Source: Podospora anserina
Lineage: Eukaryota
DNA: 64,000 bases
Assembly (NCBI GenBank): GCA_017654855.1
Contig: CM030337.1
Location: 620,001 to 684,000 of the forward strand
Reading direction: 5' to 3'
Positions 1 through 64,000 of the stretch are shown piece by piece. Each line of letters opens with the position of its first letter. The stretch's first letter is position 1. The position numbers were made by a program, and so were the translations under genes. Below the pieces are notes generated by a model that saw only the letters and a program-made list of their open reading frames with translations, had not been told where the DNA came from and did not search any database.

Positions 1-603
1 GAGCAGCATATGTGTCTCAGCAGCAATTCTCCCCCATCAATCCAAGAAGAAACGAAACATGCCAATTTTCCAATTCCCATATTCATTCTCCTGTGTAACC
101 TCCTCACCCAAGGTACCGCCGAAAGGTGACAGGAGGTTCTACAATCCTCACCTAGCGTCTTCTCAAACTGAGCTGCATGGTAGATCCTCTTTGACACTCT
201 CCCAAAACGTCAAGATCATCGCCATCACACCACCTTTTTTCCAAAACGCACACACACCAACCCTTTTCTATCACTGTTCTTCTCCCCGCAAGATCTATTG
301 TCACACTCAGTCAGTCAGTCACACTACACAAACCGTTACAATGTCACCCATCCTTCCCAGCAGGAAAAAAACCTCCTTCGCTTCCAGAGTTCCTGTCGGT
401 GATGGAAAGGGTGTGACAGAAAAAAGAAAAAGAAAAAGGCATGGCGTTGCAATGATAGACACAAACAACTCAATCGTTTTCCTATTGGATACCGACCACA
501 GCTTTAGCGCAAGTGCCATCGTTGTCTGGGCGAGCATTGTAATTAATCTTCTATTACAACCACAAAAGAAAGTCATGATCTATTGGTATGCACCCATGAT
601 CTG

Positions 604-633
604 ACAACAACAACAACAACAACAACAACAACA
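604..633. repeat. (ACA)10 microsatellite
   Basis: Perfect trinucleotide run read directly. Confidence 0.95.
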
Positions 634-1616
634 CAGTTGCGTAGGAGGCTTTCAGCTAGTGGATTTCCCGTATAAAAATTCCCTGACTGCCAACTCTCTC
701 AAAGCTAGTATCACTAACAGACGAATATGTGACCTGTCAGTTTAACATTCTCCACAGCCTTGTTCGTCAGTCTCCAAGTGAGTCTTCGGACCTTGAATCG
801 GAGGCAGGAGCACAGTAGCAACACAATTGTTTGAAGTCAAAATATACTGTCCCTTGTCTCAGAAACAAAAAAAAAAAAAACTCGAGACGCCTCGCCCCAT
901 GCCAGATCTAAGACACACAAGAAACACAAGAAGTCGTTGGCTCAAATCAACTTTCTCCTCTTGCTGCTGGTCGCTTCCTGTCGGTCAGTCACAAAGAGAC
1001 ACGAGTTCAACGCCTTTCTTGTCAGGGTTCAAGTCGGTGTGTAGTCTCGCCTTTGTTGAGAAGCAGACCACACCCAAAGTGGTATCAAATGCTTCCGAGT
1101 GCATCAAGGTCAGTTGTCAAACAACAGTTTCATCGCAGTGAAGTGTGTGAGAGAGAGATGTGTATGCTATGTGAATTATATTAATTTATTTTTTATCTTC
1201 ACTAGCTAGGTAATAGCATCATACATTATCCCCTTCCCCCCTCCCTTTTGTGAGTGAAGCTAAACCACCCCAATACTTTTTTTTCTTTTGCCATCCCCTG
1301 TTTCCACACACCCATCCATTCACACATCATCGTCATCATCCGTAGAATATCAAGTAGTTGTTACATGACCAAAAGAAAAGAGATACTCCTCATATGGTTC
1401 CTCCCACCCACCCCATCACCGCCCAAAGTCGGTTTTCCGTTACACATTTGTTGCCAACGACGACGCCCCCCAACCCCCCCAGCCATATCCAACAACTCCA
1501 AATACCCAATAATAAACAACAAGAATGAAAAAAAGGAAAAATGAAAAAAGGAACGCGCACAAGAATGTGATACACATACACCACCACTGCCCTCCCACCC
1601 AATGCTTTTTTTGCCC

Positions 1617-1670
<54 letters not shown>
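1617..1670. repeat. (TTG)18 / (CAA)18 microsatellite just downstream of the C2H2 gene stop
   Basis: Perfect run; explains the poly-Q/poly-C/poly-L pseudo-ORFs in the track. Confidence 0.95.
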
Positions 1671-1672
<2 letters not shown>

Positions 1673-1673
<1 letters not shown>

Positions 1674-2886
1674 CAAAGATCAGAATCCATCGAGTCCATA
1701 CTCTCCCCCCTCATCTTATTACCACCCACCCCCTTCCCCATCACCCTACTCTTGAACTTCTTCGAGCTATTAATCCTCGCCTGCTCCCGGTTAAAAACCT
1801 CAATCGCCTCCGGGTTGTACTCGGTCCGACTGTTCTTGCTCTTGCTCTTCGCGTGCAGCCTGATGTGCTGCTTCCAGTTGTCCCGCCTGTTAAACCTCTT
1901 GGGCTGCCCGTCTTTGCTCTTCTCCGGCGGGCAAAACTCGCACACCCAGCCTTCTTTCTTTCCCCCGATGCCGTGTTCGCTGTTGTGATGTGTTAGAAAC
2001 TGTATCAGATAGTAACTCGGGGGGTTGGGCGGGCTTACTTCTTGAGATGCCTCTTCAGATGCTCATTCCTCCTATAGGGCCCATAAGAACACCCAGGCAC
2101 AATGCACCGAAACGTAGCCTTTGGCTCGACATCATTCACACTCTCGCCCCCCCTCTGCGCCCTGATCCTCCCGTGTCTCTGCCTAGGAGGCGGCGGGGGA
2201 TCATCCTTGATCCTATGAATAGGCGACGGCAACAACCCCACAGCCGAGGGCTCAACAGACAGGCTGTCCTTCAGACACTTATTCCTCATGTCGATATCCT
2301 CCCTCTCGTCCTCAAACTTGAGCGGCGGGTGCCGAACCATCAAGCTCGGCCTCTTTGGCGTGTGCTCCCCAAAGCTGATCGGACTGTGGCTGTCCTGTGG
2401 CCAGCGCCAGTTCTCCAGCCCGTTGCTCGAAGGCAGCTGCTGCTGGGGACTCACCACCGCGGGTGGTGGCTGGAAGAGGTTGTCCCCGCAGTAGTACTCG
2501 ACGTGTTGAGAAGGGGATAGTTGAACACCGCCATATCCGTTGTGGGAAAAGCTTCCGAAGCTCAGCTGGCTGCCACGCGAAGGAGTAAGGGGGAAGCCTG
2601 GCTGGCTAAAGTCGGATATGCCATCACCCTTGAAGGCGAATGGAAAGTATGAGTTGGATGCTGAAGACGGAGGAGTGAGCTCAATGGAGTGGCCGTCGAT
2701 CGACGAGCTGAACGAGGAGGCATAGTCAAACGAGTGTCGTGGAGGAGTGGACCGGCCAGAGGTCGGTGTGTGAGGGCCGTAGCTGGAGGACGAAAGGGAA
2801 AAGCTGGATCCGCTAGGGCTAAACATGTCGTCGTCCTCCAACCCGAGAGGGACAGCATACAGCGGATGCCCTGTGTGGAATTCCAT
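1673..2886 (-). CDS. Two-finger C2H2 zinc-finger transcription factor, BrlA-like; exons 2886-2039, 1979-1673
   Basis: GTAAGC...CTAAC...CAG intron 2038-1980 joins FRCIVPGCSYGPYRRNEHLKRHLKNEH to WVCEFCPPEKSKDGQPKRFNRRDNWKQHIRLH. S/P-rich N-terminus. Finger 1 resembles the BrlA 'C..PGC...F.R.EHLKRH' pattern. Confidence 0.85.
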
Positions 2887-3418
2887 ATTTGCCTTCACCG
2901 GCGCGTAAGAAGAGGGGATTGGCAGCAACGAGTGAAGGGAAGAAGCGAGGAGGACCAAAGGGGTTGAAGACCAAATAGACCTCTCTCGCCCTGAAGCACA
3001 GGAATGAGGGCTGCTGGATAGATATACAGGAACAAGAGCGAGGATCGTCAGGAAAGACGGGTGGGACCCCTTGGACAACTGATGGACAACCCATCTGTCA
3101 AAGTAGGAATAGCTTGACCAATATAAGGGGCAAGGGAAAGGAGACTCGCGTGTGGCACATTCCTGTGCGACTCCCAAATGGCCGAGAGGAAAATGTCGTA
3201 GATCTCCTGCTCGCCATCAGAGTACCTGAGAAATGTACCTTGAGGGACTCGCCCGTCCGTGCGGAGAAATGTCCCACTGCCCATGAGGGATGGAGTGATC
3301 GCCAGCAGCGTCTGCACAGCGAGACAAGAGGGCCGACAAGTGGCCTTGCTGCAAGAGATAAGCTAGGTTTCTGAAGCCAAACAGGGTGGTATAATCCAGG
3401 GCGACCAAAGAGGAATAG

Positions 3419-3473
3419 CTGGGGGGAGCGGTTAGCGTACATACATACAGCTTTGCAGCTACTGGCCGGTTAC
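3419..3473 (-). other. Putative 5'-UTR intron of the C2H2 gene
   Basis: Minus strand AG|GTAACC ... GCTAAC-cgctcccccCAG|, 55 nt, typical size, ~530 nt upstream of the ATG. Confidence 0.55.
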
Positions 3474-6400
3474 CTAGAACACCTGATAACTCTGTGAAGC
3501 TGCAAGAACATTTTGGCCTGCAACTCAAGCATCGGGAAAAAGCAATGTGGTAAGGAGATCAGGCGAGATCTTGGGCGAGGGTTTGCATAGGTAGGTGGGC
3601 AGGCAATTAGGTTCGGGGTCCCAGGCTCCTGGCCTTCGCCGGGCTGGAATGGCGATAGCACACGGGCAGGAATGGTGGGCTTCCCTCATCAAGAGGCCGA
3701 GCACAGGTGAGACAATCGAGTATCAAGGTGTGTGGACGATCAACAGTCGTTGCCGCAGGCCCCTCCACTTCCATGAGACTTGGGAGGCAACGTGCGTCCT
3801 TCTGTGGTCTGCGGAGGTTTGACACTGTGGAGAGTGAAGATCGAAAGGGTCGATGAACAGGTAAATTGTTCCTAGACCTTTGTTCGGTAGGGCGAGGTTG
3901 AGTAACCCCCGTCCCGGATTAGCTGAGAGAGATGCAAACACCAACTTATCGGCAAGGTAAGGTAAATACTAGGTAAGCAAGAAGCAAACTTGGGTCCGGG
4001 TCGAAAGAGACGAAGAAGAAAATAAGTCAGGTAGGCTGGACGATCCAATCGGATTGGGTAACATGAGGAGCCGGCATTTCCTACAGGTGACAGAGCAGAG
4101 TCGTAGTGGTTGGCAAGTCTCGGCGGGATCCAACGATCTAGGAACCAAGATAGCCTTCTTCCCCCCATCCCTCCCCCCGCGTCCCCCCCAAAAAAAGGAT
4201 ACCCTCCAACAAGTTCGAGCTCCCACGATGCCGGGGATGGTGTTGGGGAAGTTGAGAGCGCGGCCCTGACGCGAGCCAATGACAACGGCGGATCTGGGCT
4301 TGGGCAAGCCATACAACAAGGACGGCAAGGGTCAGCGTGCCAGGGCCTTGTGAGGCTTCAAAGTGGCATAGCGAGGGTGGTTGTGTGGGGCATCTCAGAC
4401 CCTGAATTTATCCCTCAGATAAACTCTATATTGACACTGTCCATGATGTGCTGCCATTCGCTTTGATCGTGCTTGCCAAGGGCGAAAGGGCACTTCTCCG
4501 ACCGGGCTGAATGAGCAGAATGGAAAGTAAAGCGCCTCTTTCTGTCCTGTCTAGCCCATGACCTCCATGCGAGCAAACATTTTGTCCGTTTCAAGCCTCA
4601 TGCTCACAAACAGCCGTCACACGGCGTCAACGACAACCGCCTCTCTCCTGACCCACTCACCCACCCACCTGGTCGACCGGTCTTCTCGTCGTCGAACGGA
4701 ACGATTCCATTGTCTGATCCTGTCTCGCCCTCATCAACTCTTCTGAGACTTCTCACCGCAGCCCATCCTCCCATTGCTTCTCCCTGTGGCCCAGCTGTAC
4801 CCTGACTAAGGCATGACAGGCATCCCCACCGATCTCTCTGCATTGTGACCTCTGATCGTATCTGTACCGCGTGTGCATATGATGAAGAAGAAGCAATCCG
4901 TCCTGGTCGTCATCGCCCAGCTGCAACACCTCCCCAACACACACACATCAGATTGATACGAAGATTCCCCGCATTTCCTGATGAGGTCGAACCGTATTGG
5001 GATTGGTTCGAGGCGTTCATGTTCGAGATCTGATCAGCATTGCTAACCAAGCCCACCTACCTAGCTGAGTTTGGATGGATTAGTGTGCCCTGTCTTGCAG
5101 TAGGGTACCGGAATCTTTGGTTGTGACGACCGTTTGCTTTGTATTTTGCTGATTTGATTGATCAGATCAACTAACAAGAAAACTGACCAGTAGTTGTGGT
5201 CGGGGGAAATACCCGGCAAGTCAATTGTTAACTCCGCAAGTGACAGCGAGCAAACAATCGAGGTTCAGCCTCCCCAGCTTTCTTCCTCGTCCTCTGGCCT
5301 CTGTCTTTTTGTCTCTCTCTACCACCTGCCAATGTCTCTCCCCAGTCTCCGTGGCTTGTTTACCCCTGACGGTCGAGGCAGGACGCTTACATATTTCATC
5401 CCTTGCGAAGAGTTACCGCAACGGCACAGAGCTGTAGGGCGTCTCGTCTCTGCTACGAACAACCTTGCGGTTTCTCTTCACAGCCAGCAAGTGTTCGGGC
5501 CGGATTAATGAGAGTGGACAATGATCTCCCTGCAAGAGGGCTCTTGTTCCTGCAGGACATCGTCGATGGAGGGGGGGTGTCAGGGGGATGGCTTTTCCCT
5601 TCCCCAAATCGTCAACACAATGGCATTGATTGCTTGGGGGGGCGTTGTAGAGCAAGTTGCACAGCCCACAGTGTCGGTGGCTTGTTTATCCGAGAGGCTG
5701 AAGGGGCCTCATTCATGAGGCACAACGCTTGATATCACCTTGATCACGCATGCTTCTTCCTCCAGTGAACTGCATCCACCCTCTGCCACGACCGCCATAT
5801 CACAACGGTCTCTGGGCAAACAAGAGGGGCCGGTGGTTCGAGACAAGATCCGCTTCGATTCTCTTGGTAGCGCTATCAAGTCCAGTGTATATGCCCGAGA
5901 TATTGTTCTTCGGCACAGTTGCCGTGTCTCATCGCGTCTCCTCTCCTGGACGGCGTGCGGGAGGCGCATGCTTAGCTAAGCCAGCCGGCTGGCTACCAGA
6001 TTCGCGGAACTTGCCGACAGGTGAAGGAGGGGTTCGTGATGTTTGTACGTGATATCGAAAGCCCCTTCTTGCATCTCTTCCTTCAGAGGCCAATATCAGG
6101 GGTTGGTCTGCTGTAGGGTTGTTCGAAGCAAGGAGTGAGAGGGAGGGAGAAGACACATGTTTGACAGGAAACGAACCTGCCTACTACATGAGGAGGGGAA
6201 GACATGGTGGGGGGGCATGGCTGGGGATGACTTCATGTAGTTGTAGTTGCCAACTTCTTCAGCCCAAGTTACTCTACACAAGACAACCCCCTCTCGGATG
6301 CCCATGTTGTGGCTATTACTAACGGTGACAACTTTTATGTACCTAACCCCCTCTCGTGATCTCGTCACCATCCAACATCAGCGACAAACATCTCCCAGCT

Positions 6401-7491
6401 GACCTCCCTACAAAGTATCAGCACATGGTAGACTACCTCACTACACTGATGATTAATTCCCAAAACAATGAGACGACCATCACCACCGCCCGCCCGCCAC
6501 TATCACCAAAGCAGCAGCTACAGCATGTTCCTCCTACCTAGATAGACAAACATCTTCTCAACCGTGACATCAAATCATACGAGAACCACTCACTCGCCGA
6601 ACTTGGGGGTAGGTAGGCGGTGGTTTCATCACAGCTGAGCAACCTCTACGAGAAGAATCGATTCTAATTTCAGCTCATGCCAGTCAGCCAAGCTTGGTCT
6701 TTTATTAGCCCTATTGGATTTGGTGCTCGTTTTTGTTTGCGAGCGGGAGGTAAGGGGGTGATATATGCTGAGAGATGAAATAACTGGTGAATGTAAAGGA
6801 ACTTGACGGAGATAGCATGTTGAATTGTTTATGGTAGAGATGATTGAAACTCTTGTAAAGATGGAAAGATGGTTGATAGTGTCTTTGAAAGATAGGTAAG
6901 GGGTCTTGGAGGATAAGTTCATCGGTTTTAAAAGATACCCAAGGTAGCGAAGAGGCCTGTTTCCTATTTTAAAAATGGCCAACTCTTAGCTGTTATCACC
7001 AGCTTACAGAGCTGTCTACGTGCGTGGTAATGTAAATAGTTACAGCATCATAATACGACTACAAAAGTTGCCTTTGTGAGTGTGGCGGAATAATCGAGGG
7101 CGCCTATTATCCGAGAAAGATATAACACCGAAATTTGGCTCGAGAAAAGGATAGGATAAAATAACGAAAGTTGAGGTGAAAAGGAAAACATGTGAGATTG
7201 CTTTGCTCCACCAGTTGACCTCAAAAGGTTCCGTGTCTACCTAAATAGAGTAGCAAGGTAGGAAAGCATGACAGGACTGTTGACAAGAATAGTATTTATA
7301 CCCCACGAATCTAACACATGTCGGTACCTCATCCATATATATATAGGTAGCCTTTATATACCGACGAGCGAGCCTGTGATTCACTTCTCACAGCATATCA
7401 GGCAACTGAGAGACAATTGGATTCTTTTAAACCATGTCAATATATCCTTCAGAGACAGAACCCCATTCTTCCTTTGCCCTTGAGCAACAAC

Positions 7492-9292
7492 CTACTCCTC
7501 ATCACTCCCGCTCCCCTCCCCATCAACACTCCCCTCCTCATCATCATCCCCCTCATCATAAGCATCATCCAGCTCCTCCTTCGTAGCCTCCAGCCCGCTC
7601 GAGCTCATAAACTTCTCCTCCTTCGCCTCCGTCTTGGCCTCCACCAGCAGATTCTCCTGCACCTCACAACCACTCAGCGAGCACCCCTCGCCCAACTCGG
7701 CCCTCTTCCCAATGATGCACTTGGTCAACTTGCAGTTCTTCCCAACCACCACACCATCCATCAGCAGGCAACCCTGCAGCTTGGCGCCCTCGCCGATCTG
7801 GCAGTTGGCCCCAATGACGGACTCCTTGATGGAAGTCTTCTCTGACACGGTCACGTTGTCGGCGACGAGAGAGTCAGACTTGGAGATGGTGGTTCTGGGC
7901 TTGACACCCTCTGGGTAGGCGACCTTGCGGGCGTGGCAGTAGGGACTGGGTGGGTTGGTGGTGTCGTGGATCTCCTCTAGGGAAGGCAGCTTGGCCAGTT
8001 GGAGGGAGATTTGCAGTAGCAGTTGGGCCGTGTCGACGCGGCGGATGATGGGTGTTGGTTTGGCTGGGGTGCCGGTAGAGGTAGGGTGGATGTAGGCGAG
8101 CAATGGTGGTACCTCTACCGATTTGGAAGCAGACTCCATGGGGTTAGGCTCTTCCACCTTGGGGGTCTTGAAGGTGACCACCTGGTTAGGTTCCTCAGCT
8201 GGGGTGGAGTTCAGGCTGAGCTTTTGAGTGGCAGTCTCGAGACTGGTGGTGTTGGTGGTGGTGGTTTCACCACGGGGACTGTTGGTGCCGCCGTGTTGGG
8301 AAGACGAATCGTCCACTGGTAGGGCGAGAAACTCGTCAAATCCAAGCTTGGAAGACAGGCCCTTTTGCCAGCTGGCTTTGGCCCACCAGCCGATGACATC
8401 TTCGCCAATGGTTTCGAGTCGGTCATTTTCCTTGACGAACTTCATCACCCATTGAGGGAAGATGTAAATATGGGCGTCGCGGTGGGTGGTATGCATTTTG
8501 ATCTTGGGGTGCTGTTCGACGAGGTCGTGGCGGGAAGGGAAGCCCTTCTTGTCCTCCAGGGTATCCTTCAGAGTATCTGTGGGCATCGAGCATACCAGCT
8601 TGGACAGGTGAGGGAAGAGAGAGCCGCTCGCGGGCAGCACTGAGGATGAGGGCAGTGGTACTGTCGCAATAAACTCGGTTTCCTCACCCTTGATGGGTGT
8701 CTCTGATTTTGTTTGGTAGTAGACGGACAGACCGCCGCTGTGCTTTCCCTGGGATGCGCGAGAGTCGCCCAGCACATCTCCTAAGCTGGCAGACTTGACC
8801 ATCCATGCTTGCAAGAGCTTCTCTGGACCCAACTCGCATACCAGATCGCAAGGGAGGACCAAGAAGTCGGAAGTTACGAGTGACTGTAGCTCTGGAAGTC
8901 TGAGAATCTCGGCAGTGCCCGTGTTTTGATTCAAGTCCTCTGGTGCAAGGAGATCAGGGCGTGGGAGTGGCAAGCCAGTCAAGAATGGATTTGTCTTGAG
9001 CGCACTGTCAATGGCTTCCTTGGCTGATGGGGGGCAGATGAGTGTGATGTCTGCAATACATGTTAGTTATGAAAGAACAATAAGGTGTTGAGATTGGTTG
9101 TGAGGTCTCACTTGTGATGCCAGCTCGGTAACAAAATTCAAGCGGGTACCAGACCATAGGCCGATTGGCAATGGGAAGCAGAGCCTTTGGGTTCTCATCA
9201 GGGTTTGCTGTGAACGTTGGGAATGAGCTTCCTGGGCCGCACAAGATGAGGGCCTGCAACCCAGGGGTCGCGATAGTGACTGCGTGGGGCAT
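7492..9292 (-). CDS. GCD1: Translation initiation factor eIF2B gamma subunit; exons 9292-9112, 9050-7492 (579 aa)
   Basis: N-terminal nucleotidyltransferase-like motifs (QALILCGPG...PKALLPIANRPMVWYPL; LVLPCDL), C-terminal hexapeptide beta-helix (SVIGANCQIGEGAKLQGCLLMDGVVVG), acidic tail. GT-AG intron 9111-9051 restores the frame. Confidence 0.93.
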
Positions 9293-9569
9293 GGCAGCAA
9301 GTCTCTTAGACGGGTAACTGTTTGATGAAGGTGATTGCTCAAGGAAATCTGAGGTGGGGTTGATTTTTTGTGACGGGCTGCCCTGTATGGTAAGTCTAGA
9401 ACTCTGTCCAACTGGAAATCTGAATCAGTGACTGGGTTGATGGAGCTGACTTTTCCTCTGGCTTTTGTTACTGTAAGTGAGAATCTGAGTCACCAGAAGC
9501 CAGCCGCAAAGGAAGGTTTGCCCTCAAAAGACCCCTCCATTCATGTGTGAATGCCCCTCCTTGACATAA

Positions 9570-9583
9570 CAGGGTTAGGGTTT
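9570..9583. promoter_or_regulatory. Telomere-like promoter motif CAGGGTTAGGGTTT (Tbf1/telobox-type site)
   Basis: An identical 14-mer occurs at 29417-29430. Both lie upstream of minus-strand genes. Confidence 0.45.
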
Positions 9584-10162
9584 GTGGCTTCGGCATTGCA
9601 TATTGGATACGTGTAGATTGAGGAATGATATTGGGCTCTAGGCTAGAGTACTAGACAACCTCTTTGAGATCGCAGAATGCAATTGACAATGTTAGCAGTT
9701 GTGATTGTCCTAGTTCCTGAGGCCAGACTGATGATGCTTTTGTCAAACTTGGGCTGTTGAAAAGTGACGTATTCTGACAAGAACACGGACCACACCGTGT
9801 TTCTTGGCGTCAGCTTCAGCTCTCCTTTGTTATTTCTCTCTGGGCCAACCACCTGCCTCGGTTTGGTCTATCCGAAAATTGGAGCTCGGCTTTGGTGTGC
9901 AACAAGACGAAGCTGGGGCCGCAACCGCGCTGGGGGCGCCGGCATCAAACAAACCGTGCCATCCCTCCCCAGCCTTCTCATTGACCGCGCCATCTCCACA
10001 TGTCCATGTCCATGTCCACATGCTACCACCTGCTTAGACTATAGTGTCCCTCCCCATCACCAGCCACATAGTTTTCAACATCTCTTGACGACCTCCCCGA
10101 GTAAACCGACGAGAGCAAGCCGCAACCCGCCCGAAACGAGATGATCGATCGCAACATCACCA

Positions 10163-11506
10163 ATGTCGCCGCCCTATGAGTCGTCCCGCCGCCGCGGCGT
10201 CTGGAACCATTGGGTCCCGCTCGCCGTGACCGTCACGGTTGCGACAGTGGGCGTTGTCGCCTGGGTTTGGAGCCAGCGGAAGGAGGAAGATCAGGAGGAA
10301 GCAGAGACCGGTTCCGCCTACCAGGATCTCGACTACGATGAAGGCGAATATGGTGACAACCCCGCCTACGGCGCGTCCCGGGATGGTGCTGCTGGCGGGA
10401 CCCAGACTCGCTCGGGCGGTCCTGGTGTCGCTGCTGCAGCCTCGCAGGTGGAATCGTCCACCCTGGGCTGGGCTGCGTTGCGCCGGACGCCGAGCCCTTC
10501 ACAATTCTTCGATACCGCGAGGAGGACTGTTACTGGAGGGCTGAGTGCGGCTGGCGCAGCTGTTGGAAGTGCTTTGGCTGCCATCAGGGAAGAGGACAAG
10601 ACCGCATATGCAGACCACGAGACCTGGTCCGAGGAGATCGAGGCCAAGAAGGAAAGGGTTGTCCCATCAACCTCACAGGCCAAGGATACCAACAAGCGCC
10701 GTAAGAAGGTTGCCATTGTTATCTCGGCTGATAATCATATCGACGATGTGGATGCGGATGGGTATCACGAACATGCTGTGCGTGCCCCCCTTTCGGTGTA
10801 CCCTTAAGCTCCCGAGAGAATATCCATGCTAATCCGCAATAGTCTATTCTGTCTCACATTCCTCGGTCAATTGACACCTCCAAGCACAAGCTCTATGTTC
10901 TCATCTATGCCCCCAATCTCAAGGAGACCACACGCGAATCGCCTAGCAACCGTCCCCCGCCTTCTTTGAGCTCGTCTTTCTCCAACATTGACCCCGCTCA
11001 AGCCCAGACTCCCGGCGATGAGGCCAAGAGCCCTGCGTACGTTTCAACTATCCGGTGGAGAATTCCACGGGTTCTGTAACTAACTTGCGTATAGAATCGG
11101 CCCATCCACATCTGATCCGGCCTACAACGCTATTTACGCCCAGGCTCAGGCGCTTGTTGAAAAAGACAGCATGATTCTGACCTTTACCACCCTTAATGGC
11201 CACTCGCACATTTTGCGCCACATTCAGCCCGAGATCATCTACCTCCAGGAGTCTCTCGGCGGCGAGAACGGCAGCATTGTCACCAACCTTCAGACCTGGC
11301 TCCGTCACGACATTATTCTGGTGGTGGGAGCGGAAAGCGGCCACGGAGGTCTCGCTGATAGCGAGTCAGAGGCGGAGAAGCCCGGAAAAGCGGAAGAGAT
11401 CTGGTGGCACCGGGAAGACCGGGTGGGCAGAGGACGCGGTGTCATCGTGGTCGATGCCCAAAAGGTGCAAGACGACTGGGCTCGCAGAGTGCTGGGTAAG
11501 GAGTAA
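10163..11506 (+). CDS. Pex22-like peroxin (filamentous-fungal type); exons 10163-10777, 10843-11036, 11095-11506
   Basis: N-terminal TM (HWVPLAVTVTVATVGVVAWVWS) and the motifs SILSHIP..LYVLIYAP, HILRHIQPEIIYLQESL, LVVGAESGHGGLADSE recalled from Pex22-like proteins. Two canonical introns keep the frame. Confidence 0.72.
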
Positions 11507-11655
11507 AAACAGGCCCGAGTGATGGACATGACTGCTCTGAGTTGATGATGATGGATTGGATTTTTTGATTTCTTGTAGACATGTTGCGTGAGCAAGCGTG
11601 TCATATATACCTCTGTAAGCACGATTTACATAAGATGCTGGTGTCACAGCCTATC

Positions 11656-11682
<27 letters not shown>
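11656..11682. repeat. (TAG)9 microsatellite
   Basis: Direct reading. Confidence 0.9.
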
Positions 11683-11688
<6 letters not shown>

Positions 11689-11729
11689 TATCTATAAAAC
11701 AAAAGATGGAAGGATACTGCATTATACTG

Positions 11730-11742
11730 GGGTCACGTGATG
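11730..11742. promoter_or_regulatory. E-box GGGTCACGTGATG (Cbf1/CDEI-type bHLH site) upstream of SPT20
   Basis: The same 13-mer occurs at 38562-38574 upstream of ATP15, and CACGTGAC at 16266-16273 upstream of ATG27. Confidence 0.5.
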
Positions 11743-12345
11743 CGGCTCAGTGCCAAGCAGCGTTGAAGCCACCACCCGTCCAAACAGGGATTGATTCGCC
11801 AAAGAAAACACCCCACAAAGAGACAGGCCATCGTCCACTGATCGACCCCAGGCGCATCCGCCAGAACGACGAGCATCAAGTTTCGGCATCGCAAGAATAT
11901 CAGTACATGCAGTCGGCCGCCGAGTCGCTGGAAGAACCGGTATCACGACGCATTGTCGACGTCGAAAACTCTGCTGCAAACCGCGTCGAACGACCGCCAT
12001 TGACGCCCGCCCCAACAGTGGAAAACACTGGACCTGACCTGGAACTCATTCCAGAGCCGAATCACGCTCCGCTGGCCGCGACCTGACCCTGGACCGCGGC
12101 GCATCATCATCATCCACCACCACCGCCCACTTCCAACCCCATCGGCCATCGCTATCGCGCCCGCCCCATCGATTCAAGCATCAGCCTCAATTGCTCCCAT
12201 CGACACTCGACCGTCCTCGGCGCTCTAACATATTTTTTTCTCTCTCGCCAGCCCTCCCGATGCGATTCGAGCAGGGGAGCAACCTCTAAGCGACGGGTCT
12301 CCCTCCCTCACGCCGCTGCCTGCGGGCAGCAGCTCACCCATCCAA

Positions 12346-15210
12346 ATGGCGCCCACTGTCGCCGCTGCTTCGGCAGTGTCGGTCGCGACCAAGGCGAAAC
12401 GCCCCATACCTCCGGGCATACAAACAAACGGCGCCGTGATCACATCACGCTCCTCGCCGTCACCATCCATATCAGCCAAGCGAGCCCCCTCGGCCGTCCG
12501 CCAACCCTCGATTCCCCCAACCACTAACGGCACCACCCCATCATCAGCCCGACCCCCAAACCGGGCACGGCGAGAAGCCTCAGCACAAATACTGGGTAGG
12601 GGCCAGAGGAGTGCAGGCCTTAGATCGGCCAGCCTCGTCCCGGACTCTGCGATATCTCCTACCCTGACGGAACCACCACCATACGGTATGCATGGCGCGC
12701 TGCATGCGCTCGTTGATGTTGCCGTATATGCTAACTTGAACTGCAGTGGTAACTGACGAGTACATTTTGAAAAAATATGCCGGGAACCCGCCCTCCCTCA
12801 TTGTGCATCTATTTCAAACGCATTGGCGATTTGATCAACAAGAGGGCATGTTTCCATACAAATCGCCCATGAAGATCTTCCTCGACCACGTTCGGGAACG
12901 CACTGTCCCCAACGAGCTGCTGGGCTACCTGACCGAGGCGGGGGTTCCTTTCTATGAAGGATGCTTAATTGTGCAGGTACATGATCACAAGACAGCCACC
13001 CAGCAGGTCAAAGACGTTGCTCGGCCGACCTCTGCTCCCTCGAACTCCAAGTCGATGCCGACGCCCTTCTCGATTCACAACTACAACCAGTGTCTCACGC
13101 CATCCTCGTATGTCCCTTACCCAGAAGAGAACCTCAAGGCGAGCGGGGCGGCTGTGCCGGCCAGCGACTCGGACAGCAAACGAAAAACGGCCGAGGAAAA
13201 AGATAAGGAAAACATGCCGGCCCCGAGCGCGCCTATAGATCAGAAGAGCAAAGGACCAGCAAAGCCCAAGATCATCACGGTTGTGCTGCACCCAACACAG
13301 CATAGTTTGCATACAGATCTTATGATTAAGGCCAGCACCCCCCGAGGAGCTTCAGAGTCACGCGCTGATGGAGCTGTTCCTCCGACACCTCACGGAGCTG
13401 TGCCTCCTACCCCTATGGCTGGTAGCATGCCTCCTCCGGCCAAGAAACAGAAACGAGAGAAAATGGAACTGGACTCGAGCAACATCTACGTTGCCGAATC
13501 GCAGATTCTCTTGGCAACAACGGCGCCCTTGGACCTCGAGCCTACAAAGAATGCCGAGGAAACAATAGCCAAGCTCGAGCAGCTCGCGCACCCCGACCAC
13601 TCGCACAAACCACCAGAGCCCAAGACTCGCAAAAGAACCGTGGCGGAGATGGCGGCCGACGAAGCAGCAGCGGCTCAGCAAGAGCGCTACATGCTCATTC
13701 TCGATGAGCGTGCGTCTTCCAAACTGGGCGGTGCTCAAACGGGGGGCAGCGGTGCAGATGGGGATGGCCAAGCGGCAGCTTCCACGTGGGAGCCTAGATT
13801 TGAACGCTTCAAGGTCATTGAGAACATCCAGAAGGAACATGCGGCCAAGAAGGAGGCAGAAAAGCTCAAGCAGGCCGAAAACGAACGCAAGCTCCAGCTG
13901 GCCAAGCAGCAGCAGGAGCAACAAGCTGCTGTTTTGCACGCTCAACAAGCGCAGCAAGCCCAACAGGCGCAACAAGCCGAGGAGAGGAGAAGAAAAGAGC
14001 AGGCGGCAATGCTGCAAAAACAAGAGGCACAGAGGCGAATGCAACAAGCCCAAGCCCAAGCCCAGGCTCAACAAGCGGCTCAAGCAGCTCAGCAGCTGGC
14101 TCAGGCTCAGCAGCAGGCTCAACAACAGGCTCAACAACAGGCTCAACAACAGGCTCAACAACAAGCCAGGGCTCAGCAAGCCCAGGCTCTGGCTCAGCAG
14201 CAAGCTCAACAAGCCCAGGCGCAGCAGGCGGCTCAACAACAGGCGCAGCAGAACCAGGGAATGCAAAATATGGGCACTCCCAATGCTCAGCACAGTCCGA
14301 TGGCCGGCGGCATGGGCAACGGCATGCCCGTCAGCATGGCACCCCAGGCCCAGGCGCGCTTTACCCAAGTCTCACAGCCACAAGCCTCGTCCCCTATCAT
14401 CCGCCAGAATACTCCCCAAGCGGCATCGTCGCCCATGGTTCAAGGTGTTCCCATGCAGCATTCCAACTCCAGCATGGGCCAAGCTGCAAGCCCACCCCGA
14501 CCTTCATCTGTGGTGCAAAACCACCCAATGGCTGCTCCCATGGCTCCCAGCATGTCGGCACGTGGAAGCCAGCAGAGCCATGCTGCCGGTACCCCTAGGA
14601 TGCATTCTGCAACTCCCAATATGGCCCAAGCAACACCAATGACGCGACCCATGGCGGTGCCGACGCCAAGGATGTCCCAAGCAAGCCCACCACCCGGTGT
14701 CTTGACTCCTCAGGCCATGGGACAGGCGATGTTGATGAACGCCCAAGGCATGGCGGGTATGCCAAATGTCAACATCCAGTCCACAGCTCAGCAGATTGCG
14801 GCTCAGCAGCGAATGATGCAACAGCGGCAGCAAATGGGGATGCAAAGCGGGGGTGCCGTGCCTTTGAATCAAATGCAGTTCCAGCAACAACAGGCGATGC
14901 TACAGCGGCAGCTTATGCTTCAGCAACAGCAGCAGCGTGGTCAAATGATGACACAGGGCAACCAGGCTCTCGCAGCCAACTATGCGCAGCAGTTGAACAA
15001 CATGCAGCAACAAGCAGGAATGCAGATGACACCCCAACAGCGCCAGATGCTCATGGCTCAGTCAATGGCGGCAGCCCAACAACAGAACCCTAACATGATG
15101 GCGATGAACGGCATGACGCCACAGCAGGTGGCTCAAATGCAACAAATTCAGTTACAGCAACAGATCCAGCAGCAACAACAATTGCAGGCCCAGCAGAGGG
15201 CCCAGCAACA

Positions 15211-15246
<36 letters not shown>

Positions 15247-15535
15247 AACGCCCCAGCAGATGCAAATGCACGCTCTGCTTCAGCAACCCCAGGTTCAGAG
15301 CCAGATTACCAACCACTCGAACGCTCTATTTACCAAGAGACTGCCCGAGCTCGCTCAACGTTATGGTGGAAATGCGCAAGCAATCCCACAGGAAGAGTTG
15401 GCACAATTCAAGGCGCAGTGTCAACAGCAGGCGGTTGGTCTTGTGACGAGAACGTATGCGCAGAGGAACATGCAGATGCAGGCACAGCGGGCTCAGGCGG
15501 CGGCAATGCAGGGGATGATGCAGCAGGGGATGTAA
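12346..15535 (+). CDS. SPT20: SAGA complex subunit Spt20; exons 12346-12685, 12747-15535
   Basis: Spt20 domain ([29 protein letters not shown]...[13 protein letters not shown]) followed by a very long Q/A/M-rich low-complexity C-terminus. GTATGC..GCTAAC..CAG intron. Confidence 0.9.
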
Positions 15536-16001
15536 CGGGCTGTGAATATGGGGGCATGTTGCTGTTAAGGGGGTCTCAGGTATGGGGAACATACTTATAT
15601 CAAATCATACTCAAAAAGAGGGGGGGGGGTGGTTGTTTTTCATTTGGAGTTTTGCGGGGACAAGGCAAGCGGTGTTTACACGGTGTGGTTGGTTGGTTCC
15701 AGAAAGCTAGGAATTTGGCTCTCTGGCTTTTTTATCGTTTCTTTTATCATTCCGTTGCTTCTTGATTTTTTTTCACAGCCAGGCTTCCCATATTTTGGGG
15801 AAACGGCTAAGACTATATACCCTGGGTTTATGAATTGGGACATTTTTGGTTTGTTTTTTACCCCTTCCCCCCCCTTTTTTTTTAGTAACTAAAGAGCGAT
15901 GAATGAAAAAAGCGAAGAAGGAAGGGGGTTAGTTGGTTTGGTTGGCCAGCGGATGGTGATGAGGGGGATGGGAATGGGGTTGTCAGAAATGTTCATTGCT
16001 G

Positions 16002-16013
16002 CTACTACTACTC

Positions 16014-16077
<64 letters not shown>
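16002..16077. repeat. (CTA)~25 microsatellite with one interruption
   Basis: Direct reading; source of the poly-T/V/S pseudo-ORFs. Confidence 0.95.
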
Positions 16078-16079
<2 letters not shown>

Positions 16080-16669
16080 GTGTATTTTGTACTGTTGGAT
16101 TGGAAATGGGAAAGGGGGTGGGGAAAGGGATAAGGTAGGGAAGGAAGGGGTTGTGTGTCAATTTGGGCCATAGTATATATTTACAAGATGAATCTAATGC
16201 CTGTGGTAGATGTGATTTGTGAGTTTCCAGTGTCGTGACTTAGATTGGGGTGAGCTTAAAGGTTACACGTGACAGGTCACGAGTGGGTGGCCGATTAATG
16301 TGCGGTTGGTTTGGGTTTAGGACGCACGGACCAAAAGGCGTCGCGTTTCGGGGTGTGTGCTATGACGGAATAGTTCTGGTGCCTCTCTCTCTTCCCGTCG
16401 TTGTGAGCAGCAGCTGCAGAAAGAGAGGCGTGGATCTACTGTTGTTCGCTTTTTTATTTTAGCTTCGACAAGAAAGCTTCTTGCTGTTGCGAACATCATT
16501 TCCCTGTTTCACGCCCACTTCTCTCACTCACCGGACCTTTTTTTCTTCTTCAAGTTATTTATCAGCACTAAGGCTTTTTGCTATTTTCGTATCTTTCTTG
16601 CTGCCGTTGCGACCAACCAACCAACCGAGCCGGAACACAACGATCGCATCAACACACACACACACAAAG

Positions 16670-17810
16670 ATGAGATCAACATCATGGCTCCCGCTGCTGT
16701 CGTCCTCGATGGCAGTGATGATAACAGCATCCCCCGCCCCCGCCGCCGCAAAGTTCAACTGCGAGAAGCTCCCCGTCGACGGGTACACCTACAACTTCAA
16801 GGAGCTTTCGGGGCCGCACACGGTCGTCACGAGCGAGTTTCTTGCGCCGAGTTACCACAACACGACGTACACGATTGATTTGTGTGGGGGGTTGAAATCA
16901 AAGACTGGGGGGGAGAGGGAGAGGTGTCCTGAGGGGACGAGGGGTGAGTTTTACACGACGTCTGGTAAAACGGACAAGGGGCTGACTGAGAATTAGTATG
17001 CGCGATCAAGCACAAGTGGGACCCGAAAACGGACAAGGCGACGGTGGATCACTTTGTGCCTATTGTGGTGGAGAAGAAGGATGGTGGGTTTGAGTGGGAG
17101 GCTAAGAGGTTACCTGCTGAGGAGGCAAAGGGGAAGGGTGATGAGGATAAGAAAAAGGAGGGGCTGAGGGTTACCCTCAAGGGGGGGAAGTATCTTGGGA
17201 GACAGCAGCAGACGGTGGTGGAGTTTAAGTGTTCGGGTCTCAAAGGGGATGAGGAGGAGTGGGATAGTAAGAAGTTGGTTGAGTATGAGAGGGTGAACAA
17301 GAGGAGGAGGGCGGAAGATGAGGGGGATGATGGGTTCAGCACGCCGGAGCATCAGCTCAGGAAGGAGGGGGCGGCGCTGGTTTGGGAGGGGTATAAGAGT
17401 GATGGGGAGGTTGATACGTTGGCTTTGACGTGGTATACCAAGTTTGTTTGTGACAAGGCTGTGGGGGATGAGCCGGAGAAGGGGAAGGAGCCGGAGGAAG
17501 GTGGGGGGGAGAGTGCGCATTGGGGGTTTTTTACTTGGTTTGTGGTTTTGTGAGTATCTTTTGCTCCATTGGGGGGGTCGTGATGAATGGGTTTGCTAAC
17601 ATGGGATTGAACAGGGTTTTTCTCGGCATCGCAACGTACCTCATCTTTGGCTCGTGGCTCAACTACAACCGGTATGGCGCTCGGGGGTGGGATTTGCTTC
17701 CCCATGGTGACACGCTCAGGGATGTCCCGTACCTACTCAAGGACTGGATGCGGAGAGCTCTTAACACGATACAAAGCAGTGGCAGCAGGGGGGGATACTC
17801 AGCCGTGTAG
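16670..17810 (+). CDS. ATG27: Autophagy protein Atg27 (type I membrane, M6PR-like domain); exons 16670-16943, 16997-17549, 17615-17810
   Basis: Signal peptide, Cys-containing lumenal domain (NTTYTIDLC), TM WGFFTWFVVLVFLGIATYLIFGSW, tail NYNRYGARGWDLLPH...RGGYSAV with terminal YxxPhi motif. Confidence 0.93.
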
Positions 17811-18578
17811 GGGCGGGGGAGTTATGATGGGCGGCAGGGATACACTGGAGGAGGTGGATGGGGACGAAGTAGTAGCAGTTGGGAGCGGTTTTGATGGGAT
17901 ACCTACTAGACTTTCTTTTGTTTTTTGTCGGTGCTCCTAATCCATGTGGGTTTCAAATCCAGTTATACAACATTGGTGGTGTTTTGGGTGGACGGATCAT
18001 TGGGGGGTATGGGGGCGCGTTTTTTATTCAATGATAATATTGTTATGGCCAGGATGAGAGAGGGTATCGCTAATTGATAGGATTTGTATTGATGATGCAT
18101 TTTCTGATAGCGGATAAATGATTGCCATTGATGTAGTTGCGGACCTTGATGGTTGTCTTAGTCAGGGTGCGGATCACATGCCTCTCGGCCGCGTTGCCGC
18201 CACCAAGCCAGCCAGCGCCGGGTCCCGCGTGATCGGATCCGGCTTGTTTTTTGGAGTGAGGGATGGGAATGGGAAACGGAAGACCGGGATTCGCGGGGAC
18301 CGACTCGAGTTTCGTTCTTTCCTTTTTTTTTAATGTTGTATTGTGGAAGCTTTTCAAACTTGTGATATTTGTGCGATTGTAGGTGTTGTGTCTGGTGTGT
18401 GCAAATCAAGCCGAGGTAAGCAACTTGGTTGATCAAGAGGACACCGGCGGAACATGGTATCCTGATGCGTTTTATCACTAACACTTTTGTTTTCTCAGTC
18501 TCTCAGTTTCACTTTTTGACTTTCTATTCTCATTCTCACCCTCATTCTCATCAACCACCACCATAACCAACCGATAAA

Positions 18579-19409
18579 ATGGCCACCCCAGGCAAAACCC
18601 TCTTCGCAATCCCCATCCCCCCTCTAAACCAACACCCCGGCGGGACCGTCACCGTCACCCTCCCCGCCCCGGCAGTGTACCTCTTAACCATCACCTCCCC
18701 CCCAGACAACCGCCTCACCACCGCCTCCTGCACCGCCATCCTCGACGCGTTGGACCTGATCGAATTCGGTGGTTACACCCCCGGCGTCGTCATCACAACT
18801 TCCGGCCTCCCCAAGTTCTTCTCCAACGGCCTCGACCTCGAGCACGCGCTTGGAACAGAAGGGTTCCTGCCCGGGGTGCTGTACAGACTTTTCAACCGGT
18901 ACCTCACCTACCCCATGCCCACCATCGCCCTCCTCCCGGGCCACGCCTTCGCTGGAGGGCTAATGCTGGCTATGCACAACGACTATCGGGTCATGAATCC
19001 CGCCAAAGGGTTCGCGTGTGTGAATGAGTTGGAGTTTGGGGTTCCGCTCAAGGCTGCCATGTCCTCTATCTTCAGACTTAAGCTCCCTCCTGCGACCTAT
19101 AGGGATTTGGTTCTTGAGGCGAAACGTTTCTCCGGGGAAGAGGGGGTCAAGGCAGGGTTGGTGGACAGAACGGGCGGGTTGGATCAGGCGCTGGAGTTGA
19201 TAAAGGAGAGGAAGCTGACCAACAAGGCCAAGACGGGGATTTATGGGTTGCTAAAGGCCGAGATGTACAGGGAGTCGGTTGGGTTTTTGACGCAGGCGGG
19301 GTACGACAAAGAGGAGGAGAAGGACAGGTTGATGATTGAGGGGGAGGATAAGCGGAAGGAGGAGGCCGAGGGGAAGTTGGGGTCTATCAAGGAGAAGGCC
19401 AAGTTGTGA
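18579..19409 (+). CDS. Crotonase-family enoyl-CoA hydratase/isomerase (Delta3,Delta2 isomerase-like), peroxisomal
   Basis: KFFSNGLDL, PTIALLPGHAFAGGLMLAMHNDYR and VNELEFG motifs; C-terminal -AKL = PTS1; single exon, 276 aa. Confidence 0.88.
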   Translation: MATPGKTLFAIPIPPLNQHPGGTVTVTLPAPAVYLLTITSPPDNRLTTASCTAILDALDLIEFGGYTPGVVITTSGLPKFFSNGLDLEHALGTEGFLPGVLYRLFNRYLTYPMPTIALLPGHAFAGGLMLAMHNDYRVMNPAKGFACVNELEFGVPLKAAMSSIFRLKLPPATYRDLVLEAKRFSGEEGVKAGLVDRTGGLDQALELIKERKLTNKAKTGIYGLLKAEMYRESVGFLTQAGYDKEEEKDRLMIEGEDKRKEEAEGKLGSIKEKAKL

Positions 19410-19982
19410 GGGATGGAGAGAGAGAGAGAGAGAGACAGTGAGTGTGTGTGAGAGAGAGAAGGGAGTGTTAAAGAAAGGACATCAGCGAATGATTTACTAC
19501 AGATGTTGTATCTTTTTTTTTGGTCTACACTACTACATCCTCTCTACCTGCGAAAGCAAAAACCGGCCGTTGCATAATTCATCAAACCAGACAGAACAAA
19601 AGACAGAGACACCAAACCCAGCCGGATCAGTAAATAAACAGAAATATCATCACAATCAAACACATTTCTCGAGACCGCCACCTCAAAGAGACCCAGCGCC
19701 ATCAATATATTCTTGCGCTGTGAACAAAAAAAAACAAAAAAAACAAATCCAAGTTGAGAATTTCAGTTACAGAGAGACAAAAATAAAAATAAAAACGCCA
19801 AACAATGCAGGGTATGGTAACATACAACGCCGTATACTCCCTCCCCTCTTCCCTGCCTTGATTTGCCTTGCCATAATGAAAAGGCCTTCCCTTGCCACTC
19901 TTAAAACGTACAACTCAAAACAGGTTGTGGTATACTCCGCCATGTACGGGCTTTGTTATTCTTCCCCCACGTCACTTCGTTC

Positions 19983-22900
19983 TCACTCACTAACGGACCC
20001 CTCATCATCGTAATCCTCCGGATATCCCATCGCTTCCCCATTTCCTGACGACACCAACCCCATCTGGGCCCTCGTGTCTCGCTGAATCTTGAGGAAGTAC
20101 ATCCTCAAGCTGTGCAAACCCCGCATGAACCCTCTGTCTGGCTCTCCGGGGTGCCTCGGTGGGCAGGCCTTGTCCTCCATCGGATCATACGGCGTGATGC
20201 AGTTGGCAAAGTCGGCAATCTTGAAGTCGATATCCCGCTTGCTCTTCTTCTGTCTCCTCGGGGCCTCCTCCGTGTCCGTCGCGAAATCAGTTGTTGAGTC
20301 GTCGATGGCTGCGGTTTCGTAGCCGTTGCTGGCGTCCGCCGAAGTGTCACCGTCGTAAAACATGAGCAGACTCGCCGCGTAGAACCGGTACCCCTTCAAC
20401 CTGCCCACGATCACCTCCAGCTCATCCAGCTTCCGGAGAACAGTGGGAATATGTCGAAGAATACTGGCCGGGTCAACACCGTCATACAAAAACCGTGTCA
20501 GTGCACCCTGGAACTCTCCTCCCTTCTTCAGAGTCCGGCCGTAGTACTTGTCCCTAAAAACATAGCTCTGCGTCTGAACGTCCCACACCTGAAGCCCGCA
20601 GACCCTGACGCCCAGTTCGCGAGATGTGGTCTTGGCACACTTGCCTTTCTGCGATTGCTGCTTCTTGGGGTTCGCATCCACGCCATACTGCCGGGTGCCC
20701 ATCTTCAGATCCATGATGCAAGGCCTCTTCATGCCTGCCGTCAAGTCCTCCAGGAGCAAAAAGTACTCGACGCGGGAGTCGCTCTGCGTTTGAGCCTCCT
20801 TGGGGTTGATAGGCCGGGGAATCTTCTTGAACTCGGAAGTTGGACTGGGGAGCGCTGAAGTGGCAGCCGAGGTGATGGCCGAGACAAAGGCATTGGGATG
20901 CTGAACTTCGCCACCCCCATTGATGGTCGCCTCAACTGGTTGTTCTGCTGGGGGGGTGAGAGCATTCGCTTTCACGGGAGTCTTGGGGTTGGGCACAATC
21001 TCGTCACGGGTACCCTTGTAGACAACCTCGTCCGCCTCTTCGAAATACTTCAGGTTGCCACGGTCGTCGCGGACATCGTCCGGCTTTCGACGCAGGCCCG
21101 TCCCAGAGTACCGGCGCTTCTTCTTAAGAGCTGCGGGCGACGATCCTCCGAAGATTTCAGGCTCTGGAGCACTAGTTCCCGTGACATCCTTGGGTGCACC
21201 CTCGTCCTCCTCGCCCTCTGCGTCGCAGAATGTGTCAATGTGACCGAGATCACTCTGTGTCTGCGCCAAGGAGCTTGCACTCAGTGTACGCTCAGCAGCC
21301 TCTCTGGCTGCCTGGGCCCTCTTCTCGTGAGATTCTGCCAGACTCGGATCTGATCCGGTCGGGCGAAGTGACTGCTGAAGGGTACGCCTCGGCATTGGAC
21401 GCTGGTGTCCCTTGCGGTGCCGATGAATCGCAATCGGCTGCTTGAGGAAGGCATCATTGAAGACCTCATTCCGGAGTCTCTTGTTCACCGTGGTGGCGCC
21501 CCAGCTGTTGGCATGCCGGTCGGAAAGACTGGGGCGCGTCAGCGCAGTCTTGGTGGGTGTCACGGGTACATCTTGCGGCGCTGTCTCGCTGTGCGGAAGT
21601 GTTGATGCCGAGGAACTCCTAAATCTTCCGCCCAGGCTTGGCGGACTCGGCAACGAGGGCTGGAGGAGACTTCGAGGCAGAATATGCTGATTGTCAACAA
21701 ACGTAACTGTAGGAATCTGGCCTTGGTTGTTCTGCAGTGATTGGCTGATCATTCTGGGGCGATCAGTGGGGGGGTCAGCTTCGTGAGAAGTCCGGCTTGT
21801 CCCGTTCGCCTTCGAGTCGCCATCTGGGTGATGACGGTCCACTGCATGATCATCTCTTTTCATGGTTGACTTGCGACGAGACTGTTTCTGAAATGTGACA
21901 TTCAACACCCCAATATATCTAAGCCCATTTGTTAGCAAGAATCCTGGATGCCTTGGACAGAATAGACATACCTCGGGAGGAAGGCAAGAAGATCGCGATG
22001 GTAGTGCTCAATCTTTTCGTAAAACTCATTTTCTCTGTTGTTCAGCTGCTTACAGACAGCTCGCTTGGAGAACCTCCACAGAGTGGTATGGCCGCCAACT
22101 TGATGCTTGTATGGAATCAGCTCAATGGCCTCTAATGGCTGCGTGGGCTCCAGCTGATGGTCATGGACGGCTTCTTCATGATACTGGGAGACTGGACGGG
22201 ACGGCTTGGCAGATACATCTCTGCTTTCAACAGCAGCCGCCGGGCCGGCAGGTTGAGTGATGTCTAGTTCAGGTGCTACACTAGAGCTTTGGGTAGGTTC
22301 AGACTTGAGTTTTCTGTCTATTGGCTCCCCGTGTTCGTCAAACTCTGGCTCGTCAGCTTTGACAAGCCACGGATGAAAATCGTCATGTCGAGACTGGGTT
22401 CGTGCCGGCACACTCCTAGGGGGCGCACCAGGCACTGGGGCGTGCTCTGTTGGCTGTTCGGGGGGCGCTTGATGCGGGACGAACACTGCCGACGAGATCT
22501 TTTCCTCTCCCGACTCGTCGCCCTCATCAACCGCACTATCCCCGCCTCCGGTGCTGGCATCCGACTCCCGTCGCAGTTCCAACCCGCCAGAGCATGGCTC
22601 AGTCGGCTCCACATGTTGTTGGTCATGGGCAGCAAGCTTGCAAGGCGACTTTGCTGGCTTCACAGGGCTGGCGTGAAGTGAGGTTTCCATGTGCTTGGAA
22701 ACAAAATAATCTTCCGGGGCTTCTTCGATTGTCTCAACTGCGTCAGGCGTGCGCAGTCCGGCCGGGGTCGTCTTGGCCCGCGGTGGCCCTTTGGCCGTGT
22801 GAGTCTTGTCATCAAGATCACGAGTCTTGGTTTTGTTGACATCGCCTTCTTTGAGTAGTCCTTCACCTTCGTGGGCGATATCCCCTGTCTTCTCTCGATG

Positions 22901-24025
22901 GGTGGAAGGCCGGGTCTCTTTCCGTTTCACTTTCTCTTCCGGGAGACCTTCTTTGAAGAATCGCAGGCTGTGACTGGCTTTCCGACTGCGCGCATTCGGC
23001 TCGTGTCCGGCCAAGGCCTGGGTAATAGACTTTTCAACCTGACCGCTGTCCCCGTCACTGTCAATCTCTCCCGTCCCGATAGACCAGGCCTTCTCGGGCC
23101 CCAAAGACACCCTGTGCTCCGTCTTCCAAGTCCTGAGGACGGGCCGCTCTTCGATTGCAGTGTTCTCGTCGGCATGTCCATCGTACATGGCGGTAGGTGA
23201 GTCGGTGAAGAGGGCATGGCCGCTGGGTGTATCGGCAGCAAAGGTGTTGGCCCGATTGCCAAGGCGATTCTTGAAGTCCCCCTCTCGATCTTTGGTCTTG
23301 GCCAGAAACTCGCGGTGGCCGTTGAGCATTGAGTTGACCTCGCCGAGATCAATGTCCAGCCTGCCAAAAGCAGGTGGCGCCACCGTGGTTGCCACAGAGG
23401 TCAATGAAGGCATGGTCGGCTTTCGGGGAGAGACTCGCTGCGCTAGAACATCACCTTCTCCGTGATGCGGCGGGCCATGACGGGGATCTCGAGGTTTGAC
23501 GTCACGGTTCGAGGGAGGATGGTGTGAGGAGTCGACAGCGGACTGGCTGGCGGCGGTGGAGGAATCTATATGGGAAGATGAGGAATGTCGAGGGATGCCA
23601 CGGGCTGTCGCGAGGGCTTGGGTCAGCAGGGAGGGGCCCTGTGGTCTCTGTAGAACGGCAGGACCCCGGGCATATTTAATCTGATCTGCATGGGTGGTGC
23701 CGTGCTGCGGTGCTGGTGTCGCTGGTGGTGGTGGTACCGTCGAGGATGTTGCTTCTTCTTGTGTTGCGGGAGGAGGACCGGGGGCCGGACCGGGTGCAGG
23801 TGGAGGAGGGGGTGCGTCGGTATTAATAGAGTCGGGGCCGGGGTGAGGCGCAGACGACAAGGCGGGAGGGAGAGGGGGAGCAGGAGGGATGGCAGGCGGT
23901 GGGGGAGGAGGGGGAGGAAGAGCTGGTGGTGATGAAGAAGAAGAAGAACAGGTACCGGTAGCCCTTTCGGGGCTCACCAGAGCAGCGGGTGCGGCATTTT
24001 CGGGTGGACAGGGCGAGTTGGACAT
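19983..24025 (-). CDS. KCS1: Inositol hexakisphosphate kinase Kcs1; exons 24025-21972, 21918-19983
   Basis: HQVGGH, ENEFYE, FLLLEDLT...PCIMDLKMGTRQYG, FYAASLL and KIADFA inositol polyphosphate kinase motifs. Intron 21971-21919 gives FLPR|YIGVL. Confidence 0.92.
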
Positions 24026-26420
24026 GAGGTGAACATCTGGCGGTGGTGGTGGGGGAAGGGGGAAAAAAGGTGGGAGGGGAGAATGGTCTGTCCGTCCAGG
24101 TCGTGGTTGATTTCTCTGTGTGGTCAGGGACGGGAAAGGTTTGGTGGTTTTCGGGAGACCTTACGCTACTCCGCTGGGCTGGGCTGGGCTGAGCTGATCC
24201 CCTGCCTGGTCGATTGGTAGTGGAGTGCGGACAGTAAAACGCTGGCACTGTGTGCTGAGAAACAGGCAAAGTCGCAAACGGCTGTCGGGGAGTGCAGAAG
24301 GTACCTGGCGGCATGTATTTTGGACAGAATAAAAAAAGAGAGAACTTTCAAATGATGTATCCTGTGCAGGCCTCTGACGCAAAGGCGGGAAAAGTGGCTA
24401 TTTGTCTGTGGCGGATCCAATTCCACCGCTAGCGCCCTGGGCCCTTCTCCATAGCAGGCATCGCCCTGAAGGCCCGAACTCGGCAGCACCCAGCCAGCAG
24501 CCAGCAGCCAGCACCACCACAGCACGTTTTCAGGACGCTCTTTGTTATAGGATATTTGTATTCGCCTGGGATGCCTATCCACCATTCCTCCATCATTTAT
24601 AACACCTCCAGGGCTACTTTACGGAGTCGGTGTAGGTACTTCCTGAGAATGGTCTCTTTCTCTGACGTCGTTGTAGCACACACCCCCAAACGTCCAAAGC
24701 TTCTTGCTCCTTCGAGAATGGCCTCATGCAGCTCTTCGGGTCCGCAACCCACGCGGTGCCTGCTTGGCCCGCATCTAGCCTACCTAGCAGTTGCTCACAA
24801 GGCAGTCCCGAACCCATCGCAGCGGTGCATCTGGCTGGGGCTCATTCTTCTACAATAAACACACGTGTAGAGATACCGACAGCTGTTTCCTTGCAACCCC
24901 TCTTCACCATCCAATCACTTACACACACTCTGCCCTCTACTACACCGCTTCCTAGTCACGACTTTGCAACACTGTTCAAAACATTGCAATTCATTGGCAG
25001 CTGTTACGCAATCGAATCTGGGACCAAGATTTCAGCAACTCGCAGATCCCCTCAGATAATGCTGAACCTCACGGCCCGGGCGGCCTCACAATCACCGACC
25101 TCGCATATCACTTATCATCCTGTGCTACCCTCCCACAGCAACCCACAGCACCTTACACTCAGCCGAGCCGATACACGGAGATAATAACATAGGTCTCATA
25201 TCGCTAATCGCCTGACAGAACGACCATCATCCGTTAGATATACCCAGTGCCTATCACGTCCCGTCGTGCTCTGGCTCTGTGGATGGACGTGCGCCTTGCA
25301 ACTTTGCCCGACCATCTCGTCCCTACAAAAGCCTCGCAGCCCAAACGTCGGGAACGGCCAATCAAGCAGCAACGTGGGAAACGTGCTCTCCACCGGCCGC
25401 AAGACAAGCCCACGGATCCCAGTATTCTCTGTTGCATCTACAATCTACCGTTGATGCGCGGCGGCACAGTGTCCGCTTTTGCCGTCAGCCCAAGCCCCAG
25501 TCCGAACCTCCGTCGAAAGCCTCCGATCAACCTGTTTGGACCCGATTGATCCTGCCATCGAGATCTTGCCAAGATATATATTTCACTTCATGTTTACGCC
25601 GGCATGTTGTGCCATGTTTCCATGGTAAGGCCTCGGGAAATCATCCAAGGATTTCAAGTGAACCAAACCCCGTCGAATATCTGGTCAATGAGGGAGGGGG
25701 ATTATCACCAACGGCAGGTAGTCACTGAGGCTCTTACTAGTCATACACTCCCCCCCTCTTACTCCTACATGCAGAGCAACCCCCCATCGGCCATCCGGAA
25801 CTCTTGATGATCTTGGCTTTGCCCTGCCTCCAGGACAGGCTTCGTTTCTTCTTTGAAAGAAAAACACCCCCCGAGGATACACCGCGTTCCACCGCAGACA
25901 AAACAGGAATTCCAGGAAGTCCTTTCTACCGAAAAAGCCCAAGTAACACGACAGGCAAGACATTTTCAGAATGTCTTATCTCGTCTCATTGGAGCAATAA
26001 CCGGACGGACCCTTTCGTCCCTGAGGCTTGGGTCTCAGAATTGGAATTGTCCAACGAGATGTGCCGGATGGCCCATGTGCGCACCACACCACCACCACCA
26101 CCACCACACGCCCACCAGTCTGTCAATCGTATCGTGGCTTTTTATCGGGTGCCATGTTGTGCAAGATGAGACATGCTTGCGCTTGCATGGCTAGATGCTG
26201 CATGTTTGAGATGGATCGACTGGGTGGGTGGACGGGGATGTTTTTTGGTTGTCAAGGGGGTTTGACCGCCGGTTGAGGTTTTCCTTGATGATGTCTCGTA
26301 TATTCAGGGACATTGAGGAAAACCAACGGGACGTCGTTGCTGAGCCATGTGTGAGTGCTTCGCAGCGTTAAGGTATGGGATATGGACAATGTCCATTCAT
26401 GTCAGCCTGTTGCCGTCATC

Positions 26421-26524
26421 CTCAGCTCCTGGTTGTTTTCCACCTTATGGAGCAATACTCCGGACCAGTCTCAGCTCCTGGTTGTTCTCTACCTTATGGA
26501 GCAATACTCCGGACCAGTCTCAGC
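26421..26524. repeat. 49-bp tandem duplication (2 copies plus 6 nt)
   Basis: CTCAGCTCCTGGTTGTT(T/C)TC(C/T)ACCTTATGGAGCAATACTCCGGACCAGT starts at 26421 and 26470 with 2 mismatches. Confidence 0.95.
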
Positions 26525-27116
26525 CCAACTCAACCCAATGCTACTATAGATCATCACTTCCAGAGTATGCGGGAGATCGACATGATCAAGGGTTCTTGTT
26601 TTGTAGATGTCGAGAAGGAAAGTCAGACCAACACGCCGAGATCGCCTCGACCCACTAGTCCCATCTGAACTGTTCACATATCCGTAGCCACCGAGGTTAG
26701 ACATTCTTCGTATTCTTGCCAAAGACATACAAAATCAAACCAACAAGGCCTTTAAAATAGTACCAATGCATCAGTTGATATGCTGTTCAACATTACACAT
26801 CTCGCATTTTTCCGTGCTGACTCCCAAAACCGACCGACTCCCATGTTTACACCACTCATTCAACAGATAGGTCTGTGAGCAACAACGTCAAAAGACCCAT
26901 CATACAAGACAGGAAGATGGGAAATATCGATGTGAACAAAAGGAGCGACCCGGTCAAGCAATCCACCTGAACACACTAGACATCGGTAAAGGCAATCTGT
27001 AATCCATCTTATAAACCTATGCCTATCTACCCCAACCGTCATCTTCAATGTACATCCATCCCCAACACCAAAAAAAAAAACGCCCTTTTCAACGTCATCT
27101 CCCCCTTTATTCTCAA

Positions 27117-28982
27117 TCACCCATCCCTCCTCTTCTCACTCCCCATCCCCCCAACAAACCTCCTCTCCTCCCCCTCCCACCTCCTCCTCTCCACCTGCCC
27201 CCGTCCAACCCAAGCCCTCACAAACCTCCACGCCTCCCCGTCCGCCAGATTCCACGCCTCCACCGCCTCCTTGATCACCTTCCCCTCCCCGCTCAACCTC
27301 TCCTTCTTCTCCAGCACCACCTTCTTCACCTTCTCCAGCAGCGTCCGTTCCATCTCCAACTCCCTCTCCTCCGGCACCGCCCCGAATTTCGCGTCATGCA
27401 TCGGCGGCAGCCCATTGTTATCCCCCCCTTCCTCATTAGGATACGAAGCCTCACTGGCAATCTCAAACCCAAAAATCCAGTCCAGGTCACTATCACTCAA
27501 CGCGGCCGTGTTTTCCGCCTGTAACCAAAGCGAAGAAGCAGACGTCGGTTCCGAGGCGACAATCTCCTTGAATTTGAGCACGCGCGCAGAGGCCGGGATG
27601 CCCTTGGGAGAGATGCCATTCGTGAGGTCGTAAATCCAGGGGTCGCGATCCGTGTGCCGCCTGATAAAAGGGATTGTCAGGTCCGAGTTGAGCGAGGAGA
27701 GAGTGAGCATCGTCAGCGGGTGGGGGACGGTGCCAATGGTGAAGATGCCACTGTCATTGACGTAATGAGCCGGGGTGGTGACGCCGAGGGGCTTGGTGTC
27801 GTCGCACGGTGTGCATTTCTTCATGTTCGGGGGGCATGTGCTCGGCAACGGCGACTCGGGACAATGGGAGAGCCGCCGGGCGAGTTTGTACGCCGGGTTG
27901 ATCAGATGGGTCGTGTGGTGAGGTAGCGGTTTGACGACCGAGATGCCTTTGAAATACGTATTCTGCCACGCGAGGTGAAGGTGGGCGTTGATAAGCCGGT
28001 TGAGCTTCTTCATCCCGGCGACCCTCGCAGCAGTAATCTCCTCCCCAATCTTGGAGTACTTTGTCTCGATATTCCTCGCCGAATAAAACGCCAACGCCTT
28101 CGGGTTAGTATCAACACTAAACGGATCATCACTCTTCTCCTGAACCGTCCCCAACAGCCCCTTCACCACCCCAACATGCGGACTCCCCATCGCAAGCCTA
28201 ATCGCCTTCTCCACCTCCCCCTTCGGCCCAACAAACAACCCATCATCCAACCCCTCCCACCTCGTCAGCGTCGGAAACTCCCCCCTCCTCAAATACCCAA
28301 GCAGAGCATCATCATGCCCCCCCATGGGAAACAACAGATAACTCGCCAGCAGGCCCCCCCCCATATTATCCCACGCCAACCACCTCATCAAATCCGTCCT
28401 CAACCCCTCCGTCATCCCCTCCACCTTCTGCAACTCCTCATACAGAGGGTTATTCATCGCCTCCGCCGGGCTCAAAATAGTAGGCTGAAACCCCTTCGCC
28501 CACCAAGCCCTCCTCCACGCAAGAAGCAACTCGCTCTCCACCTCCCTATCCCCTTTCCCCTTCTCCACGCTCGTGTCATAGTAGCAATAAATCGGGGTTC
28601 TCTTCCCCAGCACCGGCAGCACAGCCCTGTCCTCGTCAAGGGTAATCGAGCTGCTGAACGGCATGGTAAGCCACCTCCAATCCGAATACCACGACGACTC
28701 CCCATCGGTGTCATTCTTTTGCCTCTCCGGCTTGTGCGACGGCGGCTTAAACGGGTTCAGCTTCTTCAACCACGGACTTTTCAACGATTTGGGTATCCCG
28801 AATTTGTGCCCCCCCGCCTTCGGTTTCGAGTCCGTCGGTACGGTTGCCGCCACCTGGTCGCTGGGGACGCTGAAGAGCAGGCTGAGCAGCGCAAACAGCC
28901 CCAGGCAGACAAATATCAGCGATACATGTCTCGATCCCAACCTGGGCACCGGCCGCCCAAACAAGACAGGTTGTCGAGGCAT
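27117..28982 (-). CDS. Uncharacterised type II membrane protein (621 aa), possibly glycosyltransferase-like
   Basis: Long ORF. First ATG (MPRQPV) is followed by one TM (SLIFVCLGLFALLSLLFSV), a stem, and a globular domain PIYCYYD..LLLAWRRAWWAKGF..RWLAW..GGG with a Cys cluster. Confidence 0.8.
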   Translation of the reverse strand: MPRQPVLFGRPVPRLGSRHVSLIFVCLGLFALLSLLFSVPSDQVAATVPTDSKPKAGGHKFGIPKSLKSPWLKKLNPFKPPSHKPERQKNDTDGESSWYSDWRWLTMPFSSSITLDEDRAVLPVLGKRTPIYCYYDTSVEKGKGDREVESELLLAWRRAWWAKGFQPTILSPAEAMNNPLYEELQKVEGMTEGLRTDLMRWLAWDNMGGGLLASYLLFPMGGHDDALLGYLRRGEFPTLTRWEGLDDGLFVGPKGEVEKAIRLAMGSPHVGVVKGLLGTVQEKSDDPFSVDTNPKALAFYSARNIETKYSKIGEEITAARVAGMKKLNRLINAHLHLAWQNTYFKGISVVKPLPHHTTHLINPAYKLARRLSHCPESPLPSTCPPNMKKCTPCDDTKPLGVTTPAHYVNDSGIFTIGTVPHPLTMLTLSSLNSDLTIPFIRRHTDRDPWIYDLTNGISPKGIPASARVLKFKEIVASEPTSASSLWLQAENTAALSDSDLDWIFGFEIASEASYPNEEGGDNNGLPPMHDAKFGAVPEERELEMERTLLEKVKKVVLEKKERLSGEGKVIKEAVEAWNLADGEAWRFVRAWVGRGQVERRRWEGEERRFVGGMGSEKRRDG

Positions 28983-29416
28983 GGTTCCGAAAGTGTTTAA
29001 TTCATTCGAGACTTTGGAAGCAAAAGTGTTGTTGTCGAGCCAAGCCCGTCGTAGGCTGGGTACAGTTGGTGGCAGGCAGAGGCACAAACGAGCGAAAGGG
29101 AAGGTTGGTCAACCAACTAGAAGAAGGATACACATTGAAAGGCACAAAAGAGGTAGGTGGCAAAGGTGACAGAAAAGATTCAGTGCATTGCGCTGAGATA
29201 ATCCGTATCCGCCCAACTTGGCCAACAGTTCGTTTGCAGTAGTAGTAGTCGTCGTCGTCGTCGTCACCAATTCAGGAGGTTCTTGGGCAAGGTATCGATA
29301 AGAAAATCCAAGAAAACGCGGGCGCGACGTTGATTTAATTAACCAACAGGGGTTTCCACGCAAACCCCACACAGTGTACAAAACCCACAAACTTGCCATT
29401 GCCCCCTAAAGAAGCC

Positions 29417-29430
29417 CAGGGTTAGGGTTT
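29417..29430. promoter_or_regulatory. Telomere-like promoter motif CAGGGTTAGGGTTT
   Basis: Second identical copy (see 9570). Confidence 0.45.
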
Positions 29431-29497
29431 ACTACTTTCTTGATAACAACATCAACTTTCCATTCAGTTCAAACCTAACAAATACAATGGGTATCAT

Positions 29498-30103
29498 TCA
29501 TTCCATCTCCCTAGCCAAATCCAACATCCTCTTCCTGAACCCCACACTCTCCTCCTCCTTCCTCCTAAACGCCACCATCAAATCCCTGTACTTTTGCTCC
29601 CAATCCACCGCCCCCCTTCCCCCTCCTGTCCCATCCTTCTTCTTCCTTTTCCAAGCCGCATGCATGACCTCCTCCTCCATACTGAAATCCCCCACCACGC
29701 TCCCATACCTAAGCTGCCAATGAGTCTTGTACCTCGTCCGATCCTCCAGTTCCGCCAACTTTACCACCTTTAAGCTCTTCCTCGGCATCAAATACCCCCC
29801 CCCAGCCAACGCACTGAGATTGATCAAAAAGTCCAAATGACTCGATGCCGTGGTCCGAAGCCGGTCGAGGACAGCCTGGGTAAAAGCCCAGGCCTCATCC
29901 CCGGAGCAGGCGGGGATTTTGTTGCCGTTGGCGTCGAACCATTCCGCGTTCATCAGGTCCGTCATGAAGAGGCCTTCGACTTCAGTCATGTTTGTTCTGT
30001 CCGCGGGGTCATACTGGGTGGGATTGGGTGCTGCTATCGGCGGTTGGTTGTTGGCAGTTGTCGGGTAACTCGCCACATAAACGGCTTGTGGTAGCAACTG
30101 CGG

Positions 30104-30155
<52 letters not shown>

Positions 30156-31582
30156 ATTTGCTGCTGTTGTGCTTGTGATGAAGGCTCGGTAGTAGTCTGC
30201 CCATTAACCATGACTACTGGTGGTGGTGGTGGTGTGGCAAGCCGCACCTCACCACCTACCCTCTCTGGAACCTGCAGTGACAGCCTGCTTCTTTTTGCCG
30301 GCCTCGAGTGCACCGACTCTACCGGTGACGGGTGGACTGGTGATGCCTGAATCGGACTCGGCATCACCACCACTGGCGATGTTGTTGTGAGAGGAGACGC
30401 AGTCGGCACACCCCAGTTTTTGATTGACGTTCGCGGGAGCAGCACACCGCCATTTCCATTTGATGCGCTGCCGCCTTCTTCCGGATTGGGAGAGGCTGAC
30501 TTGAAGCCGCCCGGGGTAGCTGGAAAGGCAGAAAACGGCCCCTCCATATTCACAGGACGACTGTTTGGAGGACGACCCCTGACTTTCCCGGTGCCGTTAG
30601 CCCCGCCCCTCCTCCACGCTGATGAGACAACTTTGGCTCCATGGCGTCTGTGAGCATTTCTTCTCGAAGAAGGTGTGATGGCAGATTGTGGCTCGTCTGC
30701 CCAAAACGAAGCTCTGGACGAGGGTGTGATGGCAGAGTGAGGGTACGCCGTCAATGGTGTCGCTGTCAACGGTGTTTGGACAAGATCGTGGACAAACGTG
30801 GCGCCGGATGGGTTGAGCCTCGTTGGGTCTGGCGGAGGGGGAAACACAAAGACGCTTTCTCTTCGCGCGCCGGTAAGAGGCTCCGCCGTCCAGGCACCGC
30901 CATTCTCGCCTTCATCCACCCGAGGTGATGGTCGCTGTGAGGGTGACTTTCCCAGGTCATTCTCCCCAGGTCTCCTCCGGCCCCTCTTGGGCTTGATGTG
31001 TGGCAACAAGGCCCGTAACGCCATGTCGTCCTCGGCCAAGACCCCTTCCCTGTCCAGCTCTGCAATCGGGACATTCTCGTCCGGTATCTCGGTCCAGTAG
31101 GGCGACCCTCTCTCCATGAGATACTCAAAGAAGGCATCCACATGCATCGACTTCATCCATCGTTTTAGTCTGGCGGCGTACTGCTGAATCTTCTGGCCGC
31201 TCTCGCCCTCACCCGGCGGGTCAACCCCCAGCTTGATAGCCAACTCGGCCCATGTCTTGAGCTGTTTGGTGTCGAACTGTTTGATGAGATCAAACAAAAG
31301 AGATGCGCTGAAGCTCTTGCCGCCGCTTTTGGGGAGGGCGCGAAACGCTTCCCGGAGAGCGGTCGTGTCTGTCCCAGGCGGCACACAGGGGTTGCAGTGA
31401 AGAATAAAATCGACATAAGCATCCTCGATATTAGCTGCGTTGACCTGTCTATCTGGCAATGGAGGGCGTGTTGCTGAGGGAGACAGAGTTGAAGTTGCCG
31501 ATGGTGATGCCTCTTCTGAAAGGGGCAGGATGTCTGCGGGGGACTCGGTCGAGTCTTCGGTCGTTGCCATTGTATGATCCAT
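29498..31582 (-). CDS. abp2: ARS-binding protein 2 family DNA-binding protein
   Basis: IEDAYVDFILHCNP...PKSGGKSFS...KTWAELAIKLGV..QKIQQYAARLKRWM..MHVDAFFEYL Abp2 domain; AT-hook-like RGRPP; poly-Q from a CAA run near 30103-30155. Start could instead be 31570. Confidence 0.85.
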
Positions 31583-32892
31583 GATGTATGTGTCCAAACC
31601 TCTCAGTTCATGGCTGAGATTGTAGGGATGCGTCCACAATATCAACTTGACAGGCCTTCTTCGCGGCGCATTCTGGATGCGACGTACTCCAATGCAGCAG
31701 CTGTTGTACTGAGCCTCCGGACTGCTGCAGAGTTGGAGGGGCTAATCAAATCAAAACAACAGCCTCATCTGCGCCTTGGGATGAAACGAAACGACAAGAT
31801 GGATATCTGAGATGGAGGCAGATCAAGAGAATAAATGGCACAAAAAAAAATCAAAAATGGGAATTAATGAGCTTACTCTCCACAAGTCACAGCTCTTGCT
31901 CACTCACGAGGGTTCTGTCGAGGAAAGTGAGAGTGAGAGGTGTTCTTGATGGAGATTGATGGCGTCGTGGTTCAAACGGACAGGGGCAAGCACCTTCAGC
32001 CCACCCGTCCCACCACAACCCCCCATTGGGATTGGCGTCGAGCGCAACGGGTCTGAAAATAGAATTGCCAAGGCTGGGGAATTGAGCAAGAAACACTGTG
32101 AGGGGCACTGTGGTTTTCTCTGTTGAACACACACACACACAGTCGTCACATGCAGCTGCCATTGGGGGGGCCGTTTCTCCCGGCAGTTGTGTGAGATGAA
32201 GCATGCATATCAACAACACCATGTTTAGGAGCAGAGTGAGACTGGAAGCTTGCGCCTTTGAGAGGGATATTAATTTTGGGTCTGTGGATTGAGATCGCGC
32301 AAATGATGACTCGGTAGTTTGCGTCTGGTCGAGAGGGGTTGAATGAAGCGCCAGTGAGCCTGGAGAGTGAAGATAGATAGGTAAGAATGCAATGTTTGTC
32401 CATGATCATTGAAGACAGAATTCTGCATGAGAATGTCATCAAACAACCAGTCAGGCGCCTCTCTTTTCCAAATGCCGAATCGGGTATAAAAAGGAAAAAA
32501 GAACCCGGGCCCTCAAGCTTTCACATGATTCCCTCTCCCCCGGGCCGGCATGGGAGCGGCAGTGACGTCGCCATCGTCCGGGTTAAGCCGCCGCGCATTA
32601 CCCTAGCTCGACACTTGTTAGCGTCCCGCATTTGATCGGACCTCGGCAGCCACTACACTATTCATACCTGACCACGAGGGAACAGGAATGAATGCCTTCA
32701 CTAGTAAAACTGACTGTTTGTCTTATAAACCAAACCTGCCCATCCATCTGCCACCCTTCGCGCCGCCTGTGATTGCTTCTCTTTGTTCTCTTTTGCATAC
32801 CCAAGCTACACCATCGCGCATAGCATCGCGACCTCTGTCTCTTTTCCCTTTTGATACCCTCACGCACCCTCACCACCCTCACCACCACCACC

Positions 32893-33982
32893 ATGTCCGC
32901 CCAATCCAAGCCCGTCCTCCCCCAAAACGACAATGTCGCCCACGCCCTCGCCGGCGCCGGAGGTGGCATCCTCTCCATGGCCCTGACGTATGTTCTCCGT
33001 CCCACCTCTCCCCATCCCATCACTAACCTCTTCCCCAAAAAAAATAGTTACCCCCTAATAACTCTCTCCACCCGCGCCCAAGTCGAATCCAAGCGCCCCG
33101 GCTCCGAAACCGCCTTCCTCGCCGCCGTCCAAAAAATCGTCGCCCGCGAAGGCGTCTCGGGCCTCTACTCGGGCCTCTCCTCCGCCCTCTTCGGCATCTC
33201 CGTCACAAACTTTGTCTACTACTACTGGTACGAATGGACCCGCGCCTTCTTCGAAGCCGCCGCCGAAAAGTCGGGTCGCGCCTCCAAGAAGCTCACCACC
33301 GTCGAGTCCATGATCGCCGGCGCCATCGCCGGCTCCGCCACCGTTATTCTGACGAACCCCATCTGGGTCGTCAACACGCGCATGACCACCCGCAAGGCTG
33401 CCGCCACCGAAGATGGGGAAAAGAAAGATGACCTCGAGGCGCAAAAGGCGCGGAACAAGAAGCCGAGCACCATCGGGACGTTGTTGGCGTTGTTGAAGAA
33501 GGAGGGGCCGCAGGCGTTGTTTAGCGGGGTGGTGCCCGCTTTGGTGTTGGTTATCAACCCCATTTTGCAGTACACACTGTTTGAGCAGATGAAGAATGCG
33601 GTGGAGAAGAAGAGGAGGATTACTCCCGGGGTTGCGTTTGTGCTGGGCGCGTTGGGCAAGTTGTTTGCTACTACGGTTACGTACCCTTACATCACCGTCA
33701 AGAGCCAGATGCACGTCGAGGGGGGCAAGAAGGAGGGTGTTACTGAGGCGTTGAAGAGGGTGGTGAGGGAGGAGGGGTATGCTGGGCTTTACAAGGGTGA
33801 GTTATATGCCATGAGGATTATATGGAACACGTTATAACGGCGGCTAACCGTGAAAATTAGGCATCGGTCCCAAGGTGAGCCAGAGCGTCATCACTGCTGC
33901 CTGCTTGTTCGCGCTCAAGGATGTGCTCTACGAGTACTCTGTTCGCCTCAGAGGCTCCATGGCGAGAAAGGCTCTTGCCTAA
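32893..33982 (+). CDS. PMP47: Peroxisomal carrier PMP47/SLC25A17-like (mitochondrial carrier family); exons 32893-32987, 33048-33796, 33861-33982
   Basis: HALAGAGGG..T|YPLITLSTRAQV, TNPIWVVNTRM, VINPILQYTLFE and TYPYITVKSQM carrier repeats typical of the PMP47 clade. Confidence 0.88.
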
Positions 33983-34255
33983 ATTCGAGACTGGACAGAG
34001 AGTCTTTGGCATATGAAATCGATAACGGATTGACAAACATGGACAGAATACTTGGTTGCAAAACCATTTTGGAACAGACATCACCATCTGCGGATGGCAC
34101 CTGCAAGAGGGGCTGTTGACAGCACCTTGTTGAGATGCGAGGGATTTGTACATATATTTGAAGACTACGTGTAACGCTACCATTAGTGCAAGAAAAGAGA
34201 CGCCGTTCGAAACCTTTTGATCATTTCGTTCCCGCCCAAGTCTGTCTTGATTGCA

Positions 34256-36079
34256 TCAAGCCTCATCAATCTCCTCTATCGTAGGAACAACCCACCACTC
34301 ATGCCCCCCCTCCACCGCCTTGCCAATCTCAACCTTGAGTCCCAACTCCTTGCCCCCCTTTTTATCCTCCCCCCTCTCCTCCAGTCTCCTCTTCAAAACC
34401 TCCACCACCACCGCAGCCCTATCAACCGCCACAGTCTGCCCCTTAACCCCCCCAACCCACCTCTCAAAACACCCCACGCTAAAACTATCCTTCTCGCTCA
34501 GCCTCTCCATAACCTCCAACCCCCTACTCGCCTGCTCCAAGCTCAGACTCGCATCATCCAGCAACCTCCCCGTCTCCACCTGCCGCCTATCCGTCGCAGC
34601 CCTGTATACCTCCCAACTGGGCAGCTCCGGCATCCCAATCGCCGCAAAAGGCTTCATCCGCACATCATACCTCATCTCATCAGTACTGTACGGCCTCGGC
34701 GGCGCCACCACCAACCCCAACCTCCCCAACGCAGCATACAAGTTCGACAACGCATCCGCCATCTCCCAGGTGATAGCCGCATCCAAACTAGTCTGATACA
34801 AATACTGCCTCGACTTGTTAAACGCCGCCTCCTGCCCCGCCGACGGGCTAGCAGCCTGCTGCCCAGCCTCCCTGTGCTTGGTAAAAAAGCTGATCCGATC
34901 CACCAACCTCGCTCGGGATCTAGCCAGCTCGGATAGGTACCAGTACATCCCCCCCAGCTCGTCGGGCGCATAAATCTCCAGCTCGAACCCCAGCTGCACA
35001 ATCCACTCCATCAGTCGCAACTTGTACAGATACGCCCAGCTCGACAAGGGGAGGGAATACGTCGGTCCTACTCCCCCGCCCCCATCTCCCGTAGGCGGGT
35101 ACACCAGCGGCGTCTCCTCGATTTGGTGCTGCAGCAGCTGATCAATCTGCTCAGCGTCCAGCTGGACCGTTTCCCAGTCTTGGATCGAGTGGCAGAGCGT
35201 TCGTCTGATTCGGCAGCGGTTCTGGCAAAAGGCGCGGAAGATGTCGAGGTAGGATTGGGCGGCGCGCTGGCGGAAGGTTTCCATTTGGTGGGCGAGGGCG
35301 TATCGCCAGTGGTGGGGGGCTTCGACGAGGTCGTTGGCTGGGTCGAGGAGTTTGCTTGCCGGGAGGACGACCAGACTCAAGTCATCATCGATGACGTGGC
35401 GGATGGAGAGCTTGCCGAGGATGATCATGTCTTTGAACAAAAAGGACTGGAGCAAAGTGCGGATGTAGACGAGGGGTTGGGGTTTTTGGGATTGGAACGT
35501 CATGACAAAGTTCTGCTGGCGTCAATATCCAAGTAGGTTGAAGGGGTCAAAAGGGGTAAACTCACCAATAAACTCTGCGAATCGTGATAATTCAGCACAT
35601 TCAACACATCAATCCCGTCCGCAAACAACTTCTTGAAGTGCTTGTACGTCTCCTCCGTGCTCAGCTTTACTATCGGCCTCGGCGGCATCGTACTCGCCAA
35701 TCTCCTCTGAATCTTTGTGCTGAACGCCTCCGGTACCGGTGTCCCCAGATGCCTGGACTTGTAAATCATTTCCCACACAGCCTCCATCTGCGTCCATGGC
35801 AGGCTCAACGAATCAGGGTTACTCCTCAGCACAGACAGCTCTATCGCCCTCAAGAAGGCCGTCCGTAGTTCCAGCCTGAACCCCAACGCTTGCGCAAGCT
35901 GATCGCCAATCGTATGCCGAACGCTATGCACCAACCTCCGAGCAGCCATGAGCTCCTCGTTGATCTCGTCCAATTCAAACGAATCCAAGAGTGAGCGATG
36001 GTAAGTATTGGTGACGAAATCCTCTTCCTGTCCACAATTGTCAGCCACCCGCCCACCCCTATCTCCCACCTCCTCAACC

Positions 36080-36118
<39 letters not shown>

Positions 36119-37056
36119 ACCTCATAATAATGCTCAAACTTGATCCGATCATTAATATACCAACAACACTTCACCACCCCCAAACAATAAGCCCTCAGCA
36201 CAACATGCATCGTCTCCCCCTCCCCCACTGCTTTCCCCCTAATAAAATCCGCATCCCCCAAAACCATCGGCTCCGGCTCCAGCATCCGATCAATATACAC
36301 ATTCGTCAACAACGTCTGCGAAAGAGGATACCCCTGATACCAAGCCATCTCAAGACAAAACATCTGGTCAATAATCCCAATCACCTCCCCCGGACTCAAC
36401 ACCCTCGTCACATCATAATCCTCATCCAGGCTCTCCCCGGGAGCAAGACAGCCGCTGTCCATCTTCGGGTCCATGATCTATTTATTTCCTGTTAGCCCTC
36501 CACCCCCCACTTGTCTCCCCTGCTCAAGAACGCACCTCTAAAGCGCCCACACTCTCAAACAAACTGAAAAACCCATCCTTGACTAATTCGCCCAGTTCCA
36601 ACGCTGTCACTGTCAGCACTCCTTCTCGTGATATTTCATTTCATAAAAGGAAAACTCACCCCCAGCAGCAGCTCTAAACTTCGACGTCACGTCAAACGCC
36701 ATGATCCCTTGCTGATCACCACCCCCCATGATAAAGTCCGGTGGTGGCGGTGGTGGCGGTGGTAGTAGCTCCTCCTCGTAAGGCTGATACCCCTGACCCT
36801 GCTGCGCTCCAAAATCCCCAAACCCAAACAACCCTCCTCCTGCTGCTGCGTGGTGATGGTGAAAAGGTTGTTGCTGGGGGGTGTTGTTTGGTGGGGTTGT
36901 TGTCGTGCTGGTGGTGGTGGGGTTGAGGGATAAGTCGTTTAGTTCTACCCATTGTCCATCAGTAAATCCGCTTTACCAGATTAAAAGAAAAAAACGGACG
37001 GAGATATACCTACTTCTGGTAAGATTCTCCGGTTCAGAGTCTGATGTGTTGCTCAT
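34256..37056 (-). CDS. MAK10: NatC auxiliary subunit Mak10/Naa35; exons 37056-37014, 36944-36660, 36603-36536, 36477-36121, 36027-35566, 35512-34256
   Basis: Spliced product gives DVTSKF..ALELGELVKDGFFSLFESVGALE|IMDPKMDSG, EMAWYQGYPLSQTL, YYE|EEDF and CQNRCRIRR motifs. Exon 1 is inferred from frame-consistent splice sites only. Confidence 0.88.
36081..36115. repeat. A35 homopolymer (U35 in MAK10 intron 4)
   Basis: Direct reading. Confidence 0.95.
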
Positions 37057-37895
37057 TGCGTGAGTTGTTGTCAAGCGTTAAAGTGAAGGTGGGAAAAATA
37101 AATGTTCTGGATGGGATGGATGGAATGCAAAGAAGGCAGAGAGAAGAAGTATGACTGGAGCCTCTCTGCCTGACTGCTTGCTGTAAGTTGATCCAATGAA
37201 AATTGTAGCCTTCTTTTATATGGAGAAAAAAAAAAGACAAGGCCCTGAGAAATGATAAAATGCAACGGATTTTTAGTTAGTTAGGTCTTGCGTCGTTAGT
37301 GGCGTATGACTTGCAGTTTGCGTCTACCCTGACTGTTGGGGGTAATGGTGCAGTATGAGGTGAGTGAGTGAGCTGTGGTGGTGGTGGTGTGCTAAAAGGT
37401 GGGTGAGTGGGTGGATATGCTTGGGGCGCTTGACCACCCCTCTCTCCCATGGAACTGGGTTTGCTATCTGCTGCGGATGCCCGGACTTCCATATAAGTTT
37501 GACATAGGTAATGGAACGATACCCTCTGAATTGCAAAGTACATACAATCTAAGAAATTCTCTTGTAGTCTGCTGAAGAATGAGCTTCATGGGATTGGTGC
37601 TTGTAACATCACACCAAACAACAACAGTGACATCAACCTTCCATCCACCACCTTGATAGCTTCATAGGTCCAGGTATTTTTGCATTCCCCCCTTCACCCA
37701 ACTATGATACAAGGCCCCAACCGGTCAGGCAGCGCAGTGCTTCCCATCTCTCGCTCCCAAAAGAACCGCACACAGCACCTCCCCAAACCCCGTCTATACC
37801 ATTGCCGTAGTGTGTCGAGTGTTGCGCTCCATCCCATTCGGCGATTCCAACCCCCCTACACCGACTCCTTTCAAGCCATTTTCAATGTCGGGAAT

Positions 37896-38364
37896 TTACT
37901 GGCCACCCTGAGCAGCACTCTCAACAGCAGCCGCAGCGTTAGCCTGCTCAAGGTTCTTAAGCTCGCCCTGCTTTCCGTTCTGTCCTCCCCCCCCCAGTAC
38001 CAATCAGCTATCCAATCCCTCTCGTTTCAACTCCTCAAGATGTGTGTGTGTACTCACCGACCACTTCGCAAACCTAATCTCAGAAACACCTCTGCGCTCA
38101 GCAGCAAGTCTCTTCTCCTCCTTCAAGCTGCGGCGCACAACCCGGGAGGCAACGGCCAGGTAGCGGTTGTAGCTGTTTGTTGCCCCAGTCAGCACAAATC
38201 TGTTCCCTTTCTCCCTTTCCCAATCCAATTCCATCTCCAATCCCCCAATCTCGGTCGTTGTCGTCCACATCCCCCCTCCAGCTCCCTCCCCCACCGTCCC
38301 TCCCCAATTGATCACAAAAAAAAACGACTCACGTAAGGCCAGCGGCTTTCCACGCAAAGGTCAT
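37896..38364 (-). CDS. ATP15: Mitochondrial F1 ATP synthase epsilon subunit (76 aa); exons 38364-38333, 38172-38058, 37979-37896
   Basis: Spliced: MTFAWKAAGLT|YNRYLAVASRVVRRSLKEEKRLAAERRGVSEIRFAKWS|NGKQGELKNLEQANAAAAVESAAQGGQ*. Both introns are GTGAGT..CTGAY..CAG. Confidence 0.95.
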
Positions 38365-38561
38365 TTTGGCGATTTGTTACGTTGCGACGTCGAGAAAGTA
38401 AAGTAATCAGTCGGTCGGCGTGGATGCGGAATGGGTTGTCGAGAAGGTACAGGCGAGCGGATTAATGGACCTGAAAAGCTCCAACAAGCAATCAACCAAG
38501 CTGGTTCGTCGGGTGCAAACCGAGAAGCTCCGCCGCCCGCCCCTCCCCCTACCCGAGCTCC

Positions 38562-38574
38562 GGGTCACGTGATG
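38562..38574. promoter_or_regulatory. E-box GGGTCACGTGATG ~200 nt upstream of ATP15
   Basis: Identical to 11730-11742. Confidence 0.5.
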
Positions 38575-39067
38575 GCCTTTTACATCATCTCATCACCACA
38601 ACCACACAGCACAATGAATGAGTTGTCTGTCGTAAAAGGGAGGCATCGTATATACCATGTTCACAAGTCATATACAAAAGAAACATATTCACGGAAGCTT
38701 CAGTTTTAAAGCAAAAATTTCAACCACCCCTCTCAAGTGCCCCTCCTTTCTTTTCTTTCTCTCCCATCTCTCAGGCGGGTATGTTAACAGTACAGGGCTT
38801 CTCTCTTTCTCATCACACATCTCTCTAACCTCACCCCCCTCACTCCAATGTATACTCTTCCCCAGCCTCCCCAGCTTGATTCGTAGGTCAGTGAACAAGG
38901 TAGGAAAGTGGGTTTTAAGTCTAGTGGTCACTATATGCACAAAAAGGGTACCAATGCCGCAAGTCTACCAAACGGCAAACACCGAAGGACTGTTATACAG
39001 ATTCTCTTTTCCAGTTCCGTTTTTGTGATCCCCGGATGTCAAATTTCTGCAACACCGCCGTTCCCGT

Positions 39068-40643
39068 TTATACCTGAAGGCCGAGGTCCTCAGCGAAAGG
39101 GAGCACGTGGAGGTCACCAACCGACGCCACCGAAGCCTTGCCCTCGAGGAGAGCCTTGGCAGCCTGTGAAAAGAGTTAGCAATACATCCAAAACCAGATT
39201 TATGAGAGGAAAACCTACAGCCTTGAGCTTGTCACCGGTAACAGACTCGAAAGCCTTGAGAGTCTCGGCAACCTTGAGGGGAGAGCCGCCGTGGATCAGG
39301 TTGGCACCGGCGTGGACGATGCCAACACCGCCAACCTCGCTGCCGGAAAGGAGAGTGAACTTGGCCTTGGCAATAGCCTTGACCAAAACCTCCTGGGAGA
39401 CACCGCTCTCAGCAACGCCCTTGAGCGCCTTGACGGCAGCCTCGGCAGTCTTCTTGACGGCCGCGGACTGGCCGTTGATCTGGATGGCGAGGAGACCAGC
39501 ATCAGAGTAGGCGTAGTTGGTGGCCTTGGCCTGGGCACCGGGGGCGGCAGCCTGGGACAGGAGGGAGAAGCCGGGAGACCACTTGATGGTGGACTCGCCG
39601 CCGAGGAGACCGGCAAGGACGGCAGTCTCGGGGCTGCTGGCACCGAGGGAGGCACCGGGGAAAGCGATAACAACCGAGTTCTGGCCGACGGCGGAGATGC
39701 GCTGCTCACCACCGTGGTACTTGGAGGCGACGTTGTTGAGGGAGCCGGAGCCCTGGGCCGAGACGGTCTTGAAGAAGGGCTCGATCCACTTCTGGAGGCC
39801 GTGCTCGCTGGCACCGTCGGAGACAACGGCGATGTTGGACTTGGAGTAGGCAGCGGCGGCAAAGTCGGCAACGGCCTGCTCGTTCAGGTAGGAGTCGATG
39901 GGTGTGCTTGGGGTGGGATAGAGAGGGGCACCGAGGCCAGAGTGGAAAGCGACGGCGTGGGCGGCATCGAGGGCAACGGCGGAGGCGTCCACCTTGGCCT
40001 GCTTCTGGTGAATGATATCCTTGACCTCCTCGTGGAACTCGTGAGCTGTTCAACCGTGTCAACAAAGCTGTTCCCTAGTCCAACCAAAAAGTCTATATTA
40101 TAACGCACTGGTGTACCGCGTCTGCGAGACCACCTCGGCAAGGAGCTCGGTGAAGTAGGGGAGGTCCTCGCGGAGGAAGCTGGCTTGCAGCACAAGGGCC
40201 TCGCGGGTGTGGTAAGCAGTCAATTGACCGCCGAGGAGCTCGGCCTCACGGGTGATGCGGAGAGCAGAGCGCTTGTTGGTGTTCTGGAGGCCCAATACAA
40301 ATTAGCTCATCGATGTCCCTGCCTTGCTGAATCGCGCCCCATGGCCACCACCACACCACTTGTCTCGTCAAAAAAACCAAAAAAAAAGGGGCCAACCTGC
40401 CTTGTAGGCAAACTCCTCCAGTCCAACCGTCAGTCCGGGGAGGGGCTCGTATCGGGTGCCGGCCTTTGCGACGACGGCGAGGCGGGTGGTCGGGCCATTG
40501 TCGTCTCGGGAAGCAACCTTGACGCCGGCGATGGTAGTGGGCTCGTACGAGGCCTTGGGTGAGGCAGCAGCAGCGAAACCGCGGGCTCCCTGGCGCCCGA
40601 GGGCCAGCTTGCTGCCTCTCGACAGAGCCGATCTGCAGATCAT
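39068..40643 (-). CDS. QCR2: Ubiquinol-cytochrome c reductase core protein 2; exons 40643-40401, 40283-40109, 40045-39219, 39163-39068
   Basis: Mitochondrial presequence; KAGTRYE..GLEEFAYK|NTNKRSALRITREAELLGG; VLAGLLGGESTIKWS; YSDAGL; C-terminal VGDLHVLPFAEDLGL. Intron 1 is GC-AG. Confidence 0.95.
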
Positions 40644-41430
40644 GGTTGGGAGGGAGGGGTTGTCGTCAATTGACACTGATAGAGGTTCGCCGCAGCTTCG
40701 TGAAGGGAGCTGTGATACCAACAGCTAGTTCCGAAAATTCCCTGGGCGTCTCCCGGTATGACGGAAAAATTGGCTGTGCCGAGACCGTGGCACCCGGTCG
40801 CTGTGTACTTTTGGGGCGTAAACCCACAGTGCAGCCTTCCCTGAGGGGTCCGTTTGGGCCTGCGATGTTGACGTCGTGGGGTTTGGATGATATAAAATTA
40901 AACGTTGCCCCGAGGGTGGAAAACGCTTGAAAAAGGTATTACTGGGAATTTTCGATATTCAGATCTCTATTCTACTGCTCTGTTCATCTGTCCACCCCCT
41001 CTGGCCGTCACAAGCCAATATTTGCATTCATTACACCATTTCTCGAACCCAGTCCCTTTAGCAGCCTCTGCACCTGAGCTCAGCGTTGTAAGCAAGGAAG
41101 CGCAGGCTGTGATTGGTTCGTTTCAGAATCTGGAGCTGCCCCGCGAAGGCCGCGCCAAATTTGCCGTTCGGTCGTGACTCTGCGACTGCGGCTGGCAGCT
41201 GCTCAAAAATTGTCATTGAACTTTCTCCATCAAGCCCGAGTCCCCCACCACCCAAGCCATTTTCCCTTCCACGCTGCACCTTGTTCGAGGTCGAGGGCCT
41301 TCAATGACTTTCCGGTAGTATCTGTGACCAGCTCTAGAGATAGTGAGAGGATCTCTAGAAGCCATTACAAACTAATCACCTACATTTCATCCTGATATAT
41401 ACGATACATCGCGCGCACCATCCCGCCATC

Positions 41431-43548
41431 ATGTTGGTGGTGAGTACAGCCCCGCGATGTCATTCAAACCTCAAAGCGACGACCTCCATGAACTAACAAT
41501 TTCATTGTCAGACCGCGCCTCTCGCAGAGTTTTGCACTCTGACCATCGACGAGATCTATGGCGAGCTGCCCTCGAGGATCTACGCATCGCTTCTCATGCG
41601 AGGCAGAAGCACGATCCAACAGCTCGCTGGTGACACCGGCATGAACGCGCGCCAGCTCCGTCACGGTCTCGCCCTGCTTTTGCAGCATAATTTGCTGCAC
41701 TACCATCTCGATGCCGGGTCACCCCACTATTTCTACGAGGCCAATGTTGAACATGCCTACAACCTCGCGCGTACGGGGAAAATCCTTCAGATGGTCGAGG
41801 AGACCCATGGAGCGGCTGCCAAGGATGTGATGCAAACCATCATTCTGACCGGCTTAACACGAGTCGGCGATCTTGTGGATGCGTACCAGAATCGAATCGA
41901 CAGGATGAACAGAATCAAGGAGAAGCTCAAGGCAGAGGAGGATCCATTCGGCAATGGCGTAGAGTCGCATGAAGTCAACGGCGAACCCAAGCCCAAGCCA
42001 ACCCCCCAATCCAGCAAATCGGACCCCTTGATCAGCAGCATCGCCGACCTGAACAAGATCATCTACAAGCTGGTTGAGGCCGAGCTACTTATTGGGGTTC
42101 ACAAGACAAGCTTCGAGAGTCCCGAAGACCTGTTGGCGACCATCGAGTCCGACATCCAAAAGACATACCCTGGCGGCGAAGTCAAAGGAAACAAGGCCAA
42201 AGCCGAGTACAAGGACAAGGTGGCTGAGGCGTTGCGCAAAAACCGAAGTGAATCGAGATCCCTGAAGCGGAAACTGGAGCAGAATGGCTTGTCTGCAAAG
42301 CGACGCAAGCTGTTCGACGGTGCCGCTTCGGCCAATGGTACGCCTGATGGAGAGATGGACCTTGGTATCGATGTGGGTGACCGTCGTGGTTAGGTTGGTG
42401 ACCAAGGAGTGTTGCTGACTTTGTTTTAGCCACAACAAGTGATGTGTATCAACTACGAAAAGTGCCTTGTGGAGCTACGGAATCGTCGCCTCATGCACTA
42501 TGCTGAGGAGGCCTTTGGACAGACGACTTCTTGGGTGTATGCCTCGCTTTTGAACCTTCTTAGCAAGGACATCTCTCGCTGCCGCGACGACCCAATCACC
42601 GATCATTATGAGAAGGATGAAGAGAAACCTGCGCCTGTTGTGGTCACGACATCACAGCTTCTGGACGTTCTGAAAACCAGCCTTGATCTTTCTGTGGGGC
42701 TCGGCCAAGTGGATGCCGACAAGATCTCGGTCACAGCCGCCGAGAAGATTGCAGAACTGCCGCCGAGGAAGAAGTTCTTCATTGACGTCCAAGCCGAAGC
42801 TGACGCCAATGCTAGCTCCGATGATGATGATGAAGGGGAGGATGTCAAGCCCGCGACAAATGGTGTTAACGGGGTGAATGGGACCCATGTGACGAACGGC
42901 GTCAATGGGACGGCCAAACGGGTGGACCGCCGAACTCAGCTCCGGCAACACTTGTTGCTTCTATCAGAAAGCACGCAGGGCTTTTTGCGGCATTGTGGAG
43001 CGGAAGAATGGACGGTCGACTTTGTACCGTTGATGGCAGCCTTGCGACAGGCCGAAATCGATGCGACCATTGAGAATACGGTAGGCCGCGAGGGTGTTCG
43101 ACTAGTGCGTATGCTGCGGGCCAAGGGCAAGCTGGACGAGAAGGCGATTATGAGCGTAGCTCTCATGCGAAAAGCCGACATGTCGAAAAAGCTGGCAGAG
43201 ATGCACAAGTACGGTTTCGTTCAGACGCAAGAAGTGCCCAGGGAGGCCAAGGCAGACGTGAAGAAGTCATTCTTCCTCTGGTATTTCGACGGCACCATGG
43301 CGCTTGAGCGAATTCTCGACGTTTCGTACAAGACGATGATCCACTCCCTCCAAGTGCTCGATACGCTTCGGGAGAAGGACCAGCACGTCTTGTCCCTGAT
43401 CAAGCGAAGCGACGTCAAGGGTCAAGAGGACGACAAATTGCGCAAGATCCATAAGGAGAAGCTCACTCAGTTTTTGAAGCTCGAGCGGATGTTACTTGGT
43501 CAGATTCAGCGTGTGGACGACCTGGTCGCCGTGCTGCGGGACTACTAA
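41431..43548 (+). CDS. RPC82: RNA polymerase III subunit C82/RPC3; exons 41431-41439, 41512-42372, 42430-43548
   Basis: MLV|TAPLAEFCTLTIDEIYGELPSRI..GRST..LRHGLALLLQHNL; RLVRMLRAKGKLDEK; QTQEVPR...FFLWY. 9-nt first coding exon. Confidence 0.88.
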
Positions 43549-44128
43549 TCGGGGGATGGAAGAACAACACATATCATTCGATGGAGCTTTGTGCGATACC
43601 AGGTTCTAACTCATTTACATGGGCGGCGTAAGGGGTAAAATTCCTGGAAAGGATACTGGCATTGGCAGGACAAGTCTTTTTACACACAGCCAATTATAGA
43701 GCTGCGAGTCTTGTTATGATAGACATAATAAAAACATTTGTATATATACTTGACTTGAAGACAAGTGAAGTGGGAATTGCTGATAAGATAACGATAAGAT
43801 GGGACAAGACGAGTCCGGGCACCGCTGTCGGAGCTAACGCAAGGCACATGGGTCGATGCGCCAGGGACTCGCGAGTCGCTGGGGACCAGAGCCGGGACCC
43901 GCCAGAAATTTTTCAAGAAGCGGGACGAAAACCTATCGGAGCGCCGTCATCGCGGATACACTTCGGAGAGCTGCTTCTTTTTCTTCCCTCTAGTAGTTCG
44001 TTGTCAATAGATCTCCGGCCGGTTGTCTGCTTTTTCTTCTGCCATTGCTGCCGTTGCTTGCTTCTTTCTACAGCAGTTATACAATAATTTCTATACCCCT
44101 CCATCCACCACCCCACACCTAAATCAAC

Positions 44129-45341
44129 ATGTCTCCCATTGCGGCTGGTGGCAGAGAGAAGGAGTCCAACCTGGCGAGGTTGTTGGGTTCCGGTATGTTT
44201 GACTGCAAGAGAGAGGTTATGGGAGTAGTAAACTGATCAATTGATTTGTAAATTAGGATCTGCCGGTATTGCCGAGTTGGCTATCTTCCATCCTGTGCGT
44301 TTATTATTGAGTTGGCGATTCTCGAGGATTGACGGTGGGGTTATTGAGGGTGGTGGGCTAACGAGAGGGATCATTATACGAATTAGGTTGACACAATCGC
44401 GAAGAGATTGATGTCCAACGAGGGCAAGGTACTTTTTCCGTCATTCTTACCCATCGCGTTGAGAATGATTGCTGACCCCAAAGAAAAGGTCTCGTCCGTC
44501 GCCAAGCTCAACACCGTCATCTTCAAGGACAAGGCCAACGCCTCCGCCGGCCGCAAGTTCGTCTCCCTTTTCCCTGGGCTGGGGTATGCTGCTGGGTACA
44601 AGGTTCTTCAGCGTGTGTACAAGTACGGTGGTCAGCCCGTGGCGAGGGATTACCTTGGTGTGCATTATGGCAAGGATTTCGAGAACGCGTTTGGCAAGAA
44701 GACTGGCAAGGCGATTATGCACTCGACTGCTGGTAGCTTGATTGGTATTGGCGAGATTGTGCTCTTGCCGTTGGATGTGCTCAAGATCAAGAGGCAGACC
44801 AACCCTGAGGCGTTCAGGGGGAGGGGTGTGCTCAAGATTGTGAAGGATGAGGGTTTTGGGCTTTACAGAGGGTGGGGGTGGACTGCTGCGAGAAACGCCC
44901 CTGGGTCGTTTGCTGTAAGCATTCTGTTCTCTTTTCCCCCTCCTGATGGAACATGACTAACGAGATGTCACATAGCTCTTTGGTGGTTCCGCCTTTGCGA
45001 AGGAATTTCTCTTTGGCCTCAACGACTACAACAAGGCATCGTGGTTCCAGAACTTCATCGCCTCCATCGCCGGCGCTTCTGCGTCTCTTGTCGTTTCGGC
45101 CCCCCTCGATGTCATCAAGACCCGCATCCAGAACCGCAACTTTGACAACCCCGAGTCTGGCTTCCGCATCCTGACCAACATGGCCAAGAACGAGGGCGCC
45201 GGCGCCTTCTTCAAGGGTCTCGTGCCCAAGCTGCTCATGACCGGTCCCAAGCTGGTGTTTTCGTTCTGGCTTGCGCAGACGTTGATCCCTGCTTTTGATG
45301 CGGCTTTTGCGGGGAGGAAGGTCGAGGTTGAGAGGAAGTAG
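44129..45341 (+). CDS. GGC1: Mitochondrial GTP/GDP carrier; exons 44129-44192, 44257-44294, 44387-44428, 44489-44914, 44976-45341
   Basis: ARLLGSGSAGIAELAIFHPVDTIAKRLMSN, SLFPGLGYAAGYKVLQRVYKYGGQP, IGEIVLLPLDVLKIKRQTN and RNAPGSFALFGG are typical of Ggc1/Yhm1. Confidence 0.94.
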
Positions 45342-45806
45342 GGAGATGGAATAATGGGAAAGGGAAAGATAGAAAGAGGGCGGGGGGAACCATATGAGTG
45401 TATGATATGAATGGGAAGATATCAATGGCGGATCTTTTGGCAGGCGTTGATACACACGGAGGAAAAGGGGAGTGGAAAAATGGAAAAGGCAAAGCAAGCG
45501 AGCAAAAAAAGGGTAGATAGACACACCGGGGATTTTTTTTTTTGCTTTTTTTGGCTGGGCTTTTTATATAACTCCTCTTTGATCAAAAAAAGATGAAAAT
45601 AACTCTCCGTATAATCATCGTGGGATATTGACAAAGGTCTCAAATTTCACATGCCGTTGAACCAATTGCACAAGATGGTAACTAAGATACTTTCAAATAA
45701 CATAAACTTCCTACGGGGGGTATCTATTTCCTCTCAGCAAAGCAACTCACCCCCCCACGCTTATGAATACCTCTCTCTCTTCCTCTCCAAAATCCAAAAT
45801 TGGGTC

Positions 45807-48800
45807 TCATTCCCAAACACTCCCTCCCAACCCCATCTCCAACCTCCTCATCTCCTCCTCCTCCTCCTGCATCCTTCTTCCTTCTTCTTCGTGCCTCTGT
45901 TCCCTTGCCATATCCCTCACCGCAGAATCAACATCCCACAACCCCCCTCCCACACCAAGGAAATCATCCAGATTCTGCAACACATCATTCACCACATCCT
46001 GTGACTCCCCTTCCACTACCTCCTCCTCATCTTCAATGACTATCCCAAGCTGGGAATCAAGCTGTGGCTGCAGCAACACCTCCTCCTCCTCCTCCCCCCC
46101 TTCAACCCCAGCAGTTCTCCCCGAGTTGTTGTGTGAGTCCGCAAAAAAAACAAACTTCTCCGCCATGGCCTCCACCCCCGGACTGTCACACCCCTGCTGG
46201 CTCTCACTCGGCAACAACCTCTTCTGTGTGTCTCGAAGTTTAGCCACCGGGTTGGCAAAGGTCGTGTGGCCGAGGCGTTTGGTAGCCACCTTTGCAAAGT
46301 GCTTGGAAAATTTCTCCGTTTCCGCTATCGGGAGGTCAGATGACAAAATTGATGGTGGTGGGGAGGAGGGTCGCGTTTTGGGGTGGGGGGAAGAGACTAT
46401 TGGGGTGATGGGTGTGCCGGAGGGAGTGGTGGAGGGGTATTCAGCTGAGAAGTAGGGGGATGATGCTAGGTCTAATGCAGGGGGAGTTTCGCCCGGTAAA
46501 GGCGCAAAGGTGACGCGTTTCGTTTTTCGTGACATCGACGGGGTGGTGGTGGTTGACAGTGTTTGTCGGAGCAAGGACTTGGGTTTTATTGTATTAGGTG
46601 TCGGTCTCCGGCTGCTAGACAGCAGACCTGGAGACCAGGGGTTGGCGGTGGCGGCTTGGAAAAGGAGTTGGGTGCTGCTTATAGGACCTGTGTTGTTCCT
46701 CGCTGAGGACATCCCGGATATCTTCCTTCTTTTGGCTGGTTGAGGGGAAGGGGTCATGAAATCCCTGAAGGACTTGGTAGAGAGGCCAAAACTGTTGGTA
46801 TTCCCAGGGGTTCGCTGGGCGGGTTTGTTGGATTCGGGGGTTGATAGCTGGGCTATTGACGCTTGGGAGTTGTTGGTATCTGAAGGAAAAATTTGAGGTG
46901 GTGGTGTCTCGGGTCTTTGTAGGACGGCGCTGTTGGCAGGAGAAGAGAATGGAACAAAAGAGCGGATTTCGGGAGCTGGTGGAATTATCACCTGGAGTTG
47001 AGAATCGCCTCTCGCCCAAGGACTTTGAGATACTGGTAGTTGACAAGAATCCGGAACTGTGAGGGCAACAATTCTGCCGGGAACTGGCGTCTCAATATTG
47101 ATAGCCAGTGGTAGTGATACTGTATCAGTTGCCCAGGGGCTTTGCTCAACCGATACCGGAGAAGAAGACCGATGTGATGAGATGGAAGCAGGCTCCCTTT
47201 CATGAGCAGTCTCCGTCACTTCCTGTTTGGCCACCGTTTCGGTGTCAATTTCCATTTCTTCTACCTCACTCGCAGCATCAATCCCGGGCGCCTCTTTTGC
47301 AACTGTAGCTGGTGAATTTGGTTCGTCTCTGGCTTTCCCCGAGGTTTCCTTAGCGTGATCCAGTGCCATTTCTGGGGTTGCAATGCCAGATGAAGGTGAC
47401 GATGCAGTTTCGTCAGATAGGCTAGAACAAGGCGCTGCGTGGATTGGCTCTTCCTGAACGGTGACAGCCTCAGCGCCCAACGTTATAGCAACGCTGTCTG
47501 TAGCTCCGCTCGATTCTGCACCTGGGTCCAAAACCCTTCGGATGGCGTTGAGTCCCTGTGAAGCCCGATGGGCAATTTCTGCCATCAGGCCGTTGACTGC
47601 GGGGACCAAGGAGCCAGGGGAAGTGATGGTCCTTGGTTCGGGTATGGGATCTGGCGCTGGTGCAGAGACTACTTCCGATTCTAGCGCTGGCTTCGGCTGT
47701 GGTGCTGGTGTCGGTGCCAACACCGCCGGTTCAGAAACTTGGGGTTCTGGTACTCCTGGCTCTGGAATCTTAGGTTCAAAGACTTCTGGATCAAGTAACG
47801 CCGACACCAACATTATTGGTTGTTTAGGCGGTTGTGGTGCATATTCTTCTGGTTCAGGCTTCAACGCCATGTTCAGAACTGTAACCTCCTCAGTCTCGCT
47901 AGCCTCCGCTGTCTCTTCATCTTCTTCATTTTCTTCAGGGCCACTCTTGACCACATCATCATCATTTGTATCGTCTGCCAACATACCAGCATTGGCCGTC
48001 ACCGACATCTCTGCAACATGTTGTTCCGCCGCTGCAGCCTGCTCAAATTCAGGCACCTTAGGCTCCTTCGCCCTAAGGAGCGTTGGCGCGGGTGCTGAGT
48101 CAAGGGGTACAGTTAACTGTGAACTCTGGTTCGTGGCGTTAGTGCCAGGTTTGGGCCACAACAGCCGTTTGGGAAAACCAAGACTGGCCGCGATATCCTG
48201 TGGCACCGACGCATTCTCCTTCTCACACGTAACATTGCCCATGCCGACATCCTCGCGGTCTTCCTCGGCAAAAGATAGAGGGACCAGGGTAACACCGTCG
48301 ATTTGCGAAGCCCTACTAGGAGGACTGTCCGCTGCGCATTGCTTTGAGCGTTCGACATGGGTCTCAAGTTGAACTTCTTGAGTGACGATTCGAGGCTCAG
48401 GCTCTGGCAGGTTAACCACTCCGTCATTGTTAGAAGAAGTTGGTGATGTAGGCTCCGACGGATTTTGGTCCTCCCGTGGAATGTCAACTGTTCCAGGTTC
48501 CACCGTTCGAATCTCCGATGATGCGTGGTTTGGTTGATTTCGCTTTTCACTCGAGTCATCATTGCTCGGTAAGACGCTGGAAAGTCTACTGCGCTTGCGA
48601 AGCGGTGGATCTCGTTGCTTCTGGCGCGTCTTGCGAAACCGAAAGCTGCCATCTGTTTGAGTGCTGCCTGGCAGTCTTTCAGTTGTTGTTGTCACTGCTG
48701 AACCAACATCGGCGGGTGTCCTGGTTGTGGAAGGCTCCTCGAGGGGCGGTTGGACAAGTAATGTTGGAGCTGGCGTACAGTTTTTGAGAGAGCTCCCTTG

Positions 48801-49643
48801 GAGCGGCTGCCTGAACGGAGAAGCTTTGCTTGATTCCCGAGATAAGTAAGTCTCCTCGAATAGTCTGATGGCGTGTGGCGAAAGATCAATGACCGGTAAA
48901 AGCATTGCCTGCCCTGCCCCTGGTGTGTGAAGCTCTGGTTGCGGTGGCAACTCCTCCTCTCGGACACTCGAATCCTTCAACCCAACGGTCTTCTTTTGGC
49001 GTATAGGCGTGACAATCAAGGGGGACTCGGGCGGAGGCGACAGCTCACTGGATGCGTCATCGTTAAGGCTCTCCGGCGTGGGCACTTTCGAGGGCGTGCT
49101 GACGGGCTCGGTTTGAGACGGATAATAATTGGTAGGTGTCGCATTGACAGGTATCTCGGCAAGAACCCGATCTCTCCAGTCCTGCACCCTAATAAGGCTT
49201 TCATCGTCGGCATCTTGCGTTGGCGCATCGTCAAGCTGTACAATGTTGCTTCGGGCGCTCGACAATTCAGAGGACTCGTAACGGACAGGCGGCGGTTGAG
49301 GTTTAGTCGCAGGTTTCTTCGCAGTGGTTGGGCGCTTCCTCTTTGAAGATTTGCGCACGACTGATTTTGAGCGCCAGGGGTTGGTCCATCCAGAAGCCTT
49401 CGTGAAGGGGCCAGAAAGTGAGGCTGAGATCAAGTGAAGGCGCTTCCCTTGGAGATAGCGGCGTCCTTGTGCCTCTATTCGTTGCCGTCGTTCGGCCGGG
49501 CTTTCGTACTCGTCGTCGTCGGAGCCAATGTACAACACATCTTCGGGCTCGTGGGTGGCTTCGCAATAGACGTCCTGATCGCCAAAGTGGTCGGGCTGGA
49601 GAAACCTACACTCCTGGTTGCCCTGTACCCAACCATTGGTCAT
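45807..49643 (-). CDS. Large, mostly disordered S/P/E/T-rich protein (1278 aa), function unknown
   Basis: Single long ORF with a conserved-looking N-terminal motif (RYLQGKRLHLISASLSGPF...GWTNPW), basic NLS-like patches and an acidic C-terminal helix (NDVLQNLDDFLG..WDVD). Confidence 0.85.
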   Translation of the reverse strand: MTNGWVQGNQECRFLQPDHFGDQDVYCEATHEPEDVLYIGSDDDEYESPAERRQRIEAQGRRYLQGKRLHLISASLSGPFTKASGWTNPWRSKSVVRKSSKRKRPTTAKKPATKPQPPPVRYESSELSSARSNIVQLDDAPTQDADDESLIRVQDWRDRVLAEIPVNATPTNYYPSQTEPVSTPSKVPTPESLNDDASSELSPPPESPLIVTPIRQKKTVGLKDSSVREEELPPQPELHTPGAGQAMLLPVIDLSPHAIRLFEETYLSRESSKASPFRQPLQGSSLKNCTPAPTLLVQPPLEEPSTTRTPADVGSAVTTTTERLPGSTQTDGSFRFRKTRQKQRDPPLRKRSRLSSVLPSNDDSSEKRNQPNHASSEIRTVEPGTVDIPREDQNPSEPTSPTSSNNDGVVNLPEPEPRIVTQEVQLETHVERSKQCAADSPPSRASQIDGVTLVPLSFAEEDREDVGMGNVTCEKENASVPQDIAASLGFPKRLLWPKPGTNATNQSSQLTVPLDSAPAPTLLRAKEPKVPEFEQAAAAEQHVAEMSVTANAGMLADDTNDDDVVKSGPEENEEDEETAEASETEEVTVLNMALKPEPEEYAPQPPKQPIMLVSALLDPEVFEPKIPEPGVPEPQVSEPAVLAPTPAPQPKPALESEVVSAPAPDPIPEPRTITSPGSLVPAVNGLMAEIAHRASQGLNAIRRVLDPGAESSGATDSVAITLGAEAVTVQEEPIHAAPCSSLSDETASSPSSGIATPEMALDHAKETSGKARDEPNSPATVAKEAPGIDAASEVEEMEIDTETVAKQEVTETAHEREPASISSHRSSSPVSVEQSPWATDTVSLPLAINIETPVPGRIVALTVPDSCQLPVSQSPWARGDSQLQVIIPPAPEIRSFVPFSSPANSAVLQRPETPPPQIFPSDTNNSQASIAQLSTPESNKPAQRTPGNTNSFGLSTKSFRDFMTPSPQPAKRRKISGMSSARNNTGPISSTQLLFQAATANPWSPGLLSSSRRPTPNTIKPKSLLRQTLSTTTTPSMSRKTKRVTFAPLPGETPPALDLASSPYFSAEYPSTTPSGTPITPIVSSPHPKTRPSSPPPSILSSDLPIAETEKFSKHFAKVATKRLGHTTFANPVAKLRDTQKRLLPSESQQGCDSPGVEAMAEKFVFFADSHNNSGRTAGVEGGEEEEEVLLQPQLDSQLGIVIEDEEEVVEGESQDVVNDVLQNLDDFLGVGGGLWDVDSAVRDMAREQRHEEEGRRMQEEEEEMRRLEMGLGGSVWE

Positions 49644-51266
49644 TTTGGGTGGCGCCGGGTAATGATGATCTTGCGATGCAACATGGGTGAGGTTTAGGTT
49701 GAGATTATACGTGCCGATGTCGCTGGGGAGGGGGGTCGGGGTGCAATTCGTGGCGGGTTAGGGTGTTAGGAATTGAAGCTGTTGTTGACAATGGCGCTGT
49801 TGCCAGGGCCCCAAAATAGGCCCCCAAAATCGGGGGAGTGGGGGACGTGCGTTACAAACGCGTCTGCATTAATTAGACGCGGTTGCGAAGTCACATGATT
49901 ATAACCTCCCCTTAACTGGTTGGCTGTCATTGGCCAGAAGCTCTCCACTCCAGACGACCTTGCATGAGCCAGCAAAGACAAAGGCATCCATCAATGGGCT
50001 ACCAAGACATCTTGTCTATTTGCGATACCTTGTAAGCAATCCAATCATTGAATTATTTGTTGAACCATACATTCTCAACATATCACAAAGCCGTCGGCCG
50101 CTCCCTCATTCATGTGGGCTTAGACAACTGGGTGTCAATTCTTATCGATGCCTCGATTCAGTCCTTGTTCCCTACATCCCATTGATCTTGCTGGTCTTGC
50201 CATGCTTAATCAACAGTCCCAAACTTCACGACCGTAAAGAGCTGGCTACAGTGTCGCCACTGCTCTGCTGGTGCTTCCTTAATATAGCTTAGAGCTCTGA
50301 GTTGGAAGTGTGCCTGTCATCATTTTGGATCCGATTCTTTCTAGCGTCCTGTACAGGATATTGAATTGTCAAATTCATATACGCAGGCTTTGCCCGTGTC
50401 TTTCTCCTGTCCTGTATGATAGAAAGCCTTGGTGGAATGCCAGATCTTGTAGATGTGTCCCAGTCACCATTCCGTCGATGCATGCACATCCTGACAGTGG
50501 GCATGTCTCGTTCTAACAACTAAGCCCAGTTCGAGGCGACGTGGAATGCCCATTGATGGGATATACCACGACAAACCATGTGTTGCACTTGGCTTTGCGT
50601 AAAGATGTACGGCCAACAGGCTATCTGTCATACAGGCTCTTTATGGTTCACGTTTATTATCTATCAACTCCAATTCCAAAAGCAAGAGTAGGCGATAGTG
50701 TTGGTTTATCCTGGCCCGACTTACGATAGGCTTTTGCTTGGAAGTGGACATAGAGCTGTCTCATTCCTGCGATCTAAAGGTACCTTGCGTATCTTCCCCG
50801 ATGGCTTTCAAAGTTTAGGCTGATCATGAGATAGAACGGCTCAAAGGCCTCGCCGATAAGGGGCAGATATTCACTTGACTTGCCGTTTCCGAGACGGTGG
50901 TTGGTCAGAACCGTGCTGATACCGTGCTTGAGGGGGTGAAGGCACTGTCTACGGTGTTGTGATCTGTACCCACAATATCCTGCCCCAGACTTGGCTCCTC
51001 TGACAGATTGTCACCCTTAAAATAATCTACACTTGATCTTGGACTCTTCCCTTGGCTCTCATCTTACTACCATCATCGTTAGGTCGTTGGATTCCTGCTT
51101 GGCTTCCGAAGTTTGGGATACACCATACATTCTACACCACAACAAGCAAATCAGCTGTTTGCTGACCTTAAATCGCTTTACATTGCAACATCAAATCAGA
51201 ACCTGCACACACAGACATCGATAGAGAGTCGCGCAAGAGAAATACTTGGAGACAGACTCCTGGAAC

Positions 51267-51326
51267 CAGACACCAAAGACAGACACCAAAGACAGACACC
51301 AAAGACAGACACCAAAGACAGACACC
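51267..51326. repeat. 13-bp minisatellite (CAGACACCAAAGA)x4.6
   Basis: Four perfect copies plus a partial; degenerate copies nearby at ~51253 and ~51345. Confidence 0.95.
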
Positions 51327-51477
51327 GAGGGACATACCCCTGGACAGACACCAGGACCTTGACGCCTAGCCCCCTATCAGCTTATCATCGACGACCAAGC
51401 ATCATCAACAGCCGACTAATCAGCATCAATAGCCAGTATCAGGACCGCACTACCGCGCTGAGAAGTCCCATCTGAGG

Positions 51478-51588
51478 GTAAGCTCATCCAAGCCCTCATC
51501 ACACAAAGCGCTTGCAATCGTTCAATTTGGGGAGCGAAACCTCAGGTCGCCACTATGGACGAAAGATCAAATGCTAACCCTCGGTCAG
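51478..51588 (+). other. Putative 5'-UTR intron of the 51849 gene
   Basis: GG|GTAAGC ... GCTAAC-cctcggtCAG|, 111 nt. Confidence 0.6.
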
Positions 51589-51848
51589 TTCTTGCACACA
51601 AACCCAAAGTAAGCCGGGTTAGCAGCTGCTGTTCTGCCATCCATCCCCGTCTGCAGACACCCTGTATTTTGGCTGAGCTTTGCGACTTTGGAATCTTGCG
51701 GAATTTTCTCCTACACTACTTGGGGCCCTGCGAACTTTTCTGTTCCCTCTGCCTTTTTTTTTTTTCACCCACCACAATTCTCGAAATATCCACGCATTCC
51801 CACCACAGACTGCTTTTCCGCCTCCAGAGAAAGACCAAAGCCATAGAT

Positions 51849-54204
51849 ATGGCTTATATGAACTCCGACTCCGAGTCGGAAGCCGGCGGTCACCCCGGCT
51901 TCAGTCACTCCCACGGCGGCGGTGCGCCGCTCTACCCCCCCTCCCCCTCCCCCCAACCCACCAAGCCCTCGCCCATCGGCTCAGAGATGGCCAAGAAGAA
52001 GGCAGCGGAGAAGAAGCTCGCCGAAAAGGTTGAGCATGCCGAGAAGAACGGCAACCCAACCCCCGCCACCAAGGTGTTAACGACACCTTCGTCGACCTTG
52101 GCCGGGGGTTCCTCCAGTCGTGAATCCTTGGTCTACAATGGCAGACCCAAGAAGAGCGCCGCCACCACTGATGCTCCCATCGTCGATCAGTTCGATCGAC
52201 TTTCTTTGGCTCCGCCCCAACAGGTCGTCAAGACCACGAGCCAGATCTTCCGCGGGGCTGCTGCCAAGGTGTCGAAGAATTTCGAGGATGACGAGATCCA
52301 TCATGATCACAAGGTTTGTTTATTTGCTCCCCCTTCAGTTCTGTGGCTTGGCACTAACCTCCTGCTAGGAAATGCGAAAGCAGTGTCGTTTGGTCTTGCG
52401 CCGCATCTGGGGACTGCGTGAAGGCCTGCACATGTTGCAAGATACTGCGGGTATCTCTGACGAGTTTTTGAAGCAACTAGACTACGACATCCAGGGCCTC
52501 ATCAACTCCGTTTCTCAGATGATGGATGAGGGTGACAAGGTCGGCCTGGAGCTTCTTCGACTTATTGCCCTTGCTGAGTCGTGTGGAGATGAAGGCCGCA
52601 AGACTCAAGAGGACCTTCAGCGGTTCAAGAAAGAGCACGAGAGCATCGTCGAGGAGTACAAGTTCGCCAAGGAAGAGCTAAAGCAAGTCTTGACCGACAA
52701 CAGGTTGGAAGTCCAGATGGCCCAGCAGAGGGTCAAGGAGCTGGAGGAGGAGCGCCTTACTCTTGACCAGGTTGTTGCGACCTACAAGAGTAAGAATGCC
52801 AGAGACTCGGAGATGATCCAGTTTCTCCGCGAGAAGCTCGAAAAGCTAGACATGGAGAACGGTTACCTGCGTGAGCAGGTTGAAGGCAAACGCAATCTCT
52901 GGATGCAGGTTCACACCGACGAAAAGGAGCGCGATGCTGCCCGAAACATCATCAAGCAGTCGTCGATGCTTGGAATGGGCCAGTCTCGCCCATTGTCACA
53001 CCATGTCTCCCAAGTGAGCCTCCGTCCGGGCCCCCGGCATGGTCCGCATCATGATCAAGGCCTCCGATCTTTCCAGTCCTACAGCCAACTGCCGTCTGGC
53101 TTGTCTCCCAAGGACTCGCAGCTGATTCGGACTCCGCATGGCGGGACCTCCACGATACCTAACGGACCCCAGTCTTTGCAAAACTCTCATCTCAAGCAGA
53201 TTACATCTGGCAGCACAGCTTCTGCAAACAGAATCCTGAACAGTAAGGCCACTACTGCCGATAACTGGCGTCGCTCCACTCCGCGGGCTTCAATCATCAG
53301 GGCCGATTTATCTGGCAGTCCGTCTGAACGCAATCCTGCTTCACCGTATGCTACCTTCTCGGACCTGGAGAGTCCTGCCGCGTTCAAGCAGACTGATGAA
53401 ACGACATGGGCCAGAGAATTTGAGGATTTCTATAGCCTGATGCTTGGATTCTGCAACTCGCACTTCAAGCGTCTTCAGGTCAATCCCCAGATTGTTCACG
53501 CCAGCATCCAGACCAAGATACCGAGCTTGTACAATTACATGTGCACGGTCATCAACCCCAGGAGGCCGGAGGAAGGCCAAGGCTATGCCTTGTCTCTCTT
53601 GTGCGAGACCACTACGCGCCCCTACTACCTACTTCGCCTCATGCTGCAGCACATTGTCAACCTGATCTTCACCACCGACGGCTGGACTGGATTCAGCAAG
53701 GCTGTTGATGAAGAGATGGAGAGCCTTGGTCAAGTCTTGGAGTGCAGCAAGAAGCTCTCAGAGCGCGATGCAGCCAGCAAACGTTTGGCCGAGCTTGTCG
53801 CCGAAATTGAGGCAAACAAGCAAGGACCAAACTTCAAGAATCGCAAGGTCATCGAGCACAACCAGATTCTGAGGAAGATGATCGCGCCTTTCATCAAGCT
53901 GGCCAAGGCCAACCAAGAGGCCATCTTGCACGACTTGTTTACCGTCACGCAGGCCGCCTGGGAGTTGTCGTCTAAGCTGCTCAAGGCGAAGCGCACGTTC
54001 CACTACGTCTTCAACGACACGGGTGCCAAATATTCAGACGACGTCCATATGGCGGTTGAGACTCTTCTGAAGCCGGGGGATATGGCTCTCCGAAACTACA
54101 GGGTCAAGCTCTCGATCACGCCCATCGTCACGATGCGCAGCGATGAGAATCTTACCATCCGGGCCTCGCAGATTGTGAAGGCCAAAGTTTTGGTCATGCC
54201 CTAG
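51849..54204 (+). CDS. Uncharacterised coiled-coil protein with globular C-terminal domain (766 aa); exons 51849-52313, 52369-54204
   Basis: GTTTGT..ACTAAC..TAG intron joins the two ORFs in phase 0. Heptad-rich segment, S/P linker, then a domain running WAREFEDFY...LHDLF..AWELS...VKLSITPIVTMR..KAKVLVMP. Confidence 0.85.
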
Positions 54205-55859
54205 GTTGATCTCATCACTATTGTTTCCACCATGTGTATCTATCACTTTTGGTTCCAGCAGTTCATGCGCCATTTCGTTCAATCTTTGCACTGGCAGCGC
54301 TTGATCACAGACCATCAACCTCTAATTTCCCTTTTATTTTCGGCATCCCTTCAGCATCTCAGGTGGCTATTTTTCGAGAGCCCAAGGTCTGCCTTGCTCC
54401 CCTTGGGCAATACACTTGGTATTGTCCTTTGCATTGGCGAACTCCAAAACGCCCTGTCCGTTTGGACGAGGCACCAAAAAAAACTCACCACCCAACAAGT
54501 GTGGAAAAAGATGCTTTTCCGCCGACAACATACTCGCAACATTTTTATCCACAAGTTTTCCTTTTTCTCAGCATGCACACCAGCAAGTTCTTGTTCAAGA
54601 AGAGGGTTCGAGGCTCAGCCACAGCATTCCTCACTCAACAAACAGAACGTGCAACTCCTGTGCAACATTTTTTCCCTTGCACCTTGCAAATTCGCAAGAG
54701 AAGGCGATTTCACTGGCGACCAATTTCGATTCCACAAGATGGAGAGAAAGGATCACCACACATTACTCATCCACACATACATCGATCCACTTAAGGGAGG
54801 GTGACGGGAGGGAGTTGGGGTTGGTTTCCTGGCTTTCTTTTCGGGTGATTGGATGGATGGGACAGATGGATAAATGGGGGAGATAGATAAAGATGGATAG
54901 ATGGGTTGGTCTGCGCTTTTATGGGCAGGCGGTAGGCTTTTCATAGCAGTATTTAGTATGTACTTGGTAGTATCTTGTGGTTCCTTGTGATGGGTGAGTG
55001 TGATGTCCGCCTTCTTTGTTATGAGTTGTCGAATGAGTCAGATGAGGCGAGCTTGTCATCAGGTTCAAGATAGGTATCGGGCAGTTGATGTTGCGGTGTT
55101 GAGGTGTTGCAAGTTCACCGCAGAGGCGGCTTATTCTGCCTGAGTGTCAGTATCGGGACCATTTAACCTGGTGTATGTCGATGGCAAAGTGATAAAATGT
55201 GCCCCCAACTGGAATTGGGCGCATCGCCTTCCATTAGCCACCGATATGGGCAAGACATGATAATAACCTACCTAAGAGCCTCAGGACTAGCGGCTAACCC
55301 GGCACACCGGAACCATCAATGACATGCATAGGTGACATCCCTTAAGTTCATCATGAAATACATTTGCCGCATAAGGCCGAATTAACTGCGCCGCAGTTGT
55401 GGTCACGCTTGTGAAGTTGTTAAGGCTTTGGTGCAGGTCACACCCAAATCTTAACACTTATATACAGCCCCTGCCGGCCCCACAAATTGAGGCTGGGGTC
55501 TGCTGCGCCTGTCTACCCCCCTTGGGGTACAGCCTCGGGCCAATGGTAATGTTCAAAGCATCAATAGGCAAGGCATCCAACGAGGGGAAATTCCAAAATG
55601 CTCACACCTGAACCCACTTGTGATCCAGATGCGGGGTTTACTTATAGTTGGTTAGAACTCCATGTATCTATCACAAGAGGGGTTATCCAGCAATTCATCT
55701 GAAGTCTTCACAAAGACCCTGAAACTAACAGCTGACCGCAACTGCCTGCAGAGCAACAGACAGATAAACACCACCTGCTTTCATCATTGAGCAGAAAACA
55801 CCCCACTTGCCAGTCTTCTGCCAGCAATATCCTTTTCAGGTTCAAATTTTGGAGTAGAA

Positions 55860-56954
55860 ATGGCCTCTTTACAACCAGAACCCCGCGGCCGCTCTCGAGC
55901 ATCCTCAGCAGCCTCTTCTATCAGGTCCAACACCAGTGACACCAAAAGAAGCTTCTTCGGCTCTCTCAAAGACATAGTCAAGAGATCCTCCCGCTCACCC
56001 TCACCAGACCCAAACAAGATGTGCAACCCCTTCTTCACCAGCGCGGCGACAGTGACGGCGAACGACATGGCAGCCGGAGCCCCGTTGTCAGAAGCACCAC
56101 CCCCCTACACGGCCCAGCCCCCCCAGCCCAACCCATCAATCTCCATCGACAAACCCACCACCAACCCCCAACACCAGACCCCCTCCCCCTCCCCCTCAGC
56201 AACGTCCATCCTCTCCACCCCGGAAGACCCTTATGCCTTCCTTTCCATGTTCGACACCATCTTTCTGATTGACGACTCAGGCTCAATGTCCTCCCAAAAC
56301 AGGTGGAAAGAAACCAAATCAGCCCTGCAAGCCATCGCACCTATTTGCACCGCCCACGACAGCGACGGGGTAGACGTCTACTTCCTCAACTCCAAAAACC
56401 CCGCGCACCGCTCCACGGGGTTTATAGGGAGGAAAACAGCGCAGTCGATCAACCAGCTGTTCAGCGACGTGCACCCCACAGGATGGACACCCACCGGTTC
56501 AAGAATCAGGAACATTCTCGGTCCGTATGTCAAGAGATATGTCGAGATGGTGAAGAGGGGTGTGGACCCGGATAACACGGGGATTAAGCCGGTGAATGTG
56601 ATTGTGATTACGGACGGGGCGGCGAGCGATGACCCGGAGGGGGTGATTGTCAACCTGGCGAGGAAGCTGGACGAGGTTGAGGCGCCGAGTCACCAGGTCG
56701 GGATACAGTTTTTTCAGGTTGGGGATGATGGGGAGGCGGGGAGGGCGCTGAGGGAGTTGGATGATGGGTTGAGGGGGGTGAGGGATATGGTTGATACTGT
56801 GAGCTTTGATCAGAGGGGCAGCTGGGCGGATGGGGGGGGGAGGGTGTTGAGTGCCGAGGGGATTTTGAAGACGGTGCTGGGGGCGGTGGTGAAGAGGTTG
56901 GATCGGAGGGTTGTGGGGGAGAGGCAGGGGGGGTTGTTGGCGCCTAGGAGTTAG
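55860..56954 (+). CDS. von Willebrand factor type A domain protein
   Basis: MIDAS motif FLIDDSGSM, plus GWTPTG, VIVITDG and GIQFFQVG; PPPY motif in a disordered N-terminus. Confidence 0.88.
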   Translation: MASLQPEPRGRSRASSAASSIRSNTSDTKRSFFGSLKDIVKRSSRSPSPDPNKMCNPFFTSAATVTANDMAAGAPLSEAPPPYTAQPPQPNPSISIDKPTTNPQHQTPSPSPSATSILSTPEDPYAFLSMFDTIFLIDDSGSMSSQNRWKETKSALQAIAPICTAHDSDGVDVYFLNSKNPAHRSTGFIGRKTAQSINQLFSDVHPTGWTPTGSRIRNILGPYVKRYVEMVKRGVDPDNTGIKPVNVIVITDGAASDDPEGVIVNLARKLDEVEAPSHQVGIQFFQVGDDGEAGRALRELDDGLRGVRDMVDTVSFDQRGSWADGGGRVLSAEGILKTVLGAVVKRLDRRVVGERQGGLLAPRS

Positions 56955-58009
56955 ATGATGTTTTTACTTTTGGGTTGGGGTTGAATTCAGTGGTTGTGTT
57001 TGACATGCGTGTTTTCTTCTTGGGGAAAGTCATCTTAGACAGTGGGTTGGGGTTTGAGGAGGGTTGTGTGTGTGTGTTGGGGGGGGCAGCGGTGATTTTA
57101 TGGAATCATGAGGGTAACAACAAGACCTGAGGAGGGGAAACTAGAAAGGGGCGGTTTCTATGATACCTGTTGACTGATATATTCTGCTTATTTTCTTGAC
57201 ATGTTTTGTTAGTAGCTCGCGGCAGCTGAGATTCAACAGCGGAGTACCTTATCTGATTTATTACTGCATTTTGATCACGGTTCAAGTTCTCTTTTCTGTG
57301 TGTTGCAAATTGGGTGCCAGAAGTAGTGATTACATCTGTGCGGCTTGTGCTTTGTTGAGATGGCTTGAGGATGGGAGATATGCTTTTTTTCTTAGGGAGG
57401 GGGGAACGATGGGGCTGTAGGTTGGCCGGTGTGTGGTGTTTGAGGTGGATGGGAAGGTTCCATGTGCCACCTGCCTACCCACCCGCTCGCTCTGTTGGGC
57501 TGGTTGTTCGTTGGGCTGGTTATTGTGAGTTGGTGTTATATGGCGTTGCGCGATAGGCGTTTACGCCACCTGCTCGTGTTCTACCTAGCCAGTTGAGCAC
57601 ACTCAGACGACCATGTTTTAGTTACGCCTCCATTCAGCCACACCAAATATTACCACAACCATATGACGCTGTTGTTGTGGGGTTCGGGGGGTTGAAGTCC
57701 CCGGGGATGAGGTTGTTGCTTTGGGGAAGGGTATGGAAGGTGATCTTGACAGGAGGACACACTGTGCTCAAGTGAGCTTCCGGTAAGGTCTGATGGAACT
57801 ACTGGCGGGACTGCCCGGTTGCACTAGTGATTCCTTCCATCTGAGCCAGAAAGTTACAGGTGGCATGGCCAAAGCAAAGTTGGACGGGACGGCAGCTGGT
57901 TGAGTCGTCTTTTGCAAGATGGCCGGATGTGTAACCAGTTCACTAACAAATCACCAACAACAGCACCATCCATCAGCACTTCAATAGTCGATATTCAACC
58001 GCCGCAAAC

Positions 58010-58964
58010 ATGAATTGGCGTGCCCGTGCATCGCTAATCCAAAGCCCGACTGGAGAAAGTCAATGGTGTGATTGCATTCCTCCCCCAGAGGTAAATTGTT
58101 GGAGCAACTGTCACTACTGCCAGGTAAGCTTCTCCTGTGCCCATATCCTTTTCCGGCACCAGTCTTGAGTGACGCATGGATCAGAAAATCAAAGTGGATG
58201 GGATCGATTCCAAGGGTATCCCGTGGTGCCTGGATCGCGGCAGCGGGGATCAATACTCCGATTGGAGTACTTGCTACCTGAATCTGGCGGTAGATCCGAA
58301 CGACATCATGAGGCATCCGAGTTCTTCACCAAATCTCGCCGACTATTATATCAATCCTGTGCGGGCCATACTTCCGCCTCCTTGGGACCCCTACGGTTAC
58401 GGTGCGTCTCGCAATCGCTTGGTCTCTGCAACTCAGCCATGGGGGCAGCCGACCCAGACGAATAACTCGGCGGCAACTGATACCAATACGCAGCAAGGTC
58501 AGAATCCCGCAGATAGGCACAAGACATGTGAATGTTCCCTGGATGATCATGAAAAATTATTTTGCGCAAAAAAGGACGTCAAATGCAATACTATCCCCCT
58601 GCCCGCCCGCGCGTCGGAATACGATGGTGAAATATTTTGTGATACTTGTCACCCGCCCACATCGTGCAGTGAGCAGAGAGAAGAGTGGAACGCCCAGCCT
58701 GGACTGGGAGCCCGGACATGTGAATGTATCGACAAGGCCAATGGACAAAAACGGGCCTGGTGCAAAAAATCTCGCTTCCAGTGCACTTGGATTCCCACGA
58801 GCGCGAGAGGTAATGTGATATATTGCCAAATGTGTCGCCAGTGGCCGGTACGGAGAGTTTGGCTCCCCTCTTGGCGCTTCGTTTCACTGATCATAGGCTT
58901 AAAATAGACATGCAGTTCCAGTAAACACGAGTACCAGTTACAACACCCGGAAACGATTGACTGA
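58010..58964 (+). CDS. Orphan Cys-rich protein with two tandem 7-Cys repeats and an N-terminal Cys cluster (277 aa); exons 58010-58123, 58185-58847, 58908-58964
   Basis: CAAAC-ATG start; introns 58124-58184 (GTAAGC..CAG) and 58848-58907 (GTACGG..CTGAT..TAG). Splicing intron 2 supplies the 7th Cys of repeat 2, matching repeat 1. Confidence 0.75.
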
Positions 58965-59584
58965 GCATAGGCTGGGACGGGATCCACTCCTCGGATGAAG
59001 ATGCCAAACTTGGCTGGTTCTGGACGAAGGATAGCGGTTTTTTTTCCTTTTCTTCGTTTGATCGGAATGTGGTGGTAGAAGCGGAACACATTTTGTCATT
59101 GTTTAAAGGGGTTGGTGGATTAAAACAGAGAGTAATAGAAAAGTATGAATATTGGTGAAACAAATATCAAAAGGCTATTACCATATCTTGCTTGATCCCA
59201 AAGCCTCTTGTGGGGTGTGTGTAGGATGTCATCCTCGTGCTCCTCGCGATGCTTAGAATAATAATGAGGTTTGCTTATCATGATCACAAGCTTGGGCAGA
59301 TCTGCCTTTGTGCAAATGGTATTTACTTGTCAGGATTCGCGGTCATGTATGTAGCCCAGCAAGAATTTGCTCATTTAAGATGATATTTGATTTTTTTTCT
59401 GCCTTCTTTCAACTTCTCCTGGGCCTGATTTGTATCAATACTCAGCTCTCCTGTCATAAACAAAGGAATCCAGACCTCAACGACATGTACCTATCCTACT
59501 ATCTGTCACCCCACGCCATCCGATTCCTGAGCCCTGTGGGCTAGACTGTATCATAGATTCTAGTCTCGTCTGTTTTGTTCCAGT

Positions 59585-60892
59585 TTAATCCGAAACTTTC
59601 TCCTCCTCATCATAATCAACCGTTGTTTCAGAGTGCCGGCGAACAGTGACTAACTCGAGGAGCTTGGCGCACAGCAAGCTCAGGAAGGCTCCCAGTACAA
59701 GAGCATCAGCCATGGCGTGCTTGCCGAGCCAGACGCCCGTCAATACCGAGCAGATGATTGCTATAAGGCCGAAGTCTGCCCAGCACCGAGGCTTTTGTAC
59801 GAGATGATAAACTCCTGCGAATGAGTAGACCAAGACGGCGGAGATGCGGGCTTCTGAGCTTGGATGTTGTAGATCCTGAGGCAGATAGCCTGATACTGCA
59901 GACTGGGTAAGCCACTCGTGATATGGACTGAATCCCAGAGCTTGCCCTGTCAGGTTGTTAGTCGATAGGCAATCACGCAAGGCTTTGAGATACCAACCTG
60001 TTGATGGATGAAAGTTGACTATCACGAAAGCTGAAAGTCCTCCTGCGAACATTGTGCTCCAGTCGGCGATGAGGGCAGAGATACTGGGTTCAAGCTTGAT
60101 CGAAGAGCGGTTCTGTTTCTGGCGATCAACCGGGAGGAATGTCCCTCCACGTGTGCGAATTACGCATCTCCCATGGTGTGGGTGGGTTGCTCCGTTCCGA
60201 AGCCTTTGCTGATGTCGCCACCTGAGATGCCACACATTTGCTGATATGATGGACATGACGAGAAGAAGCCGAGCTGTGCCTGCTCCCCTTTGCAACTTGG
60301 ACGCGAACTTCAGGCCGACTAACATCAGGGGCATGCTGCTGATGAGTCCGAGGGCGTCCAAGACCCGCTCAGATATAAAACTCATGCGATGCCTCAACGA
60401 TATCTGTGCTGTGGTGGTGCATCTCGGATCGAGATTGATGCATTCTGCCCGACAGCTGGAAAAAGTAATGGGAATGTCGCTATGGAGCGGCGCCCTTGGG
60501 CAATGTCTCCAAGGTGGAAGCTTTCCTTTCATGCTGGGAGCTGCTGAGGTATAGTCCGCTGCAGAGTCACAGAAACGAGAGTCAACAGGAGTAGCGCCCT
60601 TGTGCTGACGGTTGTTGAATGGATGCGAAGAAATCCCATGCGGCAACGCAACATTCATGTCCATCGCTTCCCCAGCATTGTTGCTAGACATATCCGCGAT
60701 AATATCGCGGGGTTCTTCGCTTGCAGGTTGGTTGTTGTCGTTTAAGAACGGGCGGCGAGAGGTTGTGTGTGTTGGGAAATCGTCTTCAAGTGATATCCTA
60801 CACGGCAGAATTAGAAAACTCACTTTTCAGCGAACGAAGCAATAAACATGCAAATCAAAAGGCACTGTGGCCTCTGATTTAGCTCGTTCCAT
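59585..60892 (-). CDS. Orphan multi-pass membrane protein (~417 aa); tentative exons 60892-60852, 60797-59585
   Basis: 412-codon open frame with 3-5 hydrophobic segments in the C-terminal half. An upstream in-frame ATG (MERAKSE) is reachable via a 54-nt GCATGT..CTAAT..TAG intron that removes an in-frame TGA. The start is uncertain. Confidence 0.55.
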
Positions 60893-61355
60893 GATAGCTG
60901 CCCTGTGAAGTTTGGCGCAAAGGGTAATATGGATCCCAAAATAGTTGAAGTCATGCCAGCTGGTCCAAGAATATGTTGGCTGGTGTTTTGTTTTCTGAAC
61001 GAAATGCCTGTTGCGTGGAGAGCGGCGGGAAGCGAAACTAAAGCAACCGATTGATGTTGAACACCACGCACAGATAGAGAAGGTTAGAAAGAGGTTTGAC
61101 AGCAGGTTCCTAGATGATCCCCGCACATTGATGCGGCATCCCATTTTCTGACAGCCTCGTCCGCTTTGCAAAGAGGGGTCTCTGAGAGTTGACCGCTTCT
61201 GTTCCTACTGTGAATGCTCGCGAAATTGTTCGAGTTCAATCTGTTCTGCTGTACCTCAATTCCCCTAGTCTTCAGCAACATCTACCCTCTCGCCACCTGA
61301 ATACTCTTTCACTTTCTTCGGGTTGTACACCATCTTGCCCAAATACTGGCAACCG

Positions 61356-62755
61356 ATGACCTCCCAGAATAAGTCGAAGGAGGCCCCCAGGGAATATGGC
61401 CGACGAGACTACCTGTCAGCTTCCGAGTTGGATTTCGAAAGGTAAACCCCAGATTTCAAACCCAAATTTACACCCGATAAACAGGCCTAACATGTGTGTA
61501 GTATCGCGGGTTACCTTAAGCTCTCGGATGATGTTAAGAAATCAGACGAGGCCAACAAGCCCGACTTCCCGGTTAGCACCGACCTCCCGGTCAACGACAA
61601 TCAATTTACGTTTGCTCCAGGCCAACTTAGCAAGCTTTTCGACCCCAAAAGCCTATCCGTCTTGTACAAGTTGGGTGGTCTCGCGGTTTCCGGAGGTGCA
61701 TCACTCTCCTACCTGGCAACGGGCCCCTCTCACCGTGGCATGACGATCGTCCCATACGACAATATCCCCAACTCCCACGGGTTGGGGAGATCAAGTTTCC
61801 ATGTGCAGGGTGGGAAAGCCGAGAATGGGTTATCTTCCAAGGGGACACAGGGTCTGATAGTGAAAGGGACTGCTCCATCCGGCCTTCAACCGCCGGATTT
61901 CGACTCTCTCGGAAACCGGCGGCAGCACGACACAACCATTCGCAACGGCATATGGGAGCAGACGAATGACCATAAACGTTTCGTTCACAAATCCTCTGCT
62001 GCGAGCTCACCTCCAATCGATGAGACAGCCATACCTGGGAGCACAACTCAAGGCAACCTCTCCATATGGCGACCACAAAATCTCGCAGCATTAGAGAGTG
62101 CCCAATGGGTAGCACGAATCACGAGCACCGCAACGCTACACCTGGACGCCATGCCCAAACTTCTCCTACCCTTCGTGCTCTTTTAGCCTTTTACCCTCAG
62201 CCTCTGAACAGCAAGAACAAGCAATTGCGACACGCCAGCAAGCTTTCTTCGGTAGTTCTGCCATGGTCACATTCATCTCGTCCGTACTCTCCCTTCAGCT
62301 CGACCAGCTCGATGATCCCCAAAAAGCAAAACTGGTCAAGGTGGTCCTTCGCGTGGCTGGCCCAACATTTCTTTCAGTTCTTGCGGTTGGATGCTCCTTT
62401 TACTGTCTCTCTGATAGAGACAAAAAGAAACCGGTTCCTATCCGTCATCTGCAGTCTAGGCCCCATTCTCTGGATGTTCCTGAAACGCAACCCTACATCT
62501 GGGGCGCTCCAGAACGGGGATGAGGGTGCTGGTGCTTGGATCGATGATGCAACTTTGGTTGGTGTCGTGGCTGTTGTCGCTGGTATCTTGAATGCAGAGC
62601 GTAGTCTCTTCGTGAGGGATGACTTGGAGGGGGGCAACCACCCCGTCCTCCCTGAATTGGAGTCCGGCGGTCGGGACGGTGCCGGCATCAACAGGAGCGG
62701 CGTTGGCCATCAGCCAGGAGGAGATGGGGGTGCCGAGATTACGTCCATAAACTGA
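61356..62755 (+). pseudogene. Orphan membrane-protein gene with a PMC1-like Ca2+-ATPase N-terminal fragment, interrupted by two +1 frame changes (pseudogene, recoded gene or assembly error)
   Basis: Exon 61356-61441 + intron 61442-61501 (GTAAAC..CTAAC..TAG) leads into DNQFTFAPGQLSKLFDPKSLSVLYKLGGL. Hydrophobic segments continue across T4 (62181-62184) and A5 (62422-62426) runs. Confidence 0.5.
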
Positions 62756-62992
62756 TGGCAGTTGAGCATGACTATCAGGTAGATGACGAAGCAGTGATAT
62801 ATGTGGGGGCAGGCTTTGGATATTAGCGATAGGGGTCTTTATTCGGCGCTGGGTCCAAGTCATTTGTATATACTGTTCTAGCTTTACTTTACTCAGATAC
62901 CTCTTACGATTTTATTGAGAATATTATACCAAGCTCACAGGAGAAGATGTAGAGCCAGTGACGGTTTTTCTGGCCCTGACGACAAAGGTGAT

Positions 62993-63058
62993 GCGTGGAT
63001 TATCAAGCTGAATTTCTTTGGCTTGGTAACTGTTGGGGTGGGAATATTGAATGCGGAA
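62993..63058 (+). repeat. Diverged duplicate of the TM module at 62534-62599
   Basis: Ungapped 22-codon match AWIDDATLVGVVAVVAGILNAE vs AWIIKLNFFGLVTVGVGILNAE. Confidence 0.7.
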
Positions 63059-63687
63059 TTTGGACTTTGTGGACATATTACGGCTGCTTTCGCGAATGGC
63101 GAAGAGACCAGAAACGATGATGTTGATGGCACAGGTGAGACCAGCCGCATTCTTCGCAACGACAAAGAGAGTCAGCAAACACACCCTAGTGACAACAATC
63201 CTTGTTTCACCGAGTCTGGCTTCATGTCCGTCGCCATGCAGACTCTGGCGGGTACGAGTGGGTAAAAACGCAGGAATAGTTTTGAGGTTGAAGAGAACTT
63301 GCAAGTCTCTCATGATGGATAACGCCCTGGATATAAGATAGCATTGCCTCCTGACAGCTCTGTAGCCCCGAGATTACTTTTCATACGAAACACCGAATTT
63401 GATGAATAGAAAGACAATATGGTCAGTTTAATATGCAATGTAAACCGCCGAGTTCCAACACCGCTCCAAGTGATAGCGAGGAACCAAAGACATCAAAAGA
63501 AGAAGTGGTCATAGCTCCTAGCTTCAACGGAAGGTCTTGGCGTTACTTAGGTCGCTTTTATGACCCACCACAAGCTCCATCGAATCCCTTCCCCACCACA
63601 GCTTTCTGTGGTTCGATCTCTCAAAGAAAGCCAACATCAGACAACCTCCCCGCCCTGCCATTGACAACTTCACCAACCGTCGCACTC

Positions 63688-64000
63688 ATGAGGCCATCCT
63701 TGTCAGGTGTCGCGGCATCCAAGCCGTTCACCTGCCTCCCATGTTTCCTCCGAACCTCAACCAGAAACAGCTTCCAGCGCCCCGTCCTCACCTACACAGA
63801 AAGAACCACCCCCAGGTTATCAACAGCGCAATTCTCCCACAGCGCCCGACAGCTCCACGCCCAAGAAGCCCCCGACCAAACCGCCGCTTTCAACACAGCC
63901 GCCTCCCTCCGCCCAACCACAGCCCCTAAACCCCTCCTCGATATTAAGCACATCCGCCTCAATCCCGACCTCTACTCCCAAAACTGCATCGACAGAAACT
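63688..64000 (+). CDS. DIA4: Mitochondrial seryl-tRNA synthetase, 5' part (runs off the window)
   Basis: Arg/Ser-rich presequence MRPSLSGVAASKPFTCLPCFLR..., then RPTTAPKPLLDIKHIRLNPDLYSQNCIDRN (SerRS N-terminal 'LDIK.IR.NP' motif). Absent from the ORF track because no stop is reached. Confidence 0.8.
   Translation, partial: MRPSLSGVAASKPFTCLPCFLRTSTRNSFQRPVLTYTERTTPRLSTAQFSHSARQLHAQEAPDQTAAFNTAASLRPTTAPKPLLDIKHIRLNPDLYSQNCIDRN

Follow-up and report, generated by a model that had tools for sequence, protein, structure and literature searches.

Downstream of a TAG stop codon in Podospora anserina lies a stretch of 466 nt in which no stop codon occurs in any of the three plus-strand reading frames. 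This raises the question of whether the sequence beyond the stop codon is translated, is constrained as RNA, or is non-coding sequence of odd composition. The DNA analyzed, here called the window, comprises 64,000 nt of contig CM030337.1 (positions 620,001 to 684,000), and coordinates are given relative to its first nucleotide.

Gene structure and transcription of the 3′ region

The TAG terminates a plus-strand gene encoding a 766-aa protein. A 111-nt GT..AG intron in the 5′ UTR (51477-51587) was defined by the joint 51476->51588 in contigs of RNA runs X2 and X8. Coding exon 1 (51849-52313), beginning with the ATG at 51849, is separated from coding exon 2 (52369-54204) by a 55-nt GT..AG intron (52314-52368), for which an X2 contig contained the joint 52311->52367 (cut +2) and the splice model was verified. 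The spliced translation agreed letter for letter with protein P0013, and exon 2 ends in KAKVLVMP followed by TAG, as read from the translation and the ends of the orthologues. The protein was 99% identical to a hypothetical protein of P. pseudocomata. In all three orthologue clusters recovered (Podospora, Triangularia and Apiosordaria) the stop lies at the same position, as judged from annotated proteins, the form in which four other named Podospora species and the two other genera were represented. The orthologues of Triangularia setosa and Apiosordaria backusii share the final eight residues KAKVLVMP. For the 766-aa protein a Pfam search returned no family and a search of solved structures no relative; the Atlas placed it among Ascomycota "hypothetical protein" clusters. 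The nearest named Atlas cluster was MIEAP (score 0.77), a lead only. The locus is presumably Pa_6_4770 under the naming convention, a name absent from the literature searched for it.

Transcription was assessed in assembled contigs of four runs (X2, X5, X7 and X8, from three studies), which are strandless and carry no record of developmental stage. The runs were judged to be RNA by spliced joints or partial cover, the introns being spliced out in X2 and X8 contigs. In all four runs contigs bridged the coding sequence, the stop codon and the tract, with starts at 54015, 54019, 54091 and 53301 and 3′ ends at 55137, 55169, 55207 and 55326; one X2 contig of 2026 nt spanned 53301-55326. Polyadenylation before about 54400, which the first-pass annotation had named as evidence against an extended product, was thus not seen, RNA continuing to 55137-55326. 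A TGTA at 55172 and an ATAAAA at 55192 (55172-55197, plus strand, by motif scan) lie just upstream of the contig end at 55207, and we take them to be a probable poly(A) signal pair. The spliced 766-aa product also has an exact match among Logan proteins; the 3757-nt contig encoding that protein has 1456 nt left over as UTR. By comparison, the median 3′ UTR of P. anserina measures 212-239 nt and the longest 5620 nt (Table 2 of PMC9801653).

The RNA beyond the TAG either is a 3′ UTR about 1 kb long or comes from an overlapping transcript. A separate transcript supplying much of the RNA over 54015-55300, in which case the tract would belong only in minor part to the 3′ UTR of the upstream gene, would be either antisense RNA divergent from the promoter of the downstream gene or internally initiated sense RNA. 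The X5 and X7 contigs, from two studies, start 4 nt apart inside the coding sequence (54015 and 54019), X7 has no upstream cover and depth in X5 steps from 3.2 to 9.1, while cover ends at 55137-55326, about 250-450 nt short of the contigs of the downstream gene (55570-55659). Antisense transcripts are, moreover, reported in P. anserina (PMC9801653). However, the contigs are strandless with one depth figure each, the 3′ bias of poly(A)-selected libraries looks alike, and the single 2026-nt X2 contig runs through the entire region. Minus-strand ORFs were short (at most 94-95 aa) with no Pfam match below E 0.04, and antisense RNA would leave the plus-strand stop deficit unexplained. A separate transcript is considered very unlikely.

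Composition and chance expectation of the stop-free tract

The sequence at 54199-54207 of the window is CCCTAGGTT, with CCC-TAG-G at 54199-54205, and the stop codon (54202-54204, plus strand) stands in the context CCC-TAG-GTT. From 54205 the frame stays open for 199 codons (to 54801) and closes with a TGA at 54802-54804, exactly at the coordinates first reported. The residues of this tail were described as rich in F, H and L, and indeed 25 L, 18 F and 13 H were counted among the 199. Within it, a recount reproduced the 466 nt (54326-54791) free of TAA, TAG and TGA in all three plus-strand frames; the flanking stop triplets are a TAA starting at 54323 and a TAA at 54792, with no stop triplet starting at 54324-54791. 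The tract has 18% G and a TA observed/expected ratio (o/e) of 0.24. Of the 64 triplets only TAA, TAG and TGA were missing from it (2.5, 1.7 and 6.2 expected, respectively, and none observed), so that the tract is not low-complexity sequence. The deficit was confined to one strand: overlapping 466-nt windows of the minus strand contained 15-17 stop triplets.

The naive expectation of about 22 stop triplets at 3/64 per position was borne out (21.8 for 466 nt), as was the remark that composition would lower it, to 14.5 at the window's own rate of 1991 triplets in 64,000 nt. The dinucleotide shuffle that had been proposed as a check gave a mean of 10.35 stop triplets in the tract (sd 2.28, minimum 2), with zero reached in none of 20,000 shuffles. 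When 54205-54804 was shuffled, a gap of at least 466 nt arose in 0 of 20,000 shuffles, the longest gap being 409 nt. Under an exact first-order Markov model the probability of 466 nt without a stop triplet was 1.7e-5 with the composition of the tract itself, 5.4e-6 with that of 54205-54804, 8.5e-9 with that of 54205-55207 and 1.8e-8 with that of the whole window. A caveat to these figures is that the tract boundaries were picked after the fact.

Among stop-free gaps on both strands of the window the tract ranked second, after a 777-nt gap (13819-14596) in Q/A-rich coding sequence of low complexity. Block shuffles of the whole window produced a gap of at least 469 nt anywhere in 15 of 300 trials with 500-nt blocks and in 4 of 300 with 1000-nt blocks. 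For a genome that we take to be about 36 Mb (the largest contig sets hold 31-36 million letters), the number of such gaps expected is about 0.04 with the window-wide probability and about 40 with that of the tract. The tract is thus unusual, yet its origin by chance is not impossible when many windows are scanned.

Composition shifts sharply at 54792. The remaining transcribed 3′ region (54792-55207, plus strand), covered by RNA contigs in 4/4 runs, has 35% G, a TA o/e of 0.83 and 24 stop triplets, and TA o/e reaches 1.03 in 55208-55569.

The tract is probably non-coding 3′ UTR sequence of odd composition, poor in TA and in G. It would lie in the first 600 nt of a 3′ UTR that, at about 1 kb, is unusually long and belongs to a conserved ascomycete gene in Podospora, and the stop deficit would result from the odd composition of the transcribed strand (very few TA, little G) together with chance and the after-the-fact choice of an extreme stretch. 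Translation would be needed at no step, and the composition, we infer, has no translational purpose. Several observations count against this explanation. Zero stops were improbable given the dinucleotides (0/20,000; Markov 1.7e-5 to 1.8e-8), and the absence of TGA (0 against 6.2 expected) is unexplained by TA depletion. The strand specificity of the deficit, the sharp change at 54792, a GC period with p 0.006 and the return to frame 1 in both other lineages, described below, also stand against it. If the explanation is true, the locus is a long 3′ UTR of peculiar composition, of value chiefly as a calibration case: nulls based on 3/64 or even on dinucleotides overstate the significance of stop-free tracts when boundaries are set post hoc and many windows are scanned.

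The same composition could arise from constraint on the RNA. Poly(A) hexamers of the AAUAAA type nearly all contain a stop triplet. A tract kept free of UA-rich words, including such hexamers, would, under fungal poly(A) signal rules, defer cleavage and polyadenylation to a distal site near 55200 and yield a long regulatory 3′ UTR, the stop depletion being a side effect. Consistent with this idea, TA o/e was 0.24 in the tract compared with 0.83 and 1.03 downstream, depletion was confined to the plus strand, and 54236-54868 contained neither TGTA nor an AATAAA-like hexamer of the set scanned. The first such motifs occur at 54869, 54886 and 54954-54968, followed by the TGTA at 55172 and the ATAAAA at 55192, and contigs end at 55137-55326 in 4/4 runs. 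However, constraint of this kind leaves the total absence of TGA unexplained, the conservation data bearing on it come from lineages about 2% diverged, and it may merely restate that a transcript runs until a signal is met. It is judged distinctly unlikely.

A structured RNA element, one of the possibilities first raised for the tract, was not borne out: no Rfam match fell below E 0.58 and fold z-scores ranged from +0.41 to -1.89. The sole Rfam match in 53900-55700 was adapt33_3 (17.8 bits against a gathering threshold of 70, E 0.58), outside the tract. The inverted repeats, of 14-15 nt and 79-87% complementarity, were short and lay scattered.

Coding signals in the tail

Coding signals in the tail were faint. 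Codon usage was trained independently on 23 ORFs (11,054 codons). On this basis the tail had a frame-1 contrast of 0.10 bit/codon, a value matched by 3 of 28 non-coding control segments, compared with 0.31 for real coding sequence; shuffling gave P = 0.044 for frame-1 codon usage and P = 0.086 for the best frame. A 3-base period of GC was in phase with the coding sequence (0.48/0.37/0.53, p 0.006), and none of 14 non-coding controls reached a p this low (minimum 0.043). The full 4x3 nucleotide periodicity gave p 0.059, and the same pattern correlation was found in 8 of 28 control comparisons.

A Pfam search with the tail in three frames returned no family. Atlas recognition of the tail was 954, compared with about 2300 for known families, with no usable match, and no relatives of the tail were found beyond the Podospora species complex. 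These results agree with the first-pass view that the tail does not look like a folded domain. For a fused or longer protein across the stop codon there were 223 word-sharing candidates, none of which scored, which is weak evidence. An exhaustive HMMER search with the tail recovered its own cluster and two further matches, P0020 and P0021; these are tandem-repeat translations that match a GxQFRF-like word repeatedly and were rejected as artefacts. A gene on the opposite strand was likewise rejected, the best Pfam match of the minus-strand ORFs (E 0.04) failing the cut-off.

Recognized readthrough contexts include UGA-CUA and UAG-CAA, and an SKL-like tripeptide serves for peroxisomal targeting. 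The UAG-GUU-GAU context of this stop codon and the ...DPLKGG end of the tail match neither those contexts nor such a tripeptide.

Divergence of the tail between sister lineages

Relatives about 2% diverged were compared through protein-level proxies, namely tail ORFs called on Logan contigs. Owing to three 1-nt indels (TT/TTT, A8/A7 and T6/T5), two lineages are read in frame 2 over stretches of about 22 or about 85 codons. At site A (54416-54417), TT in this genome and TTT, as reconstructed, in both other lineages, the frame changes from 1 to 2 (P0005, P0006 and P0017). Frame 1 is regained at site B (54476-54483), A8 here and by reconstruction A7, in the P0005 lineage, and at site C (54668-54673) in the P. 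comata-like lineage, which lacks one base of the T6 run; all three sites are given on the plus strand. The mismatches left after the indels were modelled numbered 8, 6, 9, 0 and 1, all of them single-nucleotide changes. The reading frame of the tail is therefore not conserved between relatives, being switched between frames 1 and 2. In both other lineages a second, different 1-nt indel restores frame 1, for which a rough estimate of chance is 0.1-0.25.

Residues of the tail changed 3-5 times faster than those of the 766-aa protein. One lineage had 8 of 190 tail residues changed against 5 of 610 in the coding sequence (Fisher 0.004), and the P. comata-like lineage 9 of 190 against 9 of 610 (Fisher 0.02), values taken from proteins on the same contigs, in which synonymous changes are invisible. 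Judged from these translations, the tail residues appear to evolve at near-neutral speed, with no sign of purifying selection. Together with the frame-switching indels and the weak codon-usage signal, this divergence is indirect evidence against a tail whose sequence is conserved. The visible sister lineages also keep the tail open; this carries no weight, because a divergence of only about 2% suffices for open frames to be shared. Similarly, none of about 15 inferred substitutions in the tract creates a stop triplet in any frame, and since 12.8% of possible substitutions would do so, the probability of seeing none is about 0.24 and the test is without power.

These results bear on whether the tail contains an independent small protein gene of 179-190 aa starting from ATG 54232 or 54265. 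Gene callers do call such ORFs on Logan contigs of three lineages, and frame 1 has a slight codon-usage edge (shuffle P 0.044). Set against this are the frame switches of 22-85 codons between lineages, the near-neutral residue change, the lack of a Pfam family or of relatives outside the complex, the Atlas value of 954 and a composition typical of translated T/C-rich non-coding DNA, and such a gene is extremely improbable.

Stop-loss editing at the UAG

Sordariomycetes are known to carry out stop-loss A-to-I editing, and extensions produced by it act as degradation signals, as for FgDbf2 in Fusarium graminearum, with longer extensions in stop-loss genes than in controls (PMC13123824). Sexual-stage editing, or low-level readthrough, at UAG 54202-54204 would add about 200 codons here, and the hydrophobic, aromatic-rich tail would destabilize or inactivate the protein, openness and length being selected and not sequence. 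In P. anserina, ADAT genes are differentially expressed during sexual development (bioRxiv 10.1101/2024.12.09.627484). The species is a tractable laboratory model, and developmental RNA-seq for it is public. The tail is indeed more hydrophobic than the protein (Kyte-Doolittle -0.16 compared with -0.62), and F, L, H, W, C and I make up 40% of its residues compared with 22%. The open extension of 199 codons, the faint frame-1 periodicity and the restoration of frame 1 in both other lineages would also fit. Nevertheless, editing would account for one open frame and not for three, the tail evolves near-neutrally with frame switches, and whether stop-loss editing is adaptive in general is under dispute (PMC13684035).

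Every UAG stop has U at -1 and G at +1, so that their presence here is uninformative. Position +3 is U (UAGGU), where A or G is favoured, as a preference only (PMC11156358). An edited A is expected in the loop of a stable hairpin of the +/-30-nt fold (PMC4817773), and A54203 does lie in a predicted hairpin loop of that fold: a CUA triloop contains it in the minimum free energy structures of the 31-, 61- and 81-nt folds, though not in that of the 51-nt fold. The hairpin was not more stable than shuffles, however. Of two folds around the stop codon, one had -5.8 kcal/mol (z -0.71), equalled or bettered by 51 of 200 shuffles, and the other -10.1 kcal/mol (z +0.27), equalled or bettered by 113 of 200. 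Position 54203 was A only in 4/4 runs, which proves nothing, as contigs drop minority variants. Taken together, editing or readthrough at this stop codon is unlikely. If it does occur, the recently shown stop-loss degron mechanism would gain a case in Podospora whose extension is very long, and the new question would arise of why three frames are open.

One reading that addresses all three frames is a selected open stretch that works irrespective of frame. After stage-specific UAG-to-UGG editing or rare readthrough, ribosomes would continue into the 3′ UTR for about 195-200 codons, in any frame set by the slippage-prone A8 and T6 runs or by fixed 1-nt indels. The outcome would be a hydrophobic degron, or ribosomes would clear decay factors from the first 60% of a 1-kb 3′ UTR otherwise prone to nonsense-mediated decay. 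What would be selected is openness in every frame, together with the return to frame 1, and not the sequence of the peptide. Such selection is highly improbable.

Comparison with known systems

In FgDBF2 and other F. graminearum genes subject to stop-loss editing (PMC13123824), as in Podospora, the host is a Sordariomycete, the native stop is TAG (U at -1), a hairpin loop is predicted to hold the A, and the extension is poorly conserved and without a recognizable domain. Long extensions are reported there as typical of stop-loss genes, comparable with the 199 codons found here. By contrast, the Podospora site is known from sequence and from contigs showing A alone, and its hairpin is not more stable than shuffles. 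The F. graminearum extensions are described as "short", disordered and coil-rich, whereas the Podospora tail is about 200 codons long, hydrophobic and aromatic. Three open frames, present in Podospora, are neither needed nor, in the available part of that report, described for FgDBF2-type editing.

The Podospora region resembles an ordinary long P. anserina 3′ UTR (PMC9801653) in that RNA contigs join it to the coding sequence and that it has no coding family. Further points of likeness are the indels and fast change between sister species and the distal TGTA/ATAAAA before the contig ends. It differs in length, about 1 kb against the median given above, and in that its first 600 nt are TA-poor with a lack of stops unmatched by dinucleotide shuffles (0/20,000).

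Restorative editing, as in PUK1 (PMC4817773), also involves a UAG inside a potential long ORF of a Sordariomycete. PUK1-type genes, however, have a conserved kinase domain after the UAG, whereas the Podospora tail has no family and switches frame. Again unlike PUK1, orthologues of the Podospora gene in other genera are annotated with the same last residue.

In animals, translated 3′ UTR sequence destabilizes proteins, a phenomenon termed readthrough mitigation. Such destabilization is common to 3′ UTRs in general rather than the work of a selected element, and predicts no stop-free tract; as in that system, a hydrophobic peptide encoded by a 3′ UTR should reduce the amount of any readthrough product.

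A stop-free tract behind the focal stop codon

The focal gene was read on the + strand from ATG 51849 to TAG 54202-54204 as two exons encoding 766 aa, separated by a 55-nt intron (52314-52368), and the spliced translation was identical to the protein on an RNA-derived contig. The stop codon lies in CCCTAGGTT (54199-54207), and the frame behind it (the tail, 54205-54804) remained open for 199 codons before TGA 54802-54804. Consecutive + strand stop triplets start at 54323 and 54792, leaving a tract of 466 nt (54326-54791) with no TAA, TAG or TGA in any frame. The first-pass annotation had reported the TAG, the 199-codon frame and the 466-nt stop-free tract, and was exact on re-reading of the sequence. 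It had also expected about 22 stop triplets naively and somewhat fewer given composition. This was borne out: the 3/64 rate predicts 21.8 per 466 nt, the density across the window (1991 stop triplets per 64,000 nt) predicts 14.5, and dinucleotide-preserving shuffles of the tract contained 10.35 ± 2.28, with a minimum of 2. None of 20,000 shuffles was free of stops, placing the absence beyond a simple null, as the shuffle test had been proposed to determine. The boundaries of the tract were picked after the fact and significance figures are to be taken accordingly, including those of an exact first-order Markov model, in which the probability of 466 stop-free nucleotides was 1.7e-5 when trained on the tract, 5.4e-6 on 54205-54804, 8.5e-9 on 54205-55207 and, with the entire window as training set, 1.8e-8.

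The tract is not of low complexity, and the triplets missing from it are exactly three of the 64, the stops (expectations 2.5, 1.7 and 6.2). The opposite strand carries 15-17 stop triplets in overlapping 466-nt windows, and the deficit is therefore strand-specific. Only one longer gap without a + strand stop triplet occurs in the window (777 nt, 13819-14596), and it is explained by low-complexity coding sequence in which CAG/CAA/GCN codons abound (Q/A repeats). In a genome that we take to be ~36 Mb, between ~0.04 (window-wide probability) and ~40 (the tract's own probability) such gaps would be expected; the tract is unusual, yet a large enough scan could turn up such a tract by chance.

We favor, with moderate confidence, the reading that the tract is non-coding and forms the beginning of a long 3′ UTR, that its composition is odd and strand-specific, and that the openness of all frames is a by-product of this composition. 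The observed/expected ratio of TA was 0.24 in the tract versus 0.83-1.03 just downstream, and G made up 18%. Part of the stop deficit may follow from a lack of UA-rich poly(A)-type words, since most such words contain a stop triplet; this does not account for the missing TGA. Immediately behind the tract, at 54792-55050, the sequence flips abruptly from C-rich to G-rich (GC skew from about -0.25 to about +0.39) and carries short repeats of the GATGG/GGATGG type. Fold tests of the C-rich and G-rich sides as a pair gave a z-score of only -1.9.

A structured RNA element, which had been offered as one explanation, was not supported: Rfam contained no family matching the tract (the sole match, E 0.58, was located elsewhere), fold z-scores ranged from +0.41 to -1.89, and inverted repeats were short and scattered only. 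No plausible candidate for an antisense gene over the tract was identified. Pfam searches of the three frames of the tail found no family, Atlas (tail recognition 954) returned no usable hit, and no longer protein fusing the focal coding sequence (CDS) with the tail was found. An exhaustive search with the tail ORF recovered its own cluster only, apart from two matches rejected as tandem-repeat artefacts.

RNA coverage of the tract

The four sequencing runs examined as assembled contigs (X2, X5, X7 and X8, from three studies) were all RNA or RNA-like, and contigs of X2 and X8 span GT..AG introns as joints. In every run, contigs extended from inside the CDS over the stop codon and the entire tract. 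The contigs, which do not give the strand, covered 53301-55326 in X2 (one contig), 54015-55207 in X5, 54019-55169 in X7 (three overlapping contigs) and 54091-55137 in X8 (three contigs with small holes). Polyadenylation before ~54400, which the first-pass annotation had counted against its proposals, was not seen, as contigs reached 55137-55326. Coverage then broke off, restarting at 55570-55659 with the downstream gene. TGTA at 55172 and ATAAAA at 55192, presumably a poly(A) signal, lie upstream of the X5 contig end at 55207. From contig extent and these motifs, the 3′ UTR of the focal gene would therefore be ~1 kb as judged from strandless contigs, with a separate overlapping transcript hinted as an alternative. 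The median P. anserina 3′ UTR is given as 212-239 nt in Table 2 of PMC9801653.

Contig starts from two studies fell 4 nt apart, at 54015 (X5) and 54019 (X7), 185 nt 5′ of the stop codon. At 54015 the X5 depth stepped from 3.2 to 9.1, and X7 had no coverage upstream of 54019. Positions 54015-54033 may mark where an additional, overlapping transcript of either strand begins or ends.

Comparison of the tail between lineages

Tail ORFs were called on contigs of other lineages, one designated P0005 and two P. comata-like (P0006 and P0017). Tails and CDS fragments were matched up by the length of their contigs. The CDS fragment paired with P0005 differed from that of the window at 5 of 610 residues, and the P. 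comata-like fragments at 9 of 610 (P0017) and 10 of 590 (P0006). Tail identities were low (86% and 57%), reflecting frame switches rather than divergence. In place of the window's TT (54416-17), both other lineages carry TTT, shifting the reading to the window's frame 2; P0005 returned to frame 1 at an A8 run (54476-83) with one A fewer, and the P. comata-like sequences at a T6 run (54668-73) with one base fewer. After these three 1-nt indels were modelled, 8, 6, 9, 0 and 1 mismatches remained. One base change sufficed to account for each, and no stop triplet arose from them in any frame. Thus 22 to 85 codons were readable in another frame with openness kept, something that requires every frame to be open. 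Such switches are hard to reconcile with a peptide of meaningful sequence.

Residue changes were more frequent in the tail than in the CDS in both the P0005 lineage (8/190 vs 5/610, Fisher 0.004) and the P. comata-like lineage (9/190 vs 9/610, Fisher 0.02), and the tail values are about the neutral expectation at roughly 2% divergence. Of possible substitutions in the tract, 12.8% would make a stop; none of ~15 events did (P ~0.24), so these relatives are too close to show selection against stops.

Frame-1 periodicity of the tail was faint and not robust. GC by codon position was 0.48/0.37/0.53 (p 0.006), in phase with the CDS (0.55/0.38/0.69), and no p as low was found in 14 non-coding control segments (minimum 0.043). 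The full 4x3 nucleotide test gave p 0.059, and the correlation of the tail and CDS patterns (0.73) was matched by 8 of 28 control comparisons. Scored with codon usage from a training set of 23 other ORFs, frame 1 of the tail had an advantage of 0.10 bit/codon versus 0.31 in the CDS (shuffle P 0.044 to 0.086; equalled by 3 of 28 non-coding controls). The return of both other lineages to frame 1 through different second indels was not significant (estimated chance roughly 0.1-0.25).

Orthologues and stop-loss editing

The focal protein was 99% identical to a Podospora pseudocomata hypothetical protein and fell into a cluster with proteins from four further named members of the P. anserina complex. 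No Pfam family or solved relative of the protein was found, and its look-alike clusters were from Ascomycota and annotated only as "hypothetical protein". In their annotation, orthologues of Triangularia setosa (78% identity) and Apiosordaria backusii (72%) both end, like the focal protein, in KAKVLVMP. This indicates a conserved stop position, not an absence of editing, because annotation pipelines halt at any TAG. The P. bellae-mahoneyi orthologue (P0009) is annotated from an upstream ATG with an N-terminus 19 residues longer (785 vs 766 aa); the annotated start in the other four named species is MAYMNSD.

Sexual-stage A-to-I editing of TAG 54202-54204, with the tail acting as a degron, would be an already known kind of mechanism; stop-loss editing of this type is firmly known from Sordariomycetes. 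UAG-to-UGG stop-loss is reported in 323 F. graminearum genes, with almost 9% of UAG/UAA triplets edited and 62% of edited sites in hairpin loops (PMC4817773). A 2026 study describes the FgDBF2 extension and six others as destabilising tails, and stop-loss extensions as longer than those of controls (PMC13123824); a reply contests the general adaptiveness of such editing (PMC13684035). In P. anserina, regulation of ADAT genes during sexual development is reported (bioRxiv 10.1101/2024.12.09.627484). The data here neither supported nor refuted this mechanism at the focal stop, and we consider it unlikely, an estimate set by the F. graminearum prior near 8-9% for any one TAG stop and raised somewhat by the length of the open extension and by the faint frame-1 signals. 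Editing sites are described as favoring U at -1 and a purine (A/G) at both +1 and +3 (PMC11156358); the focal stop trivially has U at -1 and G at +1, but U at +3. A54203 was placed in a CUA triloop in 3 of 4 predicted folds, but the hairpin was no more stable than shuffles, and editing would account for one open frame, not three. None of the four runs listed G at 54203, which is uninformative on editing because assembled contigs lose minority variants and the runs may come from other stages.

The downstream gene

In the protein of the downstream gene (55860-56954, + strand), a proline-rich N-terminus precedes a von Willebrand factor A domain (Pfam VWA, E 2.6e-5). Contigs of this gene had depths of 74.3-158.6 versus ≤10 on the focal gene, although contig depth cannot rank genes. 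On this gene, 255 letters of an X8 contig upstream of 55659 had no match to the window and could derive from an upstream leader exon located elsewhere and spliced on, or from contig chimerism. At 56176 all four RNA runs (three studies) had G at full contig depth in place of the window's A, turning CAG (Q) into CGG (R). The base before it is C rather than U, and a difference between strains seems likelier here than editing.
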